Shown piece by piece: positions 1 through 64,000 of a DNA stretch of 64,000 nucleotides. The notes below the pieces were generated by a model. The model did no database searches and had not been told where the DNA came from. It saw only the letters and a list, made by a program, of their open reading frames with translations. Position numbers and translations under genes: made by a program. The stretch lies in the IMG/VR virus record IMGVR_UViG_2974557979_000001. One strand, written 5' to 3'. The stretch is from a virus. Lineage: Duplodnaviria; Heunggongvirae; Uroviricota; Caudoviricetes; Straboviridae. The number at the start of each line of letters is the position of its first letter. Position 1 is the first letter of the stretch.

Positions 1-2
1 AG

Positions 3-224
3 GTGAATCCGGTGAATGTGAAATGGAAAGTGGTTGCAGAAGTCCGAGAGATTGACGGTAAAAAATACCTTGTAATGCCCTATGACGGAAATCCTTATGT
101 TGCATTATCATATCCAGATTCATTGATTTTTCGTAGCTGGATGAATGACGTTAAAAGACAAAAGGATCAAACCGATAATGTTCTGTGTACGTTGGGATAC
201 CCTGAGAAATGCAAATCAAAATAA
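3..224 (+). CDS. hypothetical protein (possibly 5' partial at window edge)
   Basis: ORF reaches the window edge; no motif recognised; sits upstream of pseT as pseT.x genes do in T4. Confidence 0.4.
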   Translation: MNPVNVKWKVVAEVREIDGKKYLVMPYDGNPYVALSYPDSLIFRSWMNDVKRQKDQTDNVLCTLGYPEKCKSK

Positions 225-382
225 CCAAAACATTTTTTCGTGACATAACAGAAGGAAAAGTTTATACTGCGAAAAAGGATAAAGAAGGTCTATGGATAGA
301 AAACGATTGGAATCGTGATATATGGCTCAATCTGACGAATGAGTATAACAAAGAACTAATTGAATATGAGATAGTGAAATGA
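209..382 (+). CDS. small hypothetical protein (57 aa)
   Basis: ATG at 209; its stop overlaps the pseT start as ATGA; not in the ORF track because it is under 60 aa. Confidence 0.25.
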   Translation: MQIKITKTFFRDITEGKVYTAKKDKEGLWIENDWNRDIWLNLTNEYNKELIEYEIVK

Positions 383-1263
383 ATCTGTTTATGACTATTG
401 GCGTTCCGGGTAGTGGAAAAACTACCTGGGCGCATGAGAAAGCCCGTGAATTGGGTAATACTGTTACGATATCTCGCGATGATCTGCGTAGCTCTTTGTA
501 TAATGCTGGTAAGGGTGCTGGCGGATACAAATACACCAAAGCTAAAGAAGAAATGATTGCGGAAATGCAGGATCACGTTGTTATCTCCACTCTGAAAGAT
601 GGTAAAAACGTGATCATACACAACACGCATCTGAAAGAAAGTGATAAAAATCACTGGCGTGAAATTGCGTTGGAACACAAAGCTGATTTTCATATTGAAT
701 ATTTTGATGTGTCTATTGTTGAACTGCTTCGCCGTAACCACAAACGCGGTCGTGATGCATTACCCGTTTCGCGTCTTTGGGAAATGTTTAACCAGTATCG
801 TAAGATCCGTGGGTTCGTACCAGCAATGGAAATTGTTAATCCCCACAATCAGAAGTGTGTGATCTTTGATGTCGATGGTACTCTAACCAAAGTGGGACAA
901 CGTAGCCCGTATGACTTTACCAAAGTGATCAATGATCCGCCAAATATCCCGATCCAGCAACTGTTTCACCTGTACAAAAATGCAGGGTATAAGTGTGTTG
1001 TTGTGTCTGGGCGTGAAGGTAATCCGCAATGCGCACATGATACATGGGTTAGCCTGTTGAGTTATGGCGTTGAACCGGATGAAATTTTTATGCGTCAAGA
1101 AGGTGATACCAGGACAGATTTTGAAGTAAAAGAAGAAATTTTGTTTGACAAGATTTTAGATAAGTATTATCCTGTTATTGCAGTGGACGATAGAGACACT
1201 CCGGTCGGAATGTGGCGAGCAAACGGGATTCCGTGCTTACAAGTCGATTATGGTGATTTCTGA
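379..1263 (+). CDS. pseT: polynucleotide 5'-kinase/3'-phosphatase (PseT/Pnk)
   Basis: N-terminal P-loop GVPGSGKTT; C-terminal HAD phosphatase motif DVDGTL...VVSGRE...DDR; collinear with T4 Pnk as I recall it. Confidence 0.92.
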   Translation: MNLFMTIGVPGSGKTTWAHEKARELGNTVTISRDDLRSSLYNAGKGAGGYKYTKAKEEMIAEMQDHVVISTLKDGKNVIIHNTHLKESDKNHWREIALEHKADFHIEYFDVSIVELLRRNHKRGRDALPVSRLWEMFNQYRKIRGFVPAMEIVNPHNQKCVIFDVDGTLTKVGQRSPYDFTKVINDPPNIPIQQLFHLYKNAGYKCVVVSGREGNPQCAHDTWVSLLSYGVEPDEIFMRQEGDTRTDFEVKEEILFDKILDKYYPVIAVDDRDTPVGMWRANGIPCLQVDYGDF

Positions 1264-1315
1264 TTGACATATAATGTGGGTATGTTAAAGTACCCACACA
1301 AAAGAGGATTATATT

Positions 1316-1603
1316 ATGAACGTTATTCGTGAAGATAAACACATCATGGTTGAACTTGGCGATCGCATTCGCGTAGAAAATCTGGGCGATTTTAACCAAA
1401 AAGTTCGTTTGTTGTGCCAAAAAATTGCTAACAAAATTCAGGAACAGGGTAAAGCTCCGGGCGGGTTTGAAGTTAGCGCCACTCCGGTTTCTCAGTACTC
1501 CTATATTGTGTATATTCATGACGTGGATACTAACAGCACCCAATCTTTCGGGCTGGTGTTAAATCCTATTACTGGCTACGTTACATGGGCGGCTGTATTA
1601 TGA
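1316..1603 (+). CDS. hypothetical protein
   Basis: ORF with RBS (AGAGGA) after a TTGACA/TATAAT-like promoter. Confidence 0.5.
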   Translation: MNVIREDKHIMVELGDRIRVENLGDFNQKVRLLCQKIANKIQEQGKAPGGFEVSATPVSQYSYIVYIHDVDTNSTQSFGLVLNPITGYVTWAAVL

Positions 1604-1851
1604 ACGTAAAAATTATTGATAGAGCGGTAATTACGGACGAATCTGTATACCCGGATCCTCGTTATTATGGCGGTGTTTTCGGATACATCAAAGGAACTGA
1701 TATTGATGTAGTAACAAGTCCGATTGCAGAATATGATATCAACAAAAATCAGACAGAAGTTCGCGTTACTACAATCAACGGTTCAGAATATATCGTTGAA
1801 GCGACTCCTGATTTTATCAAACAGCTACTAAAGGTGATGAAAGATGCTTGA
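1585..1851 (+). CDS. hypothetical protein
   Basis: ORF overlapping the stop of the upstream gene. Confidence 0.45.
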   Translation: MGGCIMNVKIIDRAVITDESVYPDPRYYGGVFGYIKGTDIDVVTSPIAEYDINKNQTEVRVTTINGSEYIVEATPDFIKQLLKVMKDA

Positions 1852-2128
1852 TCATCCTGGCTCTATGAGTATGGTGCTCCTGGAAGCATTAAAAGCATAT
1901 GATATCCCTTGTCATTTCGGTGAAGTAACTGTTAATACTATCATTGACGAAATCGACAACCCAAATACTTTCATTGCTTGTCTTGTTCGAAAATTTACAA
2001 GTTGTTTTCGACCGAGTCCAGAAAAAGTAGTAATCAGTTCTGTTTCTGCTCATCATCGAGTGTTAGATGATGGAAAGATTCAACTTTACTGGAAAGTTCT
2101 TTATCACGTGGTGTATCATGAAGATTGA
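1844..2128 (+). CDS. hypothetical protein
   Basis: ORF; overlaps the cd start. Confidence 0.45.
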   Translation: MLDHPGSMSMVLLEALKAYDIPCHFGEVTVNTIIDEIDNPNTFIACLVRKFTSCFRPSPEKVVISSVSAHHRVLDDGKIQLYWKVLYHVVYHED

Positions 2129-2624
2129 TGATATTATGTTTATGCTTAGAGCAATAAGCGCTTCTAAGTTCTCTCAATGTGTCTCTGTTAATGTCGGTGC
2201 TGCATTGAGAAATGGTAACGGGCGTGTGTTTGTAGGCGCAAATAATACGGTTGATCCTAGTCATCGTTGTACAGATCAGTGCAATCACTTATTAGATGAT
2301 AACGGGAAACTGAGTGAAGAAAAGCGCCCTGAACATTCACAATGGTCAGATCGCAACGAAGTACACGCAGAAATGCGCGTTATTATGCTGGCGGCGTCTC
2401 ATGAACAAATCAAAGACGCAACTTTGTATACAACTCATTCCCCTTGCTCACAATGTGCGAAAAATATCGAATTTTGTGTTGCAACAGGTATGATTAAGCG
2501 TGTAGTATATCTACATAAATACGATCGTGGTGGCATCGAGTGGATATGGCGTCTACAGCAATACGGTGCCGAAGTAGTACAACTTGACCCAGAAGAAATG
2601 AATAAACATTTCCGGATCAAATAA
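2118..2624 (+). CDS. cd: dCMP deaminase
   Basis: Zinc-binding motifs HAEMRVI and SPCSQCAK of the cytidine/dCMP deaminase family; start moved to the internal Met (MKIDDIM) by comparison with T4 Cd. Confidence 0.88.
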   Translation: MKIDDIMFMLRAISASKFSQCVSVNVGAALRNGNGRVFVGANNTVDPSHRCTDQCNHLLDDNGKLSEEKRPEHSQWSDRNEVHAEMRVIMLAASHEQIKDATLYTTHSPCSQCAKNIEFCVATGMIKRVVYLHKYDRGGIEWIWRLQQYGAEVVQLDPEEMNKHFRIK

Positions 2625-2627
2625 CAA

Positions 2628-2981
2628 ATGAGTAAATGTATGTCTGAACTGAGTGTAAAAGCATCCTTTGAATATGTTTTGATTGAAACCAACGCTAAAG
2701 CGGCTGGAACTGAAATTGTATCACCTTCTGGTATTGTGACTGGTGTTCGTCAACACGGCGAGGAACCGATCTACGGCACAGTGTTATCATGTGGGCCGGA
2801 TGTACCGGAAGAATATAAAACCCTGCTTATGGGTAAGCGCGTACCGCTTCCTCATGCACAAATGGCAAACGTGCCGGATCCTGAACTGATTGCAGGAAAG
2901 GCAACAAAAGAAGAAGCTCGCAAGTATCCGGTTAAATATGTAACCGCACACTATAAAGCGATTCAAGCAATTTACGAATAA
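2628..2981 (+). CDS. 31: GroES-like co-chaperonin gp31
   Basis: C-terminus KYVTAHYKAIQAIYE resembles T4 gp31 (KFVTCHYKAIPCLYK); about 115 aa with a mobile-loop region. Confidence 0.78.
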   Translation: MSKCMSELSVKASFEYVLIETNAKAAGTEIVSPSGIVTGVRQHGEEPIYGTVLSCGPDVPEEYKTLLMGKRVPLPHAQMANVPDPELIAGKATKEEARKYPVKYVTAHYKAIQAIYE

Positions 2982-2991
2982 GAGATCCAAC

Positions 2992-3243
2992 ATGGCTAAA
3001 CAAATTCAAGCAATCATCGCCGATACCGTCGCAAAATCTAAAAAACTTTTCGACAAAGGCGACATCCTCGAAGCACCGACCCGCATCGATGTAATGACTT
3101 CAATGATCATTGATGCTCACCAGGGAAAACTAAATTCCCGTGCTTCGGAAGTAATGGAATACATCGTACAGTTCGAGGATGTATGCAAATACGCCAAAGC
3201 TGTTGATCCGGCTGTTCGCGAAATCTACCGCAAACAGTTCTAA
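2992..3243 (+). CDS. hypothetical protein (in the rIII position next to gene 31)
   Basis: 83 aa ORF with RBS; in T4 the 82 aa rIII sits here; sequence identity not verifiable. Confidence 0.45.
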   Translation: MAKQIQAIIADTVAKSKKLFDKGDILEAPTRIDVMTSMIIDAHQGKLNSRASEVMEYIVQFEDVCKYAKAVDPAVREIYRKQF

Positions 3244-3250
3244 AAATATC

Positions 3251-3327
3251 GGCCCCTTAGCTCAATAGGTAGAGCTAATCACTCATAATGGTTAGGTTCC
3301 CGGTTCAAGTCACGGGAGGGGCCACCA
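3251..3327 (+). tRNA. tRNA with anticodon CAU (Met or lysidine-Ile)
   Basis: Cloverleaf: acceptor GGCCCCT/AGGGGCC, D arm GCTC/GAGC, anticodon stem AATCA/TGGTT, loop CTCATAA, T loop TTCAAGT, ends CCA; the T stem needs one bulged A. Confidence 0.7.
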
Positions 3328-3332
3328 AACAA

Positions 3333-3409
3333 GGCAAGGCACTTAGAGAAGCGGGAGGAACAGAATCTGATTCTGTTGGTTGTAGGTGCAAATCCTACCC
3401 TTGCCACCA
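3333..3409 (+). tRNA. tRNA-Gln-like (anticodon CUG)
   Basis: Acceptor GGCAAGG/CCTTGCC, anticodon stem ACAGA/TCTGT, loop ATCTGAT, T arm GTAGG-TGCAAAT-CCTAC, ends CCA; the D stem is weak (3 bp). Confidence 0.6.
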
Positions 3410-3558
3410 AATTAGGGTGCGTAGCGCAATGCCGTTAAATGGTTCGGAATATGCAACCTTTCTCACGGAGAAGGCTCTGTTGGTATCCGGTAATAGGTTC
3501 CCCGGAATGCGGGGTGAAGTAAAGAAACTCCCAGCCCACTAATTTTAATGAGGTTTAT

Positions 3559-3840
3559 ATGAAATTTCGTGAAACTGTGAAATACCATAACGCGGTCGAA
3601 TATACACAGATTTTTGTTGATATGTCTCCCGCAAAATTCAAAGAACGTTATGGCATGACATTTAATGAATGGAAAGATGGATTGCCCGATGGGGACTACC
3701 GAAAAAACTTCAAATTCAATGAATGTTATGTGGATGATGATCCTTACGATCTGGATATTTTTGGTAAAACAACGCCTCTCATTGAGAATTCGCCAGAACA
3801 GCTTTACGAATCTTGTATTGACTCTGCATACGAAATTTAA
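3559..3840 (+). CDS. hypothetical protein
   Basis: ORF with RBS GAGG. Confidence 0.5.
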   Translation: MKFRETVKYHNAVEYTQIFVDMSPAKFKERYGMTFNEWKDGLPDGDYRKNFKFNECYVDDDPYDLDIFGKTTPLIENSPEQLYESCIDSAYEI

Positions 3841-3849
3841 AGAGATAAC

Positions 3850-4272
3850 ATGAAAAATTTACAAAAACTGTTTGAAATGTCTCCGGCAATTAGAAAAATC
3901 ATCGGAGAAAATAGCAATCCAACGAATCGCAATAAAAAATTGATGGAACTTTTTGTAAAAGAGTTCGATGATTTTGATTCTGAACTTCATAAAGCGCTTG
4001 AGGCATATTCTAAACAAGGGTTCTTTGCATCGCCGCAAGTAAATAGCAAGAAAGAGTATAGCGAACGATTCTTTGATTGGGAGATTGTCAATCTCGTTCG
4101 TAGAACAAATATATCTCCTAGCAATCACCAATTGATTTCTCTTGATACTTCGGTATTCTTTATCCAGTATCTTATCAGCGGTGGTTTCAAAAATCCTGAA
4201 ATTCCGTTTACAAATGAAGCGGTTAGCAGTGAATTTGATGAATCATTTGTATACATCAACACAAACAAATAA
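3850..4272 (+). CDS. hypothetical protein
   Basis: ORF; followed by the terminator hairpin GGCTATCTTCGGATAGCC. Confidence 0.5.
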   Translation: MKNLQKLFEMSPAIRKIIGENSNPTNRNKKLMELFVKEFDDFDSELHKALEAYSKQGFFASPQVNSKKEYSERFFDWEIVNLVRRTNISPSNHQLISLDTSVFFIQYLISGGFKNPEIPFTNEAVSSEFDESFVYINTNK

Positions 4273-4307
4273 TCAAATGGCTATCTTCGGATAGCCTTAT
4301 TTTTGGG

Positions 4308-4880
4308 GTGTCTATGCGCTTTTTAAAGTATGCAAGTTGGATCGTACTCGTCCCTCTTGACATTATTACTGGAGTATTAGCAATTCTGTTTGCCCCGTTT
4401 GTTGTACCGTTCTACAACGAGAAAACAGGGCATCTTCCTAAAGGCTTCCGGTGGATGGAAACCTTCGATAACCCTATTGATGGTGATGGTGGACATATCC
4501 GCCGTTGGGCGTCTATACGCTATCATCTGGGGGGTTTTGGGGTATACATGCAGCGTGTTGGCTGGTTGTGGAGAAACAAGGCTTATAACTTCGCATATCA
4601 CGTTTTAGGACGTGAAGCGACAAGCAAATTCAACTGGAAAGGCAACCCAAAAACAGAAGGTGGGCCAAACCCCGTAAATCATGGATATCTGCTCATGTGG
4701 AATGAATCAGCATGGGGGTTGTATGTCTATAAACCGTGGCTACGGATCCACAAGGTGCAATTCTGTTTGCGCGTTTATGCTGGATGGAAGCTGAAACAAG
4801 AAGTTAGCGACCCTGTTAACCTGGATCGCGCAATGCTGGCGTTTCATTTCAATCCATTCAGGTATTATGTAATCAAGTAA
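4308..4880 (+). CDS. hypothetical membrane protein
   Basis: N-terminal hydrophobic segment [25 protein letters not shown]. Confidence 0.5.
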
Positions 4881-4890
4881 AGGTAATACA

Positions 4891-5253
4891 ATGAAAGCAT
4901 TTCAAATTTTAGAAGGTTTGCATACGGGTACAATCTATCTGGAAGAAGGTAACGACGTTCGGATCGTAGTATCAAAAACATTAACTATGGATTCTGTGAT
5001 CGGTAAAGCTCGCGTTACTCCGTTTGCAAAGCGAGAGATCGAGATCGAATATCAGCCAACTGTTAAAGTGGAAGGTGGACAACATCTAAACGTTAACGTG
5101 TTGCGCCGCGAAACTCTCCTGGATGCTGTTGAACATCCTGAAAAATATCCGCAGTTAACGATCCGTGTTTCTGGTTATGCAGTGCGTTTTAACTCACTGA
5201 CCCCTGAACAGCAACGCGACGTTATCGCCCGAACCTTTACAGAGAGTCTATAA
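4891..5253 (+). CDS. grcA: autonomous glycyl radical cofactor (GrcA/YfiD-like)
   Basis: C-terminus [61 protein letters not shown] matches the E. coli GrcA glycine-radical domain almost exactly; T4 is known to carry a YfiD homolog. Confidence 0.85.
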
Positions 5254-5522
5254 TGGCAATTGATGATATCAAGGGTTATAAACCCCATACTGATAAAAAA
5301 GTAGAAACGGTAAACCGTATCAAAGATGCTGAAAATGCATTAGGTGCAATCCTGGAAGATATCGAACAGCGACTATCAAATTCAGATATTGATTCACTGA
5401 TAGAGGAAGAATTAGATGAGGTGCTTGAACGTATCCATCAAATTCAACTAGCGAAAGACCGACTGAAAGAAGCCTCTATGTGGGCGTGTCGTGCGGTGTT
5501 TCAGCCTGACGAAAAGTATTAA
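5253..5522 (+). CDS. hypothetical protein
   Basis: ORF overlapping the upstream stop (ATGA). Confidence 0.45.
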   Translation: MAIDDIKGYKPHTDKKVETVNRIKDAENALGAILEDIEQRLSNSDIDSLIEEELDEVLERIHQIQLAKDRLKEASMWACRAVFQPDEKY

Positions 5523-5527
5523 AAATC

Positions 5528-5556
5528 AAGCCGTTGCCGAAAGGTAGCGGCTTTTT
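5528..5556 (+). terminator. rho-independent terminator
   Basis: AAGCCG...CGGCTT stem followed by a T-run. Confidence 0.6.
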
Positions 5557-5577
5557 TCGTTTTTACATAAAAAGTTG

Positions 5578-5606
5578 TTGACTCCCTTCGCACATTCCCT
5601 TATAGT
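5578..5606 (+). promoter_or_regulatory. sigma70-type early promoter
   Basis: TTGACT, 17 bp spacer, TATAGT. Confidence 0.6.
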
Positions 5607-5647
5607 TAATCCCGTAGACAAGAAAACACTTTTATGAGGATGACATT

Positions 5648-5941
5648 ATGAAACGCTCTTACAACATGAATGAACTGGTTTTCTTCAAAACTCGTCGTGA
5701 AGCACGTGCTTACGTTCTGGCGGCTGGTAAAAATACTTCTGCTGCTATCGATATGGGTACTGATAAAGCTGTTGGTGCTCGTTGGGCCGCTGTTATCGTT
5801 ATCGCTGCTCCGGTTACTCCGGTTAAAACTCTGGTACTTGGTGCGCGTCACGCCGAAACTCTTAACACCGCTGCAAGCGGTAGGGGCCACGAAGTTAAAG
5901 TGTTCAAGAAGCGTTCTTATCTTTCATGTGCAAGGGGTTAA
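5648..5941 (+). CDS. hypothetical small basic Ala-rich protein, probably highly expressed
   Basis: RBS GAGGA; codon usage dominated by GCT/GGT/CGT/ACT/CTG/GTT, as in highly expressed enterobacterial genes; a strong promoter lies immediately upstream. Confidence 0.55.
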   Translation: MKRSYNMNELVFFKTRREARAYVLAAGKNTSAAIDMGTDKAVGARWAAVIVIAAPVTPVKTLVLGARHAETLNTAASGRGHEVKVFKKRSYLSCARG

Positions 5942-6183
5942 CTATGGCACGATTCATATATAAAGTGGAATACGAAAATACTGAGTTATCTGATACCTTT
6001 TTGAAGATGATTCGTGATCACGGGCAACGTCTGGAAAGAGTAACGATTGATACTGCTTTTGATTGTCCTGTTGGGTTGGTTCTGACATTATCTTGCAGCC
6101 CCGCAAAAGAATCAGCCCGTGTAGAAATGTTACATAAACTAAATGCATTTTATGAAGGTGGTAGTGTATGGCGAGTATTGTAA
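5926..6183 (+). CDS. hypothetical protein
   Basis: ORF overlapping the upstream stop. Confidence 0.4.
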   Translation: MCKGLTMARFIYKVEYENTELSDTFLKMIRDHGQRLERVTIDTAFDCPVGLVLTLSCSPAKESARVEMLHKLNAFYEGGSVWRVL

Positions 6184-6405
6184 AATTTTTCACCGACTCA
6201 GTGAAAGAAATTAAAAGCGCTCTGGAACAATGGAACACTCGCTGTGATGTATCCATTAAATCAGAGTACGAAACAACTTATGATCGTTATGATCCGGCCC
6301 GTGGTTTGCACAATAACCCCCATGAGGTGGAAGTGTGATTGATATCGAAACAAATAACGTGATTCTTGTCATAGTATCTTTTATGTTGGGATACTGGGCC
6401 GCATC

Positions 6406-6558
6406 ATGAAATACTACGGATTCAAAACGAGTCATTTTGGTAAAGCGTATCGCACAGAAAACATCGATCGCAAACGTCCGTACTATGATTCGTTAGTACG
6501 AGCGGGACGTAAACGCGCTCGCCAGGAAGGGAAGAAAGAGGGTGAAGATCGTGGATAA
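6406..6558 (+). CDS. small basic hypothetical protein (50 aa)
   Basis: ATG ORF under the track cutoff; Arg/Lys-rich. Confidence 0.3.
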   Translation: MKYYGFKTSHFGKAYRTENIDRKRPYYDSLVRAGRKRARQEGKKEGEDRG

Positions 6559-6641
6559 CTGGAAAACATGGATATCAATTATCGTTGGTGTTATCATCGG
6601 ACGCGGTTTGTATGATTTAATCTTTTCAATAGGGGTTAACT

Positions 6642-7082
6642 ATGGACATTGGTTCGGGTAGTCAGTACCCATCATGCGCGTTAAGCAACTTCGCTCCGCA
6701 TCCGTTTACGTTTGACGGGGTAGAATGTGCATCAATGGAGGGCTTTTTGCAAAGCCTGAAATTTAGCAACCCAGATATGCAAGCCCATGTATGTACTCTG
6801 GTAGGCAAGGCCGCAAAGTTCAAAGGCAAAAAGAAAAAATGGTGGACTAACCAGACCTTATACTGGAAAGGTATCCCTATTCATCGTTCCTCTGAGGCGT
6901 ATCAAATCCTGATTGAAAACGCATATAATGCGTTATTCCTTAATGAAGGGTTTCGCCGTGCGCTGGCAGCAACCGGAAAAAGTACCTTGACACATTCAAT
7001 GGGAAAGAATAAAATAAATGAAACTGTACTGACTGAAAGAGAGTTTGTACGCAACTTAACCCGATTGAGAGATCTGTTATGA
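6642..7082 (+). CDS. NADAR (YbiA-like) domain protein, candidate ADP-ribose N-glycosidase
   Basis: LSNFAPHPFTFDGVECASMEGFLQSLKF matches the NADAR/DUF1768 N-terminal signature (SNF...F..DG....ScEhYFQAQKF). Confidence 0.72.
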   Translation: MDIGSGSQYPSCALSNFAPHPFTFDGVECASMEGFLQSLKFSNPDMQAHVCTLVGKAAKFKGKKKKWWTNQTLYWKGIPIHRSSEAYQILIENAYNALFLNEGFRRALAATGKSTLTHSMGKNKINETVLTEREFVRNLTRLRDLL

Positions 7083-7342
7083 GTGAAAAAGAAAGAGTAG
7101 AATGCGTGTTTCTGTTCAAAGGCGCGATTAATCCATTAGCGTTACTGTATGCGCAACATGCATTACGTTCAACGTTGATTCAGAGTGTTATCTATAAAGC
7201 AGGTGTGTATTATGTTACCATCGGCGCAAATAACATGGTTGTTATTGAATCCTACGTTAAGGAATGTGCATTAAACGGCGTTGTCTTTGATAAAGTCGAT
7301 TTTGATGCTGGGGTAGATGCTGTTTATATGTATAAGGGTTGA
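7079..7342 (+). CDS. hypothetical protein
   Basis: ORF overlapping the upstream stop. Confidence 0.4.
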   Translation: MSEKERVECVFLFKGAINPLALLYAQHALRSTLIQSVIYKAGVYYVTIGANNMVVIESYVKECALNGVVFDKVDFDAGVDAVYMYKG

Positions 7343-7343
7343 T

Positions 7344-7565
7344 ATGAGTTACGTAGTTTATTTTGATTGTTCGGATCTCGATCCGTTCGTTCTTCAACAG
7401 GCAAAGAAATATCATCAGGATGTCGTTGGCATTGGTGTAACAAATGATGATATGTTGTGCATCGAATTTGAATATTATCGGACATTTGAGCGTGATTATT
7501 TCCTGGGTGAATTGAACGCATTCAAAAGTACCCTTTTCTTTGATCGTTATGAGGTTATATCTTGA
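7344..7565 (+). CDS. hypothetical protein
   Basis: Internal Met chosen (MSYVVYFD). Confidence 0.4.
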   Translation: MSYVVYFDCSDLDPFVLQQAKKYHQDVVGIGVTNDDMLCIEFEYYRTFERDYFLGELNAFKSTLFFDRYEVIS

Positions 7566-8176
7566 AACCTGTTATTCTTACCGATATTGACGGGATCGCC
7601 GTAAAATGGCAAAGCGGCCTCCCGTTCTTTTTGTCTAAGCACAACATGCCTACTGATATTGCATTAGAAATGGTTACAGATGAAAAATTTCGTGATATGA
7701 CCGAAATCTTCGGATGTGATCAGCAGTTGGCTAAAATCCTTATGGAAGAATACAATAACAGTTCTTTCATTCGTTATCTGAATGCGTATGATGATGCATT
7801 GATTGTGATCAACCGTCTGAAAACGCAGTATGATTTCGTTGCCGTTACCGCTCTGGGAACAACACCAACGGCAAGCCTTAACCGAATTGCTAACCTGAAT
7901 ACTCTTTTCCCGTCTGCGTTTAAAGAGGTGATGGTCGTGGGCCACGGTGAAACAAAAACTCATCGTTACCTGGAAGCAAAAGCAAAGTATGGTAATCGTC
8001 TGGTTTGCTTTGTTGATGATCTCGCGATAAACTTAAACGAATGTCATAACGTCATTAGTCAATTGCCGTTATTCCATATGTTACGTGGTGAACGTGAAGA
8101 AACAAATGCACCTCACCAGTTAGTAAAATCGTGGTTTGAAATTGAAGAGAAACTAAATGATCTTGTCAATCCTTAA
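7562..8176 (+). CDS. HAD-like hydrolase (putative)
   Basis: N-terminal ILTDIDGIAV resembles HAD motif I (DxDx[TV]); TTG start overlapping the upstream stop. Confidence 0.45.
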   Translation: MKPVILTDIDGIAVKWQSGLPFFLSKHNMPTDIALEMVTDEKFRDMTEIFGCDQQLAKILMEEYNNSSFIRYLNAYDDALIVINRLKTQYDFVAVTALGTTPTASLNRIANLNTLFPSAFKEVMVVGHGETKTHRYLEAKAKYGNRLVCFVDDLAINLNECHNVISQLPLFHMLRGEREETNAPHQLVKSWFEIEEKLNDLVNP

Positions 8177-9686
8177 TGAACTTGCGTCTACTCTGAAAAC
8201 CAAAGAGAAAGAAGCAATTTTAAAACGTAATGCCGATAATGAATTATTGAAAGAAGTTTTCCGCATTACGTATACAAAACAGATTATGTTTTATGTGCGT
8301 CAATTTCCTCTGGTAGAAGGGAAACCAGGCACAACACCGCTTTCCGATGCAATCAAAGCATTACTGGAAGATTTAGCAAGCCGGAAATATACAGGCAATG
8401 CAGCGCGTGATCGTTTACTGGATATTGTATCATCAGTGAACATTAACGATCGTGAAGTGCTACGCCGTATCATTAACCGCGATCTGGAATGTGGTGCTGG
8501 CACAACCTTACCAAACAGGGTATGGAAGAAACTCATTCCTGAACAGCCTCAATGCCTCGCTACGCCGTTTAGTGAAAAGGCTTTACGTCGCATCATTTTC
8601 CCTGCTTACTCGCAGCTTAAAGCCGATGGTGCGCGTTGCATGGCTGATTTGCTGGAAGCATTAAACCGTAAGGTATCGAGAGCGGGTAACGAGTACGAAG
8701 GGTTAACTCAGCTTGATATCGATCTGAAAAAGATTCGCGATTATCTGGGATATGATGTAGTTCTGGATGGAGAATTGATTTATGTTCCTTCCGGAACCGT
8801 ACCAACATTACCTGAACCTGAAACAGACATGCCTTTTTCTTTATCTGCTTTCATGGACGATGATGATAACGACATTGCGTTATTTGCGGAAGAAGTTCGC
8901 AAAGTATCGACCCCAGAAGAAGAACAGGCCGAAGCAAAACGCGAAGAAGGGAACGGGATCGTAAACAAATCTCTGAAAGGGACGATCACCGAAGAAGAAC
9001 AGCGAAACATTGTTTATGTTGTTTGGGATATTATTCCATATGAGGTGTATTACGGCGAAGCTGAAAGTGTTCAGACTTATGATGAGCGGTTTAGCCTGTT
9101 GCGTGATATCCTCCTGGATCTTTCTCTGCCTTCTGTTCGTTTGATTCAGTCTAAGCTGGTTAATAACATTGCAGAAGCGAAGCAGGACTATAACAATTAC
9201 CGCAATGACGGTAAAGAAGGTTCTATTCTCAAAAACAGAAACTTCAAATGGAAAGATTCGCGAGTAGCCGATCAGGTTAAGCTGAAAAACAAAACCCCGA
9301 TTGAACTACGGATCATTGATATCTACGCGCACACTAAAGAAGACCATAAGGTCGGCGGGTTTGTGGTGGAAGATTTATCCGGAATGGCTCGAACGAATAC
9401 CGGATCTGGGTTAACTGATACCGATTATCGTTACGATGATGATGGTATTACCCGTGTATACATTCCATTAGATGAACGTGGTGAACTGGATCGCGAATAC
9501 ATCATGGCGCATAAAGATGAATACATTGGGGCCATTGTAGAAATGGAAGTTGACGGCCTCCAGAAGTCGAAAACGCGTAAGAAAGGGGAACCGGAATACA
9601 GTTTCTTCCTTCCTATTATCAAGAAGATAAGACGCGATAAGACCGAACCCGACGATATTCATATTGTCTTTGCAGATCTATTTTAA
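8157..9686 (+). CDS. 30: ATP-dependent DNA ligase gp30
   Basis: Collinear with T4 DNA ligase as I recall it: MILSILNEL..., KADGARC adenylation motif, NGIVNKSLKG, LDGELIY. Confidence 0.93.
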   Translation: MILSILNELASTLKTKEKEAILKRNADNELLKEVFRITYTKQIMFYVRQFPLVEGKPGTTPLSDAIKALLEDLASRKYTGNAARDRLLDIVSSVNINDREVLRRIINRDLECGAGTTLPNRVWKKLIPEQPQCLATPFSEKALRRIIFPAYSQLKADGARCMADLLEALNRKVSRAGNEYEGLTQLDIDLKKIRDYLGYDVVLDGELIYVPSGTVPTLPEPETDMPFSLSAFMDDDDNDIALFAEEVRKVSTPEEEQAEAKREEGNGIVNKSLKGTITEEEQRNIVYVVWDIIPYEVYYGEAESVQTYDERFSLLRDILLDLSLPSVRLIQSKLVNNIAEAKQDYNNYRNDGKEGSILKNRNFKWKDSRVADQVKLKNKTPIELRIIDIYAHTKEDHKVGGFVVEDLSGMARTNTGSGLTDTDYRYDDDGITRVYIPLDERGELDREYIMAHKDEYIGAIVEMEVDGLQKSKTRKKGEPEYSFFLPIIKKIRRDKTEPDDIHIVFADLF

Positions 9687-9687
9687 T

Positions 9688-9759
9688 AAAAAGCCCTTGA
9701 CTCCGGTCGGGGCTTTGTTATATTGCATATCGAAACGTAAATCACTAAGAGAATATATT
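9688..9759 (+). promoter_or_regulatory. terminator-hairpin/early-promoter/leader cassette (PeSL-like)
   Basis: Hairpin AAAGCCC-TTGACTCCGGTC-GGGGCTTT with TTGACT inside, 17 bp spacer, TATATT, then leader gcATATCGAAACg. Confidence 0.55.
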
Positions 9760-10329
9760 ATGACTAGTAGTTATCAGAAACACAAAACCCTTATGGCAAA
9801 CCTGTCCGGTAAACATATCGACGAAGTAAAATCTCTGCTGACAGTGACCGAAGGTTCCCGATTCGAAACAAATCACATTATCAAACCTTCTGTGAAGAAA
9901 GTACTGAAAGTGATTTACCGACATCCGGTGTATCAGTGCGTTCATATCATGAACAGCAACGCATTTATTTTCGTATATAACGAATCCGATGATAAGTGTG
10001 TTGGTATTTTCCGAAAACCTAACTTTGAATGCATGAGCGAAGCGGCTGTTGCAACCCCGATCGTTGAAGAATATCCGGATTATGTTCAACGCAACATGCG
10101 TTATGTGCAATCCCGACTTGATTATGCATACGATTTCAATTCTGACGCGGTAGAAGCGCTGGCGGATATCCTTTGCAAAAACCAGAAAGATCGTCAAATG
10201 ACAAAATATCTGACTGATCCAACACCGCCAACAATTCGAATTTCTGTTGAAGTTCCGTTTGAAAATCATTTCATGGCAGTTGAAGCGCTTGCTAAACTTG
10301 GTTTAGAAGTGAAAACAGAAGCCGTTTAA
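9760..10329 (+). CDS. hypothetical protein
   Basis: Start set to MTSSYQ downstream of the cassette. Confidence 0.5.
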   Translation: MTSSYQKHKTLMANLSGKHIDEVKSLLTVTEGSRFETNHIIKPSVKKVLKVIYRHPVYQCVHIMNSNAFIFVYNESDDKCVGIFRKPNFECMSEAAVATPIVEEYPDYVQRNMRYVQSRLDYAYDFNSDAVEALADILCKNQKDRQMTKYLTDPTPPTIRISVEVPFENHFMAVEALAKLGLEVKTEAV

Positions 10330-10344
10330 TAGCACTTTTTGTTA

Positions 10345-10417
10345 AAGAAGCCTCTTGCAATGCAGGGGGCTTTTTTGTATAGTGTGTTCATTGAAACGAA
10401 ACACGGAGATAAACAAA
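10345..10417 (+). promoter_or_regulatory. PeSL-like cassette
   Basis: Hairpin plus T-run, TTGCAA-17-TATAGT with extended TG, leader GTGTTCATTGAAACGAAACA. Confidence 0.55.
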
Positions 10418-10621
10418 ATGGCTCACATGATGAAGAAAGCAGAATTCCTTAACCTGGTTAAAGATTGCGGATTCGCTCACTTGAAAACTTTTCGTGGTAG
10501 TGTTTACCTCTATGACCGCGAAATCCAGGTTGCCGAAGTCTATTGCGCTTCTAACATGCAAGAATCTGGCATTATCTCTGCAATGAACCAATCAATCAAA
10601 TACCGTAAATGGATGGGCTGA
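10418..10621 (+). CDS. hypothetical protein
   Basis: Start MAHMMKK after RBS GGAG. Confidence 0.5.
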   Translation: MAHMMKKAEFLNLVKDCGFAHLKTFRGSVYLYDREIQVAEVYCASNMQESGIISAMNQSIKYRKWMG

Positions 10622-10800
10622 TTATGAAAGTTAACGTTTCTTATGAATCTCGCGTTAATGGCGCACAGTGGCGGAAGCTGGATAACGGACAAGTGGAAAG
10701 GCGCTTACCTGGTTCCGATGAGTGGACACTTGCGGCAGTGTTGGAAACCGAAATCGATCTGGCAACAAAAGACGGTATTTTGTTTGAGGTGAAGAAATGA
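10609..10800 (+). CDS. hypothetical protein
   Basis: ORF overlapping the upstream stop. Confidence 0.4.
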   Translation: MDGLIMKVNVSYESRVNGAQWRKLDNGQVERRLPGSDEWTLAAVLETEIDLATKDGILFEVKK

Positions 10801-10961
10801 TCACACTCAGTGATTATCTTCTGTTTACTGCTCTTTGGGCGGCTTCGATATTCATAACTGCTTTGATTTACAATAAACGTGATGATTTTGGGTTGTGGGT
10901 ATTCATTCACGGGTTTCCTCTTTCTATGTGGATCGTGATGACTGCTGAAATTCTCCATTAA
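10797..10961 (+). CDS. small membrane protein (54 aa)
   Basis: ATGA overlap with the upstream gene; one hydrophobic helix LLFTALWAASIFITALIY. Confidence 0.35.
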   Translation: MITLSDYLLFTALWAASIFITALIYNKRDDFGLWVFIHGFPLSMWIVMTAEILH

Positions 10962-11041
10962 TAGCACTTTTTGCTAAAACTATCTTGTTCTTGTTTGGTA
11001 TAGTGTGTTCATCGAAACGAAACAGACAAAAGGAACATCAC
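10962..11041 (+). promoter_or_regulatory. PeSL-like promoter/leader cassette
   Basis: TAATAGCACTTTTTGCTAAA repeated from 10328; TGgTATAGT extended -10; leader GTGTTCATCGAAACGAAACAGAC. Confidence 0.5.
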
Positions 11042-11332
11042 ATGAACTTCATCGATATCAACAAAGATTTGGAAGGTAAAAACATCAAACTCGTTAACCG
11101 TGAAATGTTAGAGAGTCTTGGTAACGGTGGCGAAAAATTCAGTGAAGAATTCTATAACAATTTATCGTTGATGACGGTCAAGCGCGTTGATGTTCAGGGT
11201 GGTTCTGGTTGGGTTTCTGCAATTCCGGTTTCCCTTGTAGATCAAGCAACATATGACCCAGTTGCTGATTCATGGGATCTGGAAATGCCGTTGGTATTCG
11301 AAGAAGTCATGAAGTGTTACGAAATCGCATAA
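11042..11332 (+). CDS. hypothetical protein
   Basis: Start MNFIDINKD. Confidence 0.5.
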   Translation: MNFIDINKDLEGKNIKLVNREMLESLGNGGEKFSEEFYNNLSLMTVKRVDVQGGSGWVSAIPVSLVDQATYDPVADSWDLEMPLVFEEVMKCYEIA

Positions 11333-11342
11333 GGGTATTATT

Positions 11343-11654
11343 ATGAATAGCGGAAAATTACAAATGGAAGTTAGCGAAGAAGAAGTTAAAGAGCGGTTAT
11401 CGGTAGCAAGAAGATTCCTTGAATCTATCGACCCTGATAAACTTGGAAAATGCCCTGATACGATTTGCCTTAATTGTGGGCGTTCTGTTCTTGTTGGTAA
11501 ATGCTGCGATAATCCAAATATAGTTGTGATGGAAAAGGAACAAGTATCCCCCGAAACATGGGATCAGATCCAGGAAATCATTAAAAACCCTCCAGCGCCA
11601 ACTAAGAAATTACGTGAATTGATGACAAGGAAAATGAAATATGAGCAAATTTAA
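11343..11654 (+). CDS. hypothetical Cys-rich protein
   Basis: CPDTICLNCG...KCCDNP cysteine cluster. Confidence 0.45.
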   Translation: MNSGKLQMEVSEEEVKERLSVARRFLESIDPDKLGKCPDTICLNCGRSVLVGKCCDNPNIVVMEKEQVSPETWDQIQEIIKNPPAPTKKLRELMTRKMKYEQI

Positions 11655-12018
11655 ATTGAGTGCAACCGTTCGCCTTATTCGTTGGAATGGTGAAGAGATC
11701 CGTTATGATGACCCTGAATTCGCCCATGAAATTCTTTCGCATCGTTTGGGATTGAAAAACGCGTCATTGGTTCAAACTGTTAAAACATCAGCAGAGCCGG
11801 AAATTTGGCGTTGTGTTATTCTGGATCTCGATAACAACATTGATTATGATGATCCTAAGAACTATCCGCTTCTGGAAGCACAAGTTGAGAATGCTCCAGA
11901 AGACAGACAGTGTTTTTTGGTTGAGTTGCCACGCGAACATTACGAAAACATCATAAAGGCCCGTAAAAAGGTCAATAACAATGTTTTCGATCTCCACCTC
12001 GGATTGTTTGAGGATTAA
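11641..12018 (+). CDS. hypothetical protein
   Basis: ORF overlapping the upstream stop. Confidence 0.45.
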   Translation: MSKFKLSATVRLIRWNGEEIRYDDPEFAHEILSHRLGLKNASLVQTVKTSAEPEIWRCVILDLDNNIDYDDPKNYPLLEAQVENAPEDRQCFLVELPREHYENIIKARKKVNNNVFDLHLGLFED

Positions 12019-13124
12019 GTACTGCTAGTTGTGTTCGTAGTAGCGGCGCTGGTAGGTTCCCCCACCTGTATACATTCAAGTGTTTGCAGGTGGAAATCTT
12101 TTGATACGTCTCGAACACATTCAACGATCAGATATTTTCCTGCATACTCTTCCCCAAATACCTCAATGATTGCCCCTACCTTAACATCTAAACGACCCTG
12201 CTTTATATCGAATCGGATCCGGCGTTCATAGCTGGATAACAATTGCATTTTAGACGCCTGGAAAGGTTTACCTTCTGAATCTGGGTTCTGAAAGTTGGTA
12301 TCATAGATTGCATTACGGTTTGTGAAGATCCATGTATTCTCTGTGTCTGTATCAGCCAGTATATCACCGTACATCTTTTTATCAGTCAATGACAAACTAA
12401 AGAAACTGGCGTCTTTAAACAGCGTTGTGTTATCCTTATGGGTAATGTACTGGGCTTCTGTGAATATGACAGTATCGCCAACAAACACGTTATCAACGTT
12501 AAATTTGTATGCTGGGATCGGTGTCTGGGCCAGAATGTCAGTTGAACTTTTAAGGAAAATACCGGAACCATCTTCCCACAGATAACAGAAATCAGAAGAA
12601 ACTACACTTTGCCCGTTGTCCCTGATATAATCGAATATATCCTGATATGTACCATTTAGACATCCAGGAGGGATACGTATGTTACCGCCGTCAACTTCGG
12701 GGGTAAGTAGTTTCATTTTGCTATACAGTGCCGTCATACACTCTGTAATCGTCTGTACGGCGTTGTTACTAAATGAACGGGCAAACTTACGTCTGAACGT
12801 TTTATGCAGCGGAGAGAGGTTCATACGCAGCACAGAGCGGTTTTTATCGTCAGTATCTACGTTAGAGTAAAGCAATCCGTAATAATGTTGTTCCTGTGTA
12901 CCGTTATACTGGAAAGATACCTGTATGATCGGCTGGATAAGTTGCTGATAGATTAACTGTGCGTCGTATATCTGCATCAGCGTTTCCGATGAGCCGTTAA
13001 TCATCGTCTTTTCACTAAACGAGACAAGAGCGGGTAGCAATTCAGTATATGCGTTATCAATATATTTTTCGTATGATGTATATAATTTAATCGATGTTAT
13101 TCGATTGACGATTTTTTCAGCCAT
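12015..13124 (-). CDS. 27: baseplate hub protein gp27-like
   Basis: N-terminus SIKLYTSYEKYIDNAYTEL resembles T4 gp27 (SVKLFDSYDAWSNNRFVEL); Ser/Thr-rich C-tail; transcribed divergently from gp28. Confidence 0.55.
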   Translation of the reverse strand: MAEKIVNRITSIKLYTSYEKYIDNAYTELLPALVSFSEKTMINGSSETLMQIYDAQLIYQQLIQPIIQVSFQYNGTQEQHYYGLLYSNVDTDDKNRSVLRMNLSPLHKTFRRKFARSFSNNAVQTITECMTALYSKMKLLTPEVDGGNIRIPPGCLNGTYQDIFDYIRDNGQSVVSSDFCYLWEDGSGIFLKSSTDILAQTPIPAYKFNVDNVFVGDTVIFTEAQYITHKDNTTLFKDASFFSLSLTDKKMYGDILADTDTENTWIFTNRNAIYDTNFQNPDSEGKPFQASKMQLLSSYERRIRFDIKQGRLDVKVGAIIEVFGEEYAGKYLIVECVRDVSKDFHLQTLECIQVGEPTSAATTNTTSST

Positions 13125-13144
13125 AAAAATCCCTCCTAATATAT

Positions 13145-13166
13145 CCTATTTACTAAATAGTAAATA
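13145..13166. promoter_or_regulatory. bidirectional late-promoter-like element
   Basis: Palindromic CTATTTACTAAATAGTAAATA between divergent genes 27 and 28; the CTAAATAG core recurs upstream of the late genes 3, 53 and 6. Confidence 0.35.
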
Positions 13167-13193
13167 ATGACCCAGGTTCAATTTGAGGCAATA

Positions 13194-13769
13194 ATGAAAA
13201 ATAAAACTCTTGATAAATTTATGACTACACGGCTTGAAATCAAGAAGACTAACGTTAAAACCGTTCATCTTCCGGATGGAACAGCCATTGAGATCCCTAA
13301 GATGTCGTATCGTCATTTTGTAAAGATTAAGACTCTGAAAGATGACCCAGTTGCGATCATGCGATTCATCATTGATGACATCAAACCGCGTGAACTAACA
13401 GCAGCGGAAATTGAATTTGTGTTGATCCATATGTATGCACACAATAACGCTGATTATGCCAATACGCTTAAAGAAATTGGGCTAAATCTTGATGACCTCA
13501 AAATCTCCGAACCTTGCTATGATTTTACGTTTGACAATGTGCGGTTAGTCTTTGACAAACCCAGCCTGTTAAATGCTCACCTTCCGTTCCTCATCAAAGA
13601 GGCATATGTTGACGGTAAGCCAGTAGAATTAACTGAGGATAAACGAGACGAATTAATTAATTGCCTGTACCGATTCGAATATGATCAGGTATCGCGTGGT
13701 GTCCTCCAGGAAGTATACATTATTCATGAGGGGAAAACCATCAAAGGGCTTAACATCATTGGTGAATGA
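13194..13769 (+). CDS. 28: baseplate hub distal subunit gp28-like
   Basis: Positional (immediately upstream of gp29 with ATGA overlap) and size-based; start set at the Met with RBS GAGG. Confidence 0.45.
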   Translation: MKNKTLDKFMTTRLEIKKTNVKTVHLPDGTAIEIPKMSYRHFVKIKTLKDDPVAIMRFIIDDIKPRELTAAEIEFVLIHMYAHNNADYANTLKEIGLNLDDLKISEPCYDFTFDNVRLVFDKPSLLNAHLPFLIKEAYVDGKPVELTEDKRDELINCLYRFEYDQVSRGVLQEVYIIHEGKTIKGLNIIGE

Positions 13770-15547
13770 TAATGGCTAACTCTTATTTCAACGAAGAACA
13801 AAAGAAAAAGTTTCTGAACAGAAACAACAACAAACAACCAGCGGTCACCAAAGTAACAGCCTCCCTTGATGCTGAAAGCGCCCGTGACCTAAAGGAAATC
13901 AACGATAACACCCTTGAAAGTGCAATCAATACTCTTGATATCAAAGAAGGGTTGAAATCGTTCGAAGAAAAATTCCGTGACAAATTCGCGGGGTTCAAAG
14001 AACAATACGAAGAGGATAAAAAGGAATCATTAGCCGAACAACTACCTGATTTCGTCGGCCCGATCCGTCCTATATCCTTAACCGATGATAACTCAAAAAC
14101 TGTTGACAATACAGTAAACGTTAACCAAAATGGTCAGTTCGGTAAGCTGGAAGAAAACACCGAATCTATTTTTCATGCTATTAACAAACTTGTTGATTTA
14201 TATGAAAATACTGATAAGCATAAGCCGCTTCCTGAACCAGTGGAAGAACCCGATCCGTATGTAGACACTAAGAAAAAACGCATCAATGATGATGATGACA
14301 AAAGAAGCAAAACTCTGGATCGTATTGCTAAAAGTCTGGTATCTATTAAAGGCTTTACATCGCAGATCCTTAGCCGTTTCATTGGTTACTCTCTGGAAGC
14401 AATGGCAAAGTTTGCTAAATGGACGCTCCTTATTGGTTCGTTAATCTTTACATTCGATGTGTTGCGCGTCACAATACGCAAATGGTTCGAAGATATCCTG
14501 AAAGAAGGGGAATCCTCAAAAAAACTATTTGGTACATATCTGGGTAACGTAAAGGCTATCGTAACAAAGATCGAAGAAGGTTTGAACAACTTTAATATGA
14601 ACAACTTAGGCGAATCACTTCGTGACTTGTTCGTTGAGCCTATGAAGTTATTGGGGCAAACTGTACAAACGGCAATCACTGAGGGTATCGGTCGTCTTAT
14701 TCAATCATTGGGTGAATCAACTGGTATAGACAGCATTACCAATGCCGGACGCGGAATGCAGATCACCGCTTTACGTGATAAACAGAAATTTGGTCTTGAA
14801 TTGACTAAAGAAGATATTCTTATGATCAAGAAACAGGAACTAGAAGACCAAAAAGCGGCATTAGAAAAAGAAGATAAAGCTATTGCAGCACGTCATGCAT
14901 TAACAATAACTCCTTCTCAAATTCCTAATGGTTCTATCTATAAAGTTGCTCCTACTGATTATCAAGAAAGAAATCAGAAAACCGTAGATGCTGATAAAGA
15001 ACGGCTTGATAATATGAAGAAAGCAACGGAAGAAATGCAGAAACAATACGATTTAGCTAAAAGCAGCGAAGAGGAAGCACAAAAATTAGCCGATGAGGAA
15101 AACAAACGCAACCGCGCACGTATAGAAGAAGCAAAAAGGTTAGAACAAGCGAGGAAGGAAGGAAAACAGCCGCCAGAAGGTGAAGAGAAAAAGGGTGATG
15201 ATCTGTTGGGTAAAGCAACCAACTATGCTAACTCTGAAAATCTGGATGCAGCCGATATCAAATACATTAACGATGAACTGTTGGATCAGCTTGAAAAACG
15301 TCGTAATGAAGGTAATCTGGACGATGTACAGAAGGATAGAATCTCTGACCTTATCGAGCAATTGCAAAACAAGATTGCAGCCCGTACAGAATCCAGCACC
15401 CCGATCGACGCACAGCCACCGTTAGCAGCAAATAAACCGGATGCTGATAAAGCAAGCAACATTCAGGTTAACAACAAAACTGTTAACAACAACGTAACTC
15501 ATTCAGTACAACGCACAGAGCATAAACCGCTCGTAGCGCTGGCATAA
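13766..15547 (+). CDS. 29: baseplate hub/tail-length determinator gp29-like
   Basis: 593 aa (T4 gp29 is about 590), long coiled-coil Lys/Glu-rich regions, position between gp28 and gp48. Confidence 0.55.
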   Translation: MIMANSYFNEEQKKKFLNRNNNKQPAVTKVTASLDAESARDLKEINDNTLESAINTLDIKEGLKSFEEKFRDKFAGFKEQYEEDKKESLAEQLPDFVGPIRPISLTDDNSKTVDNTVNVNQNGQFGKLEENTESIFHAINKLVDLYENTDKHKPLPEPVEEPDPYVDTKKKRINDDDDKRSKTLDRIAKSLVSIKGFTSQILSRFIGYSLEAMAKFAKWTLLIGSLIFTFDVLRVTIRKWFEDILKEGESSKKLFGTYLGNVKAIVTKIEEGLNNFNMNNLGESLRDLFVEPMKLLGQTVQTAITEGIGRLIQSLGESTGIDSITNAGRGMQITALRDKQKFGLELTKEDILMIKKQELEDQKAALEKEDKAIAARHALTITPSQIPNGSIYKVAPTDYQERNQKTVDADKERLDNMKKATEEMQKQYDLAKSSEEEAQKLADEENKRNRARIEEAKRLEQARKEGKQPPEGEEKKGDDLLGKATNYANSENLDAADIKYINDELLDQLEKRRNEGNLDDVQKDRISDLIEQLQNKIAARTESSTPIDAQPPLAANKPDADKASNIQVNNKTVNNNVTHSVQRTEHKPLVALA

Positions 15548-15557
15548 GGAACATATA

Positions 15558-16631
15558 ATGAAGTTTTCTATTATTGATGACAGTATAAACACTCTCAAAA
15601 ATATTAAAAATCGCGGTATCCCCTCTGGGGGTGCCGCAATCACAGAATCAGTATTAAAGCAAACTATCGTTACCGCCGAATTTCCGGCCCAACGTGCAGC
15701 AGGTATCGATAACGCTTATAATGCTTCGAGTCTGTATAATAACGGCCTTCTGTTCACTGCATATGATTTTAATGGTGTTGGTAGTAAAGACAACTATCGT
15801 TCATTACGTCAGGCAGCACAGAACCCAAAACAAATACTATCATCTGCGACGGGTAATGTTAAGTACAAACAAGTGTTGAATAGTTCTATTGGTACTATGG
15901 AACCTGTTTGCCAGATCCTGCTACCGCGAAGCCTGAACGATAACGAAGTAAACAGCCACCGCTATCAAGATGCAAACGATAGTTTCTTAACCAAAGGGTT
16001 GAGCCGTGTTGTTTCAAACATGGTATGGGGCGCTGTAGAATCCGTTTCAGGCGGTATTATGGCAGACCGAAGAGAAGCCCTTGATGTTGGTACTAAAGCC
16101 GCTTTCCAGGGTTCTGACAAGCGAACAAAGATGTATTACAATACATTCGTGATTGAAAGCCGTAATGATTTGCTGGAACTGATTAAAATCTACTATCTGT
16201 TTACTGTTCTGGGATATGGCACAACTTCTGGCGGTACTGCTAAAGAGGTTGCTGCATTGGTTAAACAGTATTACGGTGTTCTGGGTGCTAAAACCGCTAA
16301 CGCAATTAGCCCTTCCAGTAACCCAGTAACAGCGTCAGATTTTGATAATAGTCTGGGTAATGACGTGGTTGATTTCATTTCAAACGTAGAGGTTATTAAA
16401 TCGCCTCCTGTCTGGTTTATTCGTGATTTCCAGTCTGGGGATTCCTTGCGTTTACCTCATTCAACCTTTGGGCCAGCAGGTATTACCAGTGTTCGCTTTG
16501 GTCGTTCTATTGATAATATTGTAAATACATTAAGAGAATCACCAAATACCCCGATCTCACTTGAGGTCGAAATTCAATTTATGGAACTGATCGATATGCG
16601 TCAGGATTCTATTTTTGATACAAATTACTAA
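15558..16631 (+). CDS. 48: baseplate tail tube cap gp48-like
   Basis: 357 aa immediately upstream of gp54; positional and size match to T4 gp48 (about 364 aa). Confidence 0.55.
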   Translation: MKFSIIDDSINTLKNIKNRGIPSGGAAITESVLKQTIVTAEFPAQRAAGIDNAYNASSLYNNGLLFTAYDFNGVGSKDNYRSLRQAAQNPKQILSSATGNVKYKQVLNSSIGTMEPVCQILLPRSLNDNEVNSHRYQDANDSFLTKGLSRVVSNMVWGAVESVSGGIMADRREALDVGTKAAFQGSDKRTKMYYNTFVIESRNDLLELIKIYYLFTVLGYGTTSGGTAKEVAALVKQYYGVLGAKTANAISPSSNPVTASDFDNSLGNDVVDFISNVEVIKSPPVWFIRDFQSGDSLRLPHSTFGPAGITSVRFGRSIDNIVNTLRESPNTPISLEVEIQFMELIDMRQDSIFDTNY

Positions 16632-16637
16632 GGAGAT

Positions 16638-17504
16638 ATGATGTTTTACAACGTAGATGAATTTTTATCAGGTATGGCTAATCGCGATTTTCAGCGTAGC
16701 AACCTGTTTAGCGTTGTATTTGCAACCAGCCCTGCATCACGTATCCTTGACAACACGATCGGTAGTATTCGAGATACTTTGATTGATGGATCTATTAGTT
16801 CTATCAACGCAAACAACCCGAACGAATTCATTAATGCTATCACTGGCGGTGTGAGTAAATTGTTTAGTTACACCGTCGATAAGGCGATTATGTCGCTGAA
16901 CAAAACAGGATTTAGCAAAATCATCGGGGCAATTAGCCCCCGTTTGATTACTTCCCTGTTTGGTGATAGCATGTATGGACAACTGCTATCTGAATTCCGT
17001 GATGAAATGATGTATAATATGGGTTTAAGCATTATGGGAGTTAACCTCCCTGGTAAATCCATTGGGTACGAATACGTTTATAATGGTGGCGTACCTCAAA
17101 TCAGATTCACTCGCCCTGAGAATGGGGAATTGTCATTGACGTTCCGCACCGATTCAGAAGCCCGTAACCTGAAAATCTTTAACGAATGGATTTCCGCTAT
17201 TCGCGATGATGTAACAGGACAATACGCCTTCATTGATGAAGTGACAAGTACTATTCAGGTTAACTTACACGATCGTGATGGTTCACCGCATACAACATAC
17301 GTATTTCAGAAGTGCTTGCCCGTCAAAATCAGTAACAGTGAATTGAGCTATGAGAACAACAACGAAATCTGGACATTTACTGTTGATTTTGCCTATAAAA
17401 CATCATGGGTTGTTGAGGCTGATAAAGAAGGCTGGGAAGGGTTCAAACAATCTGTAGAGGAAGGTTTAGCCATTGCAGCACGTACCGCAATTACAGGACA
17501 ATAA
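16638..17504 (+). CDS. 54: baseplate tail tube initiator gp54
   Basis: NRDFQRSNLFSVVFATSPAS matches T4 gp54 NADFQRNNMFSCVFATTPS; also MYNMGLSIMGV, PHTTYVFQKCLP. Confidence 0.85.
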   Translation: MMFYNVDEFLSGMANRDFQRSNLFSVVFATSPASRILDNTIGSIRDTLIDGSISSINANNPNEFINAITGGVSKLFSYTVDKAIMSLNKTGFSKIIGAISPRLITSLFGDSMYGQLLSEFRDEMMYNMGLSIMGVNLPGKSIGYEYVYNGGVPQIRFTRPENGELSLTFRTDSEARNLKIFNEWISAIRDDVTGQYAFIDEVTSTIQVNLHDRDGSPHTTYVFQKCLPVKISNSELSYENNNEIWTFTVDFAYKTSWVVEADKEGWEGFKQSVEEGLAIAARTAITGQ

Positions 17505-17525
17505 AGGGGCCACGGCCCCTTTTGA
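17505..17525 (+). terminator. hairpin (attenuator/terminator)
   Basis: AAAGGGGCCACGGCCCCTTTT. Confidence 0.4.
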
Positions 17526-17532
17526 GGATCTT

Positions 17533-18276
17533 ATGTTTGATATTATTCGAGTAACATTACCATCAGGGATCAAACGATTCCCTATGTTTACAGTTAAAGA
17601 CCAGTTTAAACTAATGCTGACCCGTATTGATATGGAAGGTCGGCCCCTTAAAGAGCAACAGGAAATACTGGATGAAGTGTTGGATCTGCTTTACCCTGGG
17701 TATTCCAAAACAGAACAGGAATATATTTTCAGCCGGGTGTATTGTGGTTCGTTCGGTAAAAACGTTATCAAGGTTGTGATAGGCGGTAAAGGCGGGGGCC
17801 ACTCCGAAGCCTTCATGGTGATTAATGATATTCAACTGGAAAACGAATACAAGCTGAATGATGAAATCACATTAGGGTTTAACTTCCCCCGTACACGCAA
17901 TACAAGCGAAGAGTTGTTTCTTGAATGTATCAGTTATGTAATATACAACGAACAGCGCTATGAATGGACATCACTAACCGAAGAAACGAAAGAGAATATT
18001 CTTGATATAGTCGAACTTGATGATGTCGAAAAAATAGTTACTATGCTAACGAAATCGGTTGATGTGTCTATGCGCGGTAAATCATTTAGTGGTATGTTAA
18101 CCCTGTTCAAGATCCTTTTTAGTCGTGGGGATCTGGATGAATTTGTGAAAACCAACTATCTGCTAAATAAAAACGGCCTGAACCTGGAACCTATCATGAA
18201 TAGTAGCCCAATGGAAAGGCAAATTTATACTGCATTGCTTGCAGAAGACTTGAAAAAACAAGGTGCTGTTAAATGA
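17533..18276 (+). CDS. 51: baseplate hub assembly protein gp51-like
   Basis: 247 aa, positioned before gp26-gp25 as in T4 51-26-25; start set at the Met after RBS GAGGA. Confidence 0.4.
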   Translation: MFDIIRVTLPSGIKRFPMFTVKDQFKLMLTRIDMEGRPLKEQQEILDEVLDLLYPGYSKTEQEYIFSRVYCGSFGKNVIKVVIGGKGGGHSEAFMVINDIQLENEYKLNDEITLGFNFPRTRNTSEELFLECISYVIYNEQRYEWTSLTEETKENILDIVELDDVEKIVTMLTKSVDVSMRGKSFSGMLTLFKILFSRGDLDEFVKTNYLLNKNGLNLEPIMNSSPMERQIYTALLAEDLKKQGAVK

Positions 18277-18827
18277 GAAAGCATGAATATAAACACGTTG
18301 AGAAATATAATGTTGATTATCGTCCTCTGACACATACAGAGTTTACCCCCAATGCAGATTTTATCAAAGGGGATGTTTACCTGTATCAAAGAGAATATCT
18401 TTTCATTCTGGCACTTCTGGAAAGTAAAAATATCGATACCCGTCAACTGTTCATCAACTGTGAAGAATGTCAGGAAAGAATAGAATTCCAGCTTAAACGC
18501 AATCAAATCATGGTTGAAGATTTCGACGATAAGCTATACGGCAATGACGGGATCGCGCTATCTGTTCACCCTCGTAAGACTGGTGATGAAGAGATCCCCG
18601 ATCTTATCGATTACGTAATGATAGACGGCGAACAGATCATGTGGAGTGATTGTAGCGACAAAGATAAAGAAATGGTGTTGGATGCAATCGACTATGCAAC
18701 CTATAAATCGATTTCTACCGCCCTGGATAAGCCAGCAGTGGTCGCAAACATTCCGGTAAGGTGTTCGTGTGGACATAGCCATATCGTCTCTCTGAGAGGC
18801 TTACAGCAATTTTTAAAGGTGGTCTAA
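18273..18827 (+). CDS. 26: baseplate hub subunit gp26-like
   Basis: Positional (directly upstream of gp25, overlapping starts). Confidence 0.4.
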   Translation: MRKHEYKHVEKYNVDYRPLTHTEFTPNADFIKGDVYLYQREYLFILALLESKNIDTRQLFINCEECQERIEFQLKRNQIMVEDFDDKLYGNDGIALSVHPRKTGDEEIPDLIDYVMIDGEQIMWSDCSDKDKEMVLDAIDYATYKSISTALDKPAVVANIPVRCSCGHSHIVSLRGLQQFLKVV

Positions 18828-19220
18828 ATGGGTGTAAATCTGAGGTTGCTATATAGCGATATAGAACCTAACATGCAACGAGATTGGAATAATGACGTAG
18901 CGGCTTCAAAAGGGGCCGCAGCAGTAAGAAATAGTTTGATTGGTATCGTAACCACGATCAAGGGTACACGTCCATTTGATAGTAACTTTGGTTGTGCTAT
19001 TAGTGATATGCTGTTTGAGAACATGAACCCTCTGACAGCGGAATCAATTAGAACTTCTATCGTATCTGCGATCCGGACATATGAGCCTAGAGTATATAAT
19101 CTTTCTGTTGAAGTTATTCCACAGTATGATGATAACTCAGTAACAGTAACCATCTATTACAGCATCATTGATGACCCGGATGACGTAGAGCAAATCAAAC
19201 TACAGCTTTCCGCATCATAA
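18828..19220 (+). CDS. 25: baseplate wedge protein gp25 (GPW/lysozyme-like fold)
   Basis: LYSDIEPNMQRDWNNDVA...GTRPFDSNFGC...LFENMNPLTAE...RTYEPRV...DDPDDVEQIKLQLSAS is collinear with T4 gp25. Confidence 0.9.
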   Translation: MGVNLRLLYSDIEPNMQRDWNNDVAASKGAAAVRNSLIGIVTTIKGTRPFDSNFGCAISDMLFENMNPLTAESIRTSIVSAIRTYEPRVYNLSVEVIPQYDDNSVTVTIYYSIIDDPDDVEQIKLQLSAS

Positions 19221-19225
19221 CAAAA

Positions 19226-19250
19226 AGCCCCTTCCTTTCGGTTGGGGCTT
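19226..19250 (+). terminator. rho-independent terminator
   Basis: GCCCCTTCCTTTCGGTTGGGGC plus T-run; the same hairpin occurs again at 57899. Confidence 0.6.
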
Positions 19251-19254
19251 TCTC

Positions 19255-19710
19255 TTAGAATTCAATGAATCCCATTAGTGTTTGATATCGCAATTCAAAC
19301 GGGGAGATATAACTTTGCATCTGGTTTTGATCGGATACGATGTAATAATACACCTCATCATTATCATCGTATAGTGCTTCTTTGATGATGCAATATCGAT
19401 CGGTTTCCACGTTCACATAAAGAGTATCCATGTACTTTGTAACTTTGGAACCCTGTGAACTGATCTCGTGAATAGCGTTATCTATGAACAGTGACAATGC
19501 TTGCATGAAGTTATCAAACTCACCATATTCACAGCCCATAATAGAAATTGCAGTGTATTGGTGCCAGCCTTTGATTGTATCTCCACGGCGGATCCATCCG
19601 ATTTGTCTACCCCCGATAGATACACACCACACTTTACCAATAGGGCTATAGAACCGCACAACTTCTTTTAATAACAGGGACATGACCCCGCATTTTGTAT
19701 AAGGATTCAT
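19255..19710 (-). CDS. hypothetical protein
   Basis: ORF. Confidence 0.45.
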   Translation of the reverse strand: MNPYTKCGVMSLLLKEVVRFYSPIGKVWCVSIGGRQIGWIRRGDTIKGWHQYTAISIMGCEYGEFDNFMQALSLFIDNAIHEISSQGSKVTKYMDTLYVNVETDRYCIIKEALYDDNDEVYYYIVSDQNQMQSYISPFELRYQTLMGFIEF

Positions 19711-19717
19711 TTCAACC

Positions 19718-19969
19718 TCATTTCATATCAAGTAGCCAGGAAGGGCTAGTTTCAAGCGAAATCGCAGTATATTCGTATTTTACAGTATAACCTTTGAAAC
19801 CGAAAGGAATGACTGCATTTTCATTGAGATATTTTACTTTATGCTTTGCTTCTTCTTCATTCAGAGCAGCACAGACTGTTGTTTGTTCAACGTTACCAGC
19901 AGGAGAAGTAAATTTTTCAATGATAATGTATACGCAGTTCATCCTATTGCCCTCTTTCCATTTTTTCAA
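19718..19969 (-). CDS. hypothetical protein
   Basis: ORF. Confidence 0.4.
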   Translation of the reverse strand: MKKWKEGNRMNCVYIIIEKFTSPAGNVEQTTVCAALNEEEAKHKVKYLNENAVIPFGFKGYTVKYEYTAISLETSPSWLLDMK

Positions 19970-20228
19970 GTTTCAGTGTATCCACTTGTAGTTGAAGTTT
20001 AAGAATACAACCTTTCGATATGTTATACAAGTAGTCACTAACGATTTTTGACTTTACCTGATCGTAATCAGAAGATAACGTAATCCAATCATACATAGTT
20101 TGGTATGATGGAAGATACGTACATTGTTCTTCTTTTGATAACGCTTTAAATGATTGGTAATCGGTTGGAGGTTCCGAAGCAATTGCGGTTGTGGTCATAA
20201 GACTAAGTGCAAGTAGTAGATATTTCAT
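19944..20228 (-). CDS. secreted/periplasmic small protein
   Basis: Start set to MKYLLLALSLMTTTAIA (signal peptide) with RBS GAGGAA; the longer track ORF includes translated leader. Confidence 0.5.
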   Translation of the reverse strand: MKYLLLALSLMTTTAIASEPPTDYQSFKALSKEEQCTYLPSYQTMYDWITLSSDYDQVKSKIVSDYLYNISKGCILKLQLQVDTLKLEKMERGQ

Positions 20229-20299
20229 AATGTATTCCTCATTGTTTTCGATAGAACCAATATAGCAAAAAGCCCCGACCGAAGTCAAGGGCTTTTTCA
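20229..20299 (-). promoter_or_regulatory. PeSL-like cassette (minus strand)
   Basis: Minus strand reads AAAAAGCCCTTGACTTCGGTCGGGGCTTTTTGCTATATTGGTTCTATCGAAAACAATGAGG; the same hairpin recurs at 37270. Confidence 0.5.
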
Positions 20300-20584
20300 T
20301 CAATGCAAGAAAGATTTCACGTACTGTTCGATCTTTTCACGACATGTATCAACTGAGGTACTTTCCGCAATTACGGCATGACATAACGCCTCGCCGCCGA
20401 CCCAGAAACTCATCATGTACTGAATATCACGACCTTCCATTTCTTTTTGATGCGCTTTGATTCGATCGAAAGCGTTTTCGATTGTTTCAGTAGCAGTAAG
20501 CATTTCGGATTCCCCGTCAACCTCCGCCAGTTCCCCATCGATCATTTCGCTTTCGACTTCTTCCCAGTATACTATCGTTATCAT
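20300..20584 (-). CDS. hypothetical acidic protein
   Basis: ORF. Confidence 0.45.
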   Translation of the reverse strand: MITIVYWEEVESEMIDGELAEVDGESEMLTATETIENAFDRIKAHQKEMEGRDIQYMMSFWVGGEALCHAVIAESTSVDTCREKIEQYVKSFLH

Positions 20585-20599
20585 GCATTACCCCAGTGG

Positions 20600-21070
20600 T
20601 TAACCGTCGTAATCCCCGCCACAATTCACATCACCTTCAATGAACAGTTCGCGGTTATCACGTAATAAATTATACTTTCTTTCGAGTTCAGGCCCGAACG
20701 CGTCGGCGTCTTCATACCAGCTATAATTGTATCTTCCGCATTCATCATCATATTCTGGTTCATCGCCGCGTTCATTGAAGTGAACAATTTTGATATCGTC
20801 CATCCCCAGTTCTTTCAACTTATCCCAGATATACGAAATCTCAACGCTATGGGAACCGAACGCTTCCAGTGAGATCGTACCGTTGCTATCGACTTGAGGA
20901 ATACCCCACTTCGAACGAGTATCATCGGTGATCATATCTATTAATGACTCGATATTATTCTCACCGTAGATATCAGCAACTTCCTTTTCTTTACCAGGAC
21001 GAACAAGCCCGATCCCGATAATAAAGCTACTGCTTGAGCTATTGCTCACAAACCCAGAACGAATTTTCAT
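20600..21070 (-). CDS. hypothetical protein sharing the N-terminal leader MKIRSGFVSNSSSSSFI (paralog A)
   Basis: The first 17 aa are identical to the ORF at 24455..24970 and the rest is unrelated; acidic C-terminus. Confidence 0.55.
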   Translation of the reverse strand: MKIRSGFVSNSSSSSFIIGIGLVRPGKEKEVADIYGENNIESLIDMITDDTRSKWGIPQVDSNGTISLEAFGSHSVEISYIWDKLKELGMDDIKIVHFNERGDEPEYDDECGRYNYSWYEDADAFGPELERKYNLLRDNRELFIEGDVNCGGDYDG

Positions 21071-21221
21071 CGCATCACCATATTACCAATCATGAATAGA
21101 GGGATTAGCGCAAAGACGATACCCCATAGAATGACCTTATCTTCACGACGGTCACACCCATGATAGATAACACCTCCAGCGAAAATCAATACAACAACTG
21201 AAACGAACGCGAATAAAGAAA

Positions 21222-21872
21222 TCATTTGCGGGTATCCATTCTCATAGAAACTTCTTTCAGGATCTTATTCAGATCGTGAAGCGCATCTTTTACGTTACCT
21301 TCGTTATAGGTAAGCATATCCTGGTACAGCCCTTTCAAACAACGATTGATAACATATGCTTTTTCAGAAGGTAACATTGTTCCAGAACGATTATAATCTC
21401 TGAAAATGTCCATCATCGTGCCGTTGTTGCCAGGTAATGACGGGTTGAAGTTAACCATACCAGACATCAAACTATCAACATACACAACGGTTGTGTTATC
21501 AGAACGATACGCGCCACCAACTTTAAACCAGTTGCTGAACACATACGGAGATTCCCGCACTTCGCTCAAATCGGTTCCGATTTCATCGATGTTTACACGA
21601 ATGTTGTTAAAATACACCGATTCATCAATAGAACCAGGACGCCATAAGATAGCACCGTTGTTATTTTTGAATCCGACTACATCAACCTGCCAGCCGTTAT
21701 CTGTTAACCGGACATCATCAACGACGATGAAATCAGGTAGCTGTGAATGAAAGCCGATGTTTTCAGGACGGGAATTACGAAACCCATCACGATTGGAGAA
21801 ATAAAGGATGTCGCCTTGATTCAGTTTGCATATATTCATAAGATTTTTAAAGTCCAATTCAAGTAATTCCAC
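21222..21872 (-). CDS. hypothetical protein (216 aa)
   Basis: ORF immediately downstream of the vWA gene on the same strand. Confidence 0.5.
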   Translation of the reverse strand: MELLELDFKNLMNICKLNQGDILYFSNRDGFRNSRPENIGFHSQLPDFIVVDDVRLTDNGWQVDVVGFKNNNGAILWRPGSIDESVYFNNIRVNIDEIGTDLSEVRESPYVFSNWFKVGGAYRSDNTTVVYVDSLMSGMVNFNPSLPGNNGTMMDIFRDYNRSGTMLPSEKAYVINRCLKGLYQDMLTYNEGNVKDALHDLNKILKEVSMRMDTRK

Positions 21873-21910
21873 AAGTCACCTCAAAGCCCCCTTTCGGGGG
21901 CGAGATCTCA

Positions 21911-24127
21911 TTAGAGTTTAACTTCTTTTTCTTCCAGAACGATTGTGCAATCAAATTTCACATCTTTCCAGAATTCCGCTGCAACGATATCTGTTGCGGT
22001 AACGCTTACGCTGGTTTCTTCAAAATCCAGATCCGCAAACCATGCGTGTCCGACGACAATACCGTACATTACACGACTCAGGCGATTATTAAGGGCGCGA
22101 ACCTCTTTAATAGTTTCCTTTGTCTGCTTATCAAGATACTCGATCAGGTCATTCTTGTCAAGCGCTTCGATCTCTTTAGATACAGTATCATAAGCCCACA
22201 GAATGATCAGGTCGCCATTGTTGAGTTTCTTCTTACCTTCGGCGCGTTTTGCAACGGTAGCAGCAACAGCCGGAAGTGATGAAACGCCTTTGATTTTCAC
22301 GTTCAGTTCTTTCGACATGTAAACATCAGTCGATTCTGTGCGCTCAACCTTCGGAGAAAAGCCGTAATCACGGATCCCTTGCTCAGACAACCATTCACCA
22401 GCCGCCTCACCAAAGCGCTGTTTAAGCCCTTCTGCGTTGCGTAAACCAATCGCGTTATCACGGAAGAACTTCATTACCTTCTGACGGCCTTTCAGGATTT
22501 CCAGACGGACGTTATCAGCAACAAATTCCTTACCAGAAATACCGCGAGTCATCGAACGGTTAACCAGAGGCAGAGAGGTAAAGTCAACCAGTACAGACAT
22601 ACGGTCTTCACCAATTTTAGCCAGCGGTTTGATAGTCAGACCAGAAGCACGTAAGTTTTTCAGAGTCGGGATATCGGTTTCCAGCGGAAGTACCTTAACG
22701 TTAACGATACCATCTTTAACAATGGTAAAGTTACGCACTTGTTTGGTTTCTACTTTTTCCGGCAATCCAAACTCTTTTTGTTTGCTTTCCGGAATGGTTA
22801 CGTAACCTTGTAGATCCGTATTGATAGAAATGTTCGGACGGGAACTGTTACCCACCAGGTGTTTCACTGCAACTTTCGTCGTGGTTTGGGTAAATTCCGG
22901 TTTCCATACTTCATGCGCTACCAGTTGCGCCGCCAGTGCTTTACGTTCTTCCGGAGTAGAAGCGTTTGCAATCTGTTCTGACAGTTTATCCAGTGTATCA
23001 TCATCTTTCTGGACAGTCTGACGGCCTGTACGATTGTACGCCCAGTGTTCAGAAGACAGGTCGATCACTGTGTCGGTTTCTGCCAGCAGTTCGAGAGCAT
23101 CAACCAGAGTAAACGCGTTTTCATCAGGAACCATGTTGTAATCAACACCATCCATCAGACGTTTAGCCGGATCAACAACCGCTTCGGAGATCATATCTTT
23201 AGCGTTGGAATAATCCTGTTTGGTAAAGCAGTTATCGTATGCTTTAATCAGACGCACATCACCCAGCTTTTTCAGAACTTTCCATGCCAGATCTGGATTC
23301 ATGGTATGAAGCGCATGATACAGAACCACATACAGAACCTGTTCACCTTCTGCTGTTGCCGGATCGAAGCCGTCAACGTCATTGATCGCGTTTTCACCCA
23401 GCGCCCAAATGTTTTTGATATGTTCCGGAACCAGAACAACACCATTTGCAGCATTCAGGACATACACACGGCCTTCATCCAGGTAGATCGCATGAGTTGC
23501 ATCGCCAACTTTGACTTCAACACGTGCGGAGGTTTGCGCGGTAATGATTTCATCAAATGCAGGTACATACGCATCAAACCCTTCAACGAATTTGTGTAAT
23601 GCGTTGGTTGCTTCCGCCATTTTTTCCAGCAGAGGACGGTTTACATAATAACCATATTCCAGGAAAGCAATGTTGTTAAACGTCAACGGCAGAGTAGAAC
23701 ACGCTTTCAGGATGTCATCAGTACGCCAGCAGTTATCATAACCATCAGTCAGGAAGATCAGACTGTTCAGATTGCCATTATCCGCTTGCAGATCGGTAGC
23801 GACTTCAACCGCCAGTTGCAGAGGTTCAACGAAGCCAGTACATCCGGTCGGACGCAGATAACGATCGATAGCATCATTGATTTTGCTCAGGTCGGATACA
23901 GAGCTAACCTTTTCGCCCACGAATACAGAACCGAACTGACCACGGCTGGAGAAATACAGAATAGATACGGTATCATCCTGCTTAACCAGCGTTGCCAGGT
24001 TGTTTTTCAGGTGCTGACGAATGCGCGGGAGTTCGTTATACATCGATCCGGATACGTCACAAACAAAAACGTGGTTAGTCGGGGTTGGTTTGGCTACGGC
24101 GTTTTTGAATTCAATGTTAGTGATCAT
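21911..24127 (-). CDS. von Willebrand factor A (vWA) domain protein, 738 aa
   Basis: N-terminal MIDAS-like DVSGSM ... FLTDGYDN pattern typical of vWA domains; long C-terminal region with no recognisable motifs. Confidence 0.65.
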   Translation of the reverse strand: MITNIEFKNAVAKPTPTNHVFVCDVSGSMYNELPRIRQHLKNNLATLVKQDDTVSILYFSSRGQFGSVFVGEKVSSVSDLSKINDAIDRYLRPTGCTGFVEPLQLAVEVATDLQADNGNLNSLIFLTDGYDNCWRTDDILKACSTLPLTFNNIAFLEYGYYVNRPLLEKMAEATNALHKFVEGFDAYVPAFDEIITAQTSARVEVKVGDATHAIYLDEGRVYVLNAANGVVLVPEHIKNIWALGENAINDVDGFDPATAEGEQVLYVVLYHALHTMNPDLAWKVLKKLGDVRLIKAYDNCFTKQDYSNAKDMISEAVVDPAKRLMDGVDYNMVPDENAFTLVDALELLAETDTVIDLSSEHWAYNRTGRQTVQKDDDTLDKLSEQIANASTPEERKALAAQLVAHEVWKPEFTQTTTKVAVKHLVGNSSRPNISINTDLQGYVTIPESKQKEFGLPEKVETKQVRNFTIVKDGIVNVKVLPLETDIPTLKNLRASGLTIKPLAKIGEDRMSVLVDFTSLPLVNRSMTRGISGKEFVADNVRLEILKGRQKVMKFFRDNAIGLRNAEGLKQRFGEAAGEWLSEQGIRDYGFSPKVERTESTDVYMSKELNVKIKGVSSLPAVAATVAKRAEGKKKLNNGDLIILWAYDTVSKEIEALDKNDLIEYLDKQTKETIKEVRALNNRLSRVMYGIVVGHAWFADLDFEETSVSVTATDIVAAEFWKDVKFDCTIVLEEKEVKL

Positions 24128-24134
24128 AATTTTC

Positions 24135-24455
24135 TCATTTATAGGTAAATTTTATTAAAATTTCGTTTACTTTTTTGCTAATAGTATCTAATGCATCATC
24201 GCATCCAAACTTACTACTCAACAATGAAACAAAATCATCCATCGTTGTTGTTTGAGACTCGCCAACGTCAAAAGACAGAGCGTAGGCAACAGGATTTTTA
24301 ATCCTTACGATTTGAATAGTATACTCATTCAGATCGAACCGTTCAAGATATTTTCGCAAAGAAAATAAATCAATCGGTACTGGTAGAGTTTGACTAAACG
24401 TTATTTCTTCCCCCAGTTGATAGGGGGGCATTTTTACACAGATTTCGTATTCCAT
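24135..24455 (-). CDS. hypothetical protein
   Basis: ORF. Confidence 0.45.
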   Translation of the reverse strand: MEYEICVKMPPYQLGEEITFSQTLPVPIDLFSLRKYLERFDLNEYTIQIVRIKNPVAYALSFDVGESQTTTMDDFVSLLSSKFGCDDALDTISKKVNEILIKFTYK

Positions 24456-24970
24456 CAGTGATGACTCTTCATAGTGTGTTCCAGATTACGGAAAATTTGC
24501 CCGTGTTCAAGCTGTGATTGGAATTCTCCGCATTCATCAGAGTAAGTAAATTCATAAATGAATACACCGTTCTGATTGCCAAATTTAGCGTTGTACTCTT
24601 CATACAACCACATCTTGATCAGAGCGTCTTTCTCTTCTGTTTCCAGATCATACCAGTCACGCCCATCATAAGCAAGCGCAATTTGAGGATTAGACCGATA
24701 TCGAGTTTCTGCGCTATCTTCGGTTTCCCATTCATAACGCTTATCATCATAGTATGATTCGAAACCATCACCCATATGACCACCCAGGTCGCGGTGTACT
24801 TGCTGTACAACTTCTTCCGCTGTCGGGCAAGTCATCCAGCTATAACCACAGTTAGGAACACAATCACCCATCATTTCGCGGAGATTGTTGATATCAGTCG
24901 GATCCTTCGGGAACCGTACAATAAAGCTACTTGATGAACTATTGCTCACAAAACCAGAACGGATTTTCAT
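24455..24970 (-). CDS. hypothetical protein sharing the N-terminal leader MKIRSGFVSNSSSSSFI (paralog B)
   Basis: N-terminal 17 aa identical to 20600..21070; about 50 nt conserved at DNA level with synonymous differences. Confidence 0.55.
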   Translation of the reverse strand: MKIRSGFVSNSSSSSFIVRFPKDPTDINNLREMMGDCVPNCGYSWMTCPTAEEVVQQVHRDLGGHMGDGFESYYDDKRYEWETEDSAETRYRSNPQIALAYDGRDWYDLETEEKDALIKMWLYEEYNAKFGNQNGVFIYEFTYSDECGEFQSQLEHGQIFRNLEHTMKSHH

Positions 24971-25209
24971 TTGATTTCCTCAAATTCAAAAGCGGTGAAA
25001 TGTTTTCTTTCGTCATACCCAACAGTACAACGATGCGTTTGCTTTCCGGTAAACCCGTCAAACACAGTTACACAATAGTAATGCAACGACGGAAGCGGTG
25101 TATGTTTAATGTATTTGATCGCGACGTTCAGGTCAACAGTAGAACATACACAATCAGACGTTTGCTCAAAACGGTCATCAAAAATCAACTCAATGCTATA
25201 GATGTTCAT
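24967..25209 (-). CDS. hypothetical protein
   Basis: ORF. Confidence 0.4.
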   Translation of the reverse strand: MNIYSIELIFDDRFEQTSDCVCSTVDLNVAIKYIKHTPLPSLHYYCVTVFDGFTGKQTHRCTVGYDERKHFTAFEFEEIK

Positions 25210-25489
25210 CTTTCACTTCCTTCATGTTTTTCATAACCTCTTCAAAAGTTACGGGGATTTCGTTGTACTGTAGTGATTCATCATCCCATACATCGCGATG
25301 CCCGAATGTTGAACTTTTTGCAATAATTTTTTCATTTTCCCATACATCAATAGTAACATGATCACCAAGATAAGGGAAATTAGGAACTTTGTTCAGCGCA
25401 TCAACGCAGTTTTGCAATGATTCAGAAACATGGGCAATTTCAGTGAATTCATAATCAGCACTATAAGAAGCTACGTAAATCATCACCAC
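25196..25489 (-). CDS. hypothetical protein
   Basis: ORF. Confidence 0.4.
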   Translation of the reverse strand: MVMIYVASYSADYEFTEIAHVSESLQNCVDALNKVPNFPYLGDHVTIDVWENEKIIAKSSTFGHRDVWDDESLQYNEIPVTFEEVMKNMKEVKDEHL

Positions 25490-25689
25490 CCCCTAACGAT
25501 GCTAACCAGCAGTAAACCCAGGATCCAGAACACAGCAACCGCACAAATACGGGCCATTACTACATTTCCGCGACTAGTCCACTCCGCACTAAGGAACAAG
25601 AGAACAAACGTTAACGCGTATAAAACCATTTCAATAACTTCGGTAATCATATAAACCTCACGAAAAAGCCCCTTTCGGGGCTTTATTAA

Positions 25690-25968
25690 TCAATGTCCGA
25701 ACACACCACGAATAGACTCTGCGAATGCATACAGTTCAGGGTTTTTAGCTTTCACTGTTTCGATTTGCTCCAGAATATAATCTGGTTTATATTTCGCACC
25801 GAACCAGCAGTAAGAGAAAGAACGATCCCACATGAACACGTTATAGTATTCACCGTTGCGAACTTCAACCATCACATAACCAGGATTAGAACCCAGCGGA
25901 TAATCTTTCAGAAGATTGAATTTCGCGCCAGCACCAGTACATCCGTTAAACAGGTCATTAAAAGTCAT
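25690..25968 (-). CDS. hypothetical protein
   Basis: ORF; terminator hairpin AAAAAGCCCCTTTCGGGGCTTT downstream at about 25661. Confidence 0.45.
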   Translation of the reverse strand: MTFNDLFNGCTGAGAKFNLLKDYPLGSNPGYVMVEVRNGEYYNVFMWDRSFSYCWFGAKYKPDYILEQIETVKAKNPELYAFAESIRGVFGH

Positions 25969-26014
25969 GGTATGTTCCTTTTGTCAGTTTCGTTTCAACA
26001 AGGACACTATACTA

Positions 26015-26938
26015 TTATTCTTTAGCCTGTGCAAGCGCTTTTTTGATTTGTTTTGCGATTGCTTCGATCACCGGAACAGATACAGAGTTACCCGCTTGTT
26101 TGTACGCCTGTGTTTTGCTCTTATGCATCTTGAATGAATCCGGAAATCCTTGCAACCGGAAACACTCGCGAGGTGATAACATTCGAGGGTTCTTACCTTC
26201 CTGTAATACCAGACATTGAACACCATCCTTATAGTATTGGGCTGTTATCGTCCCAGTACACACAGAATCAACTGTAACGGCCTGATAGCCAAACCCCTTG
26301 CCGTTTGCCTTGTTTCGCTCTTTACGCTCTCTAAAGCCCTTCCAGGCACGATCTGATATGGTGTATTGATCATTATCCGGTTCGAGAATGTCACCTACCC
26401 TTGTTGGGGTACGTGGAGGAACAGGAAAACTAAAGAATACCGGATCGCGAAAGCAGACAATAAACACACGCTCTCTTCGTTGAGGCAATCCAAAATCTTT
26501 TGTATTCATTACCTGATAATGGATATCGTACCCTTCGTCCTGTAACAGCCTGTAGATGGTTTTAAACGTGTTTCCCTTGTCATGTGTTAATAGCTGGGGA
26601 ACATTCTCAAAGAACAGCACAGAGGGCTTTTTAGCCCGTATAATGCGGAGTATTTCAAAGATGATAGTACCGCGAGGATCTAACATGCCCTGTTTTAACC
26701 CTGCTTTACTGAACGCCTGACAAGGAAACCCCGCCAACAGGATATCGTGATCAGGTACGTCGTTTTCATCAATGGCGAATATATCACCCTGAATATTTTC
26801 ATCACCCCAGTTATCAGCATATGTTTGTTGTGCATGTTTATCGATTTCAGACGTTAAAAGGCATTCGACCCCGCCGAATGCCTTATCGAAACCGAGCCTC
26901 ACGCCACCAACACCAGCGCAAAGGTCAATTATTTTCAT
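26015..26938 (-). CDS. DNA (cytosine-5)-methyltransferase
   Basis: C5-MTase motifs I DLCAGVGG, IV FPCQAFS, VI ENV, VIII QRRERVF, X AGNSVSVPV. Confidence 0.9.
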   Translation of the reverse strand: MKIIDLCAGVGGVRLGFDKAFGGVECLLTSEIDKHAQQTYADNWGDENIQGDIFAIDENDVPDHDILLAGFPCQAFSKAGLKQGMLDPRGTIIFEILRIIRAKKPSVLFFENVPQLLTHDKGNTFKTIYRLLQDEGYDIHYQVMNTKDFGLPQRRERVFIVCFRDPVFFSFPVPPRTPTRVGDILEPDNDQYTISDRAWKGFRERKERNKANGKGFGYQAVTVDSVCTGTITAQYYKDGVQCLVLQEGKNPRMLSPRECFRLQGFPDSFKMHKSKTQAYKQAGNSVSVPVIEAIAKQIKKALAQAKE

Positions 26939-27201
26939 ACGTCGAAATCAACCTCATCGATTTTGTATGATTCTTCGCCAATATCAGCCCATAGCTGAAT
27001 ATTCACACTTTTTGCATCACGATAAAGAGATTGACCACAAAGCCCACCTGTATAACAAGTTTCTGTAATCTCGTTAACTTCCAGGCGGAGGCTATTGCGC
27101 ATAATTTTAACAACAGCCTTTTCCATTGCAGAATCCAGGGTTTTAGTATCACCCAATACTACATCTTTAACGTTCAAAATAACATCGCTCATTATCGCCA
27201 C
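26935..27201 (-). CDS. hypothetical protein
   Basis: ORF overlapping the MTase start. Confidence 0.45.
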   Translation of the reverse strand: MAIMSDVILNVKDVVLGDTKTLDSAMEKAVVKIMRNSLRLEVNEITETCYTGGLCGQSLYRDAKSVNIQLWADIGEESYKIDEVDFDV

Positions 27202-27437
27202 TCCGTTTCAATTCCGTGTTTGTATGCGTCAACGCCCAGAGGGGTGATCACTAAACACATATCAGTATTTTTCGTTGGTGAACTAAACGCCATAGATGCG
27301 TAGCCTTTTTGAATCAGGGCATCACGCCCTGATTTACTGGGTACATCGTTGAAATCTAAATCCAACATTTTCGACGAGTATCCGTAAAGTTTACACAGAA
27401 CATCAATTTCAGCGCCGGACAATTTCGGATATGTCAT
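27192..27437 (-). CDS. hypothetical protein
   Basis: ORF. Confidence 0.45.
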   Translation of the reverse strand: MTYPKLSGAEIDVLCKLYGYSSKMLDLDFNDVPSKSGRDALIQKGYASMAFSSPTKNTDMCLVITPLGVDAYKHGIETEWR

Positions 27438-28441
27438 TTGTAGTACCTCACAACATGTTCAGAATACACACGTTCAATGAAATCATTCCAGAAATCGCGA
27501 TCAACTTCTTTCGGATAACCAGATACAGCCGCCAGCTTTTCAACTTCACACATCGTTGATTCTAGCGCCTCTTGTACGGTTGCGAAAGGAACACCGCCAG
27601 CTTTAACCATTTTCAAAAATGCACTATCCGGAAGAGGATATACAATATCACCTTCTTTGAAAATCTGGATCAATTGCATACCACCGCGCAACGCATGAGA
27701 AAGAGCTTTCCAGTCGATCCCGTTGTTGGCTTCTGCTTGCCGTGCTCGTTCCCCGTATTCATCCCAGAGTTTATACACGGATTTTTTCATTTCCGCTACG
27801 GTGATCGTAGACTGGAATTTACGCCCCAGAACTTCATAAAATTCCTGACAACCTGATTTCAGTGTTTTGTCTGTAACGAATCGACAAAACTCGTTGGTCG
27901 GGAATCGGTTAGAAACCTCACCAACTTTGATGCGCTTGCCGTAGTTAGATTCATCTACGTTACCCAGCAATGATGTACCATACCAGTAATCGGGAATCAT
28001 TTGTAACACATCAACAACTTCACGCAGTGCCGCCAGGCGAGAACCTTTAACGCCATACTTCGCCGCTTGCTTACGAACATAACCAAACAGGCCAGTTAGT
28101 TCCGTAGTGTAGAAGCGTGAACGGTTAGCGCGGAGATATTGCCAGATATCAGAGTTAGCGATCAGTTTGCTATCATCTGCATGAAGCATATCAATCGCCA
28201 CGGTGTCACCATCACATGCGAGGCTAATAAACTTTTGCAGACTGTAAATCTGACGATCTACGTCATTAACACCGTTCTTTGAGTTTTTATCGCCAGTTGA
28301 TGTATCAATAGACTTCTTCGCAGTACCTAACAGGATTTCGCGAGGATGAGGGAGATAGATCCCTTTGTAGTCTTTATCGCTTGTTGGTGTTTCCAGTCCG
28401 TACAGGTGAGAACCAAATACGGTTTCCATAATCATTTTCAT
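27434..28441 (-). CDS. Pol-beta superfamily nucleotidyltransferase (unknown specificity)
   Basis: N-terminal FGSHLYGLETPTSDKDYKGIY = GS-x9-DxD NTase signature; later VAIDMLH provides a third acidic residue; C-terminal helical domain. Confidence 0.6.
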   Translation of the reverse strand: MKMIMETVFGSHLYGLETPTSDKDYKGIYLPHPREILLGTAKKSIDTSTGDKNSKNGVNDVDRQIYSLQKFISLACDGDTVAIDMLHADDSKLIANSDIWQYLRANRSRFYTTELTGLFGYVRKQAAKYGVKGSRLAALREVVDVLQMIPDYWYGTSLLGNVDESNYGKRIKVGEVSNRFPTNEFCRFVTDKTLKSGCQEFYEVLGRKFQSTITVAEMKKSVYKLWDEYGERARQAEANNGIDWKALSHALRGGMQLIQIFKEGDIVYPLPDSAFLKMVKAGGVPFATVQEALESTMCEVEKLAAVSGYPKEVDRDFWNDFIERVYSEHVVRYYK

Positions 28442-28818
28442 CAGAATTCAACCTTTAATGTTTTTGCAATCCCGCGCAATTCAGCGGTAGTAATATCAGG
28501 GATGTTTGTTCCGTAGCTGTTCCCAAATACCTTTTTAATCTTATCACACAAATCGCGGCGGTACACCATTTCTTTATATTCTTCTTCGCTGCGATATAGT
28601 TGATAACCCATCCAACCATCAGCCCACCCGTTATTGCGCTTGATTTTAATATTGGAACAGCAATCAGGCCCATCTTCCGGTCGAAAAGATGCATACAGGT
28701 ACTGACGCGCAACTTTTTGTACGTAAAGGGTTTTGGGGTTGCGATTTTGTCGCTGGTCACTACGGATCCCAGCATCATACAACGTATCACCAACTTTCAC
28801 ATCACTTAAATCAATCAT
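28441..28818 (-). CDS. hypothetical protein with VKVGD motif
   Basis: VKVGDTLYDAG at the N-terminus; the motif repeats twice in the gene at 29039..29650. Confidence 0.45.
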   Translation of the reverse strand: MIDLSDVKVGDTLYDAGIRSDQRQNRNPKTLYVQKVARQYLYASFRPEDGPDCCSNIKIKRNNGWADGWMGYQLYRSEEEYKEMVYRRDLCDKIKKVFGNSYGTNIPDITTAELRGIAKTLKVEF

Positions 28819-29042
28819 TTACGTCTCCAGCAATTAGTTTTTTCACAGTAATGAACGGGAACAGGCACACCCAACGTTTCTTTACTGCTTCTGTTGTATG
28901 TTATCACAACGAATCGGTTTTCGCCACCCCTAACACACTCCAGATCCAAAATCTCGCGGGTTCCCTTCGTGTTAATGTCTGCAACATAATATTCTTCGTT
29001 GTTGACAATCACTATATCCGACATAATCAAGCGAGGTTTCAT
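28815..29042 (-). CDS. hypothetical protein
   Basis: ORF. Confidence 0.35.
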   Translation of the reverse strand: MKPRLIMSDIVIVNNEEYYVADINTKGTREILDLECVRGGENRFVVITYNRSSKETLGVPVPVHYCEKTNCWRRK

Positions 29043-29650
29043 GCAGCGTATACCTCTGATTCATCGATCCATTCCAGATCCTGATTGAGTGATTCAATCA
29101 GCTTTTTATCGCGTCGGGAAATTACAACGGTAGAACCTTTGTCAGCTTTCACGATGATGTCACCAGAAGAGGTGATGTATTCAACCACATAATCACGGCG
29201 AGGGCTTCCGAGTCTATCACCAACTTTAACAGCACGTCTAACCGATTCATGAGATTTTTCGGTGAACACTAATACATCACCTACGTGGGTAACAATACCA
29301 TCAACAGCAGAACGAGAATTAACATAAATTTTGCTAATCTCCGCCATGAAAACACTATCTCTCAGATATCGAGCAGCCACTTTATCTAAACACTGAGAAG
29401 ATACTTTATCTCCGCCAGGATATACTGAGATAATCATTACATGACCCTGAACACGGGCGGTTCCTACTTTATGCAGAATGTAAACCATTGAACCATCAGA
29501 ATCTTTAGATACAAGGATCACGCTGAAAGATTCTTTGTGTTGCTTCTGAGTTTCTCCACAGGTAAAACTCACGTCCAGAAAATCACCAACTTTAACAGCA
29601 CGGGGTTTTGCTACTTGTTCACGAACACTAATAACAGGGATCATAATCAT
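29039..29650 (-). CDS. hypothetical protein with two VKVGD repeats
   Basis: AVKVGDFLDVSF and AVKVGDRLGSP internal repeats suggest a tandem small beta-domain. Confidence 0.5.
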   Translation of the reverse strand: MIMIPVISVREQVAKPRAVKVGDFLDVSFTCGETQKQHKESFSVILVSKDSDGSMVYILHKVGTARVQGHVMIISVYPGGDKVSSQCLDKVAARYLRDSVFMAEISKIYVNSRSAVDGIVTHVGDVLVFTEKSHESVRRAVKVGDRLGSPRRDYVVEYITSSGDIIVKADKGSTVVISRRDKKLIESLNQDLEWIDESEVYAA

Positions 29651-29919
29651 TTCCTCACAGTTTCAAATTCTTCATCAGATTTCCAGTACACGTTAAAATT
29701 ACGACAATCATGATCGGATGTCAACGTGTATTTTTCATTTGTTTTCTCATCGGTGATAACCATAGTTTCATTATCGATTGAGTTAACACCATAAACGAAA
29801 ACATTCTCACCGCGTTTGTTTAAAAACGCATCACCCTTTTCAATCAACTGCCAACAGGTAACAGGCAAACCACCCGGACTAACCGGGCGGGTAACAAGAC
29901 AATAGGGATGTTTAATCAT
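29647..29919 (-). CDS. hypothetical protein
   Basis: ORF. Confidence 0.4.
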   Translation of the reverse strand: MIKHPYCLVTRPVSPGGLPVTCWQLIEKGDAFLNKRGENVFVYGVNSIDNETMVITDEKTNEKYTLTSDHDCRNFNVYWKSDEEFETVRK

Positions 29920-30176
29920 TTAAATTCTTCCATTGCATAGGAAGTAAGATCTTTGAAATACCTTGCGGTGTTGCCTTCTGGGTTGTTTGTAATCTCCATC
30001 AGGATAACAGCACTATCAACTCCTGCTTTCTTAGCCATGAATGAAAGGGCTTCGGTAGCAATAATCGTTGCTTTCATAACATCAGCTTTAGAAACGTTGA
30101 TTGTATTCATTTTTTCTTCCTTTTCATTAATCACTTGGTATGTGTGTATAATACAAAAGCCCTCACGAGAACGCAA
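29916..30176 (-). CDS. hypothetical protein
   Basis: ORF. Confidence 0.4.
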   Translation of the reverse strand: MRSREGFCIIHTYQVINEKEEKMNTINVSKADVMKATIIATEALSFMAKKAGVDSAVILMEITNNPEGNTARYFKDLTSYAMEEFK

Positions 30177-30284
30177 GGGCTTTTTATTAAATTTCGTATA
30201 AATCTGGATTCACAATAACCGCACATAAAAGATCATCTATATGTGCGGCTTCTTGTTCTAAGGTTTGCTTAGATGAATGTGCTT

Positions 30285-31358
30285 TCAAGCAACCCCCGTA
30301 AAGGCGTTTACTATCTGGAAATGATCATCAAAGAATTCCCCTTGTCGTTGCACGACCTCATGCATAGGTAGCCAGAACGCGTCTGCTGCATCATCAGCAC
30401 CGCCCATGATACGAGGCAATGAACCATCGTTATTAGGTTCGAGCTTGATATATTGTGCTACAGTCGGTTTTGAGAAGTACACCGAACGTTTCGGATGATC
30501 GAACAGCATCGAATTACGGATAGAACCACGAATAACCTTTTCTGGTACTTTAATTCGTACTTCTTCCAGCAATTCACGGATCGCACAATCAAGGAACGTT
30601 TCGTTACCGTTTTTGTGTCCACCCGGAAGCGCTAACGCATCTTTACCAGGCGCAAACTTACGACGGATTACTAACACGTGGTTATTACATACGACCACTG
30701 AGTCAGCCGTGCAACAGTTCAGAGAATCCGGATACGGATATTTTTTGAACTTGTCAATCTCTCGTTGCCAGTGTGCATCTTCATGGGACAAACGCTGGAA
30801 TTCTTTTGTTTGTGTCCATTCATCGATAAAGGAAACCGTAGTGCTAGGCGCATATTTTAACAAATCTTCGTCCCAGCCTTCATGATGTTCCCAGATAATT
30901 TTGCGTAAATTGGTCGAGGACAGATCCTGATCTCCAACCTTCACAGGTTCAACCGGAATATGATTCCATCCGAATGCTTTAAGCCAGTAAGAATCTTTGT
31001 CTTTTTCATACCCGACGATCGCAATTCGATCATTTCGAGTTTCATCGATTGCCATACGAACACGGGATTTCCATTTTTCCTCGTTATAGAGGTAATCCGG
31101 AATGTACGCGAATTTGATTCTGGCTGCATCTTCAACATCAAGTTTGCAGATAGACCAGCGAGTGATCATTGCTTGACGCTGTTTAGCGGTCAATGGGTTT
31201 AATGTGTTCGGATATGCATAAGCAGAACCGATCAGAATGTAAACCGTATTAGCAACAGCAAGGGCTTCCCTTACCATTTTCTCATGACCATAGTGAAAAG
31301 GTTGAAAACGTCCAATTACTACAGCTTTATCATATTTGTGTTTCATAACGTGCTCCAC
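30285..31358 (-). CDS. natV: bifunctional NMN adenylyltransferase / Nudix ADP-ribose pyrophosphatase (NatV/NadM-Nudix-like)
   Basis: N-terminal GRFQPFHYGH (NadM-type NMNAT motif); C-terminal Nudix box GGHKNGNETFLDCAIRELLEEV. Confidence 0.85.
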   Translation of the reverse strand: MEHVMKHKYDKAVVIGRFQPFHYGHEKMVREALAVANTVYILIGSAYAYPNTLNPLTAKQRQAMITRWSICKLDVEDAARIKFAYIPDYLYNEEKWKSRVRMAIDETRNDRIAIVGYEKDKDSYWLKAFGWNHIPVEPVKVGDQDLSSTNLRKIIWEHHEGWDEDLLKYAPSTTVSFIDEWTQTKEFQRLSHEDAHWQREIDKFKKYPYPDSLNCCTADSVVVCNNHVLVIRRKFAPGKDALALPGGHKNGNETFLDCAIRELLEEVRIKVPEKVIRGSIRNSMLFDHPKRSVYFSKPTVAQYIKLEPNNDGSLPRIMGGADDAADAFWLPMHEVVQRQGEFFDDHFQIVNAFTGVA

Positions 31359-31522
31359 GTTTAAAGGTTAATCATAAAACAGACGCAATTATCAACACAC
31401 CAAACAATCCACCAATGAAACCAAAGAATAGTGAAATGAGTATAGTCAGTACGATCTGTTTTATGTTCATTATAGTATTCTCGTTTTAGATGTCAAGCCC
31501 CCAAAGAGGGGGCTTTAAAACA

Positions 31523-32449
31523 TTATTTACGAGAATCGAAAATCACTTTACCAGCATAATCCGAACCTATTACAGTTTGAGGTACGCCACCTTTATAGCG
31601 GGTAGAGTAGTTCATCTGTACATCCAGTTCTTTCCAGCGGATCATTTCCGGTGTAATGGTGCGTTGCAGGGCGGCGTTGGCTTCTGCTTCTTTCTTCGCT
31701 GCATACAGACGGGCATCAGCATCACGTTCGTTAGCGATTGCAGCGTTTTCACGCGCCTGACGGTCGGCTTCCGCTTGTTTTACTGCTTGTAATGAAGTCT
31801 GTTCTACTTTTTGCAGTTCAGCTTTAGCAGCGTTAACCTGTTCTTCGCGGATCTTCGTGTTAGTTACCTGTTCCATGATAACTTCCGGCAGGGTGATATC
31901 CTGCAAGAATACCTGTTTCACAGTGTAACCGTAAGGCCGTGCATAATCTTCTACTTCCTGCTGAATTGCAATTTGCAGTTGGTTTTGGATCTTCGCATCA
32001 AACAGGTCTTGCGCTTTCGGTACGGATTTACCAAATTCGCGAACAGTGGAAAGCAGTTTTTCAGTTACATACTTATCCAGTGCCTGATCCTGATTACCCG
32101 CGTTGATACGGTTGATCGGTGCTTTGCTACCGTCGAATTGCAGCATTACGGTCATATCCACAGTGGATTTAAATTTATCCTGGGACGGAACCTGTAATTT
32201 GTCGAACTTCATCGCGATGTCTTTGGTACTGAACGTATCAAACGTTGCCAGCGGGTTTACAATGTGGAAACCGGGCAGTACGGGTTTCGGTGATACTTTA
32301 CCCATGAAGGTTTCAGTTTTAACCGTACCGTCTTGCACAATGGTATACATGTTAGGCACTAACCACAGTGCTGCGACTACGCCCAGAGCGATCAGAGAGG
32401 TTTTCTTCGGGTTGTTCACGATAGTGTTTAAGTTCATCATAATTTCCAT
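31523..32449 (-). CDS. SPFH/band-7 (HflC/stomatin/prohibitin-like) membrane protein
   Basis: N-terminal TM helix LIALGVVAALWLV, an SPFH-like core, and a long Ala/Glu-rich coiled coil (EQVNAAKAELQKVEQTSLQAVKQAEADRQARENAAIANERDADARLYAAKKEAEANAAL) typical of HflK/C. Confidence 0.7.
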   Translation of the reverse strand: MEIMMNLNTIVNNPKKTSLIALGVVAALWLVPNMYTIVQDGTVKTETFMGKVSPKPVLPGFHIVNPLATFDTFSTKDIAMKFDKLQVPSQDKFKSTVDMTVMLQFDGSKAPINRINAGNQDQALDKYVTEKLLSTVREFGKSVPKAQDLFDAKIQNQLQIAIQQEVEDYARPYGYTVKQVFLQDITLPEVIMEQVTNTKIREEQVNAAKAELQKVEQTSLQAVKQAEADRQARENAAIANERDADARLYAAKKEAEANAALQRTITPEMIRWKELDVQMNYSTRYKGGVPQTVIGSDYAGKVIFDSRK

Positions 32450-32508
32450 AAGTTGTTGTTCAATTCGATAGTTATTCTATCATCACATTTCACGCTGTCA
32501 AACTATTT

Positions 32509-32931
32509 TTAAGAAAGTTTTGTCAGCTTGTAGATTGTTTGATAGCACAAGCCCTTAATCTCGTCCAGGATGTTCTTCAAAGAACTATCTACTGATTCGT
32601 AGATCTCGTTTGCTTCGTTGGCTATTTTACGGAGATACGCCACCGTGTCAAGCACATTTTCGGTTTTTAGCACAGGTTTGTATCTTCCCGTGATTCCTAT
32701 GTGGATTTCGGTGAATTTATCAACCAAATCCTGCATATCTTCGTAAAAACCCTCATATGCTTTATGTTGTGAGTATGAACCTGTTGCAAAATGTGCGCTA
32801 TGCATATAGGTAACGGACATAAGGCACATGCCAATAAAGGCATCTATCTTGCTTGAGTTCTCAGATTCTGTAATTTGTTTAAATGATTGCATGATGATCC
32901 CTTTATGAACGATGGATACTTGCAAACTCAT
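32509..32931 (-). CDS. hypothetical protein
   Basis: ORF. Confidence 0.4.
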   Translation of the reverse strand: MSLQVSIVHKGIIMQSFKQITESENSSKIDAFIGMCLMSVTYMHSAHFATGSYSQHKAYEGFYEDMQDLVDKFTEIHIGITGRYKPVLKTENVLDTVAYLRKIANEANEIYESVDSSLKNILDEIKGLCYQTIYKLTKLS

Positions 32932-33184
32932 ACGCGACCCTAATCCCTAGCTTTGCGCATTCGGATTCAGATCGGCATTGTTTTTGGTGCCATTTTCGTT
33001 CCATGTAGTTGTAGAATAGTTCGCTTGTATTTACGCTGGGAGGGATCGTTGTGATGTATACTTGAAGGGCCGCATTGATATAATCGTCAAATTCTTTCTG
33101 AACCGGACGGTCGGCGGCGTGTGTTGTGGGTGTCATCATCAACAATCCGAACAGCACAGCCATTGATATGCGTTTAATGTTCAT
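32903..33184 (-). CDS. rI: rI-like lysis-inhibition antiholin (periplasmic)
   Basis: Signal peptide MNIKRISMAVLFGLLMMTPTTHA; FYNYMERKWHQKQCRSESECAKLG resembles T4 RI FYSFMRTTYKNDPCSSDFECIERG; the tk neighbourhood matches T4. Confidence 0.55.
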   Translation of the reverse strand: MNIKRISMAVLFGLLMMTPTTHAADRPVQKEFDDYINAALQVYITTIPPSVNTSELFYNYMERKWHQKQCRSESECAKLGIRVAYEFASIHRS

Positions 33185-33290
33185 AACAATTACTCTTTTA
33201 CTCATAGACCCACTATAGGTCTACTCCTGTATATATTTATAGCAAAAACGAGGCCGAAGCCTCGTTATAATATTTTTGCTGTAAAGTCAA

Positions 33291-33683
33291 TCAAGTAATG
33301 TCATACCAACACAAACTTCTTTCGAAAGCGCGTATTTTGTTCACGTTTTCTACGTTTTCGTCCCAACCAATCACCCCAGCTTTCATACGTTTCAGTTCCT
33401 GACGTAAACGGGTACGTACTTTTGAATCAATTTTCTTTACTGCAATAGAAAGCATTGCATTCAGATCGCCATGAGCTTTGTTACCGTCGCGACACAGATT
33501 ATTATCAAATCGAATGTATGCACATCCTGATTTGTGTTTCCAGTTGGTTGAGTACCAACGCAACCCATCCGGATCAATGCCATGTTGAGCATAATAACGA
33601 GAATACTCTTTTACTTCTTCGATCTTTTCGTTAGATGAACGGTCACGAAGAGGATTGTATTTCTTACGGTAAGTGCGACTCAT
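33291..33683 (-). CDS. hypothetical protein
   Basis: ORF. Confidence 0.45.
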   Translation of the reverse strand: MSRTYRKKYNPLRDRSSNEKIEEVKEYSRYYAQHGIDPDGLRWYSTNWKHKSGCAYIRFDNNLCRDGNKAHGDLNAMLSIAVKKIDSKVRTRLRQELKRMKAGVIGWDENVENVNKIRAFERSLCWYDIT

Positions 33684-33700
33684 AATGATCTCCTTTTGTT

Positions 33701-34309
33701 TTATGCTTCCACTGTATCAGGGTTGTTCTTTAGTTGCAAGTAATGTTTTCGACAAAGTGAAACATATTTGTCTTCGGCCCCGATCTCAATCTGGTCGCCG
33801 TTAGCAACAAATTTGCCATTTGCATCAATACGGGCAACGGTAGTTGCTTTCTTTCCACAATGACAAACCCCTCGCAACTCCCTGATCTCATCAGCCAGCG
33901 CCAGCAACATATAAGAACCTTCGAACAAGTTCAACTGAAAATCGGTTCTTAGTCCATAAGTCATTACGGGTATATCTAATTCGTCAACAACCCGACACAG
34001 ATCCATGACATTTTTCCTGGAAAGGAATTGCGCTTCATCCACAAACACGCAAGAAACCAGATTCGGGCTGTCTCTATAAAAATGATTGTTGTGAACATCA
34101 TAATACAAGTCCATATCAGGCGTGATCATAGTGCATGTTGCTTCCAACCCAATGCGCGAAGAGATACTCTGTTTACCTTCTCGCGTATCAATTGCTGGTT
34201 TGTACATCAGGATCCGCATACCGCGTTCCTGGTAGTTGTATGCATCAGTGAGTAAACGAGCACTCTTGCCAGCATTCATTGATGCATAATGAAAATACAG
34301 TTTAGCCAT
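33701..34309 (-). CDS. tk: thymidine kinase
   Basis: YASMNAGKSARLL P-loop, VFVDEAQFL, YGLRTDF, CHCGKKAT zinc motif; collinear with T4 Tk. Confidence 0.92.
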   Translation of the reverse strand: MAKLYFHYASMNAGKSARLLTDAYNYQERGMRILMYKPAIDTREGKQSISSRIGLEATCTMITPDMDLYYDVHNNHFYRDSPNLVSCVFVDEAQFLSRKNVMDLCRVVDELDIPVMTYGLRTDFQLNLFEGSYMLLALADEIRELRGVCHCGKKATTVARIDANGKFVANGDQIEIGAEDKYVSLCRKHYLQLKNNPDTVEA

Positions 34310-34583
34310 TTATCCTCTCAACAAAATCTGGGGTATTCTGGAATTTTCCTTCCCCTTCATGGTTTTTGCATGTTTTGTTTGAACAGTAGATCCACCAATC
34401 CCACTCATCATAAGGGGGTTTGGTAATGTTCATTACGCAAATTAAAGGGAAATGACAATCCCGACAACGAACTTTTTCTATAATGTGTGCGTTAGCCAAT
34501 TGAAAACCATCCTTTACCCATGAGTTTTTCATTATGTCGCGCAAGATACTCTTTGATTTCTGGCATCCGGATCGCAGTGTCAT
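34302..34583 (-). CDS. hypothetical Cys-rich protein
   Basis: ORF; overlaps 34492..34719 in another frame, so one of the two may be spurious. Confidence 0.3.
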   Translation of the reverse strand: MTLRSGCQKSKSILRDIMKNSWVKDGFQLANAHIIEKVRCRDCHFPLICVMNITKPPYDEWDWWIYCSNKTCKNHEGEGKFQNTPDFVERING

Positions 34584-34719
34584 ATTCTTCTTTCGTCATG
34601 GTATGATTTGCGCAACCCATACACCCGCACACCTGCGCGTTACACCAACGGAGTGTTCCATATGTCGCAATCACCTTCATTGCTTTAGCTTTGATTTTGT
34701 CAGTCATGATTATAACCAC
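34492..34719 (-). CDS. hypothetical Cys-rich protein
   Basis: CNAQVCGCMGCANH cluster. Confidence 0.4.
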   Translation of the reverse strand: MVIIMTDKIKAKAMKVIATYGTLRWCNAQVCGCMGCANHTMTKEEYDTAIRMPEIKEYLARHNEKLMGKGWFSIG

Positions 34720-34987
34720 TCATTTCGTTATCTTGTGCTTGATGTATATCAAGATACCACATATTGATTTTACTTTTCAGTTCGTCCATTTCCTTACTCA
34801 GACAATTGTCAACGATACATAGAACATTAACAGTTTCTTTACGCTGCATAATGTTGATGTTATTCGCTTTCATCGCTTGCGCCAATGCATTACAGGTTTT
34901 AACCAGTGCGGCGCGTTGTCCTTTGATTACGGCGATCCGCTTGTTTGCTTTCTTAATCTCCCGACCTGCTTTGATAGGATCCATCAT
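34700..34987 (-). CDS. hypothetical protein
   Basis: ORF. Confidence 0.4.
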   Translation of the reverse strand: MMDPIKAGREIKKANKRIAVIKGQRAALVKTCNALAQAMKANNINIMQRKETVNVLCIVDNCLSKEMDELKSKINMWYLDIHQAQDNEMSGYNHD

Positions 34988-34989
34988 GA

Positions 34990-35463
34990 TTAATTCGCCT
35001 TACGAGGATCGAAATGAACGACAATGATCGGGTAATCACCAGTCACCTCATTAATAATGCGCTTAATGAGTTCCCAGTCGCCCCCAGCGAGGCCAGCACC
35101 GATTAAAGGTGTGATGATAGGCTTTCCAGTCTTAACGGCGTCAGCAAGCCCTACAGCCTGTTTAAAAGCATTGCCGATTGCGTCATAATCGACACGCGGC
35201 CCAGGTGTCCAGAAATCATATTGAGTATATGCATTGAAAACAATGTTGCCTTTTTCGCCAATGTAAACAGAACAAGTTCCGAGCTTATCACGGGAACCTT
35301 TTAACGTATTGGCATCAACTTGAAATGCACCAGGAATACGATCGCGGATTTCGCGAGCAATACCAGCGCCCATATTGCAATAGCAGTTGCATCCGTGGAT
35401 CAAATGGCCTTCACCGTTCAGATACATATTGACAGCATTACCTTTCACTTCTTTAATGATCAT
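34990..35463 (-). CDS. TARG1/DarG-like macrodomain protein (ADP-ribose hydrolase candidate)
   Basis: HGCNCYCNMGAGIA and PLIGAGLAGGDWELIKRIINEV match human TARG1 (HCISEDCRMGAGIA ... [22 protein letters not shown]); start set at MIIKEV. Confidence 0.72.
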   Translation of the reverse strand: MIIKEVKGNAVNMYLNGEGHLIHGCNCYCNMGAGIAREIRDRIPGAFQVDANTLKGSRDKLGTCSVYIGEKGNIVFNAYTQYDFWTPGPRVDYDAIGNAFKQAVGLADAVKTGKPIITPLIGAGLAGGDWELIKRIINEVTGDYPIIVVHFDPRKAN

Positions 35464-35547
35464 TTTTATTTTTCCGATATAGTAGGGCCACAACAAGGCC
35501 CATCAAAATCACAAGGATCCACAATACAGTGAATTGAACCCCTACGC

Positions 35548-35736
35548 TCATTTTCTCGCTTTCCGTTCACGGCGGCGATCTTCTTGATGACACATATATA
35601 AAACACCACCAAAAATTATAAAACCGATAACAACGCCTATAAAGTATCCAGCACTAAACATAGTCATCATCCCCGCAATAGTAACAAGGCCCAGTGCTCT
35701 CATGCTTACCAGCATTGTACGCCAAGAACACCACAA
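35548..35736 (-). CDS. small membrane protein
   Basis: Two hydrophobic segments and a basic C-terminus. Confidence 0.35.
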   Translation of the reverse strand: MWCSWRTMLVSMRALGLVTIAGMMTMFSAGYFIGVVIGFIIFGGVLYMCHQEDRRRERKARK

Positions 35737-35769
35737 CCGCCGCCATAATAATAAAAATCCAGATAGCCA

Positions 35770-36093
35770 TTAGTAAAGTCCTATGCCAGCATTGAATTCG
35801 TCAACCAAATAAGTACGGAACTTTTCGCACCGTTCCTTATTTGGCGCTTGTTTGCATAGATTCATCATTGGTTCAGACTGCAAAAACTCTTTTTGTTTCA
35901 GCAACTTACCGCGTTTATACAGGTGAGCATTTTCCTCTCCCCACATATAAGCAACATCTAACTGTTCTGCGATCACTTGCTTACATACTGCGACATCTTT
36001 GATATCACGATTGTTGCATAACTCATCCAGGCGAGCATCACCCGCGTGAGCAAATCCAGCAACCAGAGTTAAAAGCAGTGCTAACTTTTTCAT
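35770..36093 (-). CDS. secreted small protein
   Basis: Signal peptide MKKLALLLTLVAGFAHA. Confidence 0.45.
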   Translation of the reverse strand: MKKLALLLTLVAGFAHAGDARLDELCNNRDIKDVAVCKQVIAEQLDVAYMWGEENAHLYKRGKLLKQKEFLQSEPMMNLCKQAPNKERCEKFRTYLVDEFNAGIGLY

Positions 36094-36102
36094 GATGATT
36101 CC

Positions 36103-36702
36103 TTATTCATCCTCTTCGATAGGGGTATAATAATGCGCATTGCAGATATACGCAAGAACTTTTTTCAGAGACATATCCGAGAACGTCGGATCCTGATTTA
36201 GTCTCATCCCACTACCAGTTTCAACAGCCCAACGTTTGTTAGCTGGATTGTATGTCAGCCAGTAACAATCCCATTCAGACAGAGTATGTTCGAACAGATC
36301 GAAACGCTTACGCCCGTTTGCTTGCGGCCTGACAAAAGGTTCAACCATTTCTAAAGCGGTTAAAACTCGATTGATGTTTGAACCGTCTTCATCCATCGCG
36401 ATCCGCAAACAGTATTGGTTAATGTCCGGATCCATACCATCGATACCCAGACCGATAGATTCGAAAAATTTTGTTGCCGCGTGATAAGACACACTGGAAG
36501 AACGATATTCCAACATCACGGGGATCTTTTCCCCGTCCTTGACGTTGTTAATGATATCCTGATCGATGAGTTCAATCAGGTCTCTTTTCTCTTTAATCAA
36601 CGTGGAAATTTCTTCTTGCAGTGGGGCTATCTGTGCATGAAGTTCTTTTATCCGTTGATCAATTACGGTCACTTCGAACGCTAAGTTTCTCATTGTACCC
36701 AT
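36103..36702 (-). CDS. hypothetical protein
   Basis: ORF with an N-terminal coiled coil. Confidence 0.5.
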   Translation of the reverse strand: MGTMRNLAFEVTVIDQRIKELHAQIAPLQEEISTLIKEKRDLIELIDQDIINNVKDGEKIPVMLEYRSSSVSYHAATKFFESIGLGIDGMDPDINQYCLRIAMDEDGSNINRVLTALEMVEPFVRPQANGRKRFDLFEHTLSEWDCYWLTYNPANKRWAVETGSGMRLNQDPTFSDMSLKKVLAYICNAHYYTPIEEDE

Positions 36703-36896
36703 TCCCCGTTTTTGTCAATGTACATGATCCAATCAGCAACCGCCCAATGGGAAGTATTGCCTTTCGGAGTCGCCACGATGTAGGAACCAGCTTTAAACAG
36801 TACGCGTTTAGTTTCGTTCAGGATCAGGTCGCTCATAATGTATTCCTCATTTAACCAAAGTGAATCGTGATTCATAAGCATCGTTCGGGCGCTCAT
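36690..36896 (-). CDS. hypothetical protein
   Basis: ORF. Confidence 0.35.
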   Translation of the reverse strand: MSARTMLMNHDSLWLNEEYIMSDLILNETKRVLFKAGSYIVATPKGNTSHWAVADWIMYIDKNGEWVQ

Positions 36897-37242
36897 ACAC
36901 AGTATCCGAACTTGTAATGACAGTGTACACGGTTTCTTTCACAAGATCCATGATTTTCTGTGATTCTCCCCAGACATTGATACTAAAATAAATCCCATTT
37001 TTAGGAATAGGATTGTATTCCATATCATAATACATATCCATGAGTTCACAAATGAACAGGCGGCGCTGTTCGTTATCATATGTGAAATAAATGTTAAAAC
37101 AATCGAGAGATTTACTCAAAGTAATCTCTTTGATAACGATGTTGTCTTGTTTGCTAAAATGATCGCGGATTGCTTGCACACAACGCAACAGGTTAGGGTA
37201 ATCATATTTTTGTGAAACAATGACTTGATGTGAAACGCTCAT
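36847..37242 (-). CDS. hypothetical protein
   Basis: ORF downstream of a PeSL-like cassette. Confidence 0.45.
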   Translation of the reverse strand: MSVSHQVIVSQKYDYPNLLRCVQAIRDHFSKQDNIVIKEITLSKSLDCFNIYFTYDNEQRRLFICELMDMYYDMEYNPIPKNGIYFSINVWGESQKIMDLVKETVYTVITSSDTVYERPNDAYESRFTLVK

Positions 37243-37310
37243 AATGTATTCCTCTCAATTAGATGCACTCATAATAAAAAAGCCCCCGACCGAAGTCAAG
37301 GGCTTTTTGT
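37243..37310 (-). promoter_or_regulatory. PeSL-like cassette (minus strand)
   Basis: Minus strand AAAAAGCCCTTGACTTCGGTCGGGGGCTTTTTT...GAGAGGAATACATTATG; hairpin identical to the one at 20262. Confidence 0.45.
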
Positions 37311-37951
37311 CAAATGATTTGTTTTTCTTCTAACAGCTTCGCGGTTGTATTAACCATACGAGCATAATCACGGGCTTCTTTCTTTGTATACTTGAAACCA
37401 GCGTTATAGCTCGCAAGCGCCTTTTTCAAGTCGCCTTTGTGGTAATCAAGCCAGTACTCCAGTTCATAGATCGCATACTTCGATCCACCTTGAAGAGTTT
37501 CGAGCTTTTTGATTACTACGCGTTTAGGATATGACTTATCCATTCGTGCGCTGGCGCTCCTTGCGGTAACTTGCCAGCATCCATAAGCGTGATGGCCTTT
37601 TTTACCTTTACCGACATTCTCACATGCGCGAGACTCGATCCAGACAATAGCCGCTAAATGATAGCCTAAACGTTTAGCCTTATCTTTTTCTACAGGTTTT
37701 GCAGTCTTCAAATCATAGTTGTGTCCAACTCGATAAGCATACTCCAAAACCTCTTTCTGCTTCGGTGTGATATTATCCAAATCCTTGATGTAGGATGGAG
37801 AATTTTTGTTTGCCGGAGGCTTCACAGTAGCCTTTTGTAAAGGCAATTGATGAGTAGGCAAATCCGCAATGAAATCCCCTAGCGGATCCGTCGCAGCGTT
37901 GCCAGAAAAAGAGCACAAGAAAATGCTGGCAGCAATAATAATTTTCTTCAT
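37310..37951 (-). CDS. secreted lytic transglycosylase (SLT domain)
   Basis: Signal peptide MKKIIIAASIFLCSFSGNA; SLT motifs IVWIESRA (catalytic ES), AYGCWQV, YNAG. Confidence 0.65.
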   Translation of the reverse strand: MKKIIIAASIFLCSFSGNAATDPLGDFIADLPTHQLPLQKATVKPPANKNSPSYIKDLDNITPKQKEVLEYAYRVGHNYDLKTAKPVEKDKAKRLGYHLAAIVWIESRACENVGKGKKGHHAYGCWQVTARSASARMDKSYPKRVVIKKLETLQGGSKYAIYELEYWLDYHKGDLKKALASYNAGFKYTKKEARDYARMVNTTAKLLEEKQII

Positions 37952-38015
37952 TTTAATACCTATGTTGCAAAAAGAGTGGCAATAATACACCCCACTTTAT
38001 ATTTATGCAACTATT

Positions 38016-38570
38016 TTAGATAGTTTTCGCGTCACGTAGTTTATCGTTGATAAACTCAGCAATGTTATAATTTGAAATAGCCTCGTTAGGATCGTATAGT
38101 GCAATGATTTCATCTAACGATACCATAACGGCATGTTTAAAGTAGACGCTCCAGCTAGTAGTAAGGATCTCACTTTTGTCAAATCCACAATCAGGGCTGA
38201 ACAATGCGCGGTATTTGTACCCACTGTATTTCGTCAGACGATTTGTGCTGTGCGCATCACTGGTGATCAGAAAAGTCCCCTGGTGAGTTTCCACGACGAA
38301 AAAGTATCCGAGGCGTTCTTTGTTGTCCAGCATCTTTTCAAACTTGCGATCGGTTTCTTCGCGAACAATACGAGAAGTCAGCATTTCCAACACTTTATCG
38401 TATTCGGGCCAATCATTCTCGATCACGATCGCATCAAATGGTTTCTTACCATTGATCCCGCGCCCGATTTCGATTTTCGTGCAAATTTCGTTGAACGTTT
38501 TCAAATCTTCTGGCGTCAGTTCTTTAAGATCGCTCAATTTTGCTACATAATAACGTTTTTCTAGTTTCAT
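38016..38570 (-). CDS. hypothetical protein
   Basis: ORF. Confidence 0.45.
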   Translation of the reverse strand: MKLEKRYYVAKLSDLKELTPEDLKTFNEICTKIEIGRGINGKKPFDAIVIENDWPEYDKVLEMLTSRIVREETDRKFEKMLDNKERLGYFFVVETHQGTFLITSDAHSTNRLTKYSGYKYRALFSPDCGFDKSEILTTSWSVYFKHAVMVSLDEIIALYDPNEAISNYNIAEFINDKLRDAKTI

Positions 38571-38581
38571 TTATGGAAACC

Positions 38582-38785
38582 TCAATTCAAAAATAATTTC
38601 ACAGAGTTACCACATTTGGGACATGTGATAAATTTTTTCACGACATAATCAGCAGCAGAGAAAAATCCATTGTAAATCGATTCTCTCTTTTGCTGTATAT
38701 CAGATAGTTCATATTCTAACCCACTTTTACAGCAACTGCAAACAGTAATCAGTTTTGGGCTATGGATAACAGTAATCATATACAC
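38582..38785 (-). CDS. zinc-ribbon protein
   Basis: CSCC...CPKC. Confidence 0.4.
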   Translation of the reverse strand: MYMITVIHSPKLITVCSCCKSGLEYELSDIQQKRESIYNGFFSAADYVVKKFITCPKCGNSVKLFLN

Positions 38786-38815
38786 CTCACAAAAAGGGGG
38801 CTTTCGCCCCCATCA

Positions 38816-40162
38816 TTAGAAATTGTCTTCGACAAACGCCGCGAGACGGGAACGATACACTGTATCAAGAATGATATGGCTTGAGTGTTCGTATTCTTTC
38901 AGCTTTTCAACAGCCCATACAAACCCGTTGTTAACGGCAGTGTTTCGAGGGTTGTCGATCTGCTTAATGTTCCCGCATAGTATCAGAAGTGTGTTCTCTC
39001 CGCAACGAGAAATGATAGATTTAATTTCGTGGTTGCTAAGGTTTTGACATTCATCAACAATCAGCACAGAACCTTTGCCCGGATCCGGATGTCCGATACT
39101 GCGACCACGGAAGTAATACAGGCTAGGGAATTGCACCACCCCTTTTTCAATCAAACCTTCAATGTATTTTTCAGATTCCGGATTATCCTTAAACAGAATG
39201 TTCAGGCTAGTAATACAAGGTTCGATAGAAGGCCGGAGTTTTTCGCCCAATGTACCAGGAAGGAAGCCGATTTCACTTGATAACGGGCTATCTGACTTCA
39301 CATACATCAAGTTAGCGTAATGTCCACTATTAACCAGGTGCATAGCACCGGAAACAGCAAGCATTGTTTTACCAGAACCAGCGCCGCCCATAATGGTAGC
39401 AACATCGATTTCATTGCTCATAATGGATTCAACGAAAGCCGCTTGCAGAGAATCACGGGGCTGGATAGCTTTCATGAGTTTGCGTTTCATAGCCTGTTCG
39501 TGCTTAACAGGTAAGACATTCAAGCAAATCTCATCAGCAGTCACCACACGCCCGACTAACTCACCATTTGAGGTAATGTACTGGTTAGGATAAAAATCTT
39601 CGTCAGGAAGCGAACTGTAAGTGATTTGGGCTACATTATCTGTATATCCCAACACTTCCACAGTATCCCAGAAATCAGGGATCTCTACATAACCGGAATA
39701 CAATACATCGCTATCTTTTAACGTATCGTCGCCAGTATACTGTTCTACCTTACACCCACGGGACATTGCGATCAGCAACATCATAATATCGCGAGTAACT
39801 AAGGTTGCATCCTGTTGCATACAAGTTTCAATGATTCGTTCGTCTTGCTTGTCAAGAGCAAACGTTTTGTTTCCGACATAATCAACCACTTTAAGGGTGA
39901 TAGTGTCAGACAGTGCTGGGTTTGTCAGGTTTAAAGGAATACCTGATTTCGTAATCGCATCATATGACTGACCGAAAATAACTTTTGACAGAAGCCGGAT
40001 CGCCAATCGTGCTTCGTGCGCTGTTCGTTCTTTCGTTTTCAGGTGATCTAATTCACCCATAGTAGCAGAGGTAATAATGATTTCTGTACCAGGTTGAGTG
40101 AATGAATAGATTGAATAGGGGTTACTAATCAAAACATTGGTGTCTAATACGTATTTTGACAT
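38816..40162 (-). CDS. phoH: PIN-domain PhoH-like ATPase (PhoH2/YlaK family)
   Basis: N-terminal PIN YVLDTNVLI; Walker A GGAGSGKT; VLIVDECQN. Confidence 0.85.
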   Translation of the reverse strand: MSKYVLDTNVLISNPYSIYSFTQPGTEIIITSATMGELDHLKTKERTAHEARLAIRLLSKVIFGQSYDAITKSGIPLNLTNPALSDTITLKVVDYVGNKTFALDKQDERIIETCMQQDATLVTRDIMMLLIAMSRGCKVEQYTGDDTLKDSDVLYSGYVEIPDFWDTVEVLGYTDNVAQITYSSLPDEDFYPNQYITSNGELVGRVVTADEICLNVLPVKHEQAMKRKLMKAIQPRDSLQAAFVESIMSNEIDVATIMGGAGSGKTMLAVSGAMHLVNSGHYANLMYVKSDSPLSSEIGFLPGTLGEKLRPSIEPCITSLNILFKDNPESEKYIEGLIEKGVVQFPSLYYFRGRSIGHPDPGKGSVLIVDECQNLSNHEIKSIISRCGENTLLILCGNIKQIDNPRNTAVNNGFVWAVEKLKEYEHSSHIILDTVYRSRLAAFVEDNF

Positions 40163-40171
40163 ACATTAACC

Positions 40172-40696
40172 TTATGTGGTTTCGTTAAAAAATGCACCGA
40201 AAACCTCTTTTGCTTTCCGGTTATAAACGGATTTTGCTTCTTCTGGAGTGTTATAGTACCCCAAAAATTTTCTTTTTTCATCTATGTTTATCTGCGCTTT
40301 GTACTTCCCATTGGCTTTATGATAAGAAACACCTTTCAACCCTGTACTACTGTTTGAGTTACATTTCTTTTTCATCGCATTTTGCTGGTTCGTCGCTTTC
40401 TGTAAATTTCTTGCTGTATCTCCATTCTCAACACCATATACATGATCTACGATAGGAGGAAGATAACCATTCTCAACGTAAAACACTATTCGATGTCGCA
40501 AATACATAGAACCTTTAAAATGAATTTGGGAATACTCGTTTTTGCTTCCGGCTTCACTTCCAGGAGACATAGGGCCGCGCTGAACTTTCCAATACACTTT
40601 ACCTGTAGATGTATCAACATCTACAAAATTCAGAAGAGATTCGATCCCTTGAATCTCTTCATGTATGGTTCTTGATGAATAGCCATGACTTTTCAT
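40172..40696 (-). CDS. HNH-AP2 homing endonuclease
   Basis: HNH_3-like IVDHVYGVENGDTARNL plus AP2 DNA-binding domain GVSYHKANGKYKAQI...LGYYNTPEEAKSVYNRKAKEVFG; inserted between phoH and an upstream ORF. Confidence 0.75.
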   Translation of the reverse strand: MKSHGYSSRTIHEEIQGIESLLNFVDVDTSTGKVYWKVQRGPMSPGSEAGSKNEYSQIHFKGSMYLRHRIVFYVENGYLPPIVDHVYGVENGDTARNLQKATNQQNAMKKKCNSNSSTGLKGVSYHKANGKYKAQINIDEKRKFLGYYNTPEEAKSVYNRKAKEVFGAFFNETT

Positions 40697-41154
40697 TACA
40701 TACCCAGCGAAATTACGTGAATATATGCTAATGGATGTTTCTTTTGTACACAATGCATGAGTGTATTATACACAATGTCCATGCGTTCATTGCGCGTAAG
40801 ATCACACTCATCAAAAATAAGGTTTATTGCCTGGTGCTCTATTCGACGTCCACGGAAATGATTAAGAATTGCCCCTTTACTGGTCAATACATCACATCCG
40901 GTAGCACCATTTAGCTGTTTGGCGTCTTGTGCTGCATTTAACGTATGCGCTACGTAAATGTTAAGGGAACTATGGGAACGTTTCATAAAATCAAACGCGC
41001 CTTTAGTCTTTTGCGTTTCTCTGCCCAGATCCAGCCTGGTTTCGAATACCATAAAATCGTTAGGGCCGTAATTATGCGTTGGTTCTTCCAACTCTCGCAT
41101 AAGATGCATCTTACGACATTCTTCAATTGTCTTTACATAAAATTCACTATTCAT
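40696..41154 (-). CDS. hypothetical protein
   Basis: ORF. Confidence 0.45.
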   Translation of the reverse strand: MNSEFYVKTIEECRKMHLMRELEEPTHNYGPNDFMVFETRLDLGRETQKTKGAFDFMKRSHSSLNIYVAHTLNAAQDAKQLNGATGCDVLTSKGAILNHFRGRRIEHQAINLIFDECDLTRNERMDIVYNTLMHCVQKKHPLAYIHVISLGM

Positions 41155-41185
41155 GTTTTACCTTTAAGGGGCCAAAGCCCCTTTG

Positions 41186-41581
41186 TTACGCTAATTCCAC
41201 ATGCGGGGCATCAATGAATTTTGTTTCGATCGGAAGGTTCGGATCATTTTTCCAGTTGATACCAAAACGCAGTTTAACACCCAGTTCATCACCTGCTTGT
41301 TTAACAGCATTCAGGACAGGCAACCACACTTTAGGGTTTGTTTGCCAGCCTTGAGGCAACACGCTAGGATACAGATCCACAGCATCACCCGTGATGTGTT
41401 TTGAGTTCATTGTTTGAGATACACCCTTACGGACGTTCTCGCGCTGTTGTTCTACAGTACGCAGACCTTCACGTACACCAAAATCAACAGGAGACAGTTG
41501 CAGAGCGCGTTCTACAACTTTCACCAGTTGAGGTTTAACACCTTTAAGGTTGTTAAGGCTTTTTTGACTGAATTTAAACAT
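41186..41581 (-). CDS. peptidase M15 family (L-alanyl-D-glutamate peptidase-like), candidate endolysin
   Basis: Zn-ligand pattern SQT...SKHITGDAVDL...DAPHVEL typical of M15/VanY-like phage endolysins. Confidence 0.7.
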   Translation of the reverse strand: MFKFSQKSLNNLKGVKPQLVKVVERALQLSPVDFGVREGLRTVEQQRENVRKGVSQTMNSKHITGDAVDLYPSVLPQGWQTNPKVWLPVLNAVKQAGDELGVKLRFGINWKNDPNLPIETKFIDAPHVELA

Positions 41582-41648
41582 AAATCACCTCTTGTAAAAA
41601 TACCCTGTTTGGGTACACAGGGTATTTATGGTTTAAGAGGTTCGATAA

Positions 41649-42050
41649 TTAATAATCGTAAAGATCACCGAAGCATTCTTCAAATTCACGTTTACGTTTC
41701 ATCTGTTCTTCTTTTCGCTCTTTCATATCAGGAGGAAGACGGTCTTCATTGACTTCATCAATGTAAGCCTGTGCATCCTCTTTGGTCAGGAAGAAAGCAT
41801 GGAAGTTATATCCGTTGCGCCCATTCATACTACGGTCTTCAAGAGAGAACTCTGTGTGACAGTCCCAGTCTTTGTACATGGTGATGCATTTAGCAAACAG
41901 CCCGATACCGCGATGCATATACGGGAATCCAGTAACAATCATCTTGCTACCCATTTCAGCCTTTTCGCCATTCACACAAAATACTTCATACATGATCGCG
42001 CCTGGTTTAACATCTTTCTTAACAGCACGTTTTTCAAAAGCACTTTTCAT
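41649..42050 (-). CDS. hypothetical protein
   Basis: ORF. Confidence 0.45.
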   Translation of the reverse strand: MKSAFEKRAVKKDVKPGAIMYEVFCVNGEKAEMGSKMIVTGFPYMHRGIGLFAKCITMYKDWDCHTEFSLEDRSMNGRNGYNFHAFFLTKEDAQAYIDEVNEDRLPPDMKERKEEQMKRKREFEECFGDLYDY

Positions 42051-42104
42051 AATATATTCCTCTCAATTGGTGTAACTACAGACTACTGGTTTATTTTCTG
42101 GATG

Positions 42105-42428
42105 TCAACAAGGTTTATCGTTTTTTGACGGAAAAGTTAGAGTGAACAAACGATCGTGAAGGTTGTCTATCCGTTCACAAGCCTGTTTCAGTATGGTTTT
42201 ATCACCATCATTTGTTGTTTCAATGCATCCAAGTTCATCGGCGTCAATGTTCACTACATCGCTCATCAATGAAGCAAACACGTTAGCATCAGGATGTAAC
42301 AGTTCTTCTATTTCGGCCTTCATGCCGTCGTGTTCAGAAAGGATATCAATAATATCGCGGGTTAAATCTCCCTGGTACGGGAACCCTGTTTCTAAATGAT
42401 TAATGATCCTTTGTGCTTTCGTAATCAT
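42105..42428 (-). CDS. hypothetical protein
   Basis: ORF. Confidence 0.4.
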   Translation of the reverse strand: MITKAQRIINHLETGFPYQGDLTRDIIDILSEHDGMKAEIEELLHPDANVFASLMSDVVNIDADELGCIETTNDGDKTILKQACERIDNLHDRLFTLTFPSKNDKPC

Positions 42429-42467
42429 AATTTTACCTACAAAAAAGCCCCTTTCGGGGCTAGTTAA

Positions 42468-42731
42468 TTAAAGTTCACAGCAACGGCACACACCGTATTT
42501 TGTAAATGGAGCATCACCGCTAACGTAGGCCCAGAAATCACATGCTTCTTCGGCAGTATCGAAGATTGCAGCATCATAGAACCCGTGGGCTTCGTTACCG
42601 TTCTCATCGATGAAAACCGGAGTCCAGATATTAGGATTGAAGCAATCGTCAACAACAACCCAACCTTCTTTAGCTTTCATTGCTTCTTTGTTGGCTTCGA
42701 TGTGAGCTAAGATTTCGTTCATGATGTCCAT
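42468..42731 (-). CDS. hypothetical protein
   Basis: ORF. Confidence 0.4.
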   Translation of the reverse strand: MDIMNEILAHIEANKEAMKAKEGWVVVDDCFNPNIWTPVFIDENGNEAHGFYDAAIFDTAEEACDFWAYVSGDAPFTKYGVCRCCEL

Positions 42732-42800
42732 TTTTCTCTCCTAAAGTGCGTTTCGTTTCTACAGGGCTATAGTCTCATAACCCCGTATCTACGTCAACAC

Positions 42801-43061
42801 TTATTTGAAGCGAATTGTGCTATTTTTGAAAAATAGTCCAGAGCACACAGCACCTTCAATTTTCACCCCTGTAGGGCTTTTAGCAACGAACCCTGTTGCG
42901 TAGGTGTCTTTCTCATCACATGCGAACCAGGCGTGGCCTGTGTACGTGATATCGCTAAACCCGTTAGCAGTCAGAATACGTTCGGCTTCTTTCTCATCGG
43001 TGCATCCGGATTGTGCTAAAACGACAATAACGACTAACACCAAAGCAATAATATATTTCAT
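42801..43061 (-). CDS. lipoprotein
   Basis: Signal peptide with lipobox LAQSGC. Confidence 0.5.
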   Translation of the reverse strand: MKYIIALVLVVIVVLAQSGCTDEKEAERILTANGFSDITYTGHAWFACDEKDTYATGFVAKSPTGVKIEGAVCSGLFFKNSTIRFK

Positions 43062-43062
43062 G

Positions 43063-43494
43063 TTAAACTCTTTTTAAGTTGGTTTTACTGGCTTCAATCC
43101 AGTACACGGGATCAGAATAGTTACCGCACATACCCAGTAACACAGTTGTACATCCTAAATGATCGGAAGGTCTCAATCCATCAGGATGAAAAGGCAATTC
43201 GTTAACACCAATACTGGTAGCAAAAAGAGCACCTCCAGTACTGTAAAATGTTTTGATATGATCGTATGCATCATCAGGCCACTGAAAACGATAAGTTTTA
43301 TTGTCAATGGTTACTGTATACATATCATATTCCGTAAACAACGGATCTTTTCCTTGTGTTGCCCCATACAGAGCGCCGCGCCATTCAACCAGATTTGCTT
43401 CAATGTCGCTTACACAAATTTCGTTACCCATACGCAAATCATGAAGGATCCCTTCAATGGTACGAATAGCCCCACTAAGTTCATTAGTTAACAT
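43063..43494 (-). CDS. hypothetical protein
   Basis: ORF. Confidence 0.45.
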   Translation of the reverse strand: MLTNELSGAIRTIEGILHDLRMGNEICVSDIEANLVEWRGALYGATQGKDPLFTEYDMYTVTIDNKTYRFQWPDDAYDHIKTFYSTGGALFATSIGVNELPFHPDGLRPSDHLGCTTVLLGMCGNYSDPVYWIEASKTNLKRV

Positions 43495-43674
43495 AGAGTT
43501 TCCTTTAAATCGGTTTAATGGTTTTCAGGTGTAGTTTAGCATAAAAAGAACCAAATGAGTTACCATTATGATCAAATTTATAGTTTTCACTCTTCCAGTA
43601 TTTCCCCGATTTCATCAGGGGAACACGCTTCTTACCTGCTGTTATCGTTTCAACCATTCCGGTATGAGTAAATG

Positions 43675-44022
43675 TCATGATATACCCTCTTCTTTCAGCA
43701 CTTCCCAGATCAGTTTATCAAGGTGCATCAGGTTCCACATAACCGAATCATAAGAACCCAGTGAGCGGGAGTAAATCACTCCCCATGAACGATAACTTTT
43801 CTGGAATGCTTCTGCACTATCTACATCATACGGCATATCATCACCGGATGCAATCAAAAGTTTAAGGATCATCAGACTGTTCAGAAGTTTTGAACTAGCG
43901 TCTTGTGCTTGTACTTTTGCACAATAATTTTCAATAATCGCTTTTGCCTTTGGTTCGGTGATGCGTCCATTTTTGCATCGCTCTTTGTACACATACATAA
44001 GTTCATCGATTATTTCTTGCAT
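43675..44022 (-). CDS. hypothetical protein
   Basis: ORF. Confidence 0.4.
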   Translation of the reverse strand: MQEIIDELMYVYKERCKNGRITEPKAKAIIENYCAKVQAQDASSKLLNSLMILKLLIASGDDMPYDVDSAEAFQKSYRSWGVIYSRSLGSYDSVMWNLMHLDKLIWEVLKEEGIS

Positions 44023-44386
44023 ATAACGCCTCCCGTTCTACTGCTGATAACCCGCGAATGTAGTTCTGTGATTCTCTATGCGCATCTGCTACAGCGCGTC
44101 CTGCTCGTTCCGACGCCAGTATATAAGTAACAACTTCATTACGAATGTGCCATAGGTAATCCATCATTACAAGATCTTCTTCTGTATGAAAACCTTTAAT
44201 GTCACACTCGCAGCAAATAGCGTCTCTTTCCGATAGTGCCAGTTGCGCGGATTGCGCGTTGATTGGCATCATACTGTACTTGTCGATCAAACTATCCAAC
44301 GTTCGCGGTTTCACAATACCAACTGTTACAGGAACAGGACGAAGAGTAGGTTTATCCGAATAAATCATAGTATTCCTCTTCATCAA
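44003..44386 (-). CDS. hypothetical protein
   Basis: ORF. Confidence 0.4.
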   Translation of the reverse strand: MMKRNTMIYSDKPTLRPVPVTVGIVKPRTLDSLIDKYSMMPINAQSAQLALSERDAICCECDIKGFHTEEDLVMMDYLWHIRNEVVTYILASERAGRAVADAHRESQNYIRGLSAVEREALYARNNR

Positions 44387-44654
44387 GTCTAGATGTCAGT
44401 TTAGCGATAAAGTCGAAAATGTGTTGTGAACCATCTTCAACATAATGACGGTATGCAAGCAAAGTTGATACGTGACACATATCGACCGATTCAACTTTGA
44501 TGCTTGATGCGATCATTGTATCATCATTTCCATATCCGTCAATATCACGGAGTACCATTTCTTCAGTCGGGAAACGCTGAAGGAGTGACGCTTCCCGATC
44601 TGATACCAGAGCAACTAAGCGATTATGTCGCGTGTTGTACGATAATATTTTCAT
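44352..44654 (-). CDS. hypothetical protein
   Basis: ORF. Confidence 0.4.
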   Translation of the reverse strand: MKILSYNTRHNRLVALVSDREASLLQRFPTEEMVLRDIDGYGNDDTMIASSIKVESVDMCHVSTLLAYRHYVEDGSQHIFDFIAKLTSRLDEEEYYDLFG

Positions 44655-45913
44655 TTCAATTCCACCGCGTAAACATCAGGTTCAGGGGCTTTGTGTACGC
44701 GCATATCTTTACCGCATACCGCATAAGCCGGACAGTTACGACAACCGTTATGATCCTTATTACCGATCAGTTCATTACGGAACTGTTTGGTTTTCGGATG
44801 TTCCCAGATATCTTTGATAAAGTCGCTGGCTTCCAGGACGTTAAGCCCTTCTGACCATCCACCCTCGACCCAACGTTCGGTAAAGGAACAGGGGAAGAAT
44901 TCACCCTTTTCATTGATGTACGAACTAAACATAGTAGCTTCGCAATCTTCCGCATACTGTTTGTACTGTTCAAAATTTTCATGTCCTTCCATAGCCTCTA
45001 CAAAGGCCGGAGCGGAACAGGAATCAAAACCGAACCCTACACCAGATTCAAGGCAATACTCTACCAGAGCTTTATACTGCTCGCGTGTAACGGTATCCCA
45101 GTTCTTCCCACGACCTTTTTGTTTCAGACCCAGGAATACGATCGCGTTAACTTGTTTCAAGCGCGGATCATTCTTTACAGCATCAACCACGTTAAACGCG
45201 TCATCATAGGTTTTAGAGCTAACCATGAAATGAAGGTTGATTTGCTGTTGTCCGGCTTCTGCAAGATTAGCCACTGAATTAAACGCTACATCGAATCCAG
45301 CATGTTTGTATACTGATACCGCAACAGCCCCAGCAACAGCCGCTAAACGCGCTGCAACGTCTTTTGATACATCAGCAATGGTAAGGTTTGGTACAATGCC
45401 TTTAGAACGCGCATAGGCCATCATATCAAACATATCAGGGTTTGTTTGTCCCTGTGCATCAGCACCGAGGGCGCATTGTGTTAACCAGGGCATTTTATCA
45501 ATGATAGATTTGAATGTATCAAGATCCATATTGAAGCCGTTAGGGTTATTAGACTTGTAGCAGAAACCGCAAAGTTTACCAGCAGGGCCATTGCATTTAG
45601 TTGTGATCTCGATATCGAGAATTTCGGGGAATGGGGCATAGGTAGGATCAGTTTCGAACGATATTCCCCAGCGAGCAAACTCACCAGTTTTAACGTTGAA
45701 ATTGTAGTTATACCACTTAGAGCGAGCGTAACGGATATCACCATCTTGATATATGAACAGGGTAGGAGCTTTCAGAACAGTTTGTGCGTTATTCATAATA
45801 TAATTCTCAAAATCTAACATGGGATTGGAAGACAGCGCGAGCGAGACTTTCATTATCAAACGGTATTGATTGGTGTTGTCCTTTGCTATCAATGTTAACG
45901 CGCCAAAATTCAC
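44651..45913 (-). CDS. putative radical-SAM-like Fe-S enzyme (atypical cysteine spacing) with Cys-rich C-terminal domain
   Basis: ILDIEITTKCNGPAGKLCGFCY resembles the radical SAM strand-loop motif but with CX8CX2C spacing; C-terminal DSCSAP...PCSF...NGCRNCPAYAVCG is SPASM/twitch-like; start uncertain. Confidence 0.45.
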   Translation of the reverse strand: MNFGALTLIAKDNTNQYRLIMKVSLALSSNPMLDFENYIMNNAQTVLKAPTLFIYQDGDIRYARSKWYNYNFNVKTGEFARWGISFETDPTYAPFPEILDIEITTKCNGPAGKLCGFCYKSNNPNGFNMDLDTFKSIIDKMPWLTQCALGADAQGQTNPDMFDMMAYARSKGIVPNLTIADVSKDVAARLAAVAGAVAVSVYKHAGFDVAFNSVANLAEAGQQQINLHFMVSSKTYDDAFNVVDAVKNDPRLKQVNAIVFLGLKQKGRGKNWDTVTREQYKALVEYCLESGVGFGFDSCSAPAFVEAMEGHENFEQYKQYAEDCEATMFSSYINEKGEFFPCSFTERWVEGGWSEGLNVLEASDFIKDIWEHPKTKQFRNELIGNKDHNGCRNCPAYAVCGKDMRVHKAPEPDVYAVELK

Positions 45914-46009
45914 TAGAACAATTTTCAGTGGAGTAGTTCAACAGCGTTACCGTTTTATTCTTTTCCAAAAATACGCGTTTGTCAATCTCTGTTTTGATTA
46001 CGTGTTCCA

Positions 46010-46267
46010 TCATTTTACCCACCGTTGTTTGCGTTCGTCAGCCAGTTCTTTTTTGTACACCTTGATGTATTCGCCGTTCAAGGCACGGAGATTTGAAAAT
46101 ACACGATTGAAAAGATTTTTCTTTTCTTTGTATGCCGGAGACATACGGATCGATTCAATAGTCATACCCATTTCATTTTTAGGATACGCTCGTAACTCTG
46201 CGCCGATCTCATCAATCCATTTTTGGTACAAATCACGCTTTTCTTTGTACTGCTCAAAAGTCAACAT
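46010..46267 (-). CDS. hypothetical protein
   Basis: ORF. Confidence 0.4.
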   Translation of the reverse strand: MLTFEQYKEKRDLYQKWIDEIGAELRAYPKNEMGMTIESIRMSPAYKEKKNLFNRVFSNLRALNGEYIKVYKKELADERKQRWVK

Positions 46268-46493
46268 ATAATTTCCTCACATTTCGTTGGGTTCAATATA
46301 ACCCTATAAAGAACCAAACGCAAGAGTTATTTGTACTTCATAAAGAATTTAACTGCTTCTTCCGGTGTCATATCGTCAGAGAACAACCCGAAGAAAGTAC
46401 GATGATGATCTTTGTACGAAATGTTAAGTGGGTTCAATAAACATCTAACCTCTTCAACCCATTGATAGTATTTTTTGCTGAATGGTTGATCTC

Positions 46494-46691
46494 TCATTCT
46501 TCGTCCCCTTGCGCGTAGTATTCACACACTGCATCTTCTGGGGTGCAACCGTCCGAGTAAAGAGCATACATCAGATCTTCGTCATAATCAGAGGAACCTA
46601 GCATATGTTGAACAGAGCGTTTCCATTTGTTGTAATCTTTTTCGCTCTGGGTTTCGCTGTTTTCTGATTTAAGCATTTCGTACATGTTCAT
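46494..46691 (-). CDS. hypothetical acidic protein
   Basis: ORF. Confidence 0.35.
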   Translation of the reverse strand: MNMYEMLKSENSETQSEKDYNKWKRSVQHMLGSSDYDEDLMYALYSDGCTPEDAVCEYYAQGDEE

Positions 46692-46833
46692 AGGAATCTC
46701 CCGTAGTCGGTTGCAACATCTTCCGGATCCGCATCAAGTTCGTACAGTTCGCGAGCTAGTGCGCTGGGTTTAATATCGCGCCCTAAGTGGGCGCTAACAT
46801 TACGTAGCCATTTCATATAGGGTTCGAATTTGT

Positions 46834-47084
46834 TCATTTTATACGTACCGCGTTAAAAGCCTGGTTCCGGAGATCATACGCTTTTTCAAGCTGTTCTGTA
46901 GTGAACAGAGGACTATCAGAGTTTACTGTGAAACTGCAAATGGTTTTGTTGTCGGCGTTTACTTCTTCAACAACGATTTCATAACCCCAGATCCCGCTGT
47001 ACTCACATTTCACGTTCCGGTACTTGATGTAAACTGCTACAACATCTTCTTTTTTGTAGTTCCGGCTTTTGTAGATAATTTCCA
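46834..47084 (-). CDS. hypothetical protein
   Basis: Start set to MEIIYK after RBS GGAGGA; the track ORF extends into translated leader. Confidence 0.45.
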
Positions 47085-47135
47085 TGATATCCTCCTTCGT
47101 TTCGATGTGTGTATAATAACAGATCGGGGTTATCG
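47085..47135 (-). promoter_or_regulatory. PeSL-like promoter/leader (minus strand)
   Basis: Minus strand TATTATACACACATCGAAACGAAGGAGG. Confidence 0.4.
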
Positions 47136-47155
47136 ATTTTAGCAATTCGTGCTAA

Positions 47156-47434
47156 TTATGCCATTTTCTTAGCGATTTTCCAGGCGGCTTTGAATGCCGG
47201 AACATCTTCAATATCAACCCAGAAACCAGCACCAAAACCATCATCGTAGCAAGGGCAACCGTCGCAGTAATTTTCCCAGGTCATCACTTCACCACCAACA
47301 GAAGCACCAGTTTCCATAGCGCGTAACGCATCTTCAACTTTTTCCAGTTTTTCTGCGTTGTTGTCATAAATGATGAAGTACCATTTTCCGTTGTATTCGT
47401 TACCCAGTTTGATTGCTTCGCGAACAAGTTTCAT
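47156..47434 (-). CDS. hypothetical protein
   Basis: Start set to MKLVREAIKL. Confidence 0.45.
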   Translation of the reverse strand: MKLVREAIKLGNEYNGKWYFIIYDNNAEKLEKVEDALRAMETGASVGGEVMTWENYCDGCPCYDDGFGAGFWVDIEDVPAFKAAWKIAKKMA

Positions 47435-47503
47435 GATGATTTCCTTTTTGTCTGTTTCGTTTCGATGTATGTAAGATACCACAACCAGATTTTAATGCAA
47501 CAT
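47435..47503 (-). promoter_or_regulatory. PeSL-like promoter/leader (minus strand)
   Basis: Minus strand TTGCAT-16-TATCTT then ACATACATCGAAACGAAACAGAC. Confidence 0.45.
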
Positions 47504-47836
47504 TTATTTTGCTTCGAGTTCGATATTTTTCCATGTTTTCATCGGAACCCCTATCGCATCCCAAAACTTAACATCTTCTGCTGCAATCAGAGTAAAGAAG
47601 ACTCCAGTTTTCCAGTATTTCCCGTTTCTGATTTCGTTTGCGATCTCGTTCAACTGGTCGCAAAAATGTTCAGTCCAACTAACATCACCATCCCAGCGAG
47701 AACGTGGATTGTATAGAGAAAATATGAAACTATCAATATAAGAAGATTTTCCGGTAGAGACTCCCATCAAAACAGCCAGGATTGTGCGAACTGCATATAA
47801 ATTCTGAACCTCAACACTTCTCGTTTTAATAGTCAT
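47504..47836 (-). CDS. hypothetical protein
   Basis: Start set to MTIKTRSV after RBS GAGGAA. Confidence 0.45.
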   Translation of the reverse strand: MTIKTRSVEVQNLYAVRTILAVLMGVSTGKSSYIDSFIFSLYNPRSRWDGDVSWTEHFCDQLNEIANEIRNGKYWKTGVFFTLIAAEDVKFWDAIGVPMKTWKNIELEAK

Positions 47837-47914
47837 TTCATGATTCCTCTGTTTTGTTTCGATGAATGCAATATAACAAAACCCCTCACCATTGGCAAGG
47901 GGTTTTTGCAAAAA
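47837..47914 (-). promoter_or_regulatory. PeSL cassette (minus strand)
   Basis: Minus strand GCAAAAACCCCTTGCCAATGGTGAGGGGTTTTGTTATATTGCATTCATCGAAACAAAACAGAGG: hairpin with TTGCCA-17-TATATT. Confidence 0.55.
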
Positions 47915-48172
47915 TTATCGTTTGATTGGGGTATTATCTATAACCCGTTGAATTTCCGAACGCATCGTAGAATACTGGCACAATTCAGTAAGCGCCCGAT
48001 CCAGGTGCATCATAGCGTAAGAAAACTCTTTTCCGCATTTGTCGCATCTAGCGTATAAATGTAAATGAATTCGCCCGATCCCATCTACCTGACTATATTT
48101 CTGGAATATGTAAGGATCTGCACCTCGATAGCCAGTAGCTTCGTGCTTACACTCTCGTTTGAACCATGACAT
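47915..48172 (-). CDS. hypothetical Cys-containing protein
   Basis: CKHE...CDKCGKEF. Confidence 0.4.
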   Translation of the reverse strand: MSWFKRECKHEATGYRGADPYIFQKYSQVDGIGRIHLHLYARCDKCGKEFSYAMMHLDRALTELCQYSTMRSEIQRVIDNTPIKR

Positions 48173-48746
48173 TAATAATATCCTTGTACGTTGAATCGGT
48201 CACACAACAATTTTTTGTTTGGTTAGTATCGTTTTGGATAGAATGCAACATAGCGGTAATCATGTTTAGGTTATTTTGCATCATTTCCGCGCTCATGAGA
48301 ACTTCCATACGCGCACGTAAGCGTTTATTTTCTTCTTCCAACTCAACCATACGGTCATATGCTTTGATGCGCTCTAAGGGCATATCAGGACGCTCTTTGA
48401 GTACGCGAGCACGTTCAACCTCACAAGCATGATTTGCTTTCCAGTGGTTCGATTCCGCTTCAAATTTATTAAGACGGCGGATCTCTTCAACCAGCTTTTT
48501 GATCATGTGTGGATCCATCATGTCGATGAATTTCATCAAACAATTGGATTTTGTTTTGTTGTCAGCACCAGACCAAGACGAATTATACGTAACTGTAAAC
48601 GCGCGGCCCATTTCATCAACAACCCCGATCTTGTTATCATCGGTGATTGTAGCCGCCCATTTCTCCCGCATGGCTGTACAGGTTCCGCTGGCGACATTAT
48701 GCAACTTGTTTAATGTCGCATCATCAAATACAATTTCATCACTCAT
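48147..48746 (-). CDS. hypothetical protein
   Basis: ORF. Confidence 0.45.
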   Translation of the reverse strand: MSDEIVFDDATLNKLHNVASGTCTAMREKWAATITDDNKIGVVDEMGRAFTVTYNSSWSGADNKTKSNCLMKFIDMMDPHMIKKLVEEIRRLNKFEAESNHWKANHACEVERARVLKERPDMPLERIKAYDRMVELEEENKRLRARMEVLMSAEMMQNNLNMITAMLHSIQNDTNQTKNCCVTDSTYKDIINVMVQTRV

Positions 48747-48753
48747 ATATGCC

Positions 48754-49149
48754 TCACATAGATTTCAAAATACGCAGCAGCGCGTTAGTAAAGATATCAG
48801 GAACACAACAACCAAACAACTTATGATTCATCAGCGCTAATTTCATGCTGTGATTTTCGGTATATCGCCCGTTCTGGATCCCCCAGGCAACTACATGACC
48901 AGGTTCATGAATAACTAAGTTAGTGAGAGTAACGGTCATGCGCTCTTTATCATTGATCATGAATGAATAGCAGTAACCGGATCCAATATCGCCGTAAAGG
49001 TTAAGGTCTTTCAATTTCCCTTGCTCATGCAAGCGTTTCATATGAACTGCACATGCATGATTAATAGTCATTTCGTCATCCCTAGCCCAGTCATCAATAC
49101 CAGAGGTATAACGAATATTGAAATAGTTAGTCAGTTCATTTGATACGCT
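48754..49149 (-). CDS. putative zinc metallopeptidase-like protein (HExxH)
   Basis: VIHEPGHVVAW HExxH motif; start set to the internal Met MSVSNEL, which largely removes the overlap with the upstream zinc-finger gene. Confidence 0.45.
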   Translation of the reverse strand, partial: SVSNELTNYFNIRYTSGIDDWARDDEMTINHACAVHMKRLHEQGKLKDLNLYGDIGSGYCYSFMINDKERMTVTLTNLVIHEPGHVVAWGIQNGRYTENHSMKLALMNHKLFGCCVPDIFTNALLRILKSM

Positions 49150-49330
49150 CATTAGAAACCTCACTTTTATAAAATTCTTTACCAGACCCATTACAGCTAC
49201 TGCATTTGGGGGAACGGTTGTTATCATACCGCCCCGAACCGTTACATGCAACACATTTCCGTAATTTCCAGCCATACACGAACCTCATGTAATAATCGGT
49301 TCGTGCGGCCTTGCGTTCATGGAAATTCAT
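49136..49330 (-). CDS. DnaJ-type zinc-finger protein (CxxCxGxG x2)
   Basis: CVACNGSG ... CSSCNGSG; a second protein of this type is at 53231..53566. Confidence 0.4.
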   Translation of the reverse strand: MNFHERKAARTDYYMRFVYGWKLRKCVACNGSGRYDNNRSPKCSSCNGSGKEFYKSEVSNERIK

Positions 49331-49527
49331 GCTTTGTAAACCTGAACCAACCACATTTCGATGTTAGGCGCGTAAGTAACGTTTACCTTATGCATAGTGC
49401 GGTATTTGTAAGCGGCTTTGTACGCATCGAGTTCAGTCGGAACACAGAAAGAAAAACCGTTATCATAGCGTTCTGCGTTAGAAACTTCACAACCAACTAC
49501 AGCGGCAATGTTTTTATTCATGTTCAT
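49327..49527 (-). CDS. hypothetical protein
   Basis: Start set to MNMNKN after the leader. Confidence 0.4.
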   Translation of the reverse strand: MNMNKNIAAVVGCEVSNAERYDNGFSFCVPTELDAYKAAYKYRTMHKVNVTYAPNIEMWLVQVYKA

Positions 49528-49603
49528 GATATTTTCCTTTCTCTGTTTCGTTTCGATGTGTGTAATATAACAAAGCCCCTGCACTAATGCAAGGGCTTTT
49601 TGA
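49528..49603 (-). promoter_or_regulatory. PeSL cassette (minus strand)
   Basis: Minus strand CAAAAAGCCCTTGCATTAGTGCAGGGGCTTTGTTATATTACACACATCGAAACGAAACAGAGAAAGG: hairpin with TTGCAT-17-TATATT. Confidence 0.6.
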
Positions 49604-50518
49604 TTATTTTGGTAATTTTTCGATGGTTGCTTTCAACTCATTGATTTTATTAAAGAGTTCATCGCTATATTTCATCAACTCACTACGGCGTTTTTCGGCC
49701 CACTTGATCAGGAATTCATGAGAATCTACACCATACGTGTAACCTTCTGCACTCAGTTGAATACGAGCACGGGAACCATAATCAACAGAACTTTGTTCAA
49801 TGAGAAACTTAACCGCATCAAGCAGGGCTAAATCTTCATGACTTACCAATATTCCTTCTGCCTTTGGAAGATCCACAACTTCATCCTGGATGAGTTCACG
49901 GCGGGTTGTTTCTTCCAGTGTTTCATGATTCTGGATCATCGTTTCGACCGGATCCTTTGCCACGACTGGTTTATTTTCACCTACTTCTTCCAAAAACATC
50001 AACATCCATCCAGGAATTTTAGTCCGGAAAGAACTTTGTACTTCACTGGTGCATGAATTTCCCAGAATGTGGATCGCGTTACCATGCATATCAACTTTAT
50101 TGATATAGATAACGTTCTGCTGTTCCTGTCGGTTGCTACCATAAGAAAGGAAGCGGCGTAACGATGTGTTATGACCATACTTCCCTAAATCGATTTCAGC
50201 CAGGCAATCAATGATCCCACGGTTAGAAACCTTGTAACGCTTACCCTGTTTGAAAAATAACGATTCTTCCAGGTGAGTAGGGGTAAACTCTTCATAAAGA
50301 ACATAGAATTCTTTAGGAATTTTGCGCTGAACCAGACTCAGTTTACAATTATTAGAAGGAACAATAACAGCGTGAATGTTTCCTTCTGCGTCACACATAG
50401 CTTGCATTACTTGCGGATAGTAAAGATGGTCTTTCTTGCAAGTATAGCTATGGATACGACTCTGCCGTTTTTTGAAGTACCATTTACCAGTTTCAAAAGG
50501 CGCTGTTGTAAAATTCAT
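49604..50518 (-). CDS. hypothetical protein (304 aa)
   Basis: ORF. Confidence 0.5.
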   Translation of the reverse strand: MNFTTAPFETGKWYFKKRQSRIHSYTCKKDHLYYPQVMQAMCDAEGNIHAVIVPSNNCKLSLVQRKIPKEFYVLYEEFTPTHLEESLFFKQGKRYKVSNRGIIDCLAEIDLGKYGHNTSLRRFLSYGSNRQEQQNVIYINKVDMHGNAIHILGNSCTSEVQSSFRTKIPGWMLMFLEEVGENKPVVAKDPVETMIQNHETLEETTRRELIQDEVVDLPKAEGILVSHEDLALLDAVKFLIEQSSVDYGSRARIQLSAEGYTYGVDSHEFLIKWAEKRRSELMKYSDELFNKINELKATIEKLPK

Positions 50519-51042
50519 TTTGCATTCTCATACATAGTTAAAATTGCTTGCATATGTTCCGGTGATTGTGGAACCCCTGCAAAGTTCACTTTCAAAAAGA
50601 AATTCAACCGATCTTTTATGTTGCACTCATCGAGTCCAAGCGCTGGTAATGAAATGTTTTCAAAAGCACGTTGTTCATGTCTTTCCATTTCACCCCAAAA
50701 CAAACGGGAACCGTTAGGCATCGGTATTCCAATTTCATTGTTCCAGAATTTCATGATAGTTGTCAAGCGTTGTTTTCCGTCGATGACTTCTACCCATCGA
50801 GATTCGTTGAATTCACTATCAACCGCGATCGCAATGATACCACAAGGAAACCCAGTAATCAAAGTTTTCATGAAAGCATCTTGCTCTTTCTGCTTCCACA
50901 CGTAGGGCCGCTGATAGGACGGATTCAGATCCAGATCGTTGTTCTTGAACCAGTGAATGTAACTACCAACCATGATCGCATGATCGCGACTTTGGAAAGT
51001 TTTTAACTCACGAATACGGTTTCTTACAATTTCGTCTGTCAT
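50515..51042 (-). CDS. DUF262 / ParB-like nuclease-NTPase domain protein (standalone)
   Basis: SYQRPYVWKQKEQDAFMKTL...GFPCG...VIDGKQRLTTI carries the DGQQR-type signature of DUF262 (GmrSD N-domain family); no HNH/DUF1524 partner domain. Confidence 0.62.
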   Translation of the reverse strand: MTDEIVRNRIRELKTFQSRDHAIMVGSYIHWFKNNDLDLNPSYQRPYVWKQKEQDAFMKTLITGFPCGIIAIAVDSEFNESRWVEVIDGKQRLTTIMKFWNNEIGIPMPNGSRLFWGEMERHEQRAFENISLPALGLDECNIKDRLNFFLKVNFAGVPQSPEHMQAILTMYENAK

Positions 51043-51365
51043 TATAAAATCACCATCCAGTATATAATCGTAATCATAACCGCTACAGTGAAACATATTG
51101 CAGCGTACACCCGCGCATTATGAACCTGTGTTTTCAATTCTGCGATCTCTTGATCCTTTTCGCTTTCAAACTCTTCGCGAGTACCATAATACCCAGGATC
51201 GTTAGCAGTTGCCAATCTAACCGCATCTTTTTCAACCAGCGTTGCATAACCGCTTTTTATTTGTGTCGCCCCGTACCATCCACCCCGATCGTTGTTAATG
51301 ATCAGGTGATCGCCTTTTTCGTTATGTTTTGACTCACCAATTACAATAACCCGTTTACCATTCAT
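51042..51365 (-). CDS. hypothetical C-tail-anchored membrane protein
   Basis: C-terminal TM helix VYAAICFTVAVMITIIYWMVIL; ATGA overlap with the DUF262 gene. Confidence 0.45.
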   Translation of the reverse strand: MNGKRVIVIGESKHNEKGDHLIINNDRGGWYGATQIKSGYATLVEKDAVRLATANDPGYYGTREEFESEKDQEIAELKTQVHNARVYAAICFTVAVMITIIYWMVIL

Positions 51366-51393
51366 AATATGATCCTAAAAGGGGCCGAAGCCC

Positions 51394-51651
51394 CTATTTT
51401 GCGTTCTTCTGTAGATAATCTAACAGATTTCCGCTTTGGTGTAAATCTAAAACTTTAGAAAACTTCTCTGCGTTTCTTTCGTTTGTGAGTTCGTCGAAAT
51501 GCCATACACCATCATCAGCTATTAACGCGCCAGGTGATGAACCTGTTTCTACATCACGGGAAAGCGCAAGCCCCAGAGGGTGTAAGATTTCGCGGTTAAT
51601 GCGCCAAACAAGGCCCATTTCAGATAGAGTATTAAAATCGACGTATTTCAT
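51394..51651 (-). CDS. hypothetical protein
   Basis: ORF. Confidence 0.4.
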   Translation of the reverse strand: MKYVDFNTLSEMGLVWRINREILHPLGLALSRDVETGSSPGALIADDGVWHFDELTNERNAEKFSKVLDLHQSGNLLDYLQKNAK

Positions 51652-51652
51652 A

Positions 51653-52036
51653 TTATGCCTTTGGTTTCACACCGTAGGCCAACATACCGAAACGGTGATC
51701 GTTGTCTGCATCTTTAAACAGAACTTCGTTACCATCAATGCAGATAACCTTTGCTTCCGGATCGATGTATGGAAGCAACCACAAAGGGATCAGGCGTAGG
51801 CCGCTATGTTCATCCCAGCGACTGAAATTAAGTTCTTCCAGTTCATCAAGGGAAAGCTCATTAGGATCGATATAACGGAACCATTTGGTATTTTTGAGGC
51901 GTTCGGGGAATGTTACGATTTCTTCATAGCCGAATTCAGCACTCCATGAAGAGTAAACAGTGACTTCGGATGCTTTGGTTAAAACAGCATCGCGAATTGA
52001 TTTGCAGATATCGATTAAATTCAGTTGATTTTCCAT
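51653..52036 (-). CDS. hypothetical protein
   Basis: ORF. Confidence 0.45.
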   Translation of the reverse strand: MENQLNLIDICKSIRDAVLTKASEVTVYSSWSAEFGYEEIVTFPERLKNTKWFRYIDPNELSLDELEELNFSRWDEHSGLRLIPLWLLPYIDPEAKVICIDGNEVLFKDADNDHRFGMLAYGVKPKA

Positions 52037-52046
52037 GATATATTTC

Positions 52047-52454
52047 TCATCTTGCTAAAATTTTAGGCAACAGTTGCCCCATTGTTTTACGTGCATGTGA
52101 CGGAATCTGTGAGATCGGGACATATTTAAAATCATCCATTTCACGTATAGTCCGTCCGTTCTTAACGAAAGTTGATGCACAATAGCATTCTTCCGCTACT
52201 GGGTAATCTTGCCCTACATAGAGGAATAAAGCAAGGTTTTTTGTTTTCGTGTAATCGAGAACACCCAGACTAACCAATTCCTCCGCGAACACTTCAAATC
52301 CTGTTTCTTCGAAGCATTCGCGGATCGCCGCGTCAATATGAGTTTCGCCCTTTTCAACATGCCCCTTCGGAATATCCCAATGGGGCGTTTCAGTGGCATG
52401 GCCCATCAACACGGCACCATCTTTAACAAAGATAATACCCGCTGATAGTTCCAT
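52047..52454 (-). CDS. Nudix hydrolase
   Basis: Nudix box GHVEKGETHIDAAIRECFEETG. Confidence 0.8.
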   Translation of the reverse strand: MELSAGIIFVKDGAVLMGHATETPHWDIPKGHVEKGETHIDAAIRECFEETGFEVFAEELVSLGVLDYTKTKNLALFLYVGQDYPVAEECYCASTFVKNGRTIREMDDFKYVPISQIPSHARKTMGQLLPKILAR

Positions 52455-52700
52455 TTATTCACCTGCAAAAGCGTTATCAAATGCTTTAAGTGCGTTGTTA
52501 GCGCGAGCACTGGCTTTTGTCTCACCAGCATGAATGTTTTCGAAGAAAGTACGTTTCCACACTTCGCGGCGAATAGATTCATGTTCCAGACTGTTTTTGT
52601 GATCACTGCGAATCTGTTCTTCCATGTTGTAGCGGTACAGATCGAGTTCTGCGTTTAATTTCTGTTCTAATGCCTGTGCAAATACATGTTCAATATTCAT
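52455..52700 (-). CDS. hypothetical protein
   Basis: ORF. Confidence 0.4.
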   Translation of the reverse strand: MNIEHVFAQALEQKLNAELDLYRYNMEEQIRSDHKNSLEHESIRREVWKRTFFENIHAGETKASARANNALKAFDNAFAGE

Positions 52701-52948
52701 TTTGTATAGCCTATTTCAGATTTAAGGTTTTCGAGGGTGGAGTGATAAACAACACTCCCTTCGTGTCGAGTATACCATACTTTTCCGTTCTGGTTACACT
52801 CATTCATTACATTTTCATCTAAACCAGGGATCGGCTTCATGCTGGGAGAAAACGCGATAGACATCATTTGTTCTGCGCTATCAGCAAACCCACAAGGGAA
52901 AACAGATCCAGTTGGTTTATCAAGATACATCAACTCTACTTTAGCCAT
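52697..52948 (-). CDS. hypothetical protein
   Basis: Start set to MAKVELMYL. Confidence 0.4.
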   Translation of the reverse strand: MAKVELMYLDKPTGSVFPCGFADSAEQMMSIAFSPSMKPIPGLDENVMNECNQNGKVWYTRHEGSVVYHSTLENLKSEIGYTK

Positions 52949-53234
52949 AGATTTCTTCGAAATCCTCACAATCAGGCAAATACGTTTCACAGAAGGTGCA
53001 AAGCGTAAAGAATGCAGGTTGACGAATACCAGGATTATCCGGTAGATACATCCAGAAGGTGTTAGCAAACACGATGAATGTTTTCAGGTTTTCGGTGGTA
53101 ATTTCGCTAACACCATCATACCCGGATTGATTGATCGCGCGTTGCAGTGGCACCTCGTACTGTTCGCAATAGTCGGCATAATGATCGCTTGTTACAAGGC
53201 CATTAGCCATTTTAATCAAATCGACGATTTTCAT
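52941..53234 (-). CDS. hypothetical protein
   Basis: ORF. Confidence 0.45.
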   Translation of the reverse strand: MKIVDLIKMANGLVTSDHYADYCEQYEVPLQRAINQSGYDGVSEITTENLKTFIVFANTFWMYLPDNPGIRQPAFFTLCTFCETYLPDCEDFEEIYG

Positions 53235-53566
53235 GATTTTACATATTCCACTTTAACAGGTTTTGCAACAAATTTATCTTTGGTGCGCCCATGACCATTA
53301 CACAGGTCACATTCTTTGTTGAAATCTTTCATATCTTCGACCCATCCAGAATCTGGCAACCCAGACGGATATGCGTTATAACGAATGGTTTCATAACCTT
53401 TTCCGTTGCATTTCGGGCAAACATGAGGACGTTCTTTTTTAGCAGACTCTGCCAGTTCGCGAAGGGTGGTAGAACTACCATAAGCCCGACACATGTTTTC
53501 AAAGTCTTTTAAAGTCATTCTATAAACATCAATGACGTTATATTTTTTGCCGGATGGTTTAGCCAT
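53231..53566 (-). CDS. DnaJ-type zinc-finger protein (CxxCxGxG x2)
   Basis: CPKCNGKG ... CDLCNGHG; start set to MAKPSGKK. Confidence 0.45.
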   Translation of the reverse strand: MAKPSGKKYNVIDVYRMTLKDFENMCRAYGSSTTLRELAESAKKERPHVCPKCNGKGYETIRYNAYPSGLPDSGWVEDMKDFNKECDLCNGHGRTKDKFVAKPVKVEYVKS

Positions 53567-53806
53567 AATATATTTCTCACTTAAAGAATTTTTTGATGAA
53601 AGAGATAGCAAGGCCGATACCAAAGAAAATTAAGTAACCTTTTCCGTCACCGTGCGCCAAAACATAGAGTGAGCTGCCGTATGCGATGAGTTCTGCGATG
53701 TTCATTAAGTTTCTCATGATATCCTCCTTTTTCTATATTAAGTATCTTACCATAATATAAACCAAAGTCAACAACAAAGTTTTATCAACCCACTTATCAC
53801 CAGTCA

Positions 53807-53947
53807 TTAGTAATCCCCTACAGGTTGAGACGCCGCAACACTCAGGATCTTGAAAGTGCAATTGTTCCATTCACAATAAGTTTTTGCGCAATGAACACTT
53901 CCTTTCATAACAAACCCGTTTGAGAAAATTAACCAGTAAAGTTTCAT
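53807..53947 (-). CDS. small hydrophobic protein (46 aa)
   Basis: Start MKLYWLIF after RBS GGAGG; the track ORF includes translated leader. Confidence 0.3.
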   Translation of the reverse strand: MKLYWLIFSNGFVMKGSVHCAKTYCEWNNCTFKILSVAASQPVGDY

Positions 53948-54012
53948 GATAGCCTCCTTTGTTTCGACAAGGCCAATATAACAAAGCCCCTGCACGAATG
54001 CAAGGGCTTTTT
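53948..54012 (-). promoter_or_regulatory. PeSL cassette (minus strand)
   Basis: Minus strand GAAAAAAGCCCTTGCATTCGTGCAGGGGCTTTGTTATATTGGCCTTGTCGAAACAAAGGAGG. Confidence 0.55.
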
Positions 54013-54552
54013 TCAGTTTTTCAACATCCAAAGTTGCGGAGGACAATCTTTAGAAGCGATTAGACGATCCAGGCGGGACATAACCCGACGATAACCGTCG
54101 TATTCAAAATTAATTTTTGGTGGAACGTAGTTGACCTGGATTGTTTTTCTGTTAGCTAAAGAAACATACTCAGGGATCACCGTTCGTAACCGTATAGCGA
54201 TCACTGGCTTCTCTTCGCCTTCGTTAAAGAACATTTGAACAGTTATAGGACAAGCAAAGATTTTACCATTTACCCGACGATAAACAATAACTTCCTGTGT
54301 CCCTTCTGTTTTGGCCTTCACAGCGTAGGTTAGAACATAACACGAATAATGATTTGCTAGACTCATCATGATATCGCGATAAGTTTCAATATCTTTTTTA
54401 ATCGATACTGAACGGTCTTTAAAGCGATCTGAAATGTGGTCAGCAGTAGCCGCTACCTTGATTGTATACCAGTCACCTAACGCGCTAGTAAACGCCTCGC
54501 TAACTTCTTTTCGTACACTGTTAACAAGATACATTAAACGTGTTCTGTTCAT
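54013..54552 (-). CDS. hypothetical protein
   Basis: Start set to MNRTRLMYLV. Confidence 0.45.
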   Translation of the reverse strand: MNRTRLMYLVNSVRKEVSEAFTSALGDWYTIKVAATADHISDRFKDRSVSIKKDIETYRDIMMSLANHYSCYVLTYAVKAKTEGTQEVIVYRRVNGKIFACPITVQMFFNEGEEKPVIAIRLRTVIPEYVSLANRKTIQVNYVPPKINFEYDGYRRVMSRLDRLIASKDCPPQLWMLKN

Positions 54553-54559
54553 ATAATCC

Positions 54560-55183
54560 TCACTGATTTTTGAAGTATTCGATCTGACGCAAACGCTTTT
54601 CAGCGGCGGCTTTCGAATCGTATTCACCAAGTTCTTTTGTGCGATCGTGATTCAAAACAACCCACTTATCGCCACGCTGTTCAATGTGTTCTGTAATATC
54701 TTTTAACGACTTATCCAGATCCAGTGATTCAGCCTCTTCACAGATAATAGTCAAATCCACGGGCAGTGTCAACAACCTTTTCACTCCGCTGATATCATCA
54801 AGCATCGAATCGTATGCAAGGGTTACGTGCGGCTTGTAATCCGGATAATCGTATGTTGCGCCAGCATCAATAGAATCTTTGAAACGGCTATGCAGGTATT
54901 CAGATTCCAGGATCCCTACAATAGTGCTACCGTATTTTGTGTCCCACTTTTCAACATCAACCAGTTTAGCAGGTTCTGTGATGTCCTGTTGCGGGAACAA
55001 ATCAACCGTTTTCCGGCTGTATACGATCGTTGTATGCATCTTTTCGGCTGAAACAGCATTCTTTGTGATACCTAATGTCTTTTGAACATTTTTCAAAGCC
55101 TCACATGAAGCCTGATCGAATTTAGCACACATGTAGATACCAGGATCTACAACAGGTTTTGTGATTTCAAGAAATGATTTCAT
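54560..55183 (-). CDS. 57B: 2H phosphoesterase (Acb1/57B-like; LigT superfamily)
   Basis: Two H-x-T-x motifs (HTTIVYS and HVTLAYD) about 70 aa apart; gene sits next to 57A and gene 1 exactly as T4 57B/acb1 does. Confidence 0.6.
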   Translation of the reverse strand: MKSFLEITKPVVDPGIYMCAKFDQASCEALKNVQKTLGITKNAVSAEKMHTTIVYSRKTVDLFPQQDITEPAKLVDVEKWDTKYGSTIVGILESEYLHSRFKDSIDAGATYDYPDYKPHVTLAYDSMLDDISGVKRLLTLPVDLTIICEEAESLDLDKSLKDITEHIEQRGDKWVVLNHDRTKELGEYDSKAAAEKRLRQIEYFKNQ

Positions 55184-55234
55184 AAAACACCCCAATAAAA
55201 AAGGGGCCGTAGCCCCTTTGTAATAAATTTGTTT

Positions 55235-55507
55235 TTACGCTTCTTCGCCAAAGGCGGCTTCATCTTCCGCGACTTTTTCGACTTCAACGGAAGGGATCAG
55301 AGCGGATACCGCGCCAATTACCGCTTCTGGGGTTACTGGCTGGCTTGCGTCAATACCCAGTACCGAACACAGGTCGGACAGAAGTTGACGATGAACAGAG
55401 AGTTCACTTTCTTTTTGCGCGATAACTTCGTTCAGATCGAATGCGCGGCCTTTCAGTACCAGTACTTCATTTTGCAGTTTTTGAATATCAGACATTTTAT
55501 TACCCAT
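55235..55507 (-). CDS. 57A: gp57A-like chaperone (coiled coil)
   Basis: Small acidic coiled-coil protein in the 57A position between 57B and gene 1; the start could be 55507 or 55495. Confidence 0.5.
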   Translation of the reverse strand: MGNKMSDIQKLQNEVLVLKGRAFDLNEVIAQKESELSVHRQLLSDLCSVLGIDASQPVTPEAVIGAVSALIPSVEVEKVAEDEAAFGEEA

Positions 55508-55509
55508 TG

Positions 55510-56205
55510 TTAAAATTTAAAAGTATCGAGCACTTTGCTCTTTAGTTGTTTCAAAGTACCTTCGTTAGTGATGATACTATCTCCAGGTTGAGGTGTCAAA
55601 CCTTTTTCCGTGGAATGTTCATCAACAATTCCGGTATCCTTTACAATAAACACAAACTTAGCACCTAAGCGTTTTAGGTATTTGTATTCGTGTTCTTGAC
55701 GACAGTCAGTGACCAGAAGATGGTTGTATTCGTCACCAGTATATTTATTGACGAATCTTTCCAGTGTGTAACGAACCCAAACCGTGTTATCATACTTGCA
55801 TACGATATCAGTTCCAAACACTTGCATCAAGCGTCTGATACTCCAGGGAGTATCGTTACTCATAATCAGGTTATCAATATCATCAGGACTATAGACAATA
55901 TTGTATCCACGTTCTTTGAGGATTTCAAGCCCGATTTTGAAAATATTTAGAACATCTTCATTAGACATCACAAGAGGTTTCTCTCGATCGCCTTTGTAAA
56001 AAATAGCATCCGGATCAGAATATTGTCCTTCAATCATATTGCGAATGTATGGTTTATCGTAACCATATCGCTGCATTGCTATTCTTAGCGTTCTTTTGAT
56101 ACCAAATGCCAGTGCTTCACACTGAACATCATTGTACGCCTCTTGAATAAATTTAGCAACCGTATCTTTACCAGTTCGCTTTTTTCCACTAATCACATAA
56201 ATCAT
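55510..56205 (-). CDS. 1: deoxynucleoside monophosphate kinase gp1
   Basis: P-loop ISGKKRTGKDT, SIRRLMQVFGTDI, VTDCRQEHE, ITNEGTL are collinear with T4 gp1. Confidence 0.9.
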   Translation of the reverse strand: MIYVISGKKRTGKDTVAKFIQEAYNDVQCEALAFGIKRTLRIAMQRYGYDKPYIRNMIEGQYSDPDAIFYKGDREKPLVMSNEDVLNIFKIGLEILKERGYNIVYSPDDIDNLIMSNDTPWSIRRLMQVFGTDIVCKYDNTVWVRYTLERFVNKYTGDEYNHLLVTDCRQEHEYKYLKRLGAKFVFIVKDTGIVDEHSTEKGLTPQPGDSIITNEGTLKQLKSKVLDTFKF

Positions 56206-56735
56206 TAGCTCATTCTCTTTTGAGAAGTGACTACTTTTCCGTCAATTTCAACTTCCATATGAAGGAAGCCAAAAGTTGCCATACACGTAACCGCTTCATC
56301 ACTATCGTTAGTATAACCCAATTCAACCTCACCCAAGTTTGTTGGGAAGGCACCATAAAATCTAAATGTGGCGATCGTTTTCATCTGGGAGTTATCCAGG
56401 ATATGCACAGCGAATGATTGCTTAGGATCATCCCACGCAACAGAGTTAAACTCATTGTAATCGTTTGTGCTCAACATCCATATGTAAATCCCAAGATACG
56501 ATCTCATTTCCTCATCGACTACAAAGCGGATCATCAAAGGATCAAACTCAAAAGCCGAACCAGGTACTTTACCTCGAACCATCATATTTGCAGGAATATC
56601 AACTGCTGGGAGGTTCATTGATGGTAGTGTAACCCCTTGAACTTGTAAAGTCAAACCTTTCATGTAACTGTTATCAGGAATATCAACCCGAAAGTTTGTA
56701 GGTGAGATTTGGTTTAAAATCATTTCTGTAGACAT
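56205..56735 (-). CDS. 3: tail completion/sheath stabiliser gp3-like
   Basis: 176 aa (same length as T4 gp3), located after gene 1 as in T4; CTAAATAG late-promoter-like motif upstream. Confidence 0.55.
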   Translation of the reverse strand: MSTEMILNQISPTNFRVDIPDNSYMKGLTLQVQGVTLPSMNLPAVDIPANMMVRGKVPGSAFEFDPLMIRFVVDEEMRSYLGIYIWMLSTNDYNEFNSVAWDDPKQSFAVHILDNSQMKTIATFRFYGAFPTNLGEVELGYTNDSDEAVTCMATFGFLHMEVEIDGKVVTSQKRMS

Positions 56736-56760
56736 AGGATCTCCTTTCCTCTATTTAGCG

Positions 56761-57080
56761 GGGAACGGGATCAAAGCGGCCTGACGGGGTAATATAAAAA
56801 TTTGAAGAAAATGCTTGACCTTTTAAAATCTTTGATCTATAATAATTATTAATTAAAATTTTATCAAAAAGATCTAACAAGATCAAGTAAAATTTAATAA
56901 ATAATTTATCAAAAAATTTTAGATCTGATCTTGAATTCATAAATTTTATGATCTATAATATATTAATATTTTATTTTATCATAAATTTTTATGAAGATCA
57001 ATACTTAGATCTAATAAATTTTATGCTTTTTCTGAAAACTTTTCCTTTACCCCGTCACTAAATACTGGTACTATGTTCCC
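56761..57080 (+). promoter_or_regulatory. AT-rich GATC-dense region with tandem consensus sigma70 promoters, flanked by inverted repeats
   Basis: IR GGGAAC...GACGGGGTAA (56761-56792) against TTACCCCGTC...GTTCCC (57047-57080); TTGACC-17-TATAAT at 56815-56843 and TTGAAT-17-TATAAT at 56931-56959; eight GATC in about 230 bp; repeated AAATTTTA and GATCTATAATA words. Confidence 0.55.
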
Positions 57081-57104
57081 ATATTGGAAATCAGGAAAAA
57101 CAAA

Positions 57105-57893
57105 ATGACTCACTTGAAAAAATTCAAAGAATTTCTGACCGAAGGTAAAACCCTCGCTCGTACCGTAGCACGTGGTCAACGCGCTAAAACTTCCGATAAA
57201 CATTCAATCGGTTTTCTTCACTTCAAACATGGTTCTGATTTCGAAGTTTTAGCACCGGATTCTCACGATCTGGCATACTTCGGTAAAAACATTGTACGTT
57301 TGAAAGGTATGACTACTGGTAAAGTTCAAGCGGCTTATGTCGATTGGGCTAAAGGTACTGTTTCTTTCTACAGTGGCAATCCGGATGATGATCTGGATTT
57401 CGACAAACCAGAAAAATTCAAAGCTGCTACTCTGTATGAAGAGGCGGAAGAAAATCTGGATCTGTATAACCAGTTAGCAGAAGATTTCGAAATCGAGATC
57501 CCTATGGATGAAGCTCTGGTGAAAGGTAAAGTTTACAAACTCCCAAGCAACGATATGCGTCTTCTGTACACTGGGCGTTCTAAAACTAAAGCAAGCGGTG
57601 AATATGCAGTGTTTACCGTAGTCGATGCTTCCGGCAAACCTCGCCTGGTATCTGGTAAAAAATTCACCCAGGAATATAAAGGCGATATGGTTTCTAAACT
57701 AGTTCTGGTTGAATCCGAAGATCTGAATGAAGCGGCTAAAGGCATTCGCGAAAAAGTTATTGCTGTGATGGTGAAACGCGGGTTTAACGAAAAAGATGCA
57801 GAAAAGATGGTTGACAAAAACCTGAAAGATGCTATGAAAGTTAGACCTGGTGCGACCCCTGGCAAACTTGCAGAAATAGTTAGCATCCTGTAA
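57105..57893 (+). CDS. hypothetical Lys/Asp/Glu-rich protein (262 aa), probably highly expressed
   Basis: Codon usage strongly biased to CGT/GGT/CTG/ACT/GCT/TTC/AAC; two consensus promoters plus a late-type CTAAATAC motif upstream; strong terminator downstream; inserted between gene 3 and gene 2, which are adjacent in T4. Confidence 0.6.
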   Translation: MTHLKKFKEFLTEGKTLARTVARGQRAKTSDKHSIGFLHFKHGSDFEVLAPDSHDLAYFGKNIVRLKGMTTGKVQAAYVDWAKGTVSFYSGNPDDDLDFDKPEKFKAATLYEEAEENLDLYNQLAEDFEIEIPMDEALVKGKVYKLPSNDMRLLYTGRSKTKASGEYAVFTVVDASGKPRLVSGKKFTQEYKGDMVSKLVLVESEDLNEAAKGIREKVIAVMVKRGFNEKDAEKMVDKNLKDAMKVRPGATPGKLAEIVSIL

Positions 57894-57898
57894 AAATA

Positions 57899-57926
57899 AA
57901 GCCCCTTCCTTTCGGTTGGGGCTTTT
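57899..57926 (+). terminator. rho-independent terminator
   Basis: GCCCCTTCCTTTCGGTTGGGGC plus TTTTT (same as 19226). Confidence 0.65.
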
Positions 57927-57929
57927 TGA

Positions 57930-58784
57930 TTAGTATTTGCTCCAGACTTTTTTCGCGCCGTAAGGTTTCCCTTTGGACATAAATTGCTGAGTCGGTAGCC
58001 AAACAGCTTTCGCCCAATCTTTAGGGGCAATCTCTGCTAATGGTGATTTGAGGTGTGATGGTAGATATGCTTTGATCATTTCTGTTGCGCCTCGCATACC
58101 TTTCACGTTACCCCAGTTAATTTTGAGTACAGTCTTGTTAGAGAGGCGTTTAGTGGATCCGTACCCTCGCTTCAATAACTCTTCTAAAAACTCCTGTCGT
58201 GCTCTGGGTGGCGCATAGTGCAAGTTCAAACCATAGAACACTAAGTTACCCGCTTTCGATCTTCCGGATCCTAAGAAAATGATCAGTGGAAATCTATCCC
58301 AATACGGCAGGGTGTCTTTATATTTTGCATCATATGCAAACGTGTACAGGCGACCCGTTGCTGGTTTTGCCACACGGTGTGTTTTGATACTGGTTTTGAT
58401 GAAATTACCAAACCATTCTGTTGAATCTTTCTGTCGCTTTGCCGCTGATACACCAACAGTGATCTTTTTCAGACTATTACGGAAATCGTTGATGATCTCG
58501 ATCCCGTGTTTTTTACGGTAGTCATTACGTTTTTTACGGGCTTCTGTCTCTGCGGAACGTCGTTCAATCTCATCATCAATCTGTTTTTTGTAACGATGCA
58601 TTGACTTTGTGAACGTTGCGTAGTTTAATCCCTCAGAATCGGCAAAACGTTTAGCAGAAACACCTTTCGTTCTTGCCTTACGGAATTTGATCCCCAGTTC
58701 AACCCAATCACTCAATTTGCGTTTGGGTGGTGCTTTGGGTTTATCCTCTTCCGCGATGATCTCAAACTCAAAAATAAAACTCAT
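57930..58784 (-). CDS. 2: DNA end-protector protein gp2
   Basis: MSFIFEFEIIAEEDK, WFGNFIKTS, GRLYTFAY, LPYWDRFPLI, FYGLNLHYAPP are collinear with T4 gp2. Confidence 0.82.
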   Translation of the reverse strand: MSFIFEFEIIAEEDKPKAPPKRKLSDWVELGIKFRKARTKGVSAKRFADSEGLNYATFTKSMHRYKKQIDDEIERRSAETEARKKRNDYRKKHGIEIINDFRNSLKKITVGVSAAKRQKDSTEWFGNFIKTSIKTHRVAKPATGRLYTFAYDAKYKDTLPYWDRFPLIIFLGSGRSKAGNLVFYGLNLHYAPPRARQEFLEELLKRGYGSTKRLSNKTVLKINWGNVKGMRGATEMIKAYLPSHLKSPLAEIAPKDWAKAVWLPTQQFMSKGKPYGAKKVWSKY

Positions 58785-58799
58785 GTTTCCCTCCAGGGA

Positions 58800-59267
58800 T
58801 TACTGACCTCGCCACCCAAAAACTTTTTTGAGTGATTCTTCTGTTACGATTTTGAACTGCCAGCCTTTTTGACGGCATAGCTCATTTGCGGCTTTCCACT
58901 TATCAATATTAACTGTATAGGTGTAAAGAGCATCAATAAATTTCTTTTTATTGTGTACGTTGTTGTTTACTGGCTTCGGTGGAGGCATGGTTTCTTTAAG
59001 GGGCTTAACCTCCCAAAGATATGTAGTACCATTTTCCATTTCCACATAGAAATCCATGTAATAGCGTCTTCTCTTACCGTCTGCATTGCAGAAATACGGG
59101 ATCACTATACATTCAGAATTCCAACGTTTTACGTGTGGGTTTTTATCCAGCCACTTCATAACGTAGCGCTCCCACGATGACCTATACGTAATCTTTCGCG
59201 GATCGCCTTTATACTTCTGTATGTTTTCGGGTACAAACGACCCTTTATACGTCTGTCTTCCAGCCAT
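58800..59267 (-). CDS. 4: head completion protein gp4-like
   Basis: 155 aa between gene 2 and gene 53 on the opposite strand to 53, as in T4. Confidence 0.55.
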   Translation of the reverse strand: MAGRQTYKGSFVPENIQKYKGDPRKITYRSSWERYVMKWLDKNPHVKRWNSECIVIPYFCNADGKRRRYYMDFYVEMENGTTYLWEVKPLKETMPPPKPVNNNVHNKKKFIDALYTYTVNIDKWKAANELCRQKGWQFKIVTEESLKKVFGWRGQ

Positions 59268-59317
59268 TGCGTAAATCCTAAATAGAATAATATAACGTTT
59301 AGATAGGGGAACTTATC

Positions 59318-59872
59318 GTGCTATTTTCATACTTCCCGCCTGTTGATTACAAAGGCACCCAGACAACTGATATTTTCCGAGACTATCGATTTTATTTTAA
59401 TCGTGTGATTGGAAAATATAAAACCCGTAGTTACCAGATAACAGGCACACTACGACCTGAACAACTTGCAGAATCATTATATGGAAACCAGCAATACTAC
59501 TGGATCCTGTTGATGCTTAACTCTGTTTATGACCCTTTCTATGGTTGGATCTCCGATCAGGAAGCCGCGTATCAGTGCGCTATACAGCGTTATTCTGAGG
59601 TTGGCGGTGAACAGGTTCTGTATCACGTAGATGAAAACAACAACAAGTATTATAACCTTGTCGAAGACCCCAATAACCCTGGTCATTGGTATGACAAAGG
59701 TGACAAACCAATGCTGTATTTACAGTATCAAGGTGTATTAGCTCCTGTAGATATTTATGAAGATGCAGTGTTGCAAAATGAAGCAAAACGAACAATAAAA
59801 ATCATTAGTCCGTCTGACATCCAGGCGTTTCTGAATGATTTTATTAAAGAAATGGAAAAGGCTAACTCATGA
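59318..59872 (+). CDS. 53: baseplate wedge protein gp53
   Basis: GTG start after GGGGA; TDIFRDYRFYF, LAESLYGNQQYYWILLMLNSVYDPFYGWISDQEAAYQ, VLYHVDENNNKYYNL match T4 gp53. Confidence 0.9.
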   Translation: MLFSYFPPVDYKGTQTTDIFRDYRFYFNRVIGKYKTRSYQITGTLRPEQLAESLYGNQQYYWILLMLNSVYDPFYGWISDQEAAYQCAIQRYSEVGGEQVLYHVDENNNKYYNLVEDPNNPGHWYDKGDKPMLYLQYQGVLAPVDIYEDAVLQNEAKRTIKIISPSDIQAFLNDFIKEMEKANS

Positions 59873-61638
59873 AATTAGGCGGAAATTTACACTCACCTTT
59901 CTTTGACGGGGTGGTTGAAAACGTTGATGATCCGCGCGGGTTGGGCCGTGTTCAAGTCCGTGTATTTGGACAACACCCAGCCCAAAAACAAAAATCCGAT
60001 GCAATCGGTGTTCCTGTTGAAGATTTACCCTGGATGATGCCTATTCAGGATATTAGAAGCGCTGCGATCTCTGGTGTGGGCTTCTCTCCAACTGGTATCA
60101 CTCGCGGATCCTTTGTTGTTGGTTATTGGCGTGACAAATGGCACCAAGATGGTATGATAATCGGTACTGTCGCTGGTGAATATGTCGAACAACCAGACAC
60201 ACAGAAAGGTTTTTGCGATCCTATGGGTGAATACCCTCGCTATGTTGGTAACGATGTTAACTCCCTTGCATTAGGTGGTTTGAAAGGCAAAGGATCATCA
60301 AGTGTCATCATTCGTGATTCAAACACAAGCATAGCAGTAAACCCAGACGATCGCCCACTGGATGAGATACCAGAAGATAACCGCCCTGATACGGGTGGAT
60401 TTACGATCGAAAAGATGCTCAAGCAGGATGAGGGGATCCGTACACGCTGGTATACAGACAGTGAAGGATATCCGACAATCGGGATCGGGCATTTGCTTAT
60501 CCGCGAAAAGACTCGCGACACTGCAAAAATTAACGCTGCGATCAGTAAAGCGGTAGGTCGAGAAGTAACAAACGGGACAATCACGGCAGAAGAGGTATCA
60601 ACCTTATTTGCTCAAGATTTAGCCAAAGTAAGATCTGATATTCAGAGAACCGCTAACGTCCGTGAAGTGTATGTGAACCTAAACCGTCCTCGTCAAATGG
60701 CGATCGAAAACATGTCGTTTCAAATGGGCGTCGGTGGTGTTGCTAAATTCACCAATACCCTAAAAGCGATGAAAAATGAAGATTGGCAAGCGGCTTATAA
60801 TGGTCTTCGAAATTCACTGTGGGCTAGTCAAACTCCAGGCCGTTCTTCTCGCGTGTCTAAAATCGTCCTCACGGGCAACCTTGAATCATATGGGGTGCAA
60901 GTACCAGATCCGGAAGGGCGCTCTCTGAGTGCTGCTTACGCTGCGTATAACGGTGCTACATTGTCGGCTACTAGTCCGGAAGATCCGTTTACTCCTGGTG
61001 ATACCCGTGTGATGTTTGAAGAACCAGCATCATCTTATAATGCGGAATATCCGTATAACATGGTGTTTGAATCGAGATCCGGACACATTCAGGAATTCGA
61101 TGATACCCCAGGATACGAACGATATAACCGTGTTCACCCAGCAGGGAGTTACGAAGAAATTCGCCCGGATGGAACCCGCGTTGTTAAAATCGTAGGGGAT
61201 GATTATCAGATCGTGATGCAGGGCCGGAAACTCAACGTTAAAGGCAACTTACAGGTAGTTATTGAAGGCGATGCGTTCATTTACAACATGGGTAACGTTC
61301 AACAAACGGTTGATGGTAACGTAACTGAATTTGTTCGTGGAAACGTTCAACAAACGGTTGAAGGTGAGTACGTTGGCCTGATTAAAGGCAATGCTGAACT
61401 AACTGTAAACAAAGATGCAACAGTTAACGTTGATCAGAATCTTACCGCAAATGTGAAACAGAATGCAACCGTTGCTGTAACAGAAGACGCAACGGTCACT
61501 GCAAAAAATGCGAAAATTGAGATTGAAGAAACGATGGATATCGGTGCTAAAGATATCAATATCAAAGCAACGAATAACACGTTTATTGATTCTGGCGCAT
61601 TAACAAAAATCACTGGCGGCACAGTACAGGTAGGCTAA
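59869..61638 (+). CDS. 5: baseplate hub / tail lysozyme gp5
   Basis: N-terminal OB domain, T4-lysozyme-like domain (GIRTRWYTDSEGYPTIGIGHLL), C-terminal beta-helix repeats (VxGNxxxTV); ATGA overlap with gp53. Confidence 0.92.
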   Translation: MKLGGNLHSPFFDGVVENVDDPRGLGRVQVRVFGQHPAQKQKSDAIGVPVEDLPWMMPIQDIRSAAISGVGFSPTGITRGSFVVGYWRDKWHQDGMIIGTVAGEYVEQPDTQKGFCDPMGEYPRYVGNDVNSLALGGLKGKGSSSVIIRDSNTSIAVNPDDRPLDEIPEDNRPDTGGFTIEKMLKQDEGIRTRWYTDSEGYPTIGIGHLLIREKTRDTAKINAAISKAVGREVTNGTITAEEVSTLFAQDLAKVRSDIQRTANVREVYVNLNRPRQMAIENMSFQMGVGGVAKFTNTLKAMKNEDWQAAYNGLRNSLWASQTPGRSSRVSKIVLTGNLESYGVQVPDPEGRSLSAAYAAYNGATLSATSPEDPFTPGDTRVMFEEPASSYNAEYPYNMVFESRSGHIQEFDDTPGYERYNRVHPAGSYEEIRPDGTRVVKIVGDDYQIVMQGRKLNVKGNLQVVIEGDAFIYNMGNVQQTVDGNVTEFVRGNVQQTVEGEYVGLIKGNAELTVNKDATVNVDQNLTANVKQNATVAVTEDATVTAKNAKIEIEETMDIGAKDINIKATNNTFIDSGALTKITGGTVQVG

Positions 61639-61639
61639 C

Positions 61640-63706
61640 ATGATTATGGATTATGAATCAATAATTGATGGAATTATGCAAAATTATCAGCATCCTTGTG
61701 ATGCTGAGATCCCCGCTGGCTATTATCGGCGGGTTATCTGGCAAGGGCATACAGAAAATTATCCGGCTGTTGGGGTTGAGTGGGATACCGAGATAATCAA
61801 AATCGGTACTCATCTTTATACTCAAGAACCATTCGGACATAGAAGCACGGATCTACCTGTTGTCAATTCACCAGGAACAGATCCAAATACCGGACAATCA
61901 ACAGGGATCCTTGTTCCGAAGATTGGCTATTATTTCAACACTCAAGCAGAAATTGATGCTTACATTACATCTATTGGTGCAACTAAAATCAATGGTGGTA
62001 ATGATTGGTATGGCGCGGATCTGTCAAAATCAAACCTATACAAAAACCCTGGCGAACTGGCTATGTATAAGGTCGAAAACAGTGGTGGGTATCTTTCCGG
62101 AACAAACCCTGTATGTGATGCTCGCATACGTCAGACGTATAATCAGGACACTGGCGCATTCACCAATATTGATTATTATTGGAATGGTAATCGTATAGCC
62201 TATATGAAGCATGATGAAACAGGGGCGCATCAATGCAAATATACGGGTATGCAGGTTAACACCAACGCAGATACAAGCATTCCTCCTGTTCCTCCTGCAA
62301 TGCCTTCCACTTATGGGGCATTACCGAGTGAATTAAGCCGTGCTGATATTTCGTGCATTCCGGCAACTGTTGGTTTCGCATATACAAATATCAGTGATGC
62401 TATGTTACAGGCATGGAACGAAACCCGTAATACGTTCAAGCTACAGTTTAACATGTTAACGGGTGCTGTACAGAATGGATTCGGGATCGCGACAATGTTT
62501 GATGGTTTATCCGTATCGATGGAAGAAGTAATGGCGGGGGCGCTCGCATTGTCACAGCAAGCATGGCAAACTGCTATGAAAGTTTTCAGACAAGTGATTA
62601 GCGCTGCATTTAACATTATCGGTGGTGCATGGGGATTGATTAATCAGTTCTTGCCTCAAGTAACCATCTTAGGTGTTGCGATCAACATTTACGATCTGGT
62701 GTTTGGTGATAATTCTGTTCAGACTTTGAAAGATGCGTTTAATGCAATCATCAAATCCGGACAACAAACATATGAAACCGTCATAAACGCAATATACGGG
62801 GCCATAGGAAGCGCATACAATTACTCTGTGGAATATGTCAAAGCTGGCGCTCGCGACCTTGTGGATGCTTGTAGCGCGTTATTTGATTGGTGTTTAACGA
62901 TGTTCCAAAACGGTTGCGTTGCATTAATCGACTTATACGGTCGGATCATGCAAACATGGGCTATCCCTCCGGAAGTCCCAAACCCGTTATGGTCTGCGGT
63001 GCTGGCTATCCGTAACATCATGATGCAAATCAAACCACTTGATATAATTCTGGGCGGTAACTTCCCTGGATTCACTGCAATGGATTTGTATCAACAAGCA
63101 CAGGAAAAAGTCAAGGCTTTTGTTGATGAGTCATACGAACAGATCCGAGGGCTTTATGAACAGGGGCAGGAACTTTACAAAACGTTAAAAAATCAGATTT
63201 TCGAACGTGATACAATTCAGAGAAAATTCAACCAGTACTTAAACTGGATGTGGGGCGCTGTAACAGACGAAGCAACAGCGGCTTATCAATCTGCATTGGA
63301 TACTGCAAACGCTGCTGTAGCTGCAACACAGGCCGCGTATGACTCTATACAGGAACAGATTGGATCTCTACAAGATGCAATGAAAGATACATACAGCATG
63401 GCGATGGAAGAATTAAAGAAATTGCCTTTGATGAGTACAATAAACGAGTTTTTAGGCTTCTGTGGTGTCGCATTTGACGATCTTCTCAAGTCATATGAAA
63501 ATGCGATTACTGGTGCTCAGTCTCTGTACAAAAATTTCATTGATAGTTCGCGCTCTTTTAAAGATCACTGCAAAGTAATCTATAACCAAATTTGTACGTT
63601 GGCGTTGAGTAAAGTCACACAATATGTGAATAAATTGCTGTCTCTCATAGGATTAGCAATCAACTTTGGTTCTATTAGTGTATGTGTTCCAGTACTGAAA
63701 TACTAA
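61640..63706 (+). CDS. large hypothetical protein (688 aa) in the gp5.1-5.4 slot
   Basis: Starts 1 nt after the gp5 stop and ends at the gp6 late-promoter motif; hydrophobic central segments (GAWGLINQFLPQVTILGVAINIYDLVF) and a helical Ala/Gln-rich C-terminal half; no PAAR motif. Confidence 0.6.
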   Translation: MIMDYESIIDGIMQNYQHPCDAEIPAGYYRRVIWQGHTENYPAVGVEWDTEIIKIGTHLYTQEPFGHRSTDLPVVNSPGTDPNTGQSTGILVPKIGYYFNTQAEIDAYITSIGATKINGGNDWYGADLSKSNLYKNPGELAMYKVENSGGYLSGTNPVCDARIRQTYNQDTGAFTNIDYYWNGNRIAYMKHDETGAHQCKYTGMQVNTNADTSIPPVPPAMPSTYGALPSELSRADISCIPATVGFAYTNISDAMLQAWNETRNTFKLQFNMLTGAVQNGFGIATMFDGLSVSMEEVMAGALALSQQAWQTAMKVFRQVISAAFNIIGGAWGLINQFLPQVTILGVAINIYDLVFGDNSVQTLKDAFNAIIKSGQQTYETVINAIYGAIGSAYNYSVEYVKAGARDLVDACSALFDWCLTMFQNGCVALIDLYGRIMQTWAIPPEVPNPLWSAVLAIRNIMMQIKPLDIILGGNFPGFTAMDLYQQAQEKVKAFVDESYEQIRGLYEQGQELYKTLKNQIFERDTIQRKFNQYLNWMWGAVTDEATAAYQSALDTANAAVAATQAAYDSIQEQIGSLQDAMKDTYSMAMEELKKLPLMSTINEFLGFCGVAFDDLLKSYENAITGAQSLYKNFIDSSRSFKDHCKVIYNQICTLALSKVTQYVNKLLSLIGLAINFGSISVCVPVLKY

Positions 63707-63737
63707 ATAGTCGAATGATCAAGAGGAATTTATAATA

Positions 63738-64000
63738 ATGGCTACTGCTAAGACTAAGACTGTCAAAAAACAGATTAACCAAATCCCCGATATCTTTATC
63801 GGGGGTACTTTCGAAGAAATTAAAACAGATCTGATTGATTGGCTGGGTGGACAAGAAGAGTTTAAGGATTACGATTTTTCCGGCTCGCGAATGAACGTAC
63901 TGATCGACCTTCTGTCGTATGCTACTCTTTATATTCAGCAGATGGGTAACACAGCTCTATTTGAATCGTTTATTCGCACGGCTGCATTGCGTAGTTCTGT
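63738..64000 (+). CDS. 6: baseplate wedge protein gp6 (3' partial)
   Basis: IPDIFIGGTFEEIKTDLIDWLGGQEEFKDYDFSGSRMNVL matches T4 gp6 IPEIFVGGTFAEIKQNLIEWLNGQNEFLDYDFEGSRLNVL; runs off the window. Confidence 0.88.
   Translation, partial: MATAKTKTVKKQINQIPDIFIGGTFEEIKTDLIDWLGGQEEFKDYDFSGSRMNVLIDLLSYATLYIQQMGNTALFESFIRTAALRSS

Follow-up and report, generated by a model that had tools for sequence, protein, structure and literature searches.

Acb1 proteins are small, metal-independent 2H phosphodiesterases. The enzyme of phage T4 (gp57B, NP_049750) was reported to act on AMP-containing di- and trinucleotide signals, and a C-terminal lid formed by residues 145-152 shuts over the bound ligand by means of W147 (PMC9117128). 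Doherty et al. 2025 observed that deletion of the T4 lid abolishes activity, that lids can occur at either terminus, the lid of PDE-9 being N-terminal, and that specificity is set by the core and not by the lid. The anti-Pycsar enzyme Apyc1 is an MBL-fold nuclease acting on cCMP and cUMP and is unrelated to Acb1 (PMC9117128). Iyer et al. 2017 described phage proteins in which a 2H domain is joined to a MuF or portal domain, and considered that these are probably packaged and injected (PMC5512222).

The window analyzed here is a stretch of 64,000 nucleotides of viral DNA. Over 2.8 kb around the Acb1 gene its sequence equals that of Klebsiella phage Matisse (Straboviridae, Slopekvirus; NC_028750), with an identity of 100%, and dozens of KP15-like phages reach 99% or more. 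The gene, CPT_Matisse191 (YP_009194435.1), lies on the minus strand at 54560-55183, with its ATG at 55183 and its stop codon at 54560-54562, and encodes 207 aa composed of a core and a C-terminal module; the open reading frame is present as it had been described from the letters alone. The TTG at 55195 was ruled out as an alternative start because the homologues begin with MKSF and the annotated ribosome-binding site (55189-55192, minus strand) suits the ATG. A terminator-like hairpin (55200-55219, minus strand), which was found here and is also annotated in the record, separates the gene from a homologue of the tail-fibre chaperone gp57A immediately upstream (55235-55507, minus strand; phrog_1002, E 3.5e-23). 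Homologues of the gene 1 dNMP kinase (55510-56205; phrog_139, E 1.4e-48) and of the tail completion and sheath stabiliser protein gp3 (56205-56735; record annotation and homology) are encoded beyond it, also on the minus strand. The Matisse order gp3, gene 1, 57A, 57B on one strand is thus the same as the T4 order 3 - 1 - 57A - 57B, and the conserved 57B-57A-gene 1 position claimed by the sequence-only reading is correct.

On the other side of the gene, CPT_Matisse190 (54013-54552, minus strand; 179 aa, phrog_7718) sits in the slot where T4 has ipI. It adjoins Acb1 in every relative examined, and has neither a Pfam or NCBIfam match nor an N-terminus resembling a capsid-targeting sequence. Further downstream, in the same early-gene block, 53231-53569 (minus strand) encodes a small protein whose DnaJ-type CxxCxGxG zinc-finger region matches weakly (25 bits), and 52047-52454 (minus strand) a NUDIX hydrolase in a T4 NudE-like position. 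Inside the Acb1 reading frame, just upstream of the part coding for the C-terminal tail, a near-consensus sigma-70 promoter-like site is located at 54744-54772 (minus strand; TTGACA, 17 nt, TATTAT; 11 out of 12 matches). Separate expression of the tail from this site is unlikely, as judged by reading the sequence for an in-frame start codon, which is absent before the domain; for this reason the site probably serves the downstream 179-aa gene (54013-54552).

We assign the Matisse gene product to the Acb1 family with high confidence. The Pfam profile Acb1 (PF23474) matches with 160.9 bits (E 2.1e-47, cut-off 27), aligning aa 15-159 (54707-55141, minus strand) to profile positions 2-142 of 144, and PHROG 755 matches with an E-value of 1.9e-49. 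The best sequence match in the PDB is the Acb1 of Erwinia phage FBB1 (7T26, E 3.6e-20), while an NCBIfam search of the protein gave no match. The full-length AlphaFold2 model has a mean pLDDT of 87.9, with values mostly above 90 in the core, and a pTM of 0.70. In Foldseek its best matches are the two FBB1 Acb1 structures, 7T27 (E 7.6e-14, TM 0.79) and 7T26, followed by the Acb1-like PDE-9 of Burkholderia phage BCSR5 (9Q2Y/9Q2G; E 7.6e-10, TM 0.70). Pfam, PDB, Foldseek, catalytic residues and gene position thus agree with the Acb1-like 2H phosphoesterase proposed by the sequence-only reading. Its wording as an anti-CBASS/anti-Pycsar enzyme holds for the first half, as a property of the Acb1 family, and fails for the second, which belongs to the unrelated MBL-fold Apyc1 (PMC9117128). 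A cUMP assay is therefore the wrong test for Acb1. No match to an MBL family, the mark of Apyc1, was obtained in the Pfam search, and the fold of the model is 2H.

To compare the active sites we aligned the Matisse protein with T4 Acb1, FBB1 Acb1 and twelve closer homologues (15 sequences), and took the roles of residues in T4 Acb1 from Hobbs et al. 2022 (PMC9117128). The two HxTx motifs pointed out beforehand are HTTIVYS at aa 50-56 (55016-55036) and HVTLAYD at aa 119-125 (54809-54829), and their histidines H50 and H119 match the catalytic histidines H44 and H113 of T4. The first catalytic HxT is H50-T51-T52 (55028-55036, minus strand; T4 H44/T46, PMC9117128) and the second H119-V120-T121 (54821-54829, minus strand; T4 H113/T115). 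The resulting tetrad H50/T52 and H119/T121 is aligned and invariant in 15 out of 15 sequences. The base-stacking residues are kept as well, with Y17, W80 and Y113 in place of T4 Y12, W74 and F107, and so is the base-contacting glutamate (E152, T4 E141). From this homology we infer metal-independent cleavage of CBASS cyclic oligonucleotides. The two HxT motifs would open the 3'-5' bonds of 3'3'-cGAMP, cUA and cA3, and with the CBASS messengers cut the host effector would not be activated.

The core is an ordinary, if mis-annotated, member of the known Acb1 family, sharing with T4 and FBB1 Acb1 the Pfam family, the 2H fold and the HxT/HxT tetrad, and with T4 also the locus after gp3, gene 1 and 57A. 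What is new is the architecture, in which an Acb1 without Trp lid is fused to a widespread, unstudied phage mini-domain. Compared to T4 and FBB1 Acb1 the Matisse protein is about 40% identical, has 5 additional residues at the N-terminus and a Lys instead of W147, and carries a folded module of 42 aa after the lid-equivalent segment. The second-best structural match, PDE-9 of BCSR5 (9Q2G/9Q2Y; Doherty et al. 2025), resembles it in having an Acb1-like core without C-terminal Trp lid and in the position of the first catalytic His, which is residue 50 in both; it differs in its N-terminal lid of 15 residues, the lack of a C-terminal module and an identity of only about 19%. The Matisse protein is not named in the main texts of Hobbs 2022 and Doherty 2025, nor in the supplementary tables of Doherty 2025.

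The segment equivalent to the lid, aa 152-165 (ESLDLDKSLKDITE; 54689-54730, minus strand), has a model pLDDT of about 76, holds E152 and K158, and ends with I-T-E as a linker before the module. K158 (in LDLDK) is found where T4 has the lid residue W147, and it is Lys in Matisse and the whole clade. No aromatic residue occurs in aa 152-165, and the chain runs on into a folded domain. The C-terminal Trp lid is a feature of the T4/FBB1 subgroup and not of the Pfam PF23474 family. Since it is absent in the Matisse clade, closure of the active site must work differently there, and as the lid is reported to be necessary in T4, activity or specificity could differ substantially. At the other end of the protein, the N-terminal segment aa 1-14 (MKSFLEITKPVVDP; 55142-55183, minus strand) is conserved within the clade, with 9-11 out of 14 residues identical even where the core is 50-58% identical. 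It is modelled with a pLDDT of about 50 and resembles the N-terminus of T4 IPI, MKTFKEF. These 14 residues may represent a lid or a targeting peptide.

The sequence-only reading had set the 207 aa against the shorter T4 protein and guessed at an extra region. T4 57B indeed has 152 aa, the extra length is C-terminal, and homologue lengths, alignment and model define it as a discrete domain, aa 166-207. These 42 residues (HIEQRGDKWVVLNHDRTKELGEYDSKAAAEKRLRQIEYFKNQ; 54563-54688, minus strand) form a β3-α module, delimited by phrog_3684, stand-alone homologues and models. The tail alone matches phrog_3684 with an E-value of 9.4e-11 and reaches a pLDDT of 86.7 when modelled alone, and in both the full-length and the tail-only model it consists of three β-strands and then a helix. 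By length, the nearest Acb1 homologues form two groups, one of 204-208 aa with tail and one of 157-177 aa without; the latter are 54-80% identical and stop right after "...LDLDKxxxDIT[EG]". In Pfam the tail alone gives only noise below threshold (FAM25, DUF6276), a PDB profile search with the module returned nothing significant, and Foldseek of the module against viral models found uncharacterised proteins only. DUF2188 (PF09954) does not match the Matisse tail even at E<=10, while 6 out of 74 members of the module family match its N-terminal 35 positions (best 25 bits, cut-off 22). The module folds separately and belongs to a phage family that is very large and uncharacterised, with perhaps a distant likeness to DUF2188.

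The size of this family was estimated by searching the module profile against 1.84 billion representative proteins, with clusters at 50% identity. This yielded 3651 clusters at E<=1e-3, of which 488 reached E<=1e-10. Among the best 149 real matches of the 3651, 42 have at most 80 aa and 78 more than 150 aa; the top-scoring match (P0142) was discarded as a repetitive-protein artefact without a true module. Stand-alone modules are phage proteins of 45-70 aa; those matched by the Matisse tail, with 45-66 aa, are found in Ackermannviridae, Aeh1, phiAS5, KVP40 and phiR1-RT, for example MKTFGEFLTEWDGLATDNKEIVEFVEKRGDKWVVLDHTKTKVLGTHDTKADADAQLRAIEANKHS in Salmonella phage GG32. In Ackermannviridae and Yersinia phage phiR1-RT they are often found between tRNA genes, and lie directly between them at 2516-2716 of locus L002, 2447-2644 of L003 and 3474-3632 of L012. 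Such miniproteins (phrog_3684 region; Aeh1 ORF165c, KVP40.0311, phiR1-RT g134 and the Ackermannviridae tRNA-cluster ORFs) are 47-61% identical to aa 166-207 and have the same predicted β3-α fold, but they are free-standing and many carry basic C-terminal tails. A 48-aa module (P0108) thought to share a 175-kb contig with a tail-less Acb1 (P0015) was rejected as a case of neighbourhood, as the loci inspected are unrelated phage contigs; P0108 adjoins a 2351-aa protein there.

Fusion partners were counted by Pfam scans of 74 multidomain carriers from the top-scoring matches. Phage_portal_3 occurs 6 times, DUF2213 and InPase 4 times each, Peptidase_S78_2, Mu-like_Pro and LysM 3 times each, and Peptidase_S78, Acb1 and 2_5_RNA_ligase2 twice each; ART-PolyVal, cREC_REC, a cytidylyltransferase-like domain, phage lysozyme and Phage_scaffold occur once each. 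One carrier (P0188) consists of a portal followed by three modules, and another (P0143) of a prohead protease followed by three modules with acidic linkers between them. DUF5662, ART-PolyVal, the module and a nucleotidyltransferase are combined in P0166, and GIY-YIG, an Acb1-like 2H domain and the module in P0203. The last of these and P0247, both giant polyvalent proteins, show the 2H-plus-module pairing of Matisse Acb1, and the polyvalent, MuF and portal 2H fusions of Iyer et al. 2017 (PMC5512222) likewise join 2H to modules of the virion-packaged type. The Matisse protein differs from all of these in being small, having two domains only, and lying in the T4 57B slot and not in a head-gene cluster.

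In a neighbour-joining tree of the cores the tail-bearing proteins are scattered. Two tail-less proteins (P0007 and P0017) nest within tail-bearing groups, and a third (P0013) still ends with "DITEH...". Scattered tails and nested tail-less members indicate several independent deletions of the module. A split-off module gene downstream of Acb1 is absent in the three tail-less relatives L015, L005 and L006, where a homologue of the 179-aa Matisse190 follows immediately as the next gene. In a second fusion protein, P0162 (190 aa), the module is joined to a T4/FBB1-like core; this protein is encoded in the 57A-adjacent slot and is also without the lid Trp. Its junction reads PLTE|HIEKRGDEY, so that [IL]TEHIE[KQ]RGD is common to P0162 and Matisse-type Acb1. 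The identity of the tail is 83-88% compared to 58-81% for the core, and in one relative (P0006) 86% compared to 58%. Over 100 genomes of Slopekvirus, as well as RB43-like phages, possess the tail, and where retained it is by sequence comparison at least as conserved as the catalytic core. The repeated loss of the module shows that basic enzyme function does not depend on it; being dispensable, yet under selection when present, it behaves as an accessory domain should. We regard it as very likely that the tail is an independent domain under selection.

Taken as a whole, the protein is likely to be a working Acb1-family enzyme fused to an accessory adaptor module. By association, the module may be non-catalytic and tether the enzyme to another macromolecule; tether or adaptor is a tentative reading of the tail. 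Something inside the phage head, or phage DNA, would be the most plausible partner, because the module recurs on portals, on prohead proteases and scaffolds, and on polyvalent proteins predicted to be injected. Head proteins are implicated here through guilt by association, and the matches considered were the top-scoring ones only.

The leading specific idea about such a tether, in itself a somewhat unlikely one, is that the tail, perhaps together with the N-terminus MKSFLE, represents a capsid-targeting device, by which Acb1 would be packed in the head and injected with the DNA. A T4-type prohead protease could possibly clip at I163-T164-E165|H166, and CBASS signals would be destroyed from the first seconds of infection. 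The fusions of the module to portals, prohead proteases and scaffolds point in this direction. So does the comparison with T4 IPI, which starts with MKTFKEF and whose propeptide ends with TITE|A, where Matisse Acb1 has MKSFLEI and a junction DITE|H; among the ORFs of the window it is the only one starting with MK[ST][FY]x[ED]. The T4-like and Ackermann-type stand-alone modules (alignment A4) all possess [LIM]-x-E directly before the domain, and those of the Ackermann type start with MKTFGEFLTE. The capsid-targeting sequence of T4 acts through its residues 4 and 7, and the site cut by gp21 follows a Glu (PMC9026906). Such propeptides have aromatic residues at these two positions; MKSFLEI has F4 but I7, and I-T-E is present at 163-165. 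The N-terminal match extends over few residues and has no Glu at position 10, the same N-terminus is kept in tail-less relatives, and the [LI]-x-E residues could be merely structural.

Virion data bear on this idea from both sides. In CsCl-purified virions of Jiaodavirus ValerieMcCarty03 the 57B/Acb1 orthologue was detected with 18/17 spectra, similar to gp2 (PMC13119998); however, this orthologue has no tail, and the virion preparation contained more than 130 proteins (PMC13119998). The KP15/KP27 paper contains no virion proteome. We know of no report of 57B as a T4 head protein, which speaks against loading into the capsid. The search for late promoters yielded no support and says little: upstream of Acb1 and the stand-alone modules the T4 late promoter TATAAATA was not found, with none at the Ackermann-type loci and a single occurrence in the whole window (33234-33241, minus strand), where chance alone predicts 3.95. 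The deficit means either that this region is mostly early or middle, or that the late promoters of Slopekvirus differ.

A doubtful extension of the capsid idea is that the module, perhaps with an IPI-like N-terminus, is a general tag loading small effectors into portal-terminase capsids. If this were true, Matisse-type Acb1 would be a pre-packaged, injected anti-CBASS enzyme, possibly freed at ITE|H, and thousands of stand-alone modules would be previously unrecognised internal or ejected head proteins. Independently of Acb1 we observed a candidate internal head protein between gp3 and gp2, namely CPT_Matisse195 (57105-57893, plus strand; 262 aa, phrog_7322), which has no Pfam match. Its start, MTHLKKFKEFLTE|GK, is close to the capsid-targeting propeptides of T4 IPI and IPIII (MKTFKEF...ITE|A), and it is the sole ORF of this kind in the window.

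Instead of reaching for a partner, the tail and linker might act in cis on the active site, replace the Trp lid and set the substrate range, for example such that 2'3'-c-di-AMP is spared and Panoptes is not triggered. The tail joins exactly at the site of the T4/FBB1 C-terminal lid, in a clade where the lid Trp is Lys, and the second fusion, P0162, has no Trp either. The findings of Doherty et al. 2025 cut both ways here, as a lid can be N- or C-terminal and T4 Acb1 is inactive without its lid, while specificity is set by the core. Close relatives without tail lack the Trp as well and end after DITE, so the clade works without the tail. The module moreover occurs alone and on unrelated proteins. 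With a linker of lower confidence and a pTM of 0.70, the model does not support any docked pose. We consider an action in cis unlikely.

A role of the tail as a nucleic-acid-binding domain, AP2-like or DUF2188-like, by which the enzyme would be placed on DNA or RNA of the phage or the host, is rather improbable. With a pI of 6.6 for aa 164-207 the charge is near neutral, which does not speak for DNA binding. Very unlikely is the view of the tail as a functionally neutral leftover of an accidental fusion with a neighbouring miniprotein gene. The module is a free gene in many phages and has been deleted in several Acb1 lineages, as such a leftover might be; its retention in Slopekvirus and RB43-like phages with a conservation above that of the catalytic core, and the junction in common with the distant Acb1 P0162, argue against it.

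The Matisse protein raises questions about both of its parts. For an Acb1 without Trp lid these are by what means it works and whether other immune signals are cut as a result, the Panoptes decoy 2'3'-c-di-AMP included. The module family is among the larger uncharacterised phage domain families and recurs on portals, prohead proteases and polyvalent effectors. In Matisse Acb1 its partner is an easily assayed enzyme, and this protein is therefore a convenient system for finding the role of the module. The Slopekviruses KP15, Matisse and Miro are under consideration for Klebsiella therapy, so an Acb1-type counter-defence enzyme bears on their host range.

This enzyme is hidden in Slopekvirus by the public name "RNA ligase", which RefSeq gives to CPT_Matisse191 (GenBank has "hypothetical protein"). 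It is extremely improbable that the protein is of the LigT/ThpR type, be it an RNA ligase or a 2',3'-cyclic phosphodiesterase of RNA repair, as its names in RefSeq and PHROG would have it. The 2H superfamily and HxT/S motifs are common to both, PHROG 755 bears the label "RNA ligase", and Foldseek also finds LigT structures, with weaker matches (E ~1e-4, TM ~0.45, compared to 7.6e-14 and 0.79 for Acb1). However, Pfam 2_5_RNA_ligase2 (PF13563) scores 14.8 bits, under its family cut-off of 27, against the 160.9 bits of Acb1, the T4 orthologue at the same locus is an experimentally defined Acb1, and phage 2H domains of this sort are not associated with RNA ligases (Iyer 2017, PMC5512222). The grouping with RNA ligases that the sequence-only reading had named as refuting is thus replaced by a grouping with Acb1, and the RefSeq name is wrong, a mis-transfer. 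RefSeq and Pharokka-type annotations likewise apply the name "RNA ligase" to Acb1 orthologues from Slopekvirus, from T4 (NP_049750) and from many further phages, a systematic mis-annotation arising because the label of PHROG 755 was followed; one orthologue record is named "metallopeptidase". A weak likeness to Acb1 with both HxT/S motifs was also observed in residues 495-589 of the cyanophage Pam3 portal (PDB 8hds_A, E 0.028), and this C-terminal similarity is consistent with the portal-2H fusions of Iyer et al. 2017.

Follow-up and report, generated by a model that had tools for sequence, protein, structure and literature searches.

The internal head proteins of phage T4 start with a propeptide of 10–19 residues, the capsid targeting sequence. 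In this sequence, aromatic or hydrophobic residues at positions 4 and 7 are required for targeting, and I/L at position 8 and E at position 10 for cleavage, the cleavage motif of gp21 being L/I-x-E (PMC9026906). In the T4 record (NC_000866), IPI begins with MKTFKEF...ITE/A and both IPII and IPIII begin with MKTYQEFIAE/A (slash, cleavage point), and each of the genes ipI, ipII, and ipIII has an early promoter to itself, GTTTAC-17-TAnnAT, immediately ahead of it. The replication origins of T4, oriF, oriG, and oriE, are of the R-loop type: a pre-replicative promoter reads into easily unwound AT-rich DNA and the hybridised transcript primes the leading strand. For oriF, the T4 record gives the uvsY transcript as the primer RNA. 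Both oriF and oriG were defined by autonomous plasmid replication during infection. How origins of this type are defined and switched off is a still-open question (PMC3016281).

The window analysed here, a stretch of 64,000 nucleotides, matches Klebsiella phage Matisse (NC_028750, Slopekvirus) with 100% identity. About 1.1 kb is inserted between gene 3, encoding the tail completion and sheath stabiliser protein gp3 (56205–56735, minus strand), and gene 2, encoding the DNA end protector gp2 (57930–58784, minus strand). The insert is real, because T4 genes 3 and 2 are only 106 bp apart, with plain DNA in the gap. It carries an AT-rich island followed by an open reading frame (ORF) of 262 codons (CPT_Matisse195; 57105–57893, plus strand), which has a Shine-Dalgarno sequence AGGAAA (57093–57098, plus strand), lies on the strand opposite to gp3 and gp2, and converges with gp2. 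T4 ipI is only five genes away in the same gene cluster. The sequence features named in the original prediction were confirmed as a whole; its interpretation was supported in part, well as regards a virion internal protein and not as regards a decoration protein. We propose that the inserted DNA works as a self-contained cassette that expresses an internal head protein of the T4 type and is set in reverse between the late genes 3 and 2.

The 262-aa protein is labelled "hypothetical" in every record. It has no match in Pfam, matches only families of unknown function in PHROGs, gave nothing in a PDB sequence-profile search, and has no paralogue in the Matisse genome. The family counts 14 representatives among 1.84 billion proteins, and the phage relatives found are nearly all T4-like (Straboviridae); so tiny a family is in keeping with the hypervariability for which internal proteins are known (PMC3012670). 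The codon usage agrees with the predicted high expression: the fraction of E. coli-optimal codons is 0.70, third of 167 ORFs, below only the major capsid protein (gp23) and the scaffold protein (gp22). The first 13 codons (57105–57143, plus strand) encode MTHLKKFKEFLTE/G (..FKEFLTE/G), which resembles the propeptide of a capsid targeting sequence and ends in the gp21 motif L11-T-E13/G (PMC9026906). Positions 4, 7, 8, and 10 of the targeting sequence are all kept, the aromatic or hydrophobic positions 4 and 7 also in the relatives, whose N-termini read MKSFKELLSE/S, MKNFKEFLNE/V, MKTFKELITE/S, and MKQFKQFLSE/V and follow the pattern MK[STNQ]FK[EQ][LFY][LIM]xE; F7, K8, and E13 are invariant across the family. 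Because this T4-type sequence stands at the N-terminus and is kept by nearly every homologue, the protein is most likely an internal head protein. Together with the capsid- and scaffold-like codon bias and the early- and late-type promoters described below, it supports the virion internal protein of the original prediction well; no result spoke for the decoration protein offered beside it.

The partners of such a protein are also encoded. The near-identical genome RCIP0008 is annotated with a gp21-type prohead protease, a scaffold protein, and gp68, and the prohead protease and scaffold-core proteins have L-x-E sites at their N-termini (LLAE, LIE). A second Matisse gene starts with a capsid targeting sequence, MKSFKQFTESTLTE/A, which shows that the phage makes use of this device. 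Further inside the 262-aa protein, codons 201–203 (57705–57713, plus strand) encode a second, nearly invariant L-x-E site, L-V-E. It forms the border at which the variable C-terminal modules diverge, and the adjoining linker has a pLDDT below 50 at residues 204–207 of the structure model. The putative cleavage fragments 14–110, 137–203, and 204–262 have pI values of 9.1–9.9. Two properties count against the internal-protein reading: the mature protein (computed mass 27.6 kDa, pI about 7.9) is set against T4 internal proteins that are basic and of 8–20 kDa, and the Matisse N-terminus is three residues longer than those of the relatives. In the literature we found neither virion proteomics for any phage with this gene nor Slopekvirus or Pseudotevenvirus virion proteomics or transcriptomics covering it.

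The island between gp3 and the ORF is the most AT-rich 300 bp within the window. The A+T content of over 80 percent claimed for about 320 bp holds for the inner 231 bp (84.8% at 56800–57030), while the full 320 bp (56761–57080) reach 76.6%. The AT-rich DNA consists of a promoter module of about 116 bp in tandem duplicate (module 1, 56814–56929; module 2, 56930–57045), marked by the direct repeats D1 and D2 at a spacing of 116 and 115 bp. The predicted cluster of eight GATC sites is present at 56834, 56871, 56881, 56922, 56927, 56950, 56996, and 57008 (56834–57011), that is, in 175 bp of 85% A+T DNA where composition predicts 0.24; at least eight sites occurred in 0 of 100,000 shuffles. These sites take up 16 of the 35 G/C bases of the cluster, three AGATCT words were counted in the island, and a ninth GATC lies outside the cluster at 56769. 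Six of the eight sites are within or directly beside a -35 or -10 hexamer, in the words GATC-TATAAT (twice), TTGATC (twice), and GATC-TTGAAT (once). The density could have been a property of the whole genome, and GATC is indeed 1.75-fold over-represented genome-wide; yet the cluster between genes 3 and 2 is the densest of all. The tandem duplication, the leftward promoters, and the placement of most GATC sites in or against promoter hexamers had been missed in the earlier description of this DNA.

Both rightward sigma70 promoters of the original prediction were found, each as GATCTATAAT. PR1 (56815–56843, plus strand; TTGACC-17-TATAAT) matches the consensus at 11 of 12 positions and has GATC abutting its -10, and PR2 (56931–56959, plus strand; TTGAAT-17-TATAAT) matches at 10 of 12 and has GATC abutting both -35 and -10. 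Facing them are two putative leftward promoters, PL1 (56858–56886, minus strand) and PL2 (56973–57001, minus strand), both TTGATC-17-TAAAAT with the TG of an extended -10; PL1 stands face to face with PR1 and is directed toward gp3 and gene 1. AT-rich DNA abounds in promoter-like matches (18 found against 11 expected from shuffles of the surrounding 4 kb), and we call PL1 and PL2 as candidates on account of their conservation in both modules and of a similar promoter ahead of uvsY. PR1 and PR2, like the bidirectional terminator described below, already carry an annotation in the GenBank record of KP27. Its label "putative middle promoter" for PR1 is doubtful: TGCTT lies at 56811, 27 bp before the -10, and T4 MotA promoters have a spacing of about 19 bp to the -10. 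We also rejected GATCTATAAT as a general early-promoter feature, the typical early promoters of Matisse being of the PeSL (promoter-early stem-loop) type. In the long early leader, the minimum-free-energy fold pairs CUUUUUCUG with CAGGAAAAA as an anti-Shine-Dalgarno element (z -1.0), which is a weak lead because the fold is no better than those of shuffles.

The island is framed by an imperfect inverted repeat, as predicted. Its core is perfect over 11 bp, TGACGGGGTAA (56782–56792) against TTACCCCGTCA (57047–57057), and is joined by the outer pair GGGAAC (56761–56766, 15 bp from the core) and GTTCCC (57075–57080), so that the left arm spans 56761–56792 and the right arm 57047–57080. Next to the right core lies the predicted late-type motif, CTAAATAC (57058–57065, plus strand), 40 nt upstream of the ORF start, and the same variant stands ahead of gp3 as CTAAATAG (56751–56758, minus strand) and ahead of gp53, gp6, and the holin. 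Nine of the 17 copies of CTAAATA are followed within 90 nt by an ORF that has a Shine-Dalgarno sequence, these ORFs including gp53, gp6, the holin, gp3, and the 262-aa ORF. At the same distance upstream of the ORF, RB16, RB43, and GAP161 have AATAAATA and Phynn has CTAAATA. Judged by this placement, CTAAATA is a genuine, if predicted, late-promoter variant in Matisse. Downstream, the ORF and the convergent gp2 share a bidirectional intrinsic terminator (57900–57927; KP27 annotation). The strong terminator with a twin after gp25 thus held up, the match to the copy directly after the gp25 homologue (19226–19253) being 27 of 28. Rfam gave no match in the Matisse region or at the RB16 locus.

Each module pairs a rightward with a leftward promoter, which marks the island as a putative bidirectional early-promoter hub, with two related hubs elsewhere in the genome. 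The rightward promoters would serve the ORF and the leftward extended -10 promoters gp3, gene 1, and 57A, which would need promoters of their own because the bidirectional terminator cuts off transcription from gp2. We propose that the protein is made abundantly early in infection from the two tandem host-type (sigma70) promoters and later from the CTAAATA promoter. Its N-terminal 13 residues would act as the capsid targeting sequence and dock it to the scaffolding core of the prohead, where the gp21 protease would cleave after L-T-E13, probably after L-V-E203, and perhaps after L-A-E126. The matured pieces would be retained in the head and then injected with the DNA; that the C-terminal module is swappable hints at a function in anti-defence or host takeover. 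Phage or host Dam methylase may modulate the island promoters through the GATC sites in or against their hexamers. We regard this reading, in which the cassette codes for a T4-type internal head protein and the island serves as its promoter hub, as fairly probable. It leaves the perfect GC-rich inverted repeat and the use of nearly half of the island G/C bases in GATC without explanation.

The island (C) has two relatives in the genome, A upstream of uvsY and B between rnh and gene 55. Island C is 75–79% similar to A and B and to nothing else in the genome. No 100-bp window of the 176.7-kb genome is less stable than those in the three islands (z 6.3, 5.7, and 5.0, against 3.5 for the window that follows), island C ranking second (z 5.7). 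The Pseudotevenvirus RB16 has a different element, also in three copies and with an AT core flanked by inverted repeats, at exactly the same three intergenic sites. An edge motif ACGGGG[ATG]TA common to the three islands was dropped, since it was seen five times against roughly three expected.

Other readings of the protein and of the island have to be weighed against the proposed one. The 262-aa product might be abundant but never packaged, an early host-takeover or nucleoid-associated factor whose likeness to a capsid targeting sequence has no function; strong sigma70 promoters are typical of early genes, the protein is larger and less basic than the T4 internal proteins, and neither a fold nor a family is assigned to it. 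We consider this unlikely. The T4 internal-protein genes are themselves under early promoters, a late promoter is present in Matisse and relatives, the codon bias equals that of head structural proteins, and a chance occurrence of M-K-x-F-K/Q-E-F/L-I/L-x-E at the extreme N-terminus is very improbable, the more so as nearly the whole family keeps the pattern. It is highly improbable that the AT-rich segment arrived in front of the ORF as a small mobile element, MITE-like or as the footprint of homing. No target-site duplication is present (flanks GCGGCC and CTAAAT), the 11-bp repeat recurs nowhere in the window as an exact copy and is met in the genome only as partial matches unrelated to it, Matisse has neither a transposase nor a homing endonuclease next to the segment, and no precise empty site exists among more than 100 Slopekvirus genomes, which argues against recent mobility. 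An insertion of this kind would account for the perfect 11-bp terminal repeat that bounds a segment of 276 bp and for its absence from islands A and B, and the Pseudotevenvirus elements at these sites are likewise bounded by inverted repeats and present in three copies; but the copies occupy three syntenic positions common to two genera, and this looks like function.

What that function might be beyond transcription bears on the origin and SeqA/Dam roles raised by the original prediction. Island C, perhaps besides its promoter role, may be an R-loop-type origin like T4 oriF, oriG, and oriE, with its sister islands as other origins; we hold this to be possible, with the balance somewhat against it. 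At the level of sequence, PR1 and PR2 would provide the pre-replicative promoter of such origins, and the DNA downstream of them is 85% A+T, as in an A+T-rich unwinding element. The low stability of all three islands is what an origin would show, although strong promoters with AT-rich, UP-like flanks suffice for it. Island A lies immediately upstream of uvsY, where T4 oriF is annotated, with promoters reading into uvsY, and has a promoter antisense into the late gene 24 that serves no coding purpose. The match to a T4 origin is strict for island A only: in T4, 3.3 kb separate oriE from the gene 3/2 junction, and oriG, which falls within gene 34, lies 2.2 kb away from rnh. Island B coincides with a minimum of the cumulative GC skew and island C is 2.5 kb from the other minimum, but such minima also simply follow switches in transcription direction. 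The RB16 element argues for a conserved non-coding function at the three sites; its sigma70 promoters, however, lie downstream of the AT core and not upstream. The support is all positional and compositional. Of the predicted replication origin there remain three related islands of lowest stability, one exactly at the position of oriF, while island C itself is about 3 kb from the position equivalent to oriE; an origin role is plausible but unproven. The GATC cluster could also be a Dam-sensitive switch, with full or hemimethylation altering promoter strength or SeqA binding and linking early transcription, or the firing of an origin, to the first replication round, which we find doubtful. GATC within promoter hexamers has precedents in IS10 pIN and dnaA P2, as has SeqA sequestration in oriC. 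The cluster has most of its sites at the hexamers, and the same words recur in islands B (cTTGATCtGATC..tGATCTATAAT) and A (GATCTTGAAT). A Dam methylase is among the products of the phage genome (PMC5219037; dam is annotated in RCIP0008), but Slopekvirus DNA also carries an uncharacterised modification (PMC5219037). Every GATC site is kept in KP27, Rpl1, and VAC13, which says little because the compared genomes are 92–99.7% identical. The spacings (37, 10, 41, 5, 23, 46, and 12 bp) do not keep to a consistent helical phase. At the equivalent positions, the Pseudotevenvirus elements lack a GATC cluster, so any function common to both can do without GATC. A search of 56761–57104 for DnaA boxes (TTATNCACA) with up to one mismatch gave no match. 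Of the SeqA/Dam-regulated or origin-like DNA of the original prediction, the GATC cluster is real and the phage encodes the methylase, and a DnaA/oriC-like role is not supported. A combined reading would make the three islands the Slopekvirus origins, with early promoters and firing gated by the Dam state (fully methylated infecting against hemimethylated daughter DNA), possibly via host SeqA, and the Pseudotevenvirus elements an alternative origin design. It is quite unlikely in our judgement; if true, it would bring an oriC-style once-only control into a T4-like lytic phage.

If the protein is packaged and injected, it would be a cargo so far unannotated, in a genus that phage therapy against Klebsiella uses widely, and a candidate anti-defence effector with swappable modules. 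If it is packaged, the 13-residue leader could be used to load foreign proteins into capsids, as has been done with T4. The three related islands offer concrete, testable candidates for origins and early-promoter hubs outside T4.

Compared with known systems, the island is like E. coli oriC and the dnaA promoter in that GATC sites cluster densely in its AT-rich DNA and fall within promoter elements, and words such as GATCTATAATAAT resemble the oriC 13-mers (GATCTnTTnTTTT). Unlike oriC, it has no DnaA boxes and no clear phasing of GATC, and it belongs to a lytic phage with its own replisome. The PeSL cassettes of T4-type phages are similar in placing a strong sigma70-like promoter after AT-rich DNA, in bounding a non-essential adaptive gene within the conserved core by stem-loop terminators, and in repeated regulatory DNA that could mediate recombinational shuffling. 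The canonical PeSLs of Matisse, five of them in the window, are compact terminator-promoter composites (AAAGCCC-TTGACT-TCGGTCGGGGCTTT..TATATT); unlike them, the island is 10 times longer, GATC-rich, and equipped with promoters on both strands, and no terminator stem-loop is found at PR1 or PR2. As at T4 oriF, oriG, and oriE, a putative pre-replicative promoter is followed by A+T-rich, easily unwound DNA, and the islands lie in late-gene territory near strand-switch points. Sister island A is exactly at the position of oriF, whereas island C is 3 kb from the equivalent of oriE. T4 oriE uses an early promoter, as the islands would, but oriF and oriG use MotA-dependent middle promoters and have no sequence in common, in contrast to the related sequences and sigma70-consensus promoters of the Matisse islands. 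We know of no T4 counterpart of the GATC clustering.

The closest parallel is with the T4 internal proteins. Beyond the propeptide, the Matisse protein has no sequence or fold similarity to them. It differs as a multi-domain protein of 262 aa (95–193 aa in T4) that is near-neutral overall, in an extra conserved internal L-x-E that suggests processing into several pieces, and in a gene that is read against the direction of its neighbours and ends in a dedicated terminator acting both ways. It has in common with them an N-terminal propeptide of the same pattern with the gp21 motif L/I-x-E, a strong early promoter of its own directly upstream of the gene, very high expression (here by codon proxy), and, with ipI, the 57B-57A-1-3-2 gene neighbourhood. 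Like the T-even IP locus, it represents a narrow, fast-evolving family with module swapping (PMC3012670, PMC4122927).

The region is 100% identical to that of Klebsiella phage Matisse (Slopekvirus, Straboviridae), and the cassette region occurs in more than 100 Slopekvirus genomes at an identity of at least 92%, mostly above 99%. The 262-aa ORF CPT_Matisse195 (57105-57893, +), labeled "hypothetical protein" together with its equivalents in nearly all records, lies between gp3 (56205-56735, -) and gp2 (57930-58784, -). Because T4 genes 3 and 2 are only 106 bp apart, with unremarkable DNA between them, the cassette is an insertion relative to T4, as the original prediction held. Comparison of this junction in related phages, which had been proposed as a check, located the same ORF in the gp3-ORF-gp2 order in the Pseudotevenviruses RB16, RB43, and GAP161 and in Pantoea phage Phynn. 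All the predicted sequence features were found, confirming the observation, and the cassette is most likely an internal-head-protein gene joined to a duplicated, bidirectional early-promoter island. Internal head proteins are a known kind of protein; CPT_Matisse195 is nowhere annotated as one.

The A+T content of the island is 84.8% in the inner 231 bp (56800-57030) and 76.6% over the full 320 bp, so that the value above 80% originally given for about 320 bp applies to the inner part. Eight GATC sites are clustered within 175 bp, compared with 0.24 expected from composition, a number reached by none of 100,000 shuffles, and 16 of the 35 G/C bases fall inside GATC. Two rightward near-consensus sigma70 promoters (PR1 and PR2; TTGACC-17-TATAAT and TTGAAT-17-TATAAT) are present as predicted, each with GATC abutting the -10, and are already annotated in the KP27 GenBank record. 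They lie in a tandem duplication of about 116 bp (module 1, 56814-56929; module 2, 56930-57045), in which each module also carries a leftward promoter, PL1 (56886 to 56858, -) or PL2 (57001 to 56973, -), matching TTGATC-17-TGATAAAAT with an extended -10. Since their predicted start points nearly coincide, the promoters of each pair (PR1/PL1 and PR2/PL2) face each other. Judging from their orientation, PL1 and PL2 would drive gp3, gene 1 (dNMP kinase), and 57A, which are severed from gp2 transcription by the inserted bidirectional terminator; gp3 also has a late-promoter variant, CTAAATAG (56751-56758, -). Six of the eight GATC sites are within a promoter hexamer or directly next to one. The arms of the flanking inverted repeat, TGACGGGGTAA and TTACCCCGTCA, pair without mismatch across 11 bp, and no further exact copy was found in the window. 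These arms are located just outside the promoters, one per divergent leader. As neither PR1 nor PR2 transcribes the left arm, any effect of the repeat would be exerted as DNA.

A 61-aa ORF inside the island (56755-56940, -), apparently annotated as hypothetical in some records (e.g., VAC13 ORF26), is probably not a gene, being of low complexity and overlapping the promoters. VAC13 has an extra 28-bp slippage duplication in the tandem modules, the assemblies of phiKp_13, phiKp_15, and phiKp_16 begin or end inside them, and the start of that of VAC66 is no more than about 220 bp from the island (equivalents of window 56911-56985 in LC768475, LC768478, LC768479, and MZ612130; MZ322895). The probable cause is not a physical end of the genome but slippage and assembly breakage driven by the repeats.

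The whole genome was rebuilt from the near-identical RCIP0008 record (OR532802) and the window. Only three stretches genome-wide reach at least 76% A+T over 250 bp: the GATC-containing islands A (gp24/uvsY; 11772-12077 of segment L007), B (rnh/gene 55; 31179-31493 of segment L008), both in RCIP0008 outside the window, and C, described here. No other 100-bp window of the genome is as unstable (z of 6.3, 5.7, and 5.0 for the islands; 3.5 for the next). The islands are 75-79% similar to each other across 90-145 bp and have the words GATCTTGAAT, tGATCTATAAT, and TGATAAAAT in common; no similarity to the rest of the genome was found. Island A has an additional promoter, directed antisense into late gene 24, and island B a perfect 18-bp palindrome centered on GATC, CTACAATGATCATTGTAG. 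The ordinary early promoters of the phage appear to be of a different, compact type, the promoter-early stem-loop, with terminator-promoter composites (AAAGCCC-TTGACT-TCGGTCGGGGCTTT..TATATT) at 9690-9717 (+), 20268-20295 (-), 37279-37306 (-), 49572-49599 (-), and 53983-54010 (-).

Each of the three corresponding intergenic regions of RB16 holds one copy of a quite different element of about 170 bp (L002:1239-1509, L013:13086-13407, and L014:15750-16020), at the same syntenic sites as the Slopekvirus islands. It comprises outer inverted GC-rich repeats (GAGCGAAGCGA.. and ..TCGCTTCGCTC), a conserved AT core (TTATATTTTATATATAGAGAAAA), and, flanking the core, an inner stem whose sequence varies between phages while pairing is kept (compensatory changes in 5 of 8 pairs; 97.9% of cells paired). 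The stem is followed by a TGnTATAnT extended -10; the element also occupies the gp3/ORF site in RB43, Phynn, and GAP161 (L003, L004, and L005), and a search of Rfam gave no match. That two genera have a family of non-coding elements at these three shared sites, with the copies homogenised per genome, argues for a position-specific function.

Such a function might include replication initiation, which would be compatible with a promoter hub. T4 origins combine a pre-replicative promoter with an A+T-rich unwinding element, oriE depends on an early promoter, and oriE, oriF, and oriG lie close to strand-switch points (PMC3016281). The T4 record assigns oriF to the 5' end of uvsY and names that gene's transcript as the primer, and island A sits exactly there; one GC-skew minimum coincides with island B and the other is 2.5 kb from island C. 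However, the remaining positional matches are loose: T4 oriG is inside gene 34, 2.2 kb from rnh, and 3.3 kb separate oriE from the junction of genes 3 and 2. We regard an origin role as possible but somewhat doubtful. A DnaA/oriC-like mechanism is unsupported, as no DnaA box was found in island C.

The promoter hub alone does not account for the GATC enrichment. Because the phage encodes Dam (annotated in RCIP0008; PMC5219037), methylation-dependent promoter control or SeqA binding at these sites is conceivable. The GATC spacing has no clear phasing, and the Pseudotevenvirus counterparts are without GATC clusters. Both the origin and the Dam readings are strengthened by the three-island pattern and the Pseudotevenvirus counterpart, and the evidence for either is confined to position and composition. 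Genome-wide, GATC is 1.75-fold over-represented (1144 observed versus 653 expected) and CTAG 7-fold under-represented, and a weaker cluster of 6-7 GATC sites in about 230 bp occurs in coding DNA at 50923-51310.

In the ORF itself, E. coli-optimal codons make up a fraction of 0.70, exceeded among 167 genome ORFs by only those of the major capsid (0.82) and scaffold (0.71) proteins (rank 3), in line with the high expression predicted. The predicted late-type motif, CTAAATA, is a real late-promoter variant of this phage (consensus cTATAAATAc): 9 of its 17 copies lie within 90 nt upstream of an ORF bearing a Shine-Dalgarno sequence, including gp53, gp6, holin, an inh homologue, gp3, and CPT_Matisse195. 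The terminator, already annotated as bidirectional in the KP27 record, does have a twin directly after the gp25 homologue (18828-19220), at a convergent gene junction (19226-19253); the two match at 27 of 28 positions. In the minimum-free-energy fold of PR2 transcripts (57026-57100, +), CUUUUUCUG pairs with the Shine-Dalgarno region CAGGAAAAA, a fold no better than those of shuffles (z -1.0), and late transcripts from about 57072 would be without this pairing; in this, Shine-Dalgarno pairing predicted for early and not late transcripts, the ORF is reminiscent of T4 soc and the T4 lysozyme gene.

CPT_Matisse195 has no match in Pfam and matches solely families of unknown function in PHROGs. Its family is very small, with 14 proteins in a search of 5.8 billion sequences and 14 cluster representatives among 1.84 billion. 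Its most informative feature is the N-terminus: MTHLKKFKEFLTE/G (slash, known or predicted gp21 cleavage point) and the N-termini of relatives (MKSFKELLSE/S, MKTFKELITE/S, MKNFKEFLNE/V, and MKQFKQFLSE/V) resemble those of T4 IPI (MKTFKEF...ITE/A) and of IPII and IPIII (MKTYQEFIAE/A). This type of leader, 10-19 residues long, is the capsid targeting sequence (CTS). Internal proteins use it to bind the core of the prohead, and the gp21 protease, whose cleavage follows L/I-x-E, then takes it off; positions 4 and 7 are important for targeting and 8 and 10 for cleavage (PMC9026906). All four are kept in the ORF family, where F7, K8, and E13 are invariant, and the RCIP0008 annotation includes the gp21 protease, scaffold protein, and gp68. 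The N-terminal domain (residues ~15-128) is joined to differing C-terminal parts across relatives, and the last 55 residues (PHROG 9411) are also known as free-standing proteins of 50-76 aa. A nearly invariant L201-x-E203 marks the exact border of the variable C-terminal module, beside a linker that the structure model gives with low confidence, and L-A-E126 ends the N-domain; the predicted pieces are basic (pI 9.1-9.9). We infer that the product may be cut by the prohead protease into two or three such pieces; T4 Alt, whose C-terminus gp21 trims, offers a precedent for further processing of this kind. Outside the window, RCIP0008_00023 (L007:18304-19143, -) encodes a 279-aa P-loop protein with an IPI-like CTS (MKSFKQFTESTLTE/A) followed by a Walker-A P-loop, GGAGSGKG; this second highly expressed gene with a CTS, hypothetical in its annotation (PHROG 5268), is a candidate for a packaged enzyme.

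It is not unusual for a head-protein gene to carry strong early promoters: T4 ipI, ipII, and ipIII each have an early promoter (GTTTAC-17-TAnnAT) directly upstream. In T4, ipI and gene 2 also belong to one cluster, ipI-57B-57A-1-3-2, where they are five genes apart. T-even internal proteins are hypervariable, with "only a conserved CTS" in common (PMC3012670), and the tiny family and module swapping of the ORF fit this pattern. Krisch and colleagues described promoter-gene-terminator cassettes in the conserved core as carriers of T4-type adaptive genes and explicitly tied this design to shuffling at the IP locus (PMC4122927); the promoter-gene-terminator insert in Matisse has the same design.

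What the first reader, a model, noticed from the sequence alone, without database searches (positions are those of the whole stretch)
61640..63706. 688 aa ORF occupying the gp5.1-5.4/PAAR slot between gp5 and gp6
In T4 the interval between gene 5 and gene 6 holds small genes 5.1-5.4, and gp5.4 is the PAAR spike tip capping the gp5 beta-helix. Here a single 688 aa ORF starts 1 nt after the gp5 stop, so it is translationally coupled, and it ends inside the CTAAATAG motif before gp6. It has no PAAR-type repeats. It has hydrophobic stretches (for example GAWGLINQFLPQVTILGVAINIYDLVFGD) and a long helical Ala/Gln-rich C-terminal half. Its position and its coupling to the tail-spike gene suggest a spike-associated or ejected protein, perhaps a membrane-active or effector-like cargo, unlike anything at this locus in T4.
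Basis: partly seen in the sequence, partly recalled or inferred. Interest (0 to 1): 0.75.

Follow-up and report, generated by a model that had tools for sequence, protein, structure and literature searches.

The report
Large spike-tip protein replacing PAAR
This 688-residue gene of Klebsiella phage Matisse is very probably the cap on the phage's membrane-piercing spike, taking the place of T4's small PAAR tip; the same idea was already published for its close relatives in phages RB43 and Helios, so it is real and interesting but not new.

Summary
The window is Klebsiella phage Matisse (Slopekvirus). A 688-aa ORF (61640-63706) starts one nucleotide after the gp5 stop codon and ends inside a CTAAATAG motif upstream of gp6.

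The ORF is a 78%-identical ortholog of RB43 orf205w. A 2025 preprint proposed orf205w as an unusual spike-tip protein, from a 17.7 A cryo-EM map showing a larger tip. A 2026 paper modelled the Slopekvirus Helios counterpart (gp203).

My independent tests agree with that reading:
- Matisse and Bp7 have no gp5.4 (PAAR) or gp5.1 homolog anywhere in their genomes.
- The gene always directly follows gene 5, even where gp6 is not downstream.
- Every partner gp5 (9 of 9) has a distinct C-terminus ending ..GGTVQVG.
- 217 phage records carry that C-terminus and 217 carry the ORF.
- The protein diverges at about the same rate as gp5.

The "membrane-active or effector cargo" idea has no specific support. 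Virion presence and copy number remain unproven biochemically.

The parts
59278..59284 (+). CTAAATA motif 40 nt upstream of gp53. It is a likely late promoter for the 53-5-ORF688 transcription unit (inferred).
   Evidence: One search gives the seven CTAAATA sites; at least five lie 17-47 nt upstream of structural or late genes in the correct orientation. One search gives the sequence. T4's late promoter consensus TATAAATA is from established knowledge.
59318..59872 (+). gp53 baseplate wedge subunit, the first gene of the unit.
   Evidence: Pfam Phage_gp53, 4.5e-64.
59869..61638 (+). gp5 baseplate hub, tail lysozyme and central spike (589 aa).
   Evidence: Pfam Gp5_OB, Phage_lysozyme and Gp5_C. 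It is 50% identical to T4 gp5.
61426..61635 (+). Class-specific C-terminal beta-helix tip of gp5 (about the last 70 aa, ending LTKITGGTVQVG). This is the proposed docking platform for ORF688.
   Evidence: The region is 40-71% identical among gp5s that are followed by an ORF688 homolog, and 10-26% identical to gp5.4-type gp5s. The terminal motif is present in 9 of 9 partners. 217 records carry it.
61628..61631 (+). Shine-Dalgarno-like AGGT inside the last gp5 codons (CAG GTA GGC, coding Q-V-G), 8 nt upstream of the ATG. It indicates translational coupling.
   Evidence: Sequence, annotated RBS in NC_028750, and conserved tight junctions TAAcATG / TAAtcATG / TAAtATG / ATAATG in other genera.
61640..63706 (+). 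ORF688 (CPT_Matisse200), the putative spike-tip (cap) protein; ortholog of RB43 orf205w and Helios gp203; family phrog_5296.
61640..62269 (+). N-terminal alpha/beta globular domain (aa 1 to about 210) with invariant Cys20, Cys199 and the WYGADLSK motif. It has no known fold.
62516..62620 (+). Core helix 1 (aa 293-327) of the intramolecular three-helix bundle.
   Evidence: AF2 model. It coincides with Phe287-Ile327 of the published Helios gp203 model.
62624..62710 (+).
   Evidence: Kyte-Doolittle 19-residue window 1.60 (family mean 1.32); conservation 3.4 bits for aa 321-340 and 2.9 for aa 341-360. Predicted strands 341-343 and 346-348.
62846..62959 (+). Core helix 2 (aa 403-440).
   Evidence: equals Glu398-Trp440 in Helios gp203.
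62966..63079 (+). Most conserved segment, PPEVPNPLW...SGNFPGFTA (aa 443-480).
   Evidence: Invariant P444, N448, P449, G473, P476 and F478; 3.15-3.55 bits.
63077..63379 (+). Long, sequence-variable helical hairpin (aa 480-580). It is probably the distal projection, and it is the source of the spurious tape-measure, apolipoprotein and CW_7 hits.
   Evidence: Helices 480-534 and 543-580; lowest conservation, 1.6-2.4 bits.
63545..63643 (+). Core helix 3 (aa 636-668), containing KDxCK..LSKVTQ(W/Y)VNKLL.
   Evidence: equals Lys631-Ile670 in Helios gp203; 3.1-3.5 bits.
63644..63703 (+). Hydrophobic C-terminal tail and strand (aa 669-688, with near-invariant Cys682-x-Pro684). It directly follows core helix 3, whose end the published model places next to gp5's last strand, so it is a candidate part of the gp5-binding base (inferred).
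   Evidence: Kyte-Doolittle 1.91; strand 678-687; the C-terminal 60 aa are the best-conserved part across genera; Helios interface description.
63703..63710 (+). CTAAATAG motif overlapping the ORF688 stop codon, 35 nt upstream of gp6. It is a likely separate late promoter for gp6 (inferred).
63738..64000 (+). N-terminus of gp6 baseplate wedge subunit (runs off the end of the window).
   Evidence: Pfam Gp6-like_1st, 8e-36.
13772..15547 (+). The phage's genuine gp29 tape-measure/hub protein (591 aa), located in the gp27-28-29-48-54 cluster. It shows that ORF688 is not the tail-length determinator.
   Evidence: Annotation of NC_028750 record positions 60474-62249 (window coordinate = record coordinate minus 46702). 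No similarity to ORF688.

Best explanation
ORF688 is a late-expressed virion structural protein. It caps the blunt C-terminal end of the trimeric gp5 beta-helix spike and replaces the gp5.1 + gp5.4 (PAAR) module of T4.

Proposed mechanism:
- It is made from the same late transcript as gp53 and gp5 and is translationally coupled to gp5.
- A single chain (copy number unproven) folds around an intramolecular three-helix bundle (helices about 293-327, 403-440 and 636-668) that lies coaxial with the spike.
- The conserved hydrophobic elements that follow these helices, in particular the C-terminal tail, form the base that docks onto a gp5 tip of a matching, class-specific type (...TKITGGTVQVG).
- The variable helical hairpin (aa 480-580) and the novel N-terminal domain make up the enlarged tip.
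- On sheath contraction this assembly is the first part of the phage to meet and breach the outer membrane. It is then released with the gp5 beta-helix into the periplasm.

What is shown: gene order, coupling geometry, absence of PAAR, co-variation with the gp5 tip, and fold prediction. What comes from the literature on orthologs: a larger tip density in RB43 and an AlphaFold3 docking model for Helios. What is inferred: virion location in Matisse, stoichiometry, and the role in penetration.
For: 1. Orthology. The protein is 78% identical over its full length to RB43 orf205w and matches phrog_5296 end to end.
2. Literature. RB43-group phages lack gene 5.4. A 17.7 A cryo-EM map of the RB43 baseplate shows a larger object on the spike tip into which an orf205w model fits. 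An AlphaFold3 model of the Slopekvirus Helios gp202 trimer with gp203 shows a hydrophobic contact with gp5's last strand and a triple coiled-coil core. My independent AF2 model (pLDDT 87.8, pTM 0.78) has helices at the same positions.
3. No gp5.4 or gp5.1 homolog exists in the complete Matisse genome (best E 0.16) or the complete Bp7 genome (best E 1.8 and 1.2) in six-frame profile scans. All positive controls were recovered.
4. The gene directly follows gene 5 in Slopekvirus, Pseudotevenvirus, Dhakavirus, Bragavirus, Nanhuvirus and four metagenomic contigs. This includes cases where gp6 is not downstream and one case where gp5 lacks the lysozyme domain.
5. All 9 partner gp5 proteins share a distinct C-terminus ending (T/S)G(G/A)(T/N)V(Q/S/V)VG. 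Bp7's gp5 body is T4-like (63% identity) while its tip belongs to this class.
6. 217 phage records carry that gp5 C-terminus and 217 carry the ORF, with matching genus counts.
7. The protein diverges at about the same rate as gp5 (r = 0.80 over 21 pairs), and its C-terminal 60 aa are its best-conserved part.
8. Stop/start junctions of 0-2 nt, or overlapping, are conserved, and late-promoter-like motifs flank the 53-5-ORF688 unit.
Against: There is no direct biochemical evidence for any family member. I found no virion mass-spectrometry detection: the proteomics papers I checked concerned other genera, failed to detect even gp5, or analysed only visible gel bands. The RB43 map is 17.7 A and C6-symmetrised, so it cannot identify the protein or count its copies. 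[quoted passage not shown] However, gp5-beta is defined in that paper as T4 gp5 residues 484-575, which my comparison puts in the other tip class, so that failure may not be informative. My Pfam PAAR scan of the small ORFs was inconclusive because the output was truncated. I could not model the complex or inspect coordinates myself. The record-level identity of the two sets of 217 records was not checked. The three 'helix plus hydrophobic segment' units show no detectable internal repeat (HHalign probability 7% or less), so pseudo-threefold symmetry rests only on the models.
Confidence: 0.72

Rival explanations
1. Spike-carried, membrane-active or ejected cargo. The protein rides on or near gp5, but its main job comes after penetration. 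It would refold and insert its hydrophobic segments and long amphipathic helices into the outer or inner membrane, or span the periplasm, to help form the DNA conduit. This would resemble ejection proteins, tape-measure proteins or alpha-pore-forming toxins.
Against: The hydrophobic segments are among the most conserved parts of a confidently folded model, where they are predicted as beta strands. The published complex model places the end of the third core helix (to Ile670) next to gp5's last strand. The helical matches are generic: HlyD, prefoldin and designed bundles score just as well. The tape-measure hits lie outside the TMP-defining domains. [quoted passage not shown] No test here distinguishes a post-release role.
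Confidence: 0.12
2. Non-virion assembly factor. A gp5-specific chaperone or scaffold caps the beta-helix during hub assembly and is removed before or at virion completion. The larger tip seen in RB43 would then be something else.
For: Tight gene linkage and co-variation with the gp5 C-terminus would also be expected of a dedicated chaperone. No virion proteomics has detected the protein. T4 does use non-structural assembly catalysts for the hub and fibers (gp51, gp57A; established knowledge).
Against: These phages have no other candidate tip protein, since there is no gp5.4 or gp5.1. RB43 virions do carry extra density at the tip, of a size compatible with this protein. A 77-kDa chaperone for a roughly 100-residue beta-helix end would be unusual.
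Confidence: 0.06
3. A second tape-measure-like or tube-lumen protein, as annotated in several GenBank records ('tail length tape measure protein').
For: PHROG families annotated as tape measure match aa 250-657 weakly. Several records carry that product name. The C-terminal two thirds are helical.
Against: Matisse and Bp7 each have a genuine gp29 in the canonical 27-28-29-48-54 cluster. There is no similarity to gp29 (tblastn nothing; HHalign probability 0.1%). No Pfam TMP domain was found. The weak hits from 1.84 billion proteins align only to generic apolipoprotein-like helical repeats outside PhageMin_Tail and TMP_3. Foldseek finds tape-measure proteins only at E above 0.2. The model is a compact folded protein with a globular N-terminal domain, not an extended chain.
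Confidence: 0.03

Closest known systems
RB43 orf205w / Klebsiella phage Helios gp203 (putative large spike-tip protein of some Straboviridae; phrog_5296)
   Same: It is an ortholog: 78% identical over its full length to RB43 orf205w. It has the same position after gene 5, the same length (688 versus 690 aa), and the same predicted architecture, with the triple-helix core at the same residues as in Helios gp203.
   Different: Nothing of substance differs. The Matisse protein has simply not been discussed by name. This work adds several points: a wider distribution (Dhakavirus within Tevenvirinae, Bragavirus, Nanhuvirus, metagenomic relatives down to 32% identity); the rule linking it to the gp5 C-terminus at database scale; genome-wide absence of gp5.4 and gp5.1 in two genomes; and the lack of any known fold for the N-terminal domain.
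T4 gp5.4 and T6SS PAAR spike-tip proteins
   Same: It has the same genomic slot and the same proposed job. A protein, modelled as a single chain, caps the blunt end of a trimeric beta-helical spike through a hydrophobic base and extends it to a point.
   Different: There is no sequence, profile or fold similarity. It is about seven times larger (688 versus 97 aa). It is built from a helical bundle plus a novel alpha/beta domain rather than a small beta-cone. It requires a different gp5 C-terminus with one extra strand (preprint).
T4 gp5.1 (small conserved partner gene of 5.4)
   Same: gp5.1 and gp5.4 form a conserved pair right after gene 5 in gp5.4-type phages. Both are missing wherever ORF688 is present. 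The Helios paper speculates that the large protein is an analog of a gp5.1/gp5.4 complex.
   Different: There is no detectable similarity (HHalign probability 0.1%). The function of gp5.1 is itself unknown.
Phage P1 UpfB alpha-helical tripod on the PAAR protein UpfC
   Same: It is another alpha-helical extension mounted on a myophage spike tip, with a loop at the distal end. The Helios paper cites it as a parallel.
   Different: In P1 a PAAR protein is retained and three UpfB copies attach to it, whereas here there is no PAAR protein. No P1-like record appeared among the 100 listed rows of the 217 tblastn hits, and 213 of the 217 hits are full-length. A direct profile comparison with UpfB was not run.
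Tail tape measure proteins (T4 gp29; siphovirus TMPs)
   Same: Both have long amphipathic helices with an Ala/Gln-rich composition, which gives weak profile hits.
   Different: It lacks the TMP-defining domains, coexists with a genuine gp29, sits in a different gene neighbourhood, and has a compact predicted fold.

Membership tests
RB43 orf205w-type large spike-tip protein (phrog_5296) | Full-length sequence homology to RB43 orf205w | tested here: met
   78.3% identity over residues 1-687. phrog_5296 matches residues 3-688 against profile positions 1-685 of 685, E = 0.
RB43 orf205w-type large spike-tip protein (phrog_5296) | The gene lies immediately downstream of gene 5, in the slot of T4 genes 5.1-5.4 | tested here: met
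   One nucleotide separates the gp5 stop from the start codon. The same arrangement is seen in RB43, Bp7, PM2, LPCS28 and four metagenomic contigs.
RB43 orf205w-type large spike-tip protein (phrog_5296) | The genome lacks a gp5.4 (PAAR) ortholog | tested here: met
   A gp5.4 profile scanned against the six-frame translation of the complete 176,081-bp Matisse genome gave a best E of 0.16, with controls at 1e-40 to 1e-51. tblastn was also negative. The Pfam PAAR scan was inconclusive because the list was truncated.
RB43 orf205w-type large spike-tip protein (phrog_5296) | The partner gp5 has the divergent C-terminal beta-helix end, one strand longer | tested here: met
   Matisse gp5 ends LTKITGGTVQVG, the same as RB43. 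The last 70 alignment columns are 71% identical to RB43 and 16% identical to T4.
RB43 orf205w-type large spike-tip protein (phrog_5296) | The protein is physically located on the tip of the gp5 spike in the virion | not testable with these tools
   The only data are a 17.7 A map of RB43 and AlphaFold models in the literature. I found no proteomics for any member.
PAAR / T4 gp5.4 | PAAR-domain sequence signature (Pfam PAAR_motif, gp5.4 family profile) | tested here: not met
   No Pfam hit at E 0.1 or better. HHalign of the family against a gp5.4 alignment gave probability 0.0%.
PAAR / T4 gp5.4 | Small (about 100 aa) cone-shaped beta fold | tested here: not met
PAAR / T4 gp5.4 | Binds the blunt end of a trimeric beta-helical spike as a single chain | not testable with these tools
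   This is suggested by the published AlphaFold3 model and by the co-variation with the gp5 tip. It has not been demonstrated.
Tail tape measure protein | TMP-defining domain (T4 gp29 homology, PhageMin_Tail, TMP_2 or TMP_3) | tested here: not met
   No such Pfam hit. HHalign against Matisse gp29 gave probability 0.1%. The weak library hits align outside the TMP domains.
Tail tape measure protein | It is the phage's tail-length determinator, encoded with the tube and hub initiator genes | tested here: not met
   A separate 591-aa gp29 sits in the 27-28-29-48-54 cluster at window 13772-15547. Bp7 likewise has its own gp29.
CW_7 (Cpl-7) cell-wall-binding repeat | A conserved CW_7 repeat matching the family profile | tested here: not met
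   A single-sequence PDB hit (5i8l) aligns to aa 491-536, with per-repeat E values of 0.26-5. That region is the most variable in the family. The hit disappears when the family profile is used, and there is no Pfam CW_7 hit.

The most novel reading that the evidence does not exclude
The large tip may be more than a passive sharpening cone. It could be a deployable device: the conserved hydrophobic hairpin, the long variable helical hairpin and the fold-less N-terminal domain (with invariant cysteines) might recognise or remodel the envelope. Possible roles include binding LPS or an outer-membrane component, or refolding after release to insert into a membrane and help form the DNA conduit. That would make it a phage counterpart of effector-bearing T6SS spike tips, and a second, non-PAAR solution to capping a beta-helical spike.
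Probability: 0.12. Interest if true: 0.75.

Novelty: already known. Interest (0 to 1): 0.35.

Why it matters
Spike tips are the first part of a contractile injection machine to touch the target membrane. Until recently PAAR-type cones (and fused P2-type apexes) were the only tips known. This family shows that a substantial group of T4-like phages of Enterobacterales, including the Klebsiella slopekviruses now being developed for therapy, use a completely different tip that is about seven times larger and is matched to a different gp5 end.

The practical consequences of this analysis are:
- About 217 GenBank records could be annotated consistently. Several currently call the gene a 'tape measure' protein.
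- The ...GGTVQVG ending of gp5 is a simple predictor of which tip a phage uses.
- Binding experiments should use the cognate gp5 C-terminus, not the T4 gp5-beta fragment.

The idea itself is already in the literature. What remains valuable is the unanswered question of why such a large tip exists and what its novel N-terminal domain does.

Tried and rejected
1. Tape measure protein. Rejected: the phage has its own gp29, there is no similarity to it, and the hits are only generic helical matches.
2. Fused or divergent gp5.1 and/or gp5.4. Rejected by tblastn, hmmsearch and HHalign.
4. CW_7 peptidoglycan-binding repeat at aa 491-536. Judged a chance match: the region is variable, the hit is not reproduced by the family profile, and there is no Pfam hit.
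5. Internal triplication underlying pseudo-threefold symmetry. Not detected: HHalign probabilities are 0.7-7%.
6. Pfam scan of 148 small Matisse ORFs for PAAR. Uninformative, because only 25 of 79 families were listed.
7. Virion proteomics in the literature (a Jiaodavirus study that mentions slopekviruses, KP15/KP27, vB_KmiM-2Di/4Dii, Morganella MP1, Karamvirus ECLFM1). None reports this protein, and none was deep enough or on the right phage to count as negative evidence.
8. Distant relatives in other systems (T6SS, eCIS, other phage families). None was found among 1.84 billion representatives: only 8 full-length clusters, and every member whose context I checked is next to gp5.
9. NCBIfam and PDB profile searches. 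Nothing meaningful.
10. Complex modelling and inspection of model coordinates.
Full report
**1. What is in the sequence**

The window is essentially identical to Klebsiella phage Matisse (NC_028750; Slopekvirus, Straboviridae). Window coordinate equals record coordinate minus 46702.

The ORF is exactly as described: 61640-63706 on the + strand, ATG start, 688 aa. It is annotated there as hypothetical protein CPT_Matisse200.
- Upstream are gp53 (59318-59872) and gp5 (59869-61638; Gp5_OB, lysozyme and Gp5_C domains). Downstream, gp6 starts at 63738.
- The gp5 stop codon (TAA, 61636-61638) is separated from the ATG by a single base.
- An AGGT Shine-Dalgarno-like element lies inside the last gp5 codons.
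- The ORF's own stop (63704-63706) lies within CTAAATAG (63703-63710).
- The T4 reference locus does contain 5.1, segC, 5.3 and 5.4 between genes 5 and 6.

**2. It is a conserved gene family tied to gene 5**

tblastn finds homologs in 217 phage records, 213 of them full-length. They come from Slopekvirus (99% identity or more), Karamvirus and Pseudotevenvirus (RB16, RB43, Miller, Lw1; about 78-81%), Nanhuvirus (46%), and Dhakavirus and Bragavirus (41-43%).

The 5.8-billion-protein collection adds Yersinia, Pantoea and Pectobacterium phages and metagenomic members down to 32% identity.

An exhaustive profile search of 1.84 billion representatives finds only 8 full-length clusters plus fragments. 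The family is therefore compact.

In every context I examined, the gene directly follows gene 5. These contexts are RB43, Bp7, PM2, LPCS28 and four metagenomic contigs.
- In LPCS28 and contig L019, gp6 is not downstream at all.
- In L017, gp25 intervenes between this gene and gp6.
- In L020, the partner is a 389-aa gp5 without a lysozyme domain.

The stop/start junction is always tight: TAAcATG, TAAtcATG, TAAtATG, ATAATG overlap, or up to 6 nt. The conserved linkage is to gp5, not to gp6.

**3. It replaces the gp5.1/gp5.4 module**

gp5.4-type phages (T4, PKO111, fHyAci03, D506, phi-Grn1) carry a conserved gp5.1 + gp5.4 pair after gene 5. phiAS4 also encodes both proteins, in a rearranged locus.

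I built profiles from these sequences and scanned every stop-free segment of 40 aa or more, in six frames, of two complete genomes.
- Matisse (176,081 bp): best E = 0.16 for gp5.4 and 1.2 for gp5.1.
- Bp7 (168,066 bp): best E = 1.8 and 1.2.
- Controls: the gp5.4 sequences used to build the profile scored 1e-40 to 1e-51, and a phiAS4 gp5.1 left out of the gp5.1 profile scored 8e-27.

A Pfam scan of 148 small Matisse ORFs was inconclusive because the family list was truncated.

The family profile has no similarity to gp5.4, gp5.1 or gp29 (HHalign probability 0.1% or less).

**4. The gp5 tip co-varies with the gene**

All nine gp5 proteins that precede a family member end in (T/S)G(G/A)(T/N)V(Q/S/V)VG, with one extra strand relative to T4.
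- Within this class, the last ~70 alignment columns are 40-71% identical.
- Between this class and gp5.4-type gp5s, the same columns are only 10-26% identical, although the rest of gp5 is 39-63% identical.
- Bp7 is a clear mosaic. Its gp5 body is closest to T4 and PKO111 (63%), but its tip belongs to the ORF688 class.

At database scale, a 109-aa query from the Matisse gp5 C-terminus matches over at least 80% of its length in 217 records. That is the same number as carry the ORF. The genus counts are nearly the same: Klebsiella 113 versus 114, Enterobacter 20/20, Cronobacter 18/18, Citrobacter 13/13, Proteus 7/7, Salmonella 4/4. A further 63 records (RB49-like phages among those listed) match only the upstream beta-helix.

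ORF688 and gp5 diverge in parallel (r = 0.80 over 21 pairs), and the C-terminal 60 residues of ORF688 are its best-conserved part.

This is the pattern expected of two proteins that touch each other and are inherited as a module.

**5. Structure**

AlphaFold2 with the 53-sequence alignment gives a confident monomer (mean pLDDT 87.8, pTM 0.78). Its parts are:
- an alpha/beta region (aa 1 to about 290);
- three long helices (293-327, 403-440, 636-668);
- a conserved hydrophobic hairpin (341-348);
- a long variable helical hairpin (480-534 and 543-580);
- a C-terminal strand (678-687).

The three long helices coincide with the 'triple coiled-coil core' (Phe287-Ile327, Glu398-Trp440, Lys631-Ile670) of the published AlphaFold3 model of Helios gp203 bound to the gp5 trimer.

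Structure searches found no specific relative.
- Foldseek against viral models finds only the family itself.

Conservation peaks at WYGADLSK, at invariant Cys20 and Cys199, at two near-invariant C-(I/V)-P strands (Cys239/Pro241 and Cys682/Pro684), at PPxVPNPxW...SGNFPGFTA, and in the C-terminal tail.

**6. What the literature already says**

A 2025 bioRxiv preprint from the Leiman and Belin groups (PMC12407873) makes four relevant statements.
- RB43, RB16 and Lw1 lack gene 5.4.
- The locus is occupied by orf205w, which encodes a protein of about 690 residues.
- A 17.7 A cryo-EM map shows a larger object on the RB43 spike tip, into which an AlphaFold model fits.

A 2026 paper (PMC13611949) models the Slopekvirus Helios gp202/gp203 complex and speculates that gp203 is an analog of gp5.1/gp5.4.

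I found no direct biochemical identification of the protein in virions.

**7. Mechanism and rivals**

The best-supported model (confidence about 0.72) is a virion spike cap that docks through its conserved hydrophobic base onto a cognate gp5 tip and enlarges or sharpens the penetrating end.

The rivals are:
- a delivered, membrane-active role after release (0.12);
- a non-virion assembly factor (0.06);
- a second tape-measure protein (0.03), which is largely refuted.

The 'membrane-active or effector' suggestion rests only on hydrophobicity (Kyte-Doolittle 1.6-1.9) and generic helical matches.

**8. Side results**

- CTAAATA sites are not enriched in number (7 observed against 10.4 expected). 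At least five of the seven lie 17-47 nt upstream of structural or late genes in the correct orientation. This suggests a late-promoter variant, a 53-5-ORF688 transcription unit, and a separate promoter for gp6.
- The CW_7 hit is a chance match.
- No internal triplication is detectable.

**9. Verdict**

The feature is real and was correctly read by the first stage. It belongs to a family whose interpretation as a non-PAAR spike tip is already published. Novelty is 'already known' and interest is moderate (0.35).

The open and testable question is why a 77-kDa tip with a fold-less N-terminal domain is used instead of a 10-kDa PAAR cone.

Noticed in passing
window 13153, 18163, 55944(-), 56752(-), 57058, 59278, 63703: CTAAATA occurs 7 times (10.4 expected by chance). 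At least five of the sites lie 17-47 nt upstream of structural or late genes in the right orientation (gp28, gp3, Matisse195, gp53, gp6). It looks like this phage group's version of the T4 late promoter TATAAATA.
   Followed up: partly
window 61618-61638: The conserved gp5 C-terminal codons for Q-V-G (CAG GTA GGC) also form the Shine-Dalgarno-like AGGTAGG for the downstream gene. A similar GGT-N-GG element is kept at the gp5 3' end in all the sampled relatives, so it may be under a dual coding and ribosome-binding constraint.
   Followed up: partly
GenBank records PP889503, PQ187642, PQ657795/6/8, PP889462 (product 'tail length tape measure'); LC589952 ('baseplate hub structural protein'): Several records give this gene a tape-measure product name, apparently from weak PHROG helical matches. 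That name is not supported.
   Followed up: yes
L008 1712-3499 (Bp7 gp5): Bp7 gp5 is a mosaic. Its body is 63% identical to T4 and PKO111 gp5, but its last ~70 alignment columns belong to the RB43/Matisse class (41-48% identity, against 22-26% to T4 and PKO111). This implies exchange of the 'gp5 tip plus tip gene' module within the Tevenvirinae.
   Followed up: partly
L019 2995-4227; L010 495-1706: In the metagenomic phage L019, an extra ORF of about 410 aa with no Pfam match lies between gp53 and gp5. In Cronobacter phage LPCS28 a 403-aa ORF lies immediately upstream of gp5. In both phages gp6 is not downstream of the tip gene.
   Followed up: no
L020 219-1388: The most distant family member (P0063, 743 aa) follows a 389-aa gp5 that lacks the lysozyme domain but still ends AIFTGGTVVVG.
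   Followed up: partly
L017 237-4970: In the contig carrying P0062 (764 aa, 32% identity), a gp25 homolog lies between the tip gene and gp6. The protein also has a C-terminal extension of about 35 residues that is rich in proline and isoleucine.
   Followed up: no
PP993148 (vB_KleM_kp20), OM971648 (CPRSA), KX130727 (phT4A): In a few records the gene is split into 2-3 pieces or is truncated (phT4A covers only aa 199-688). These could be sequencing errors, or a sign that the tip is dispensable in laboratory propagation, as T4 gene 5.4 is.
   Followed up: no
window 61697, 62234, 62354, 63569, 63683 (codons for Cys20, Cys199, Cys239, Cys644, Cys682): Five cysteines are invariant or nearly so across 53 sequences: 53/53, 53/53, 50/53, 45/53 and 50/53. 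Two of them lie in matching C-(I/V)-P strands. They could form a metal site or disulfides, by analogy with the metal-stabilised tips of PAAR proteins and P2 gpV.
   Followed up: no
window 21911-24127 (- strand): A 738-aa hypothetical protein (CPT_Matisse116) lies among small early-type genes. It is one of the largest unannotated ORFs in the window.
   Followed up: no
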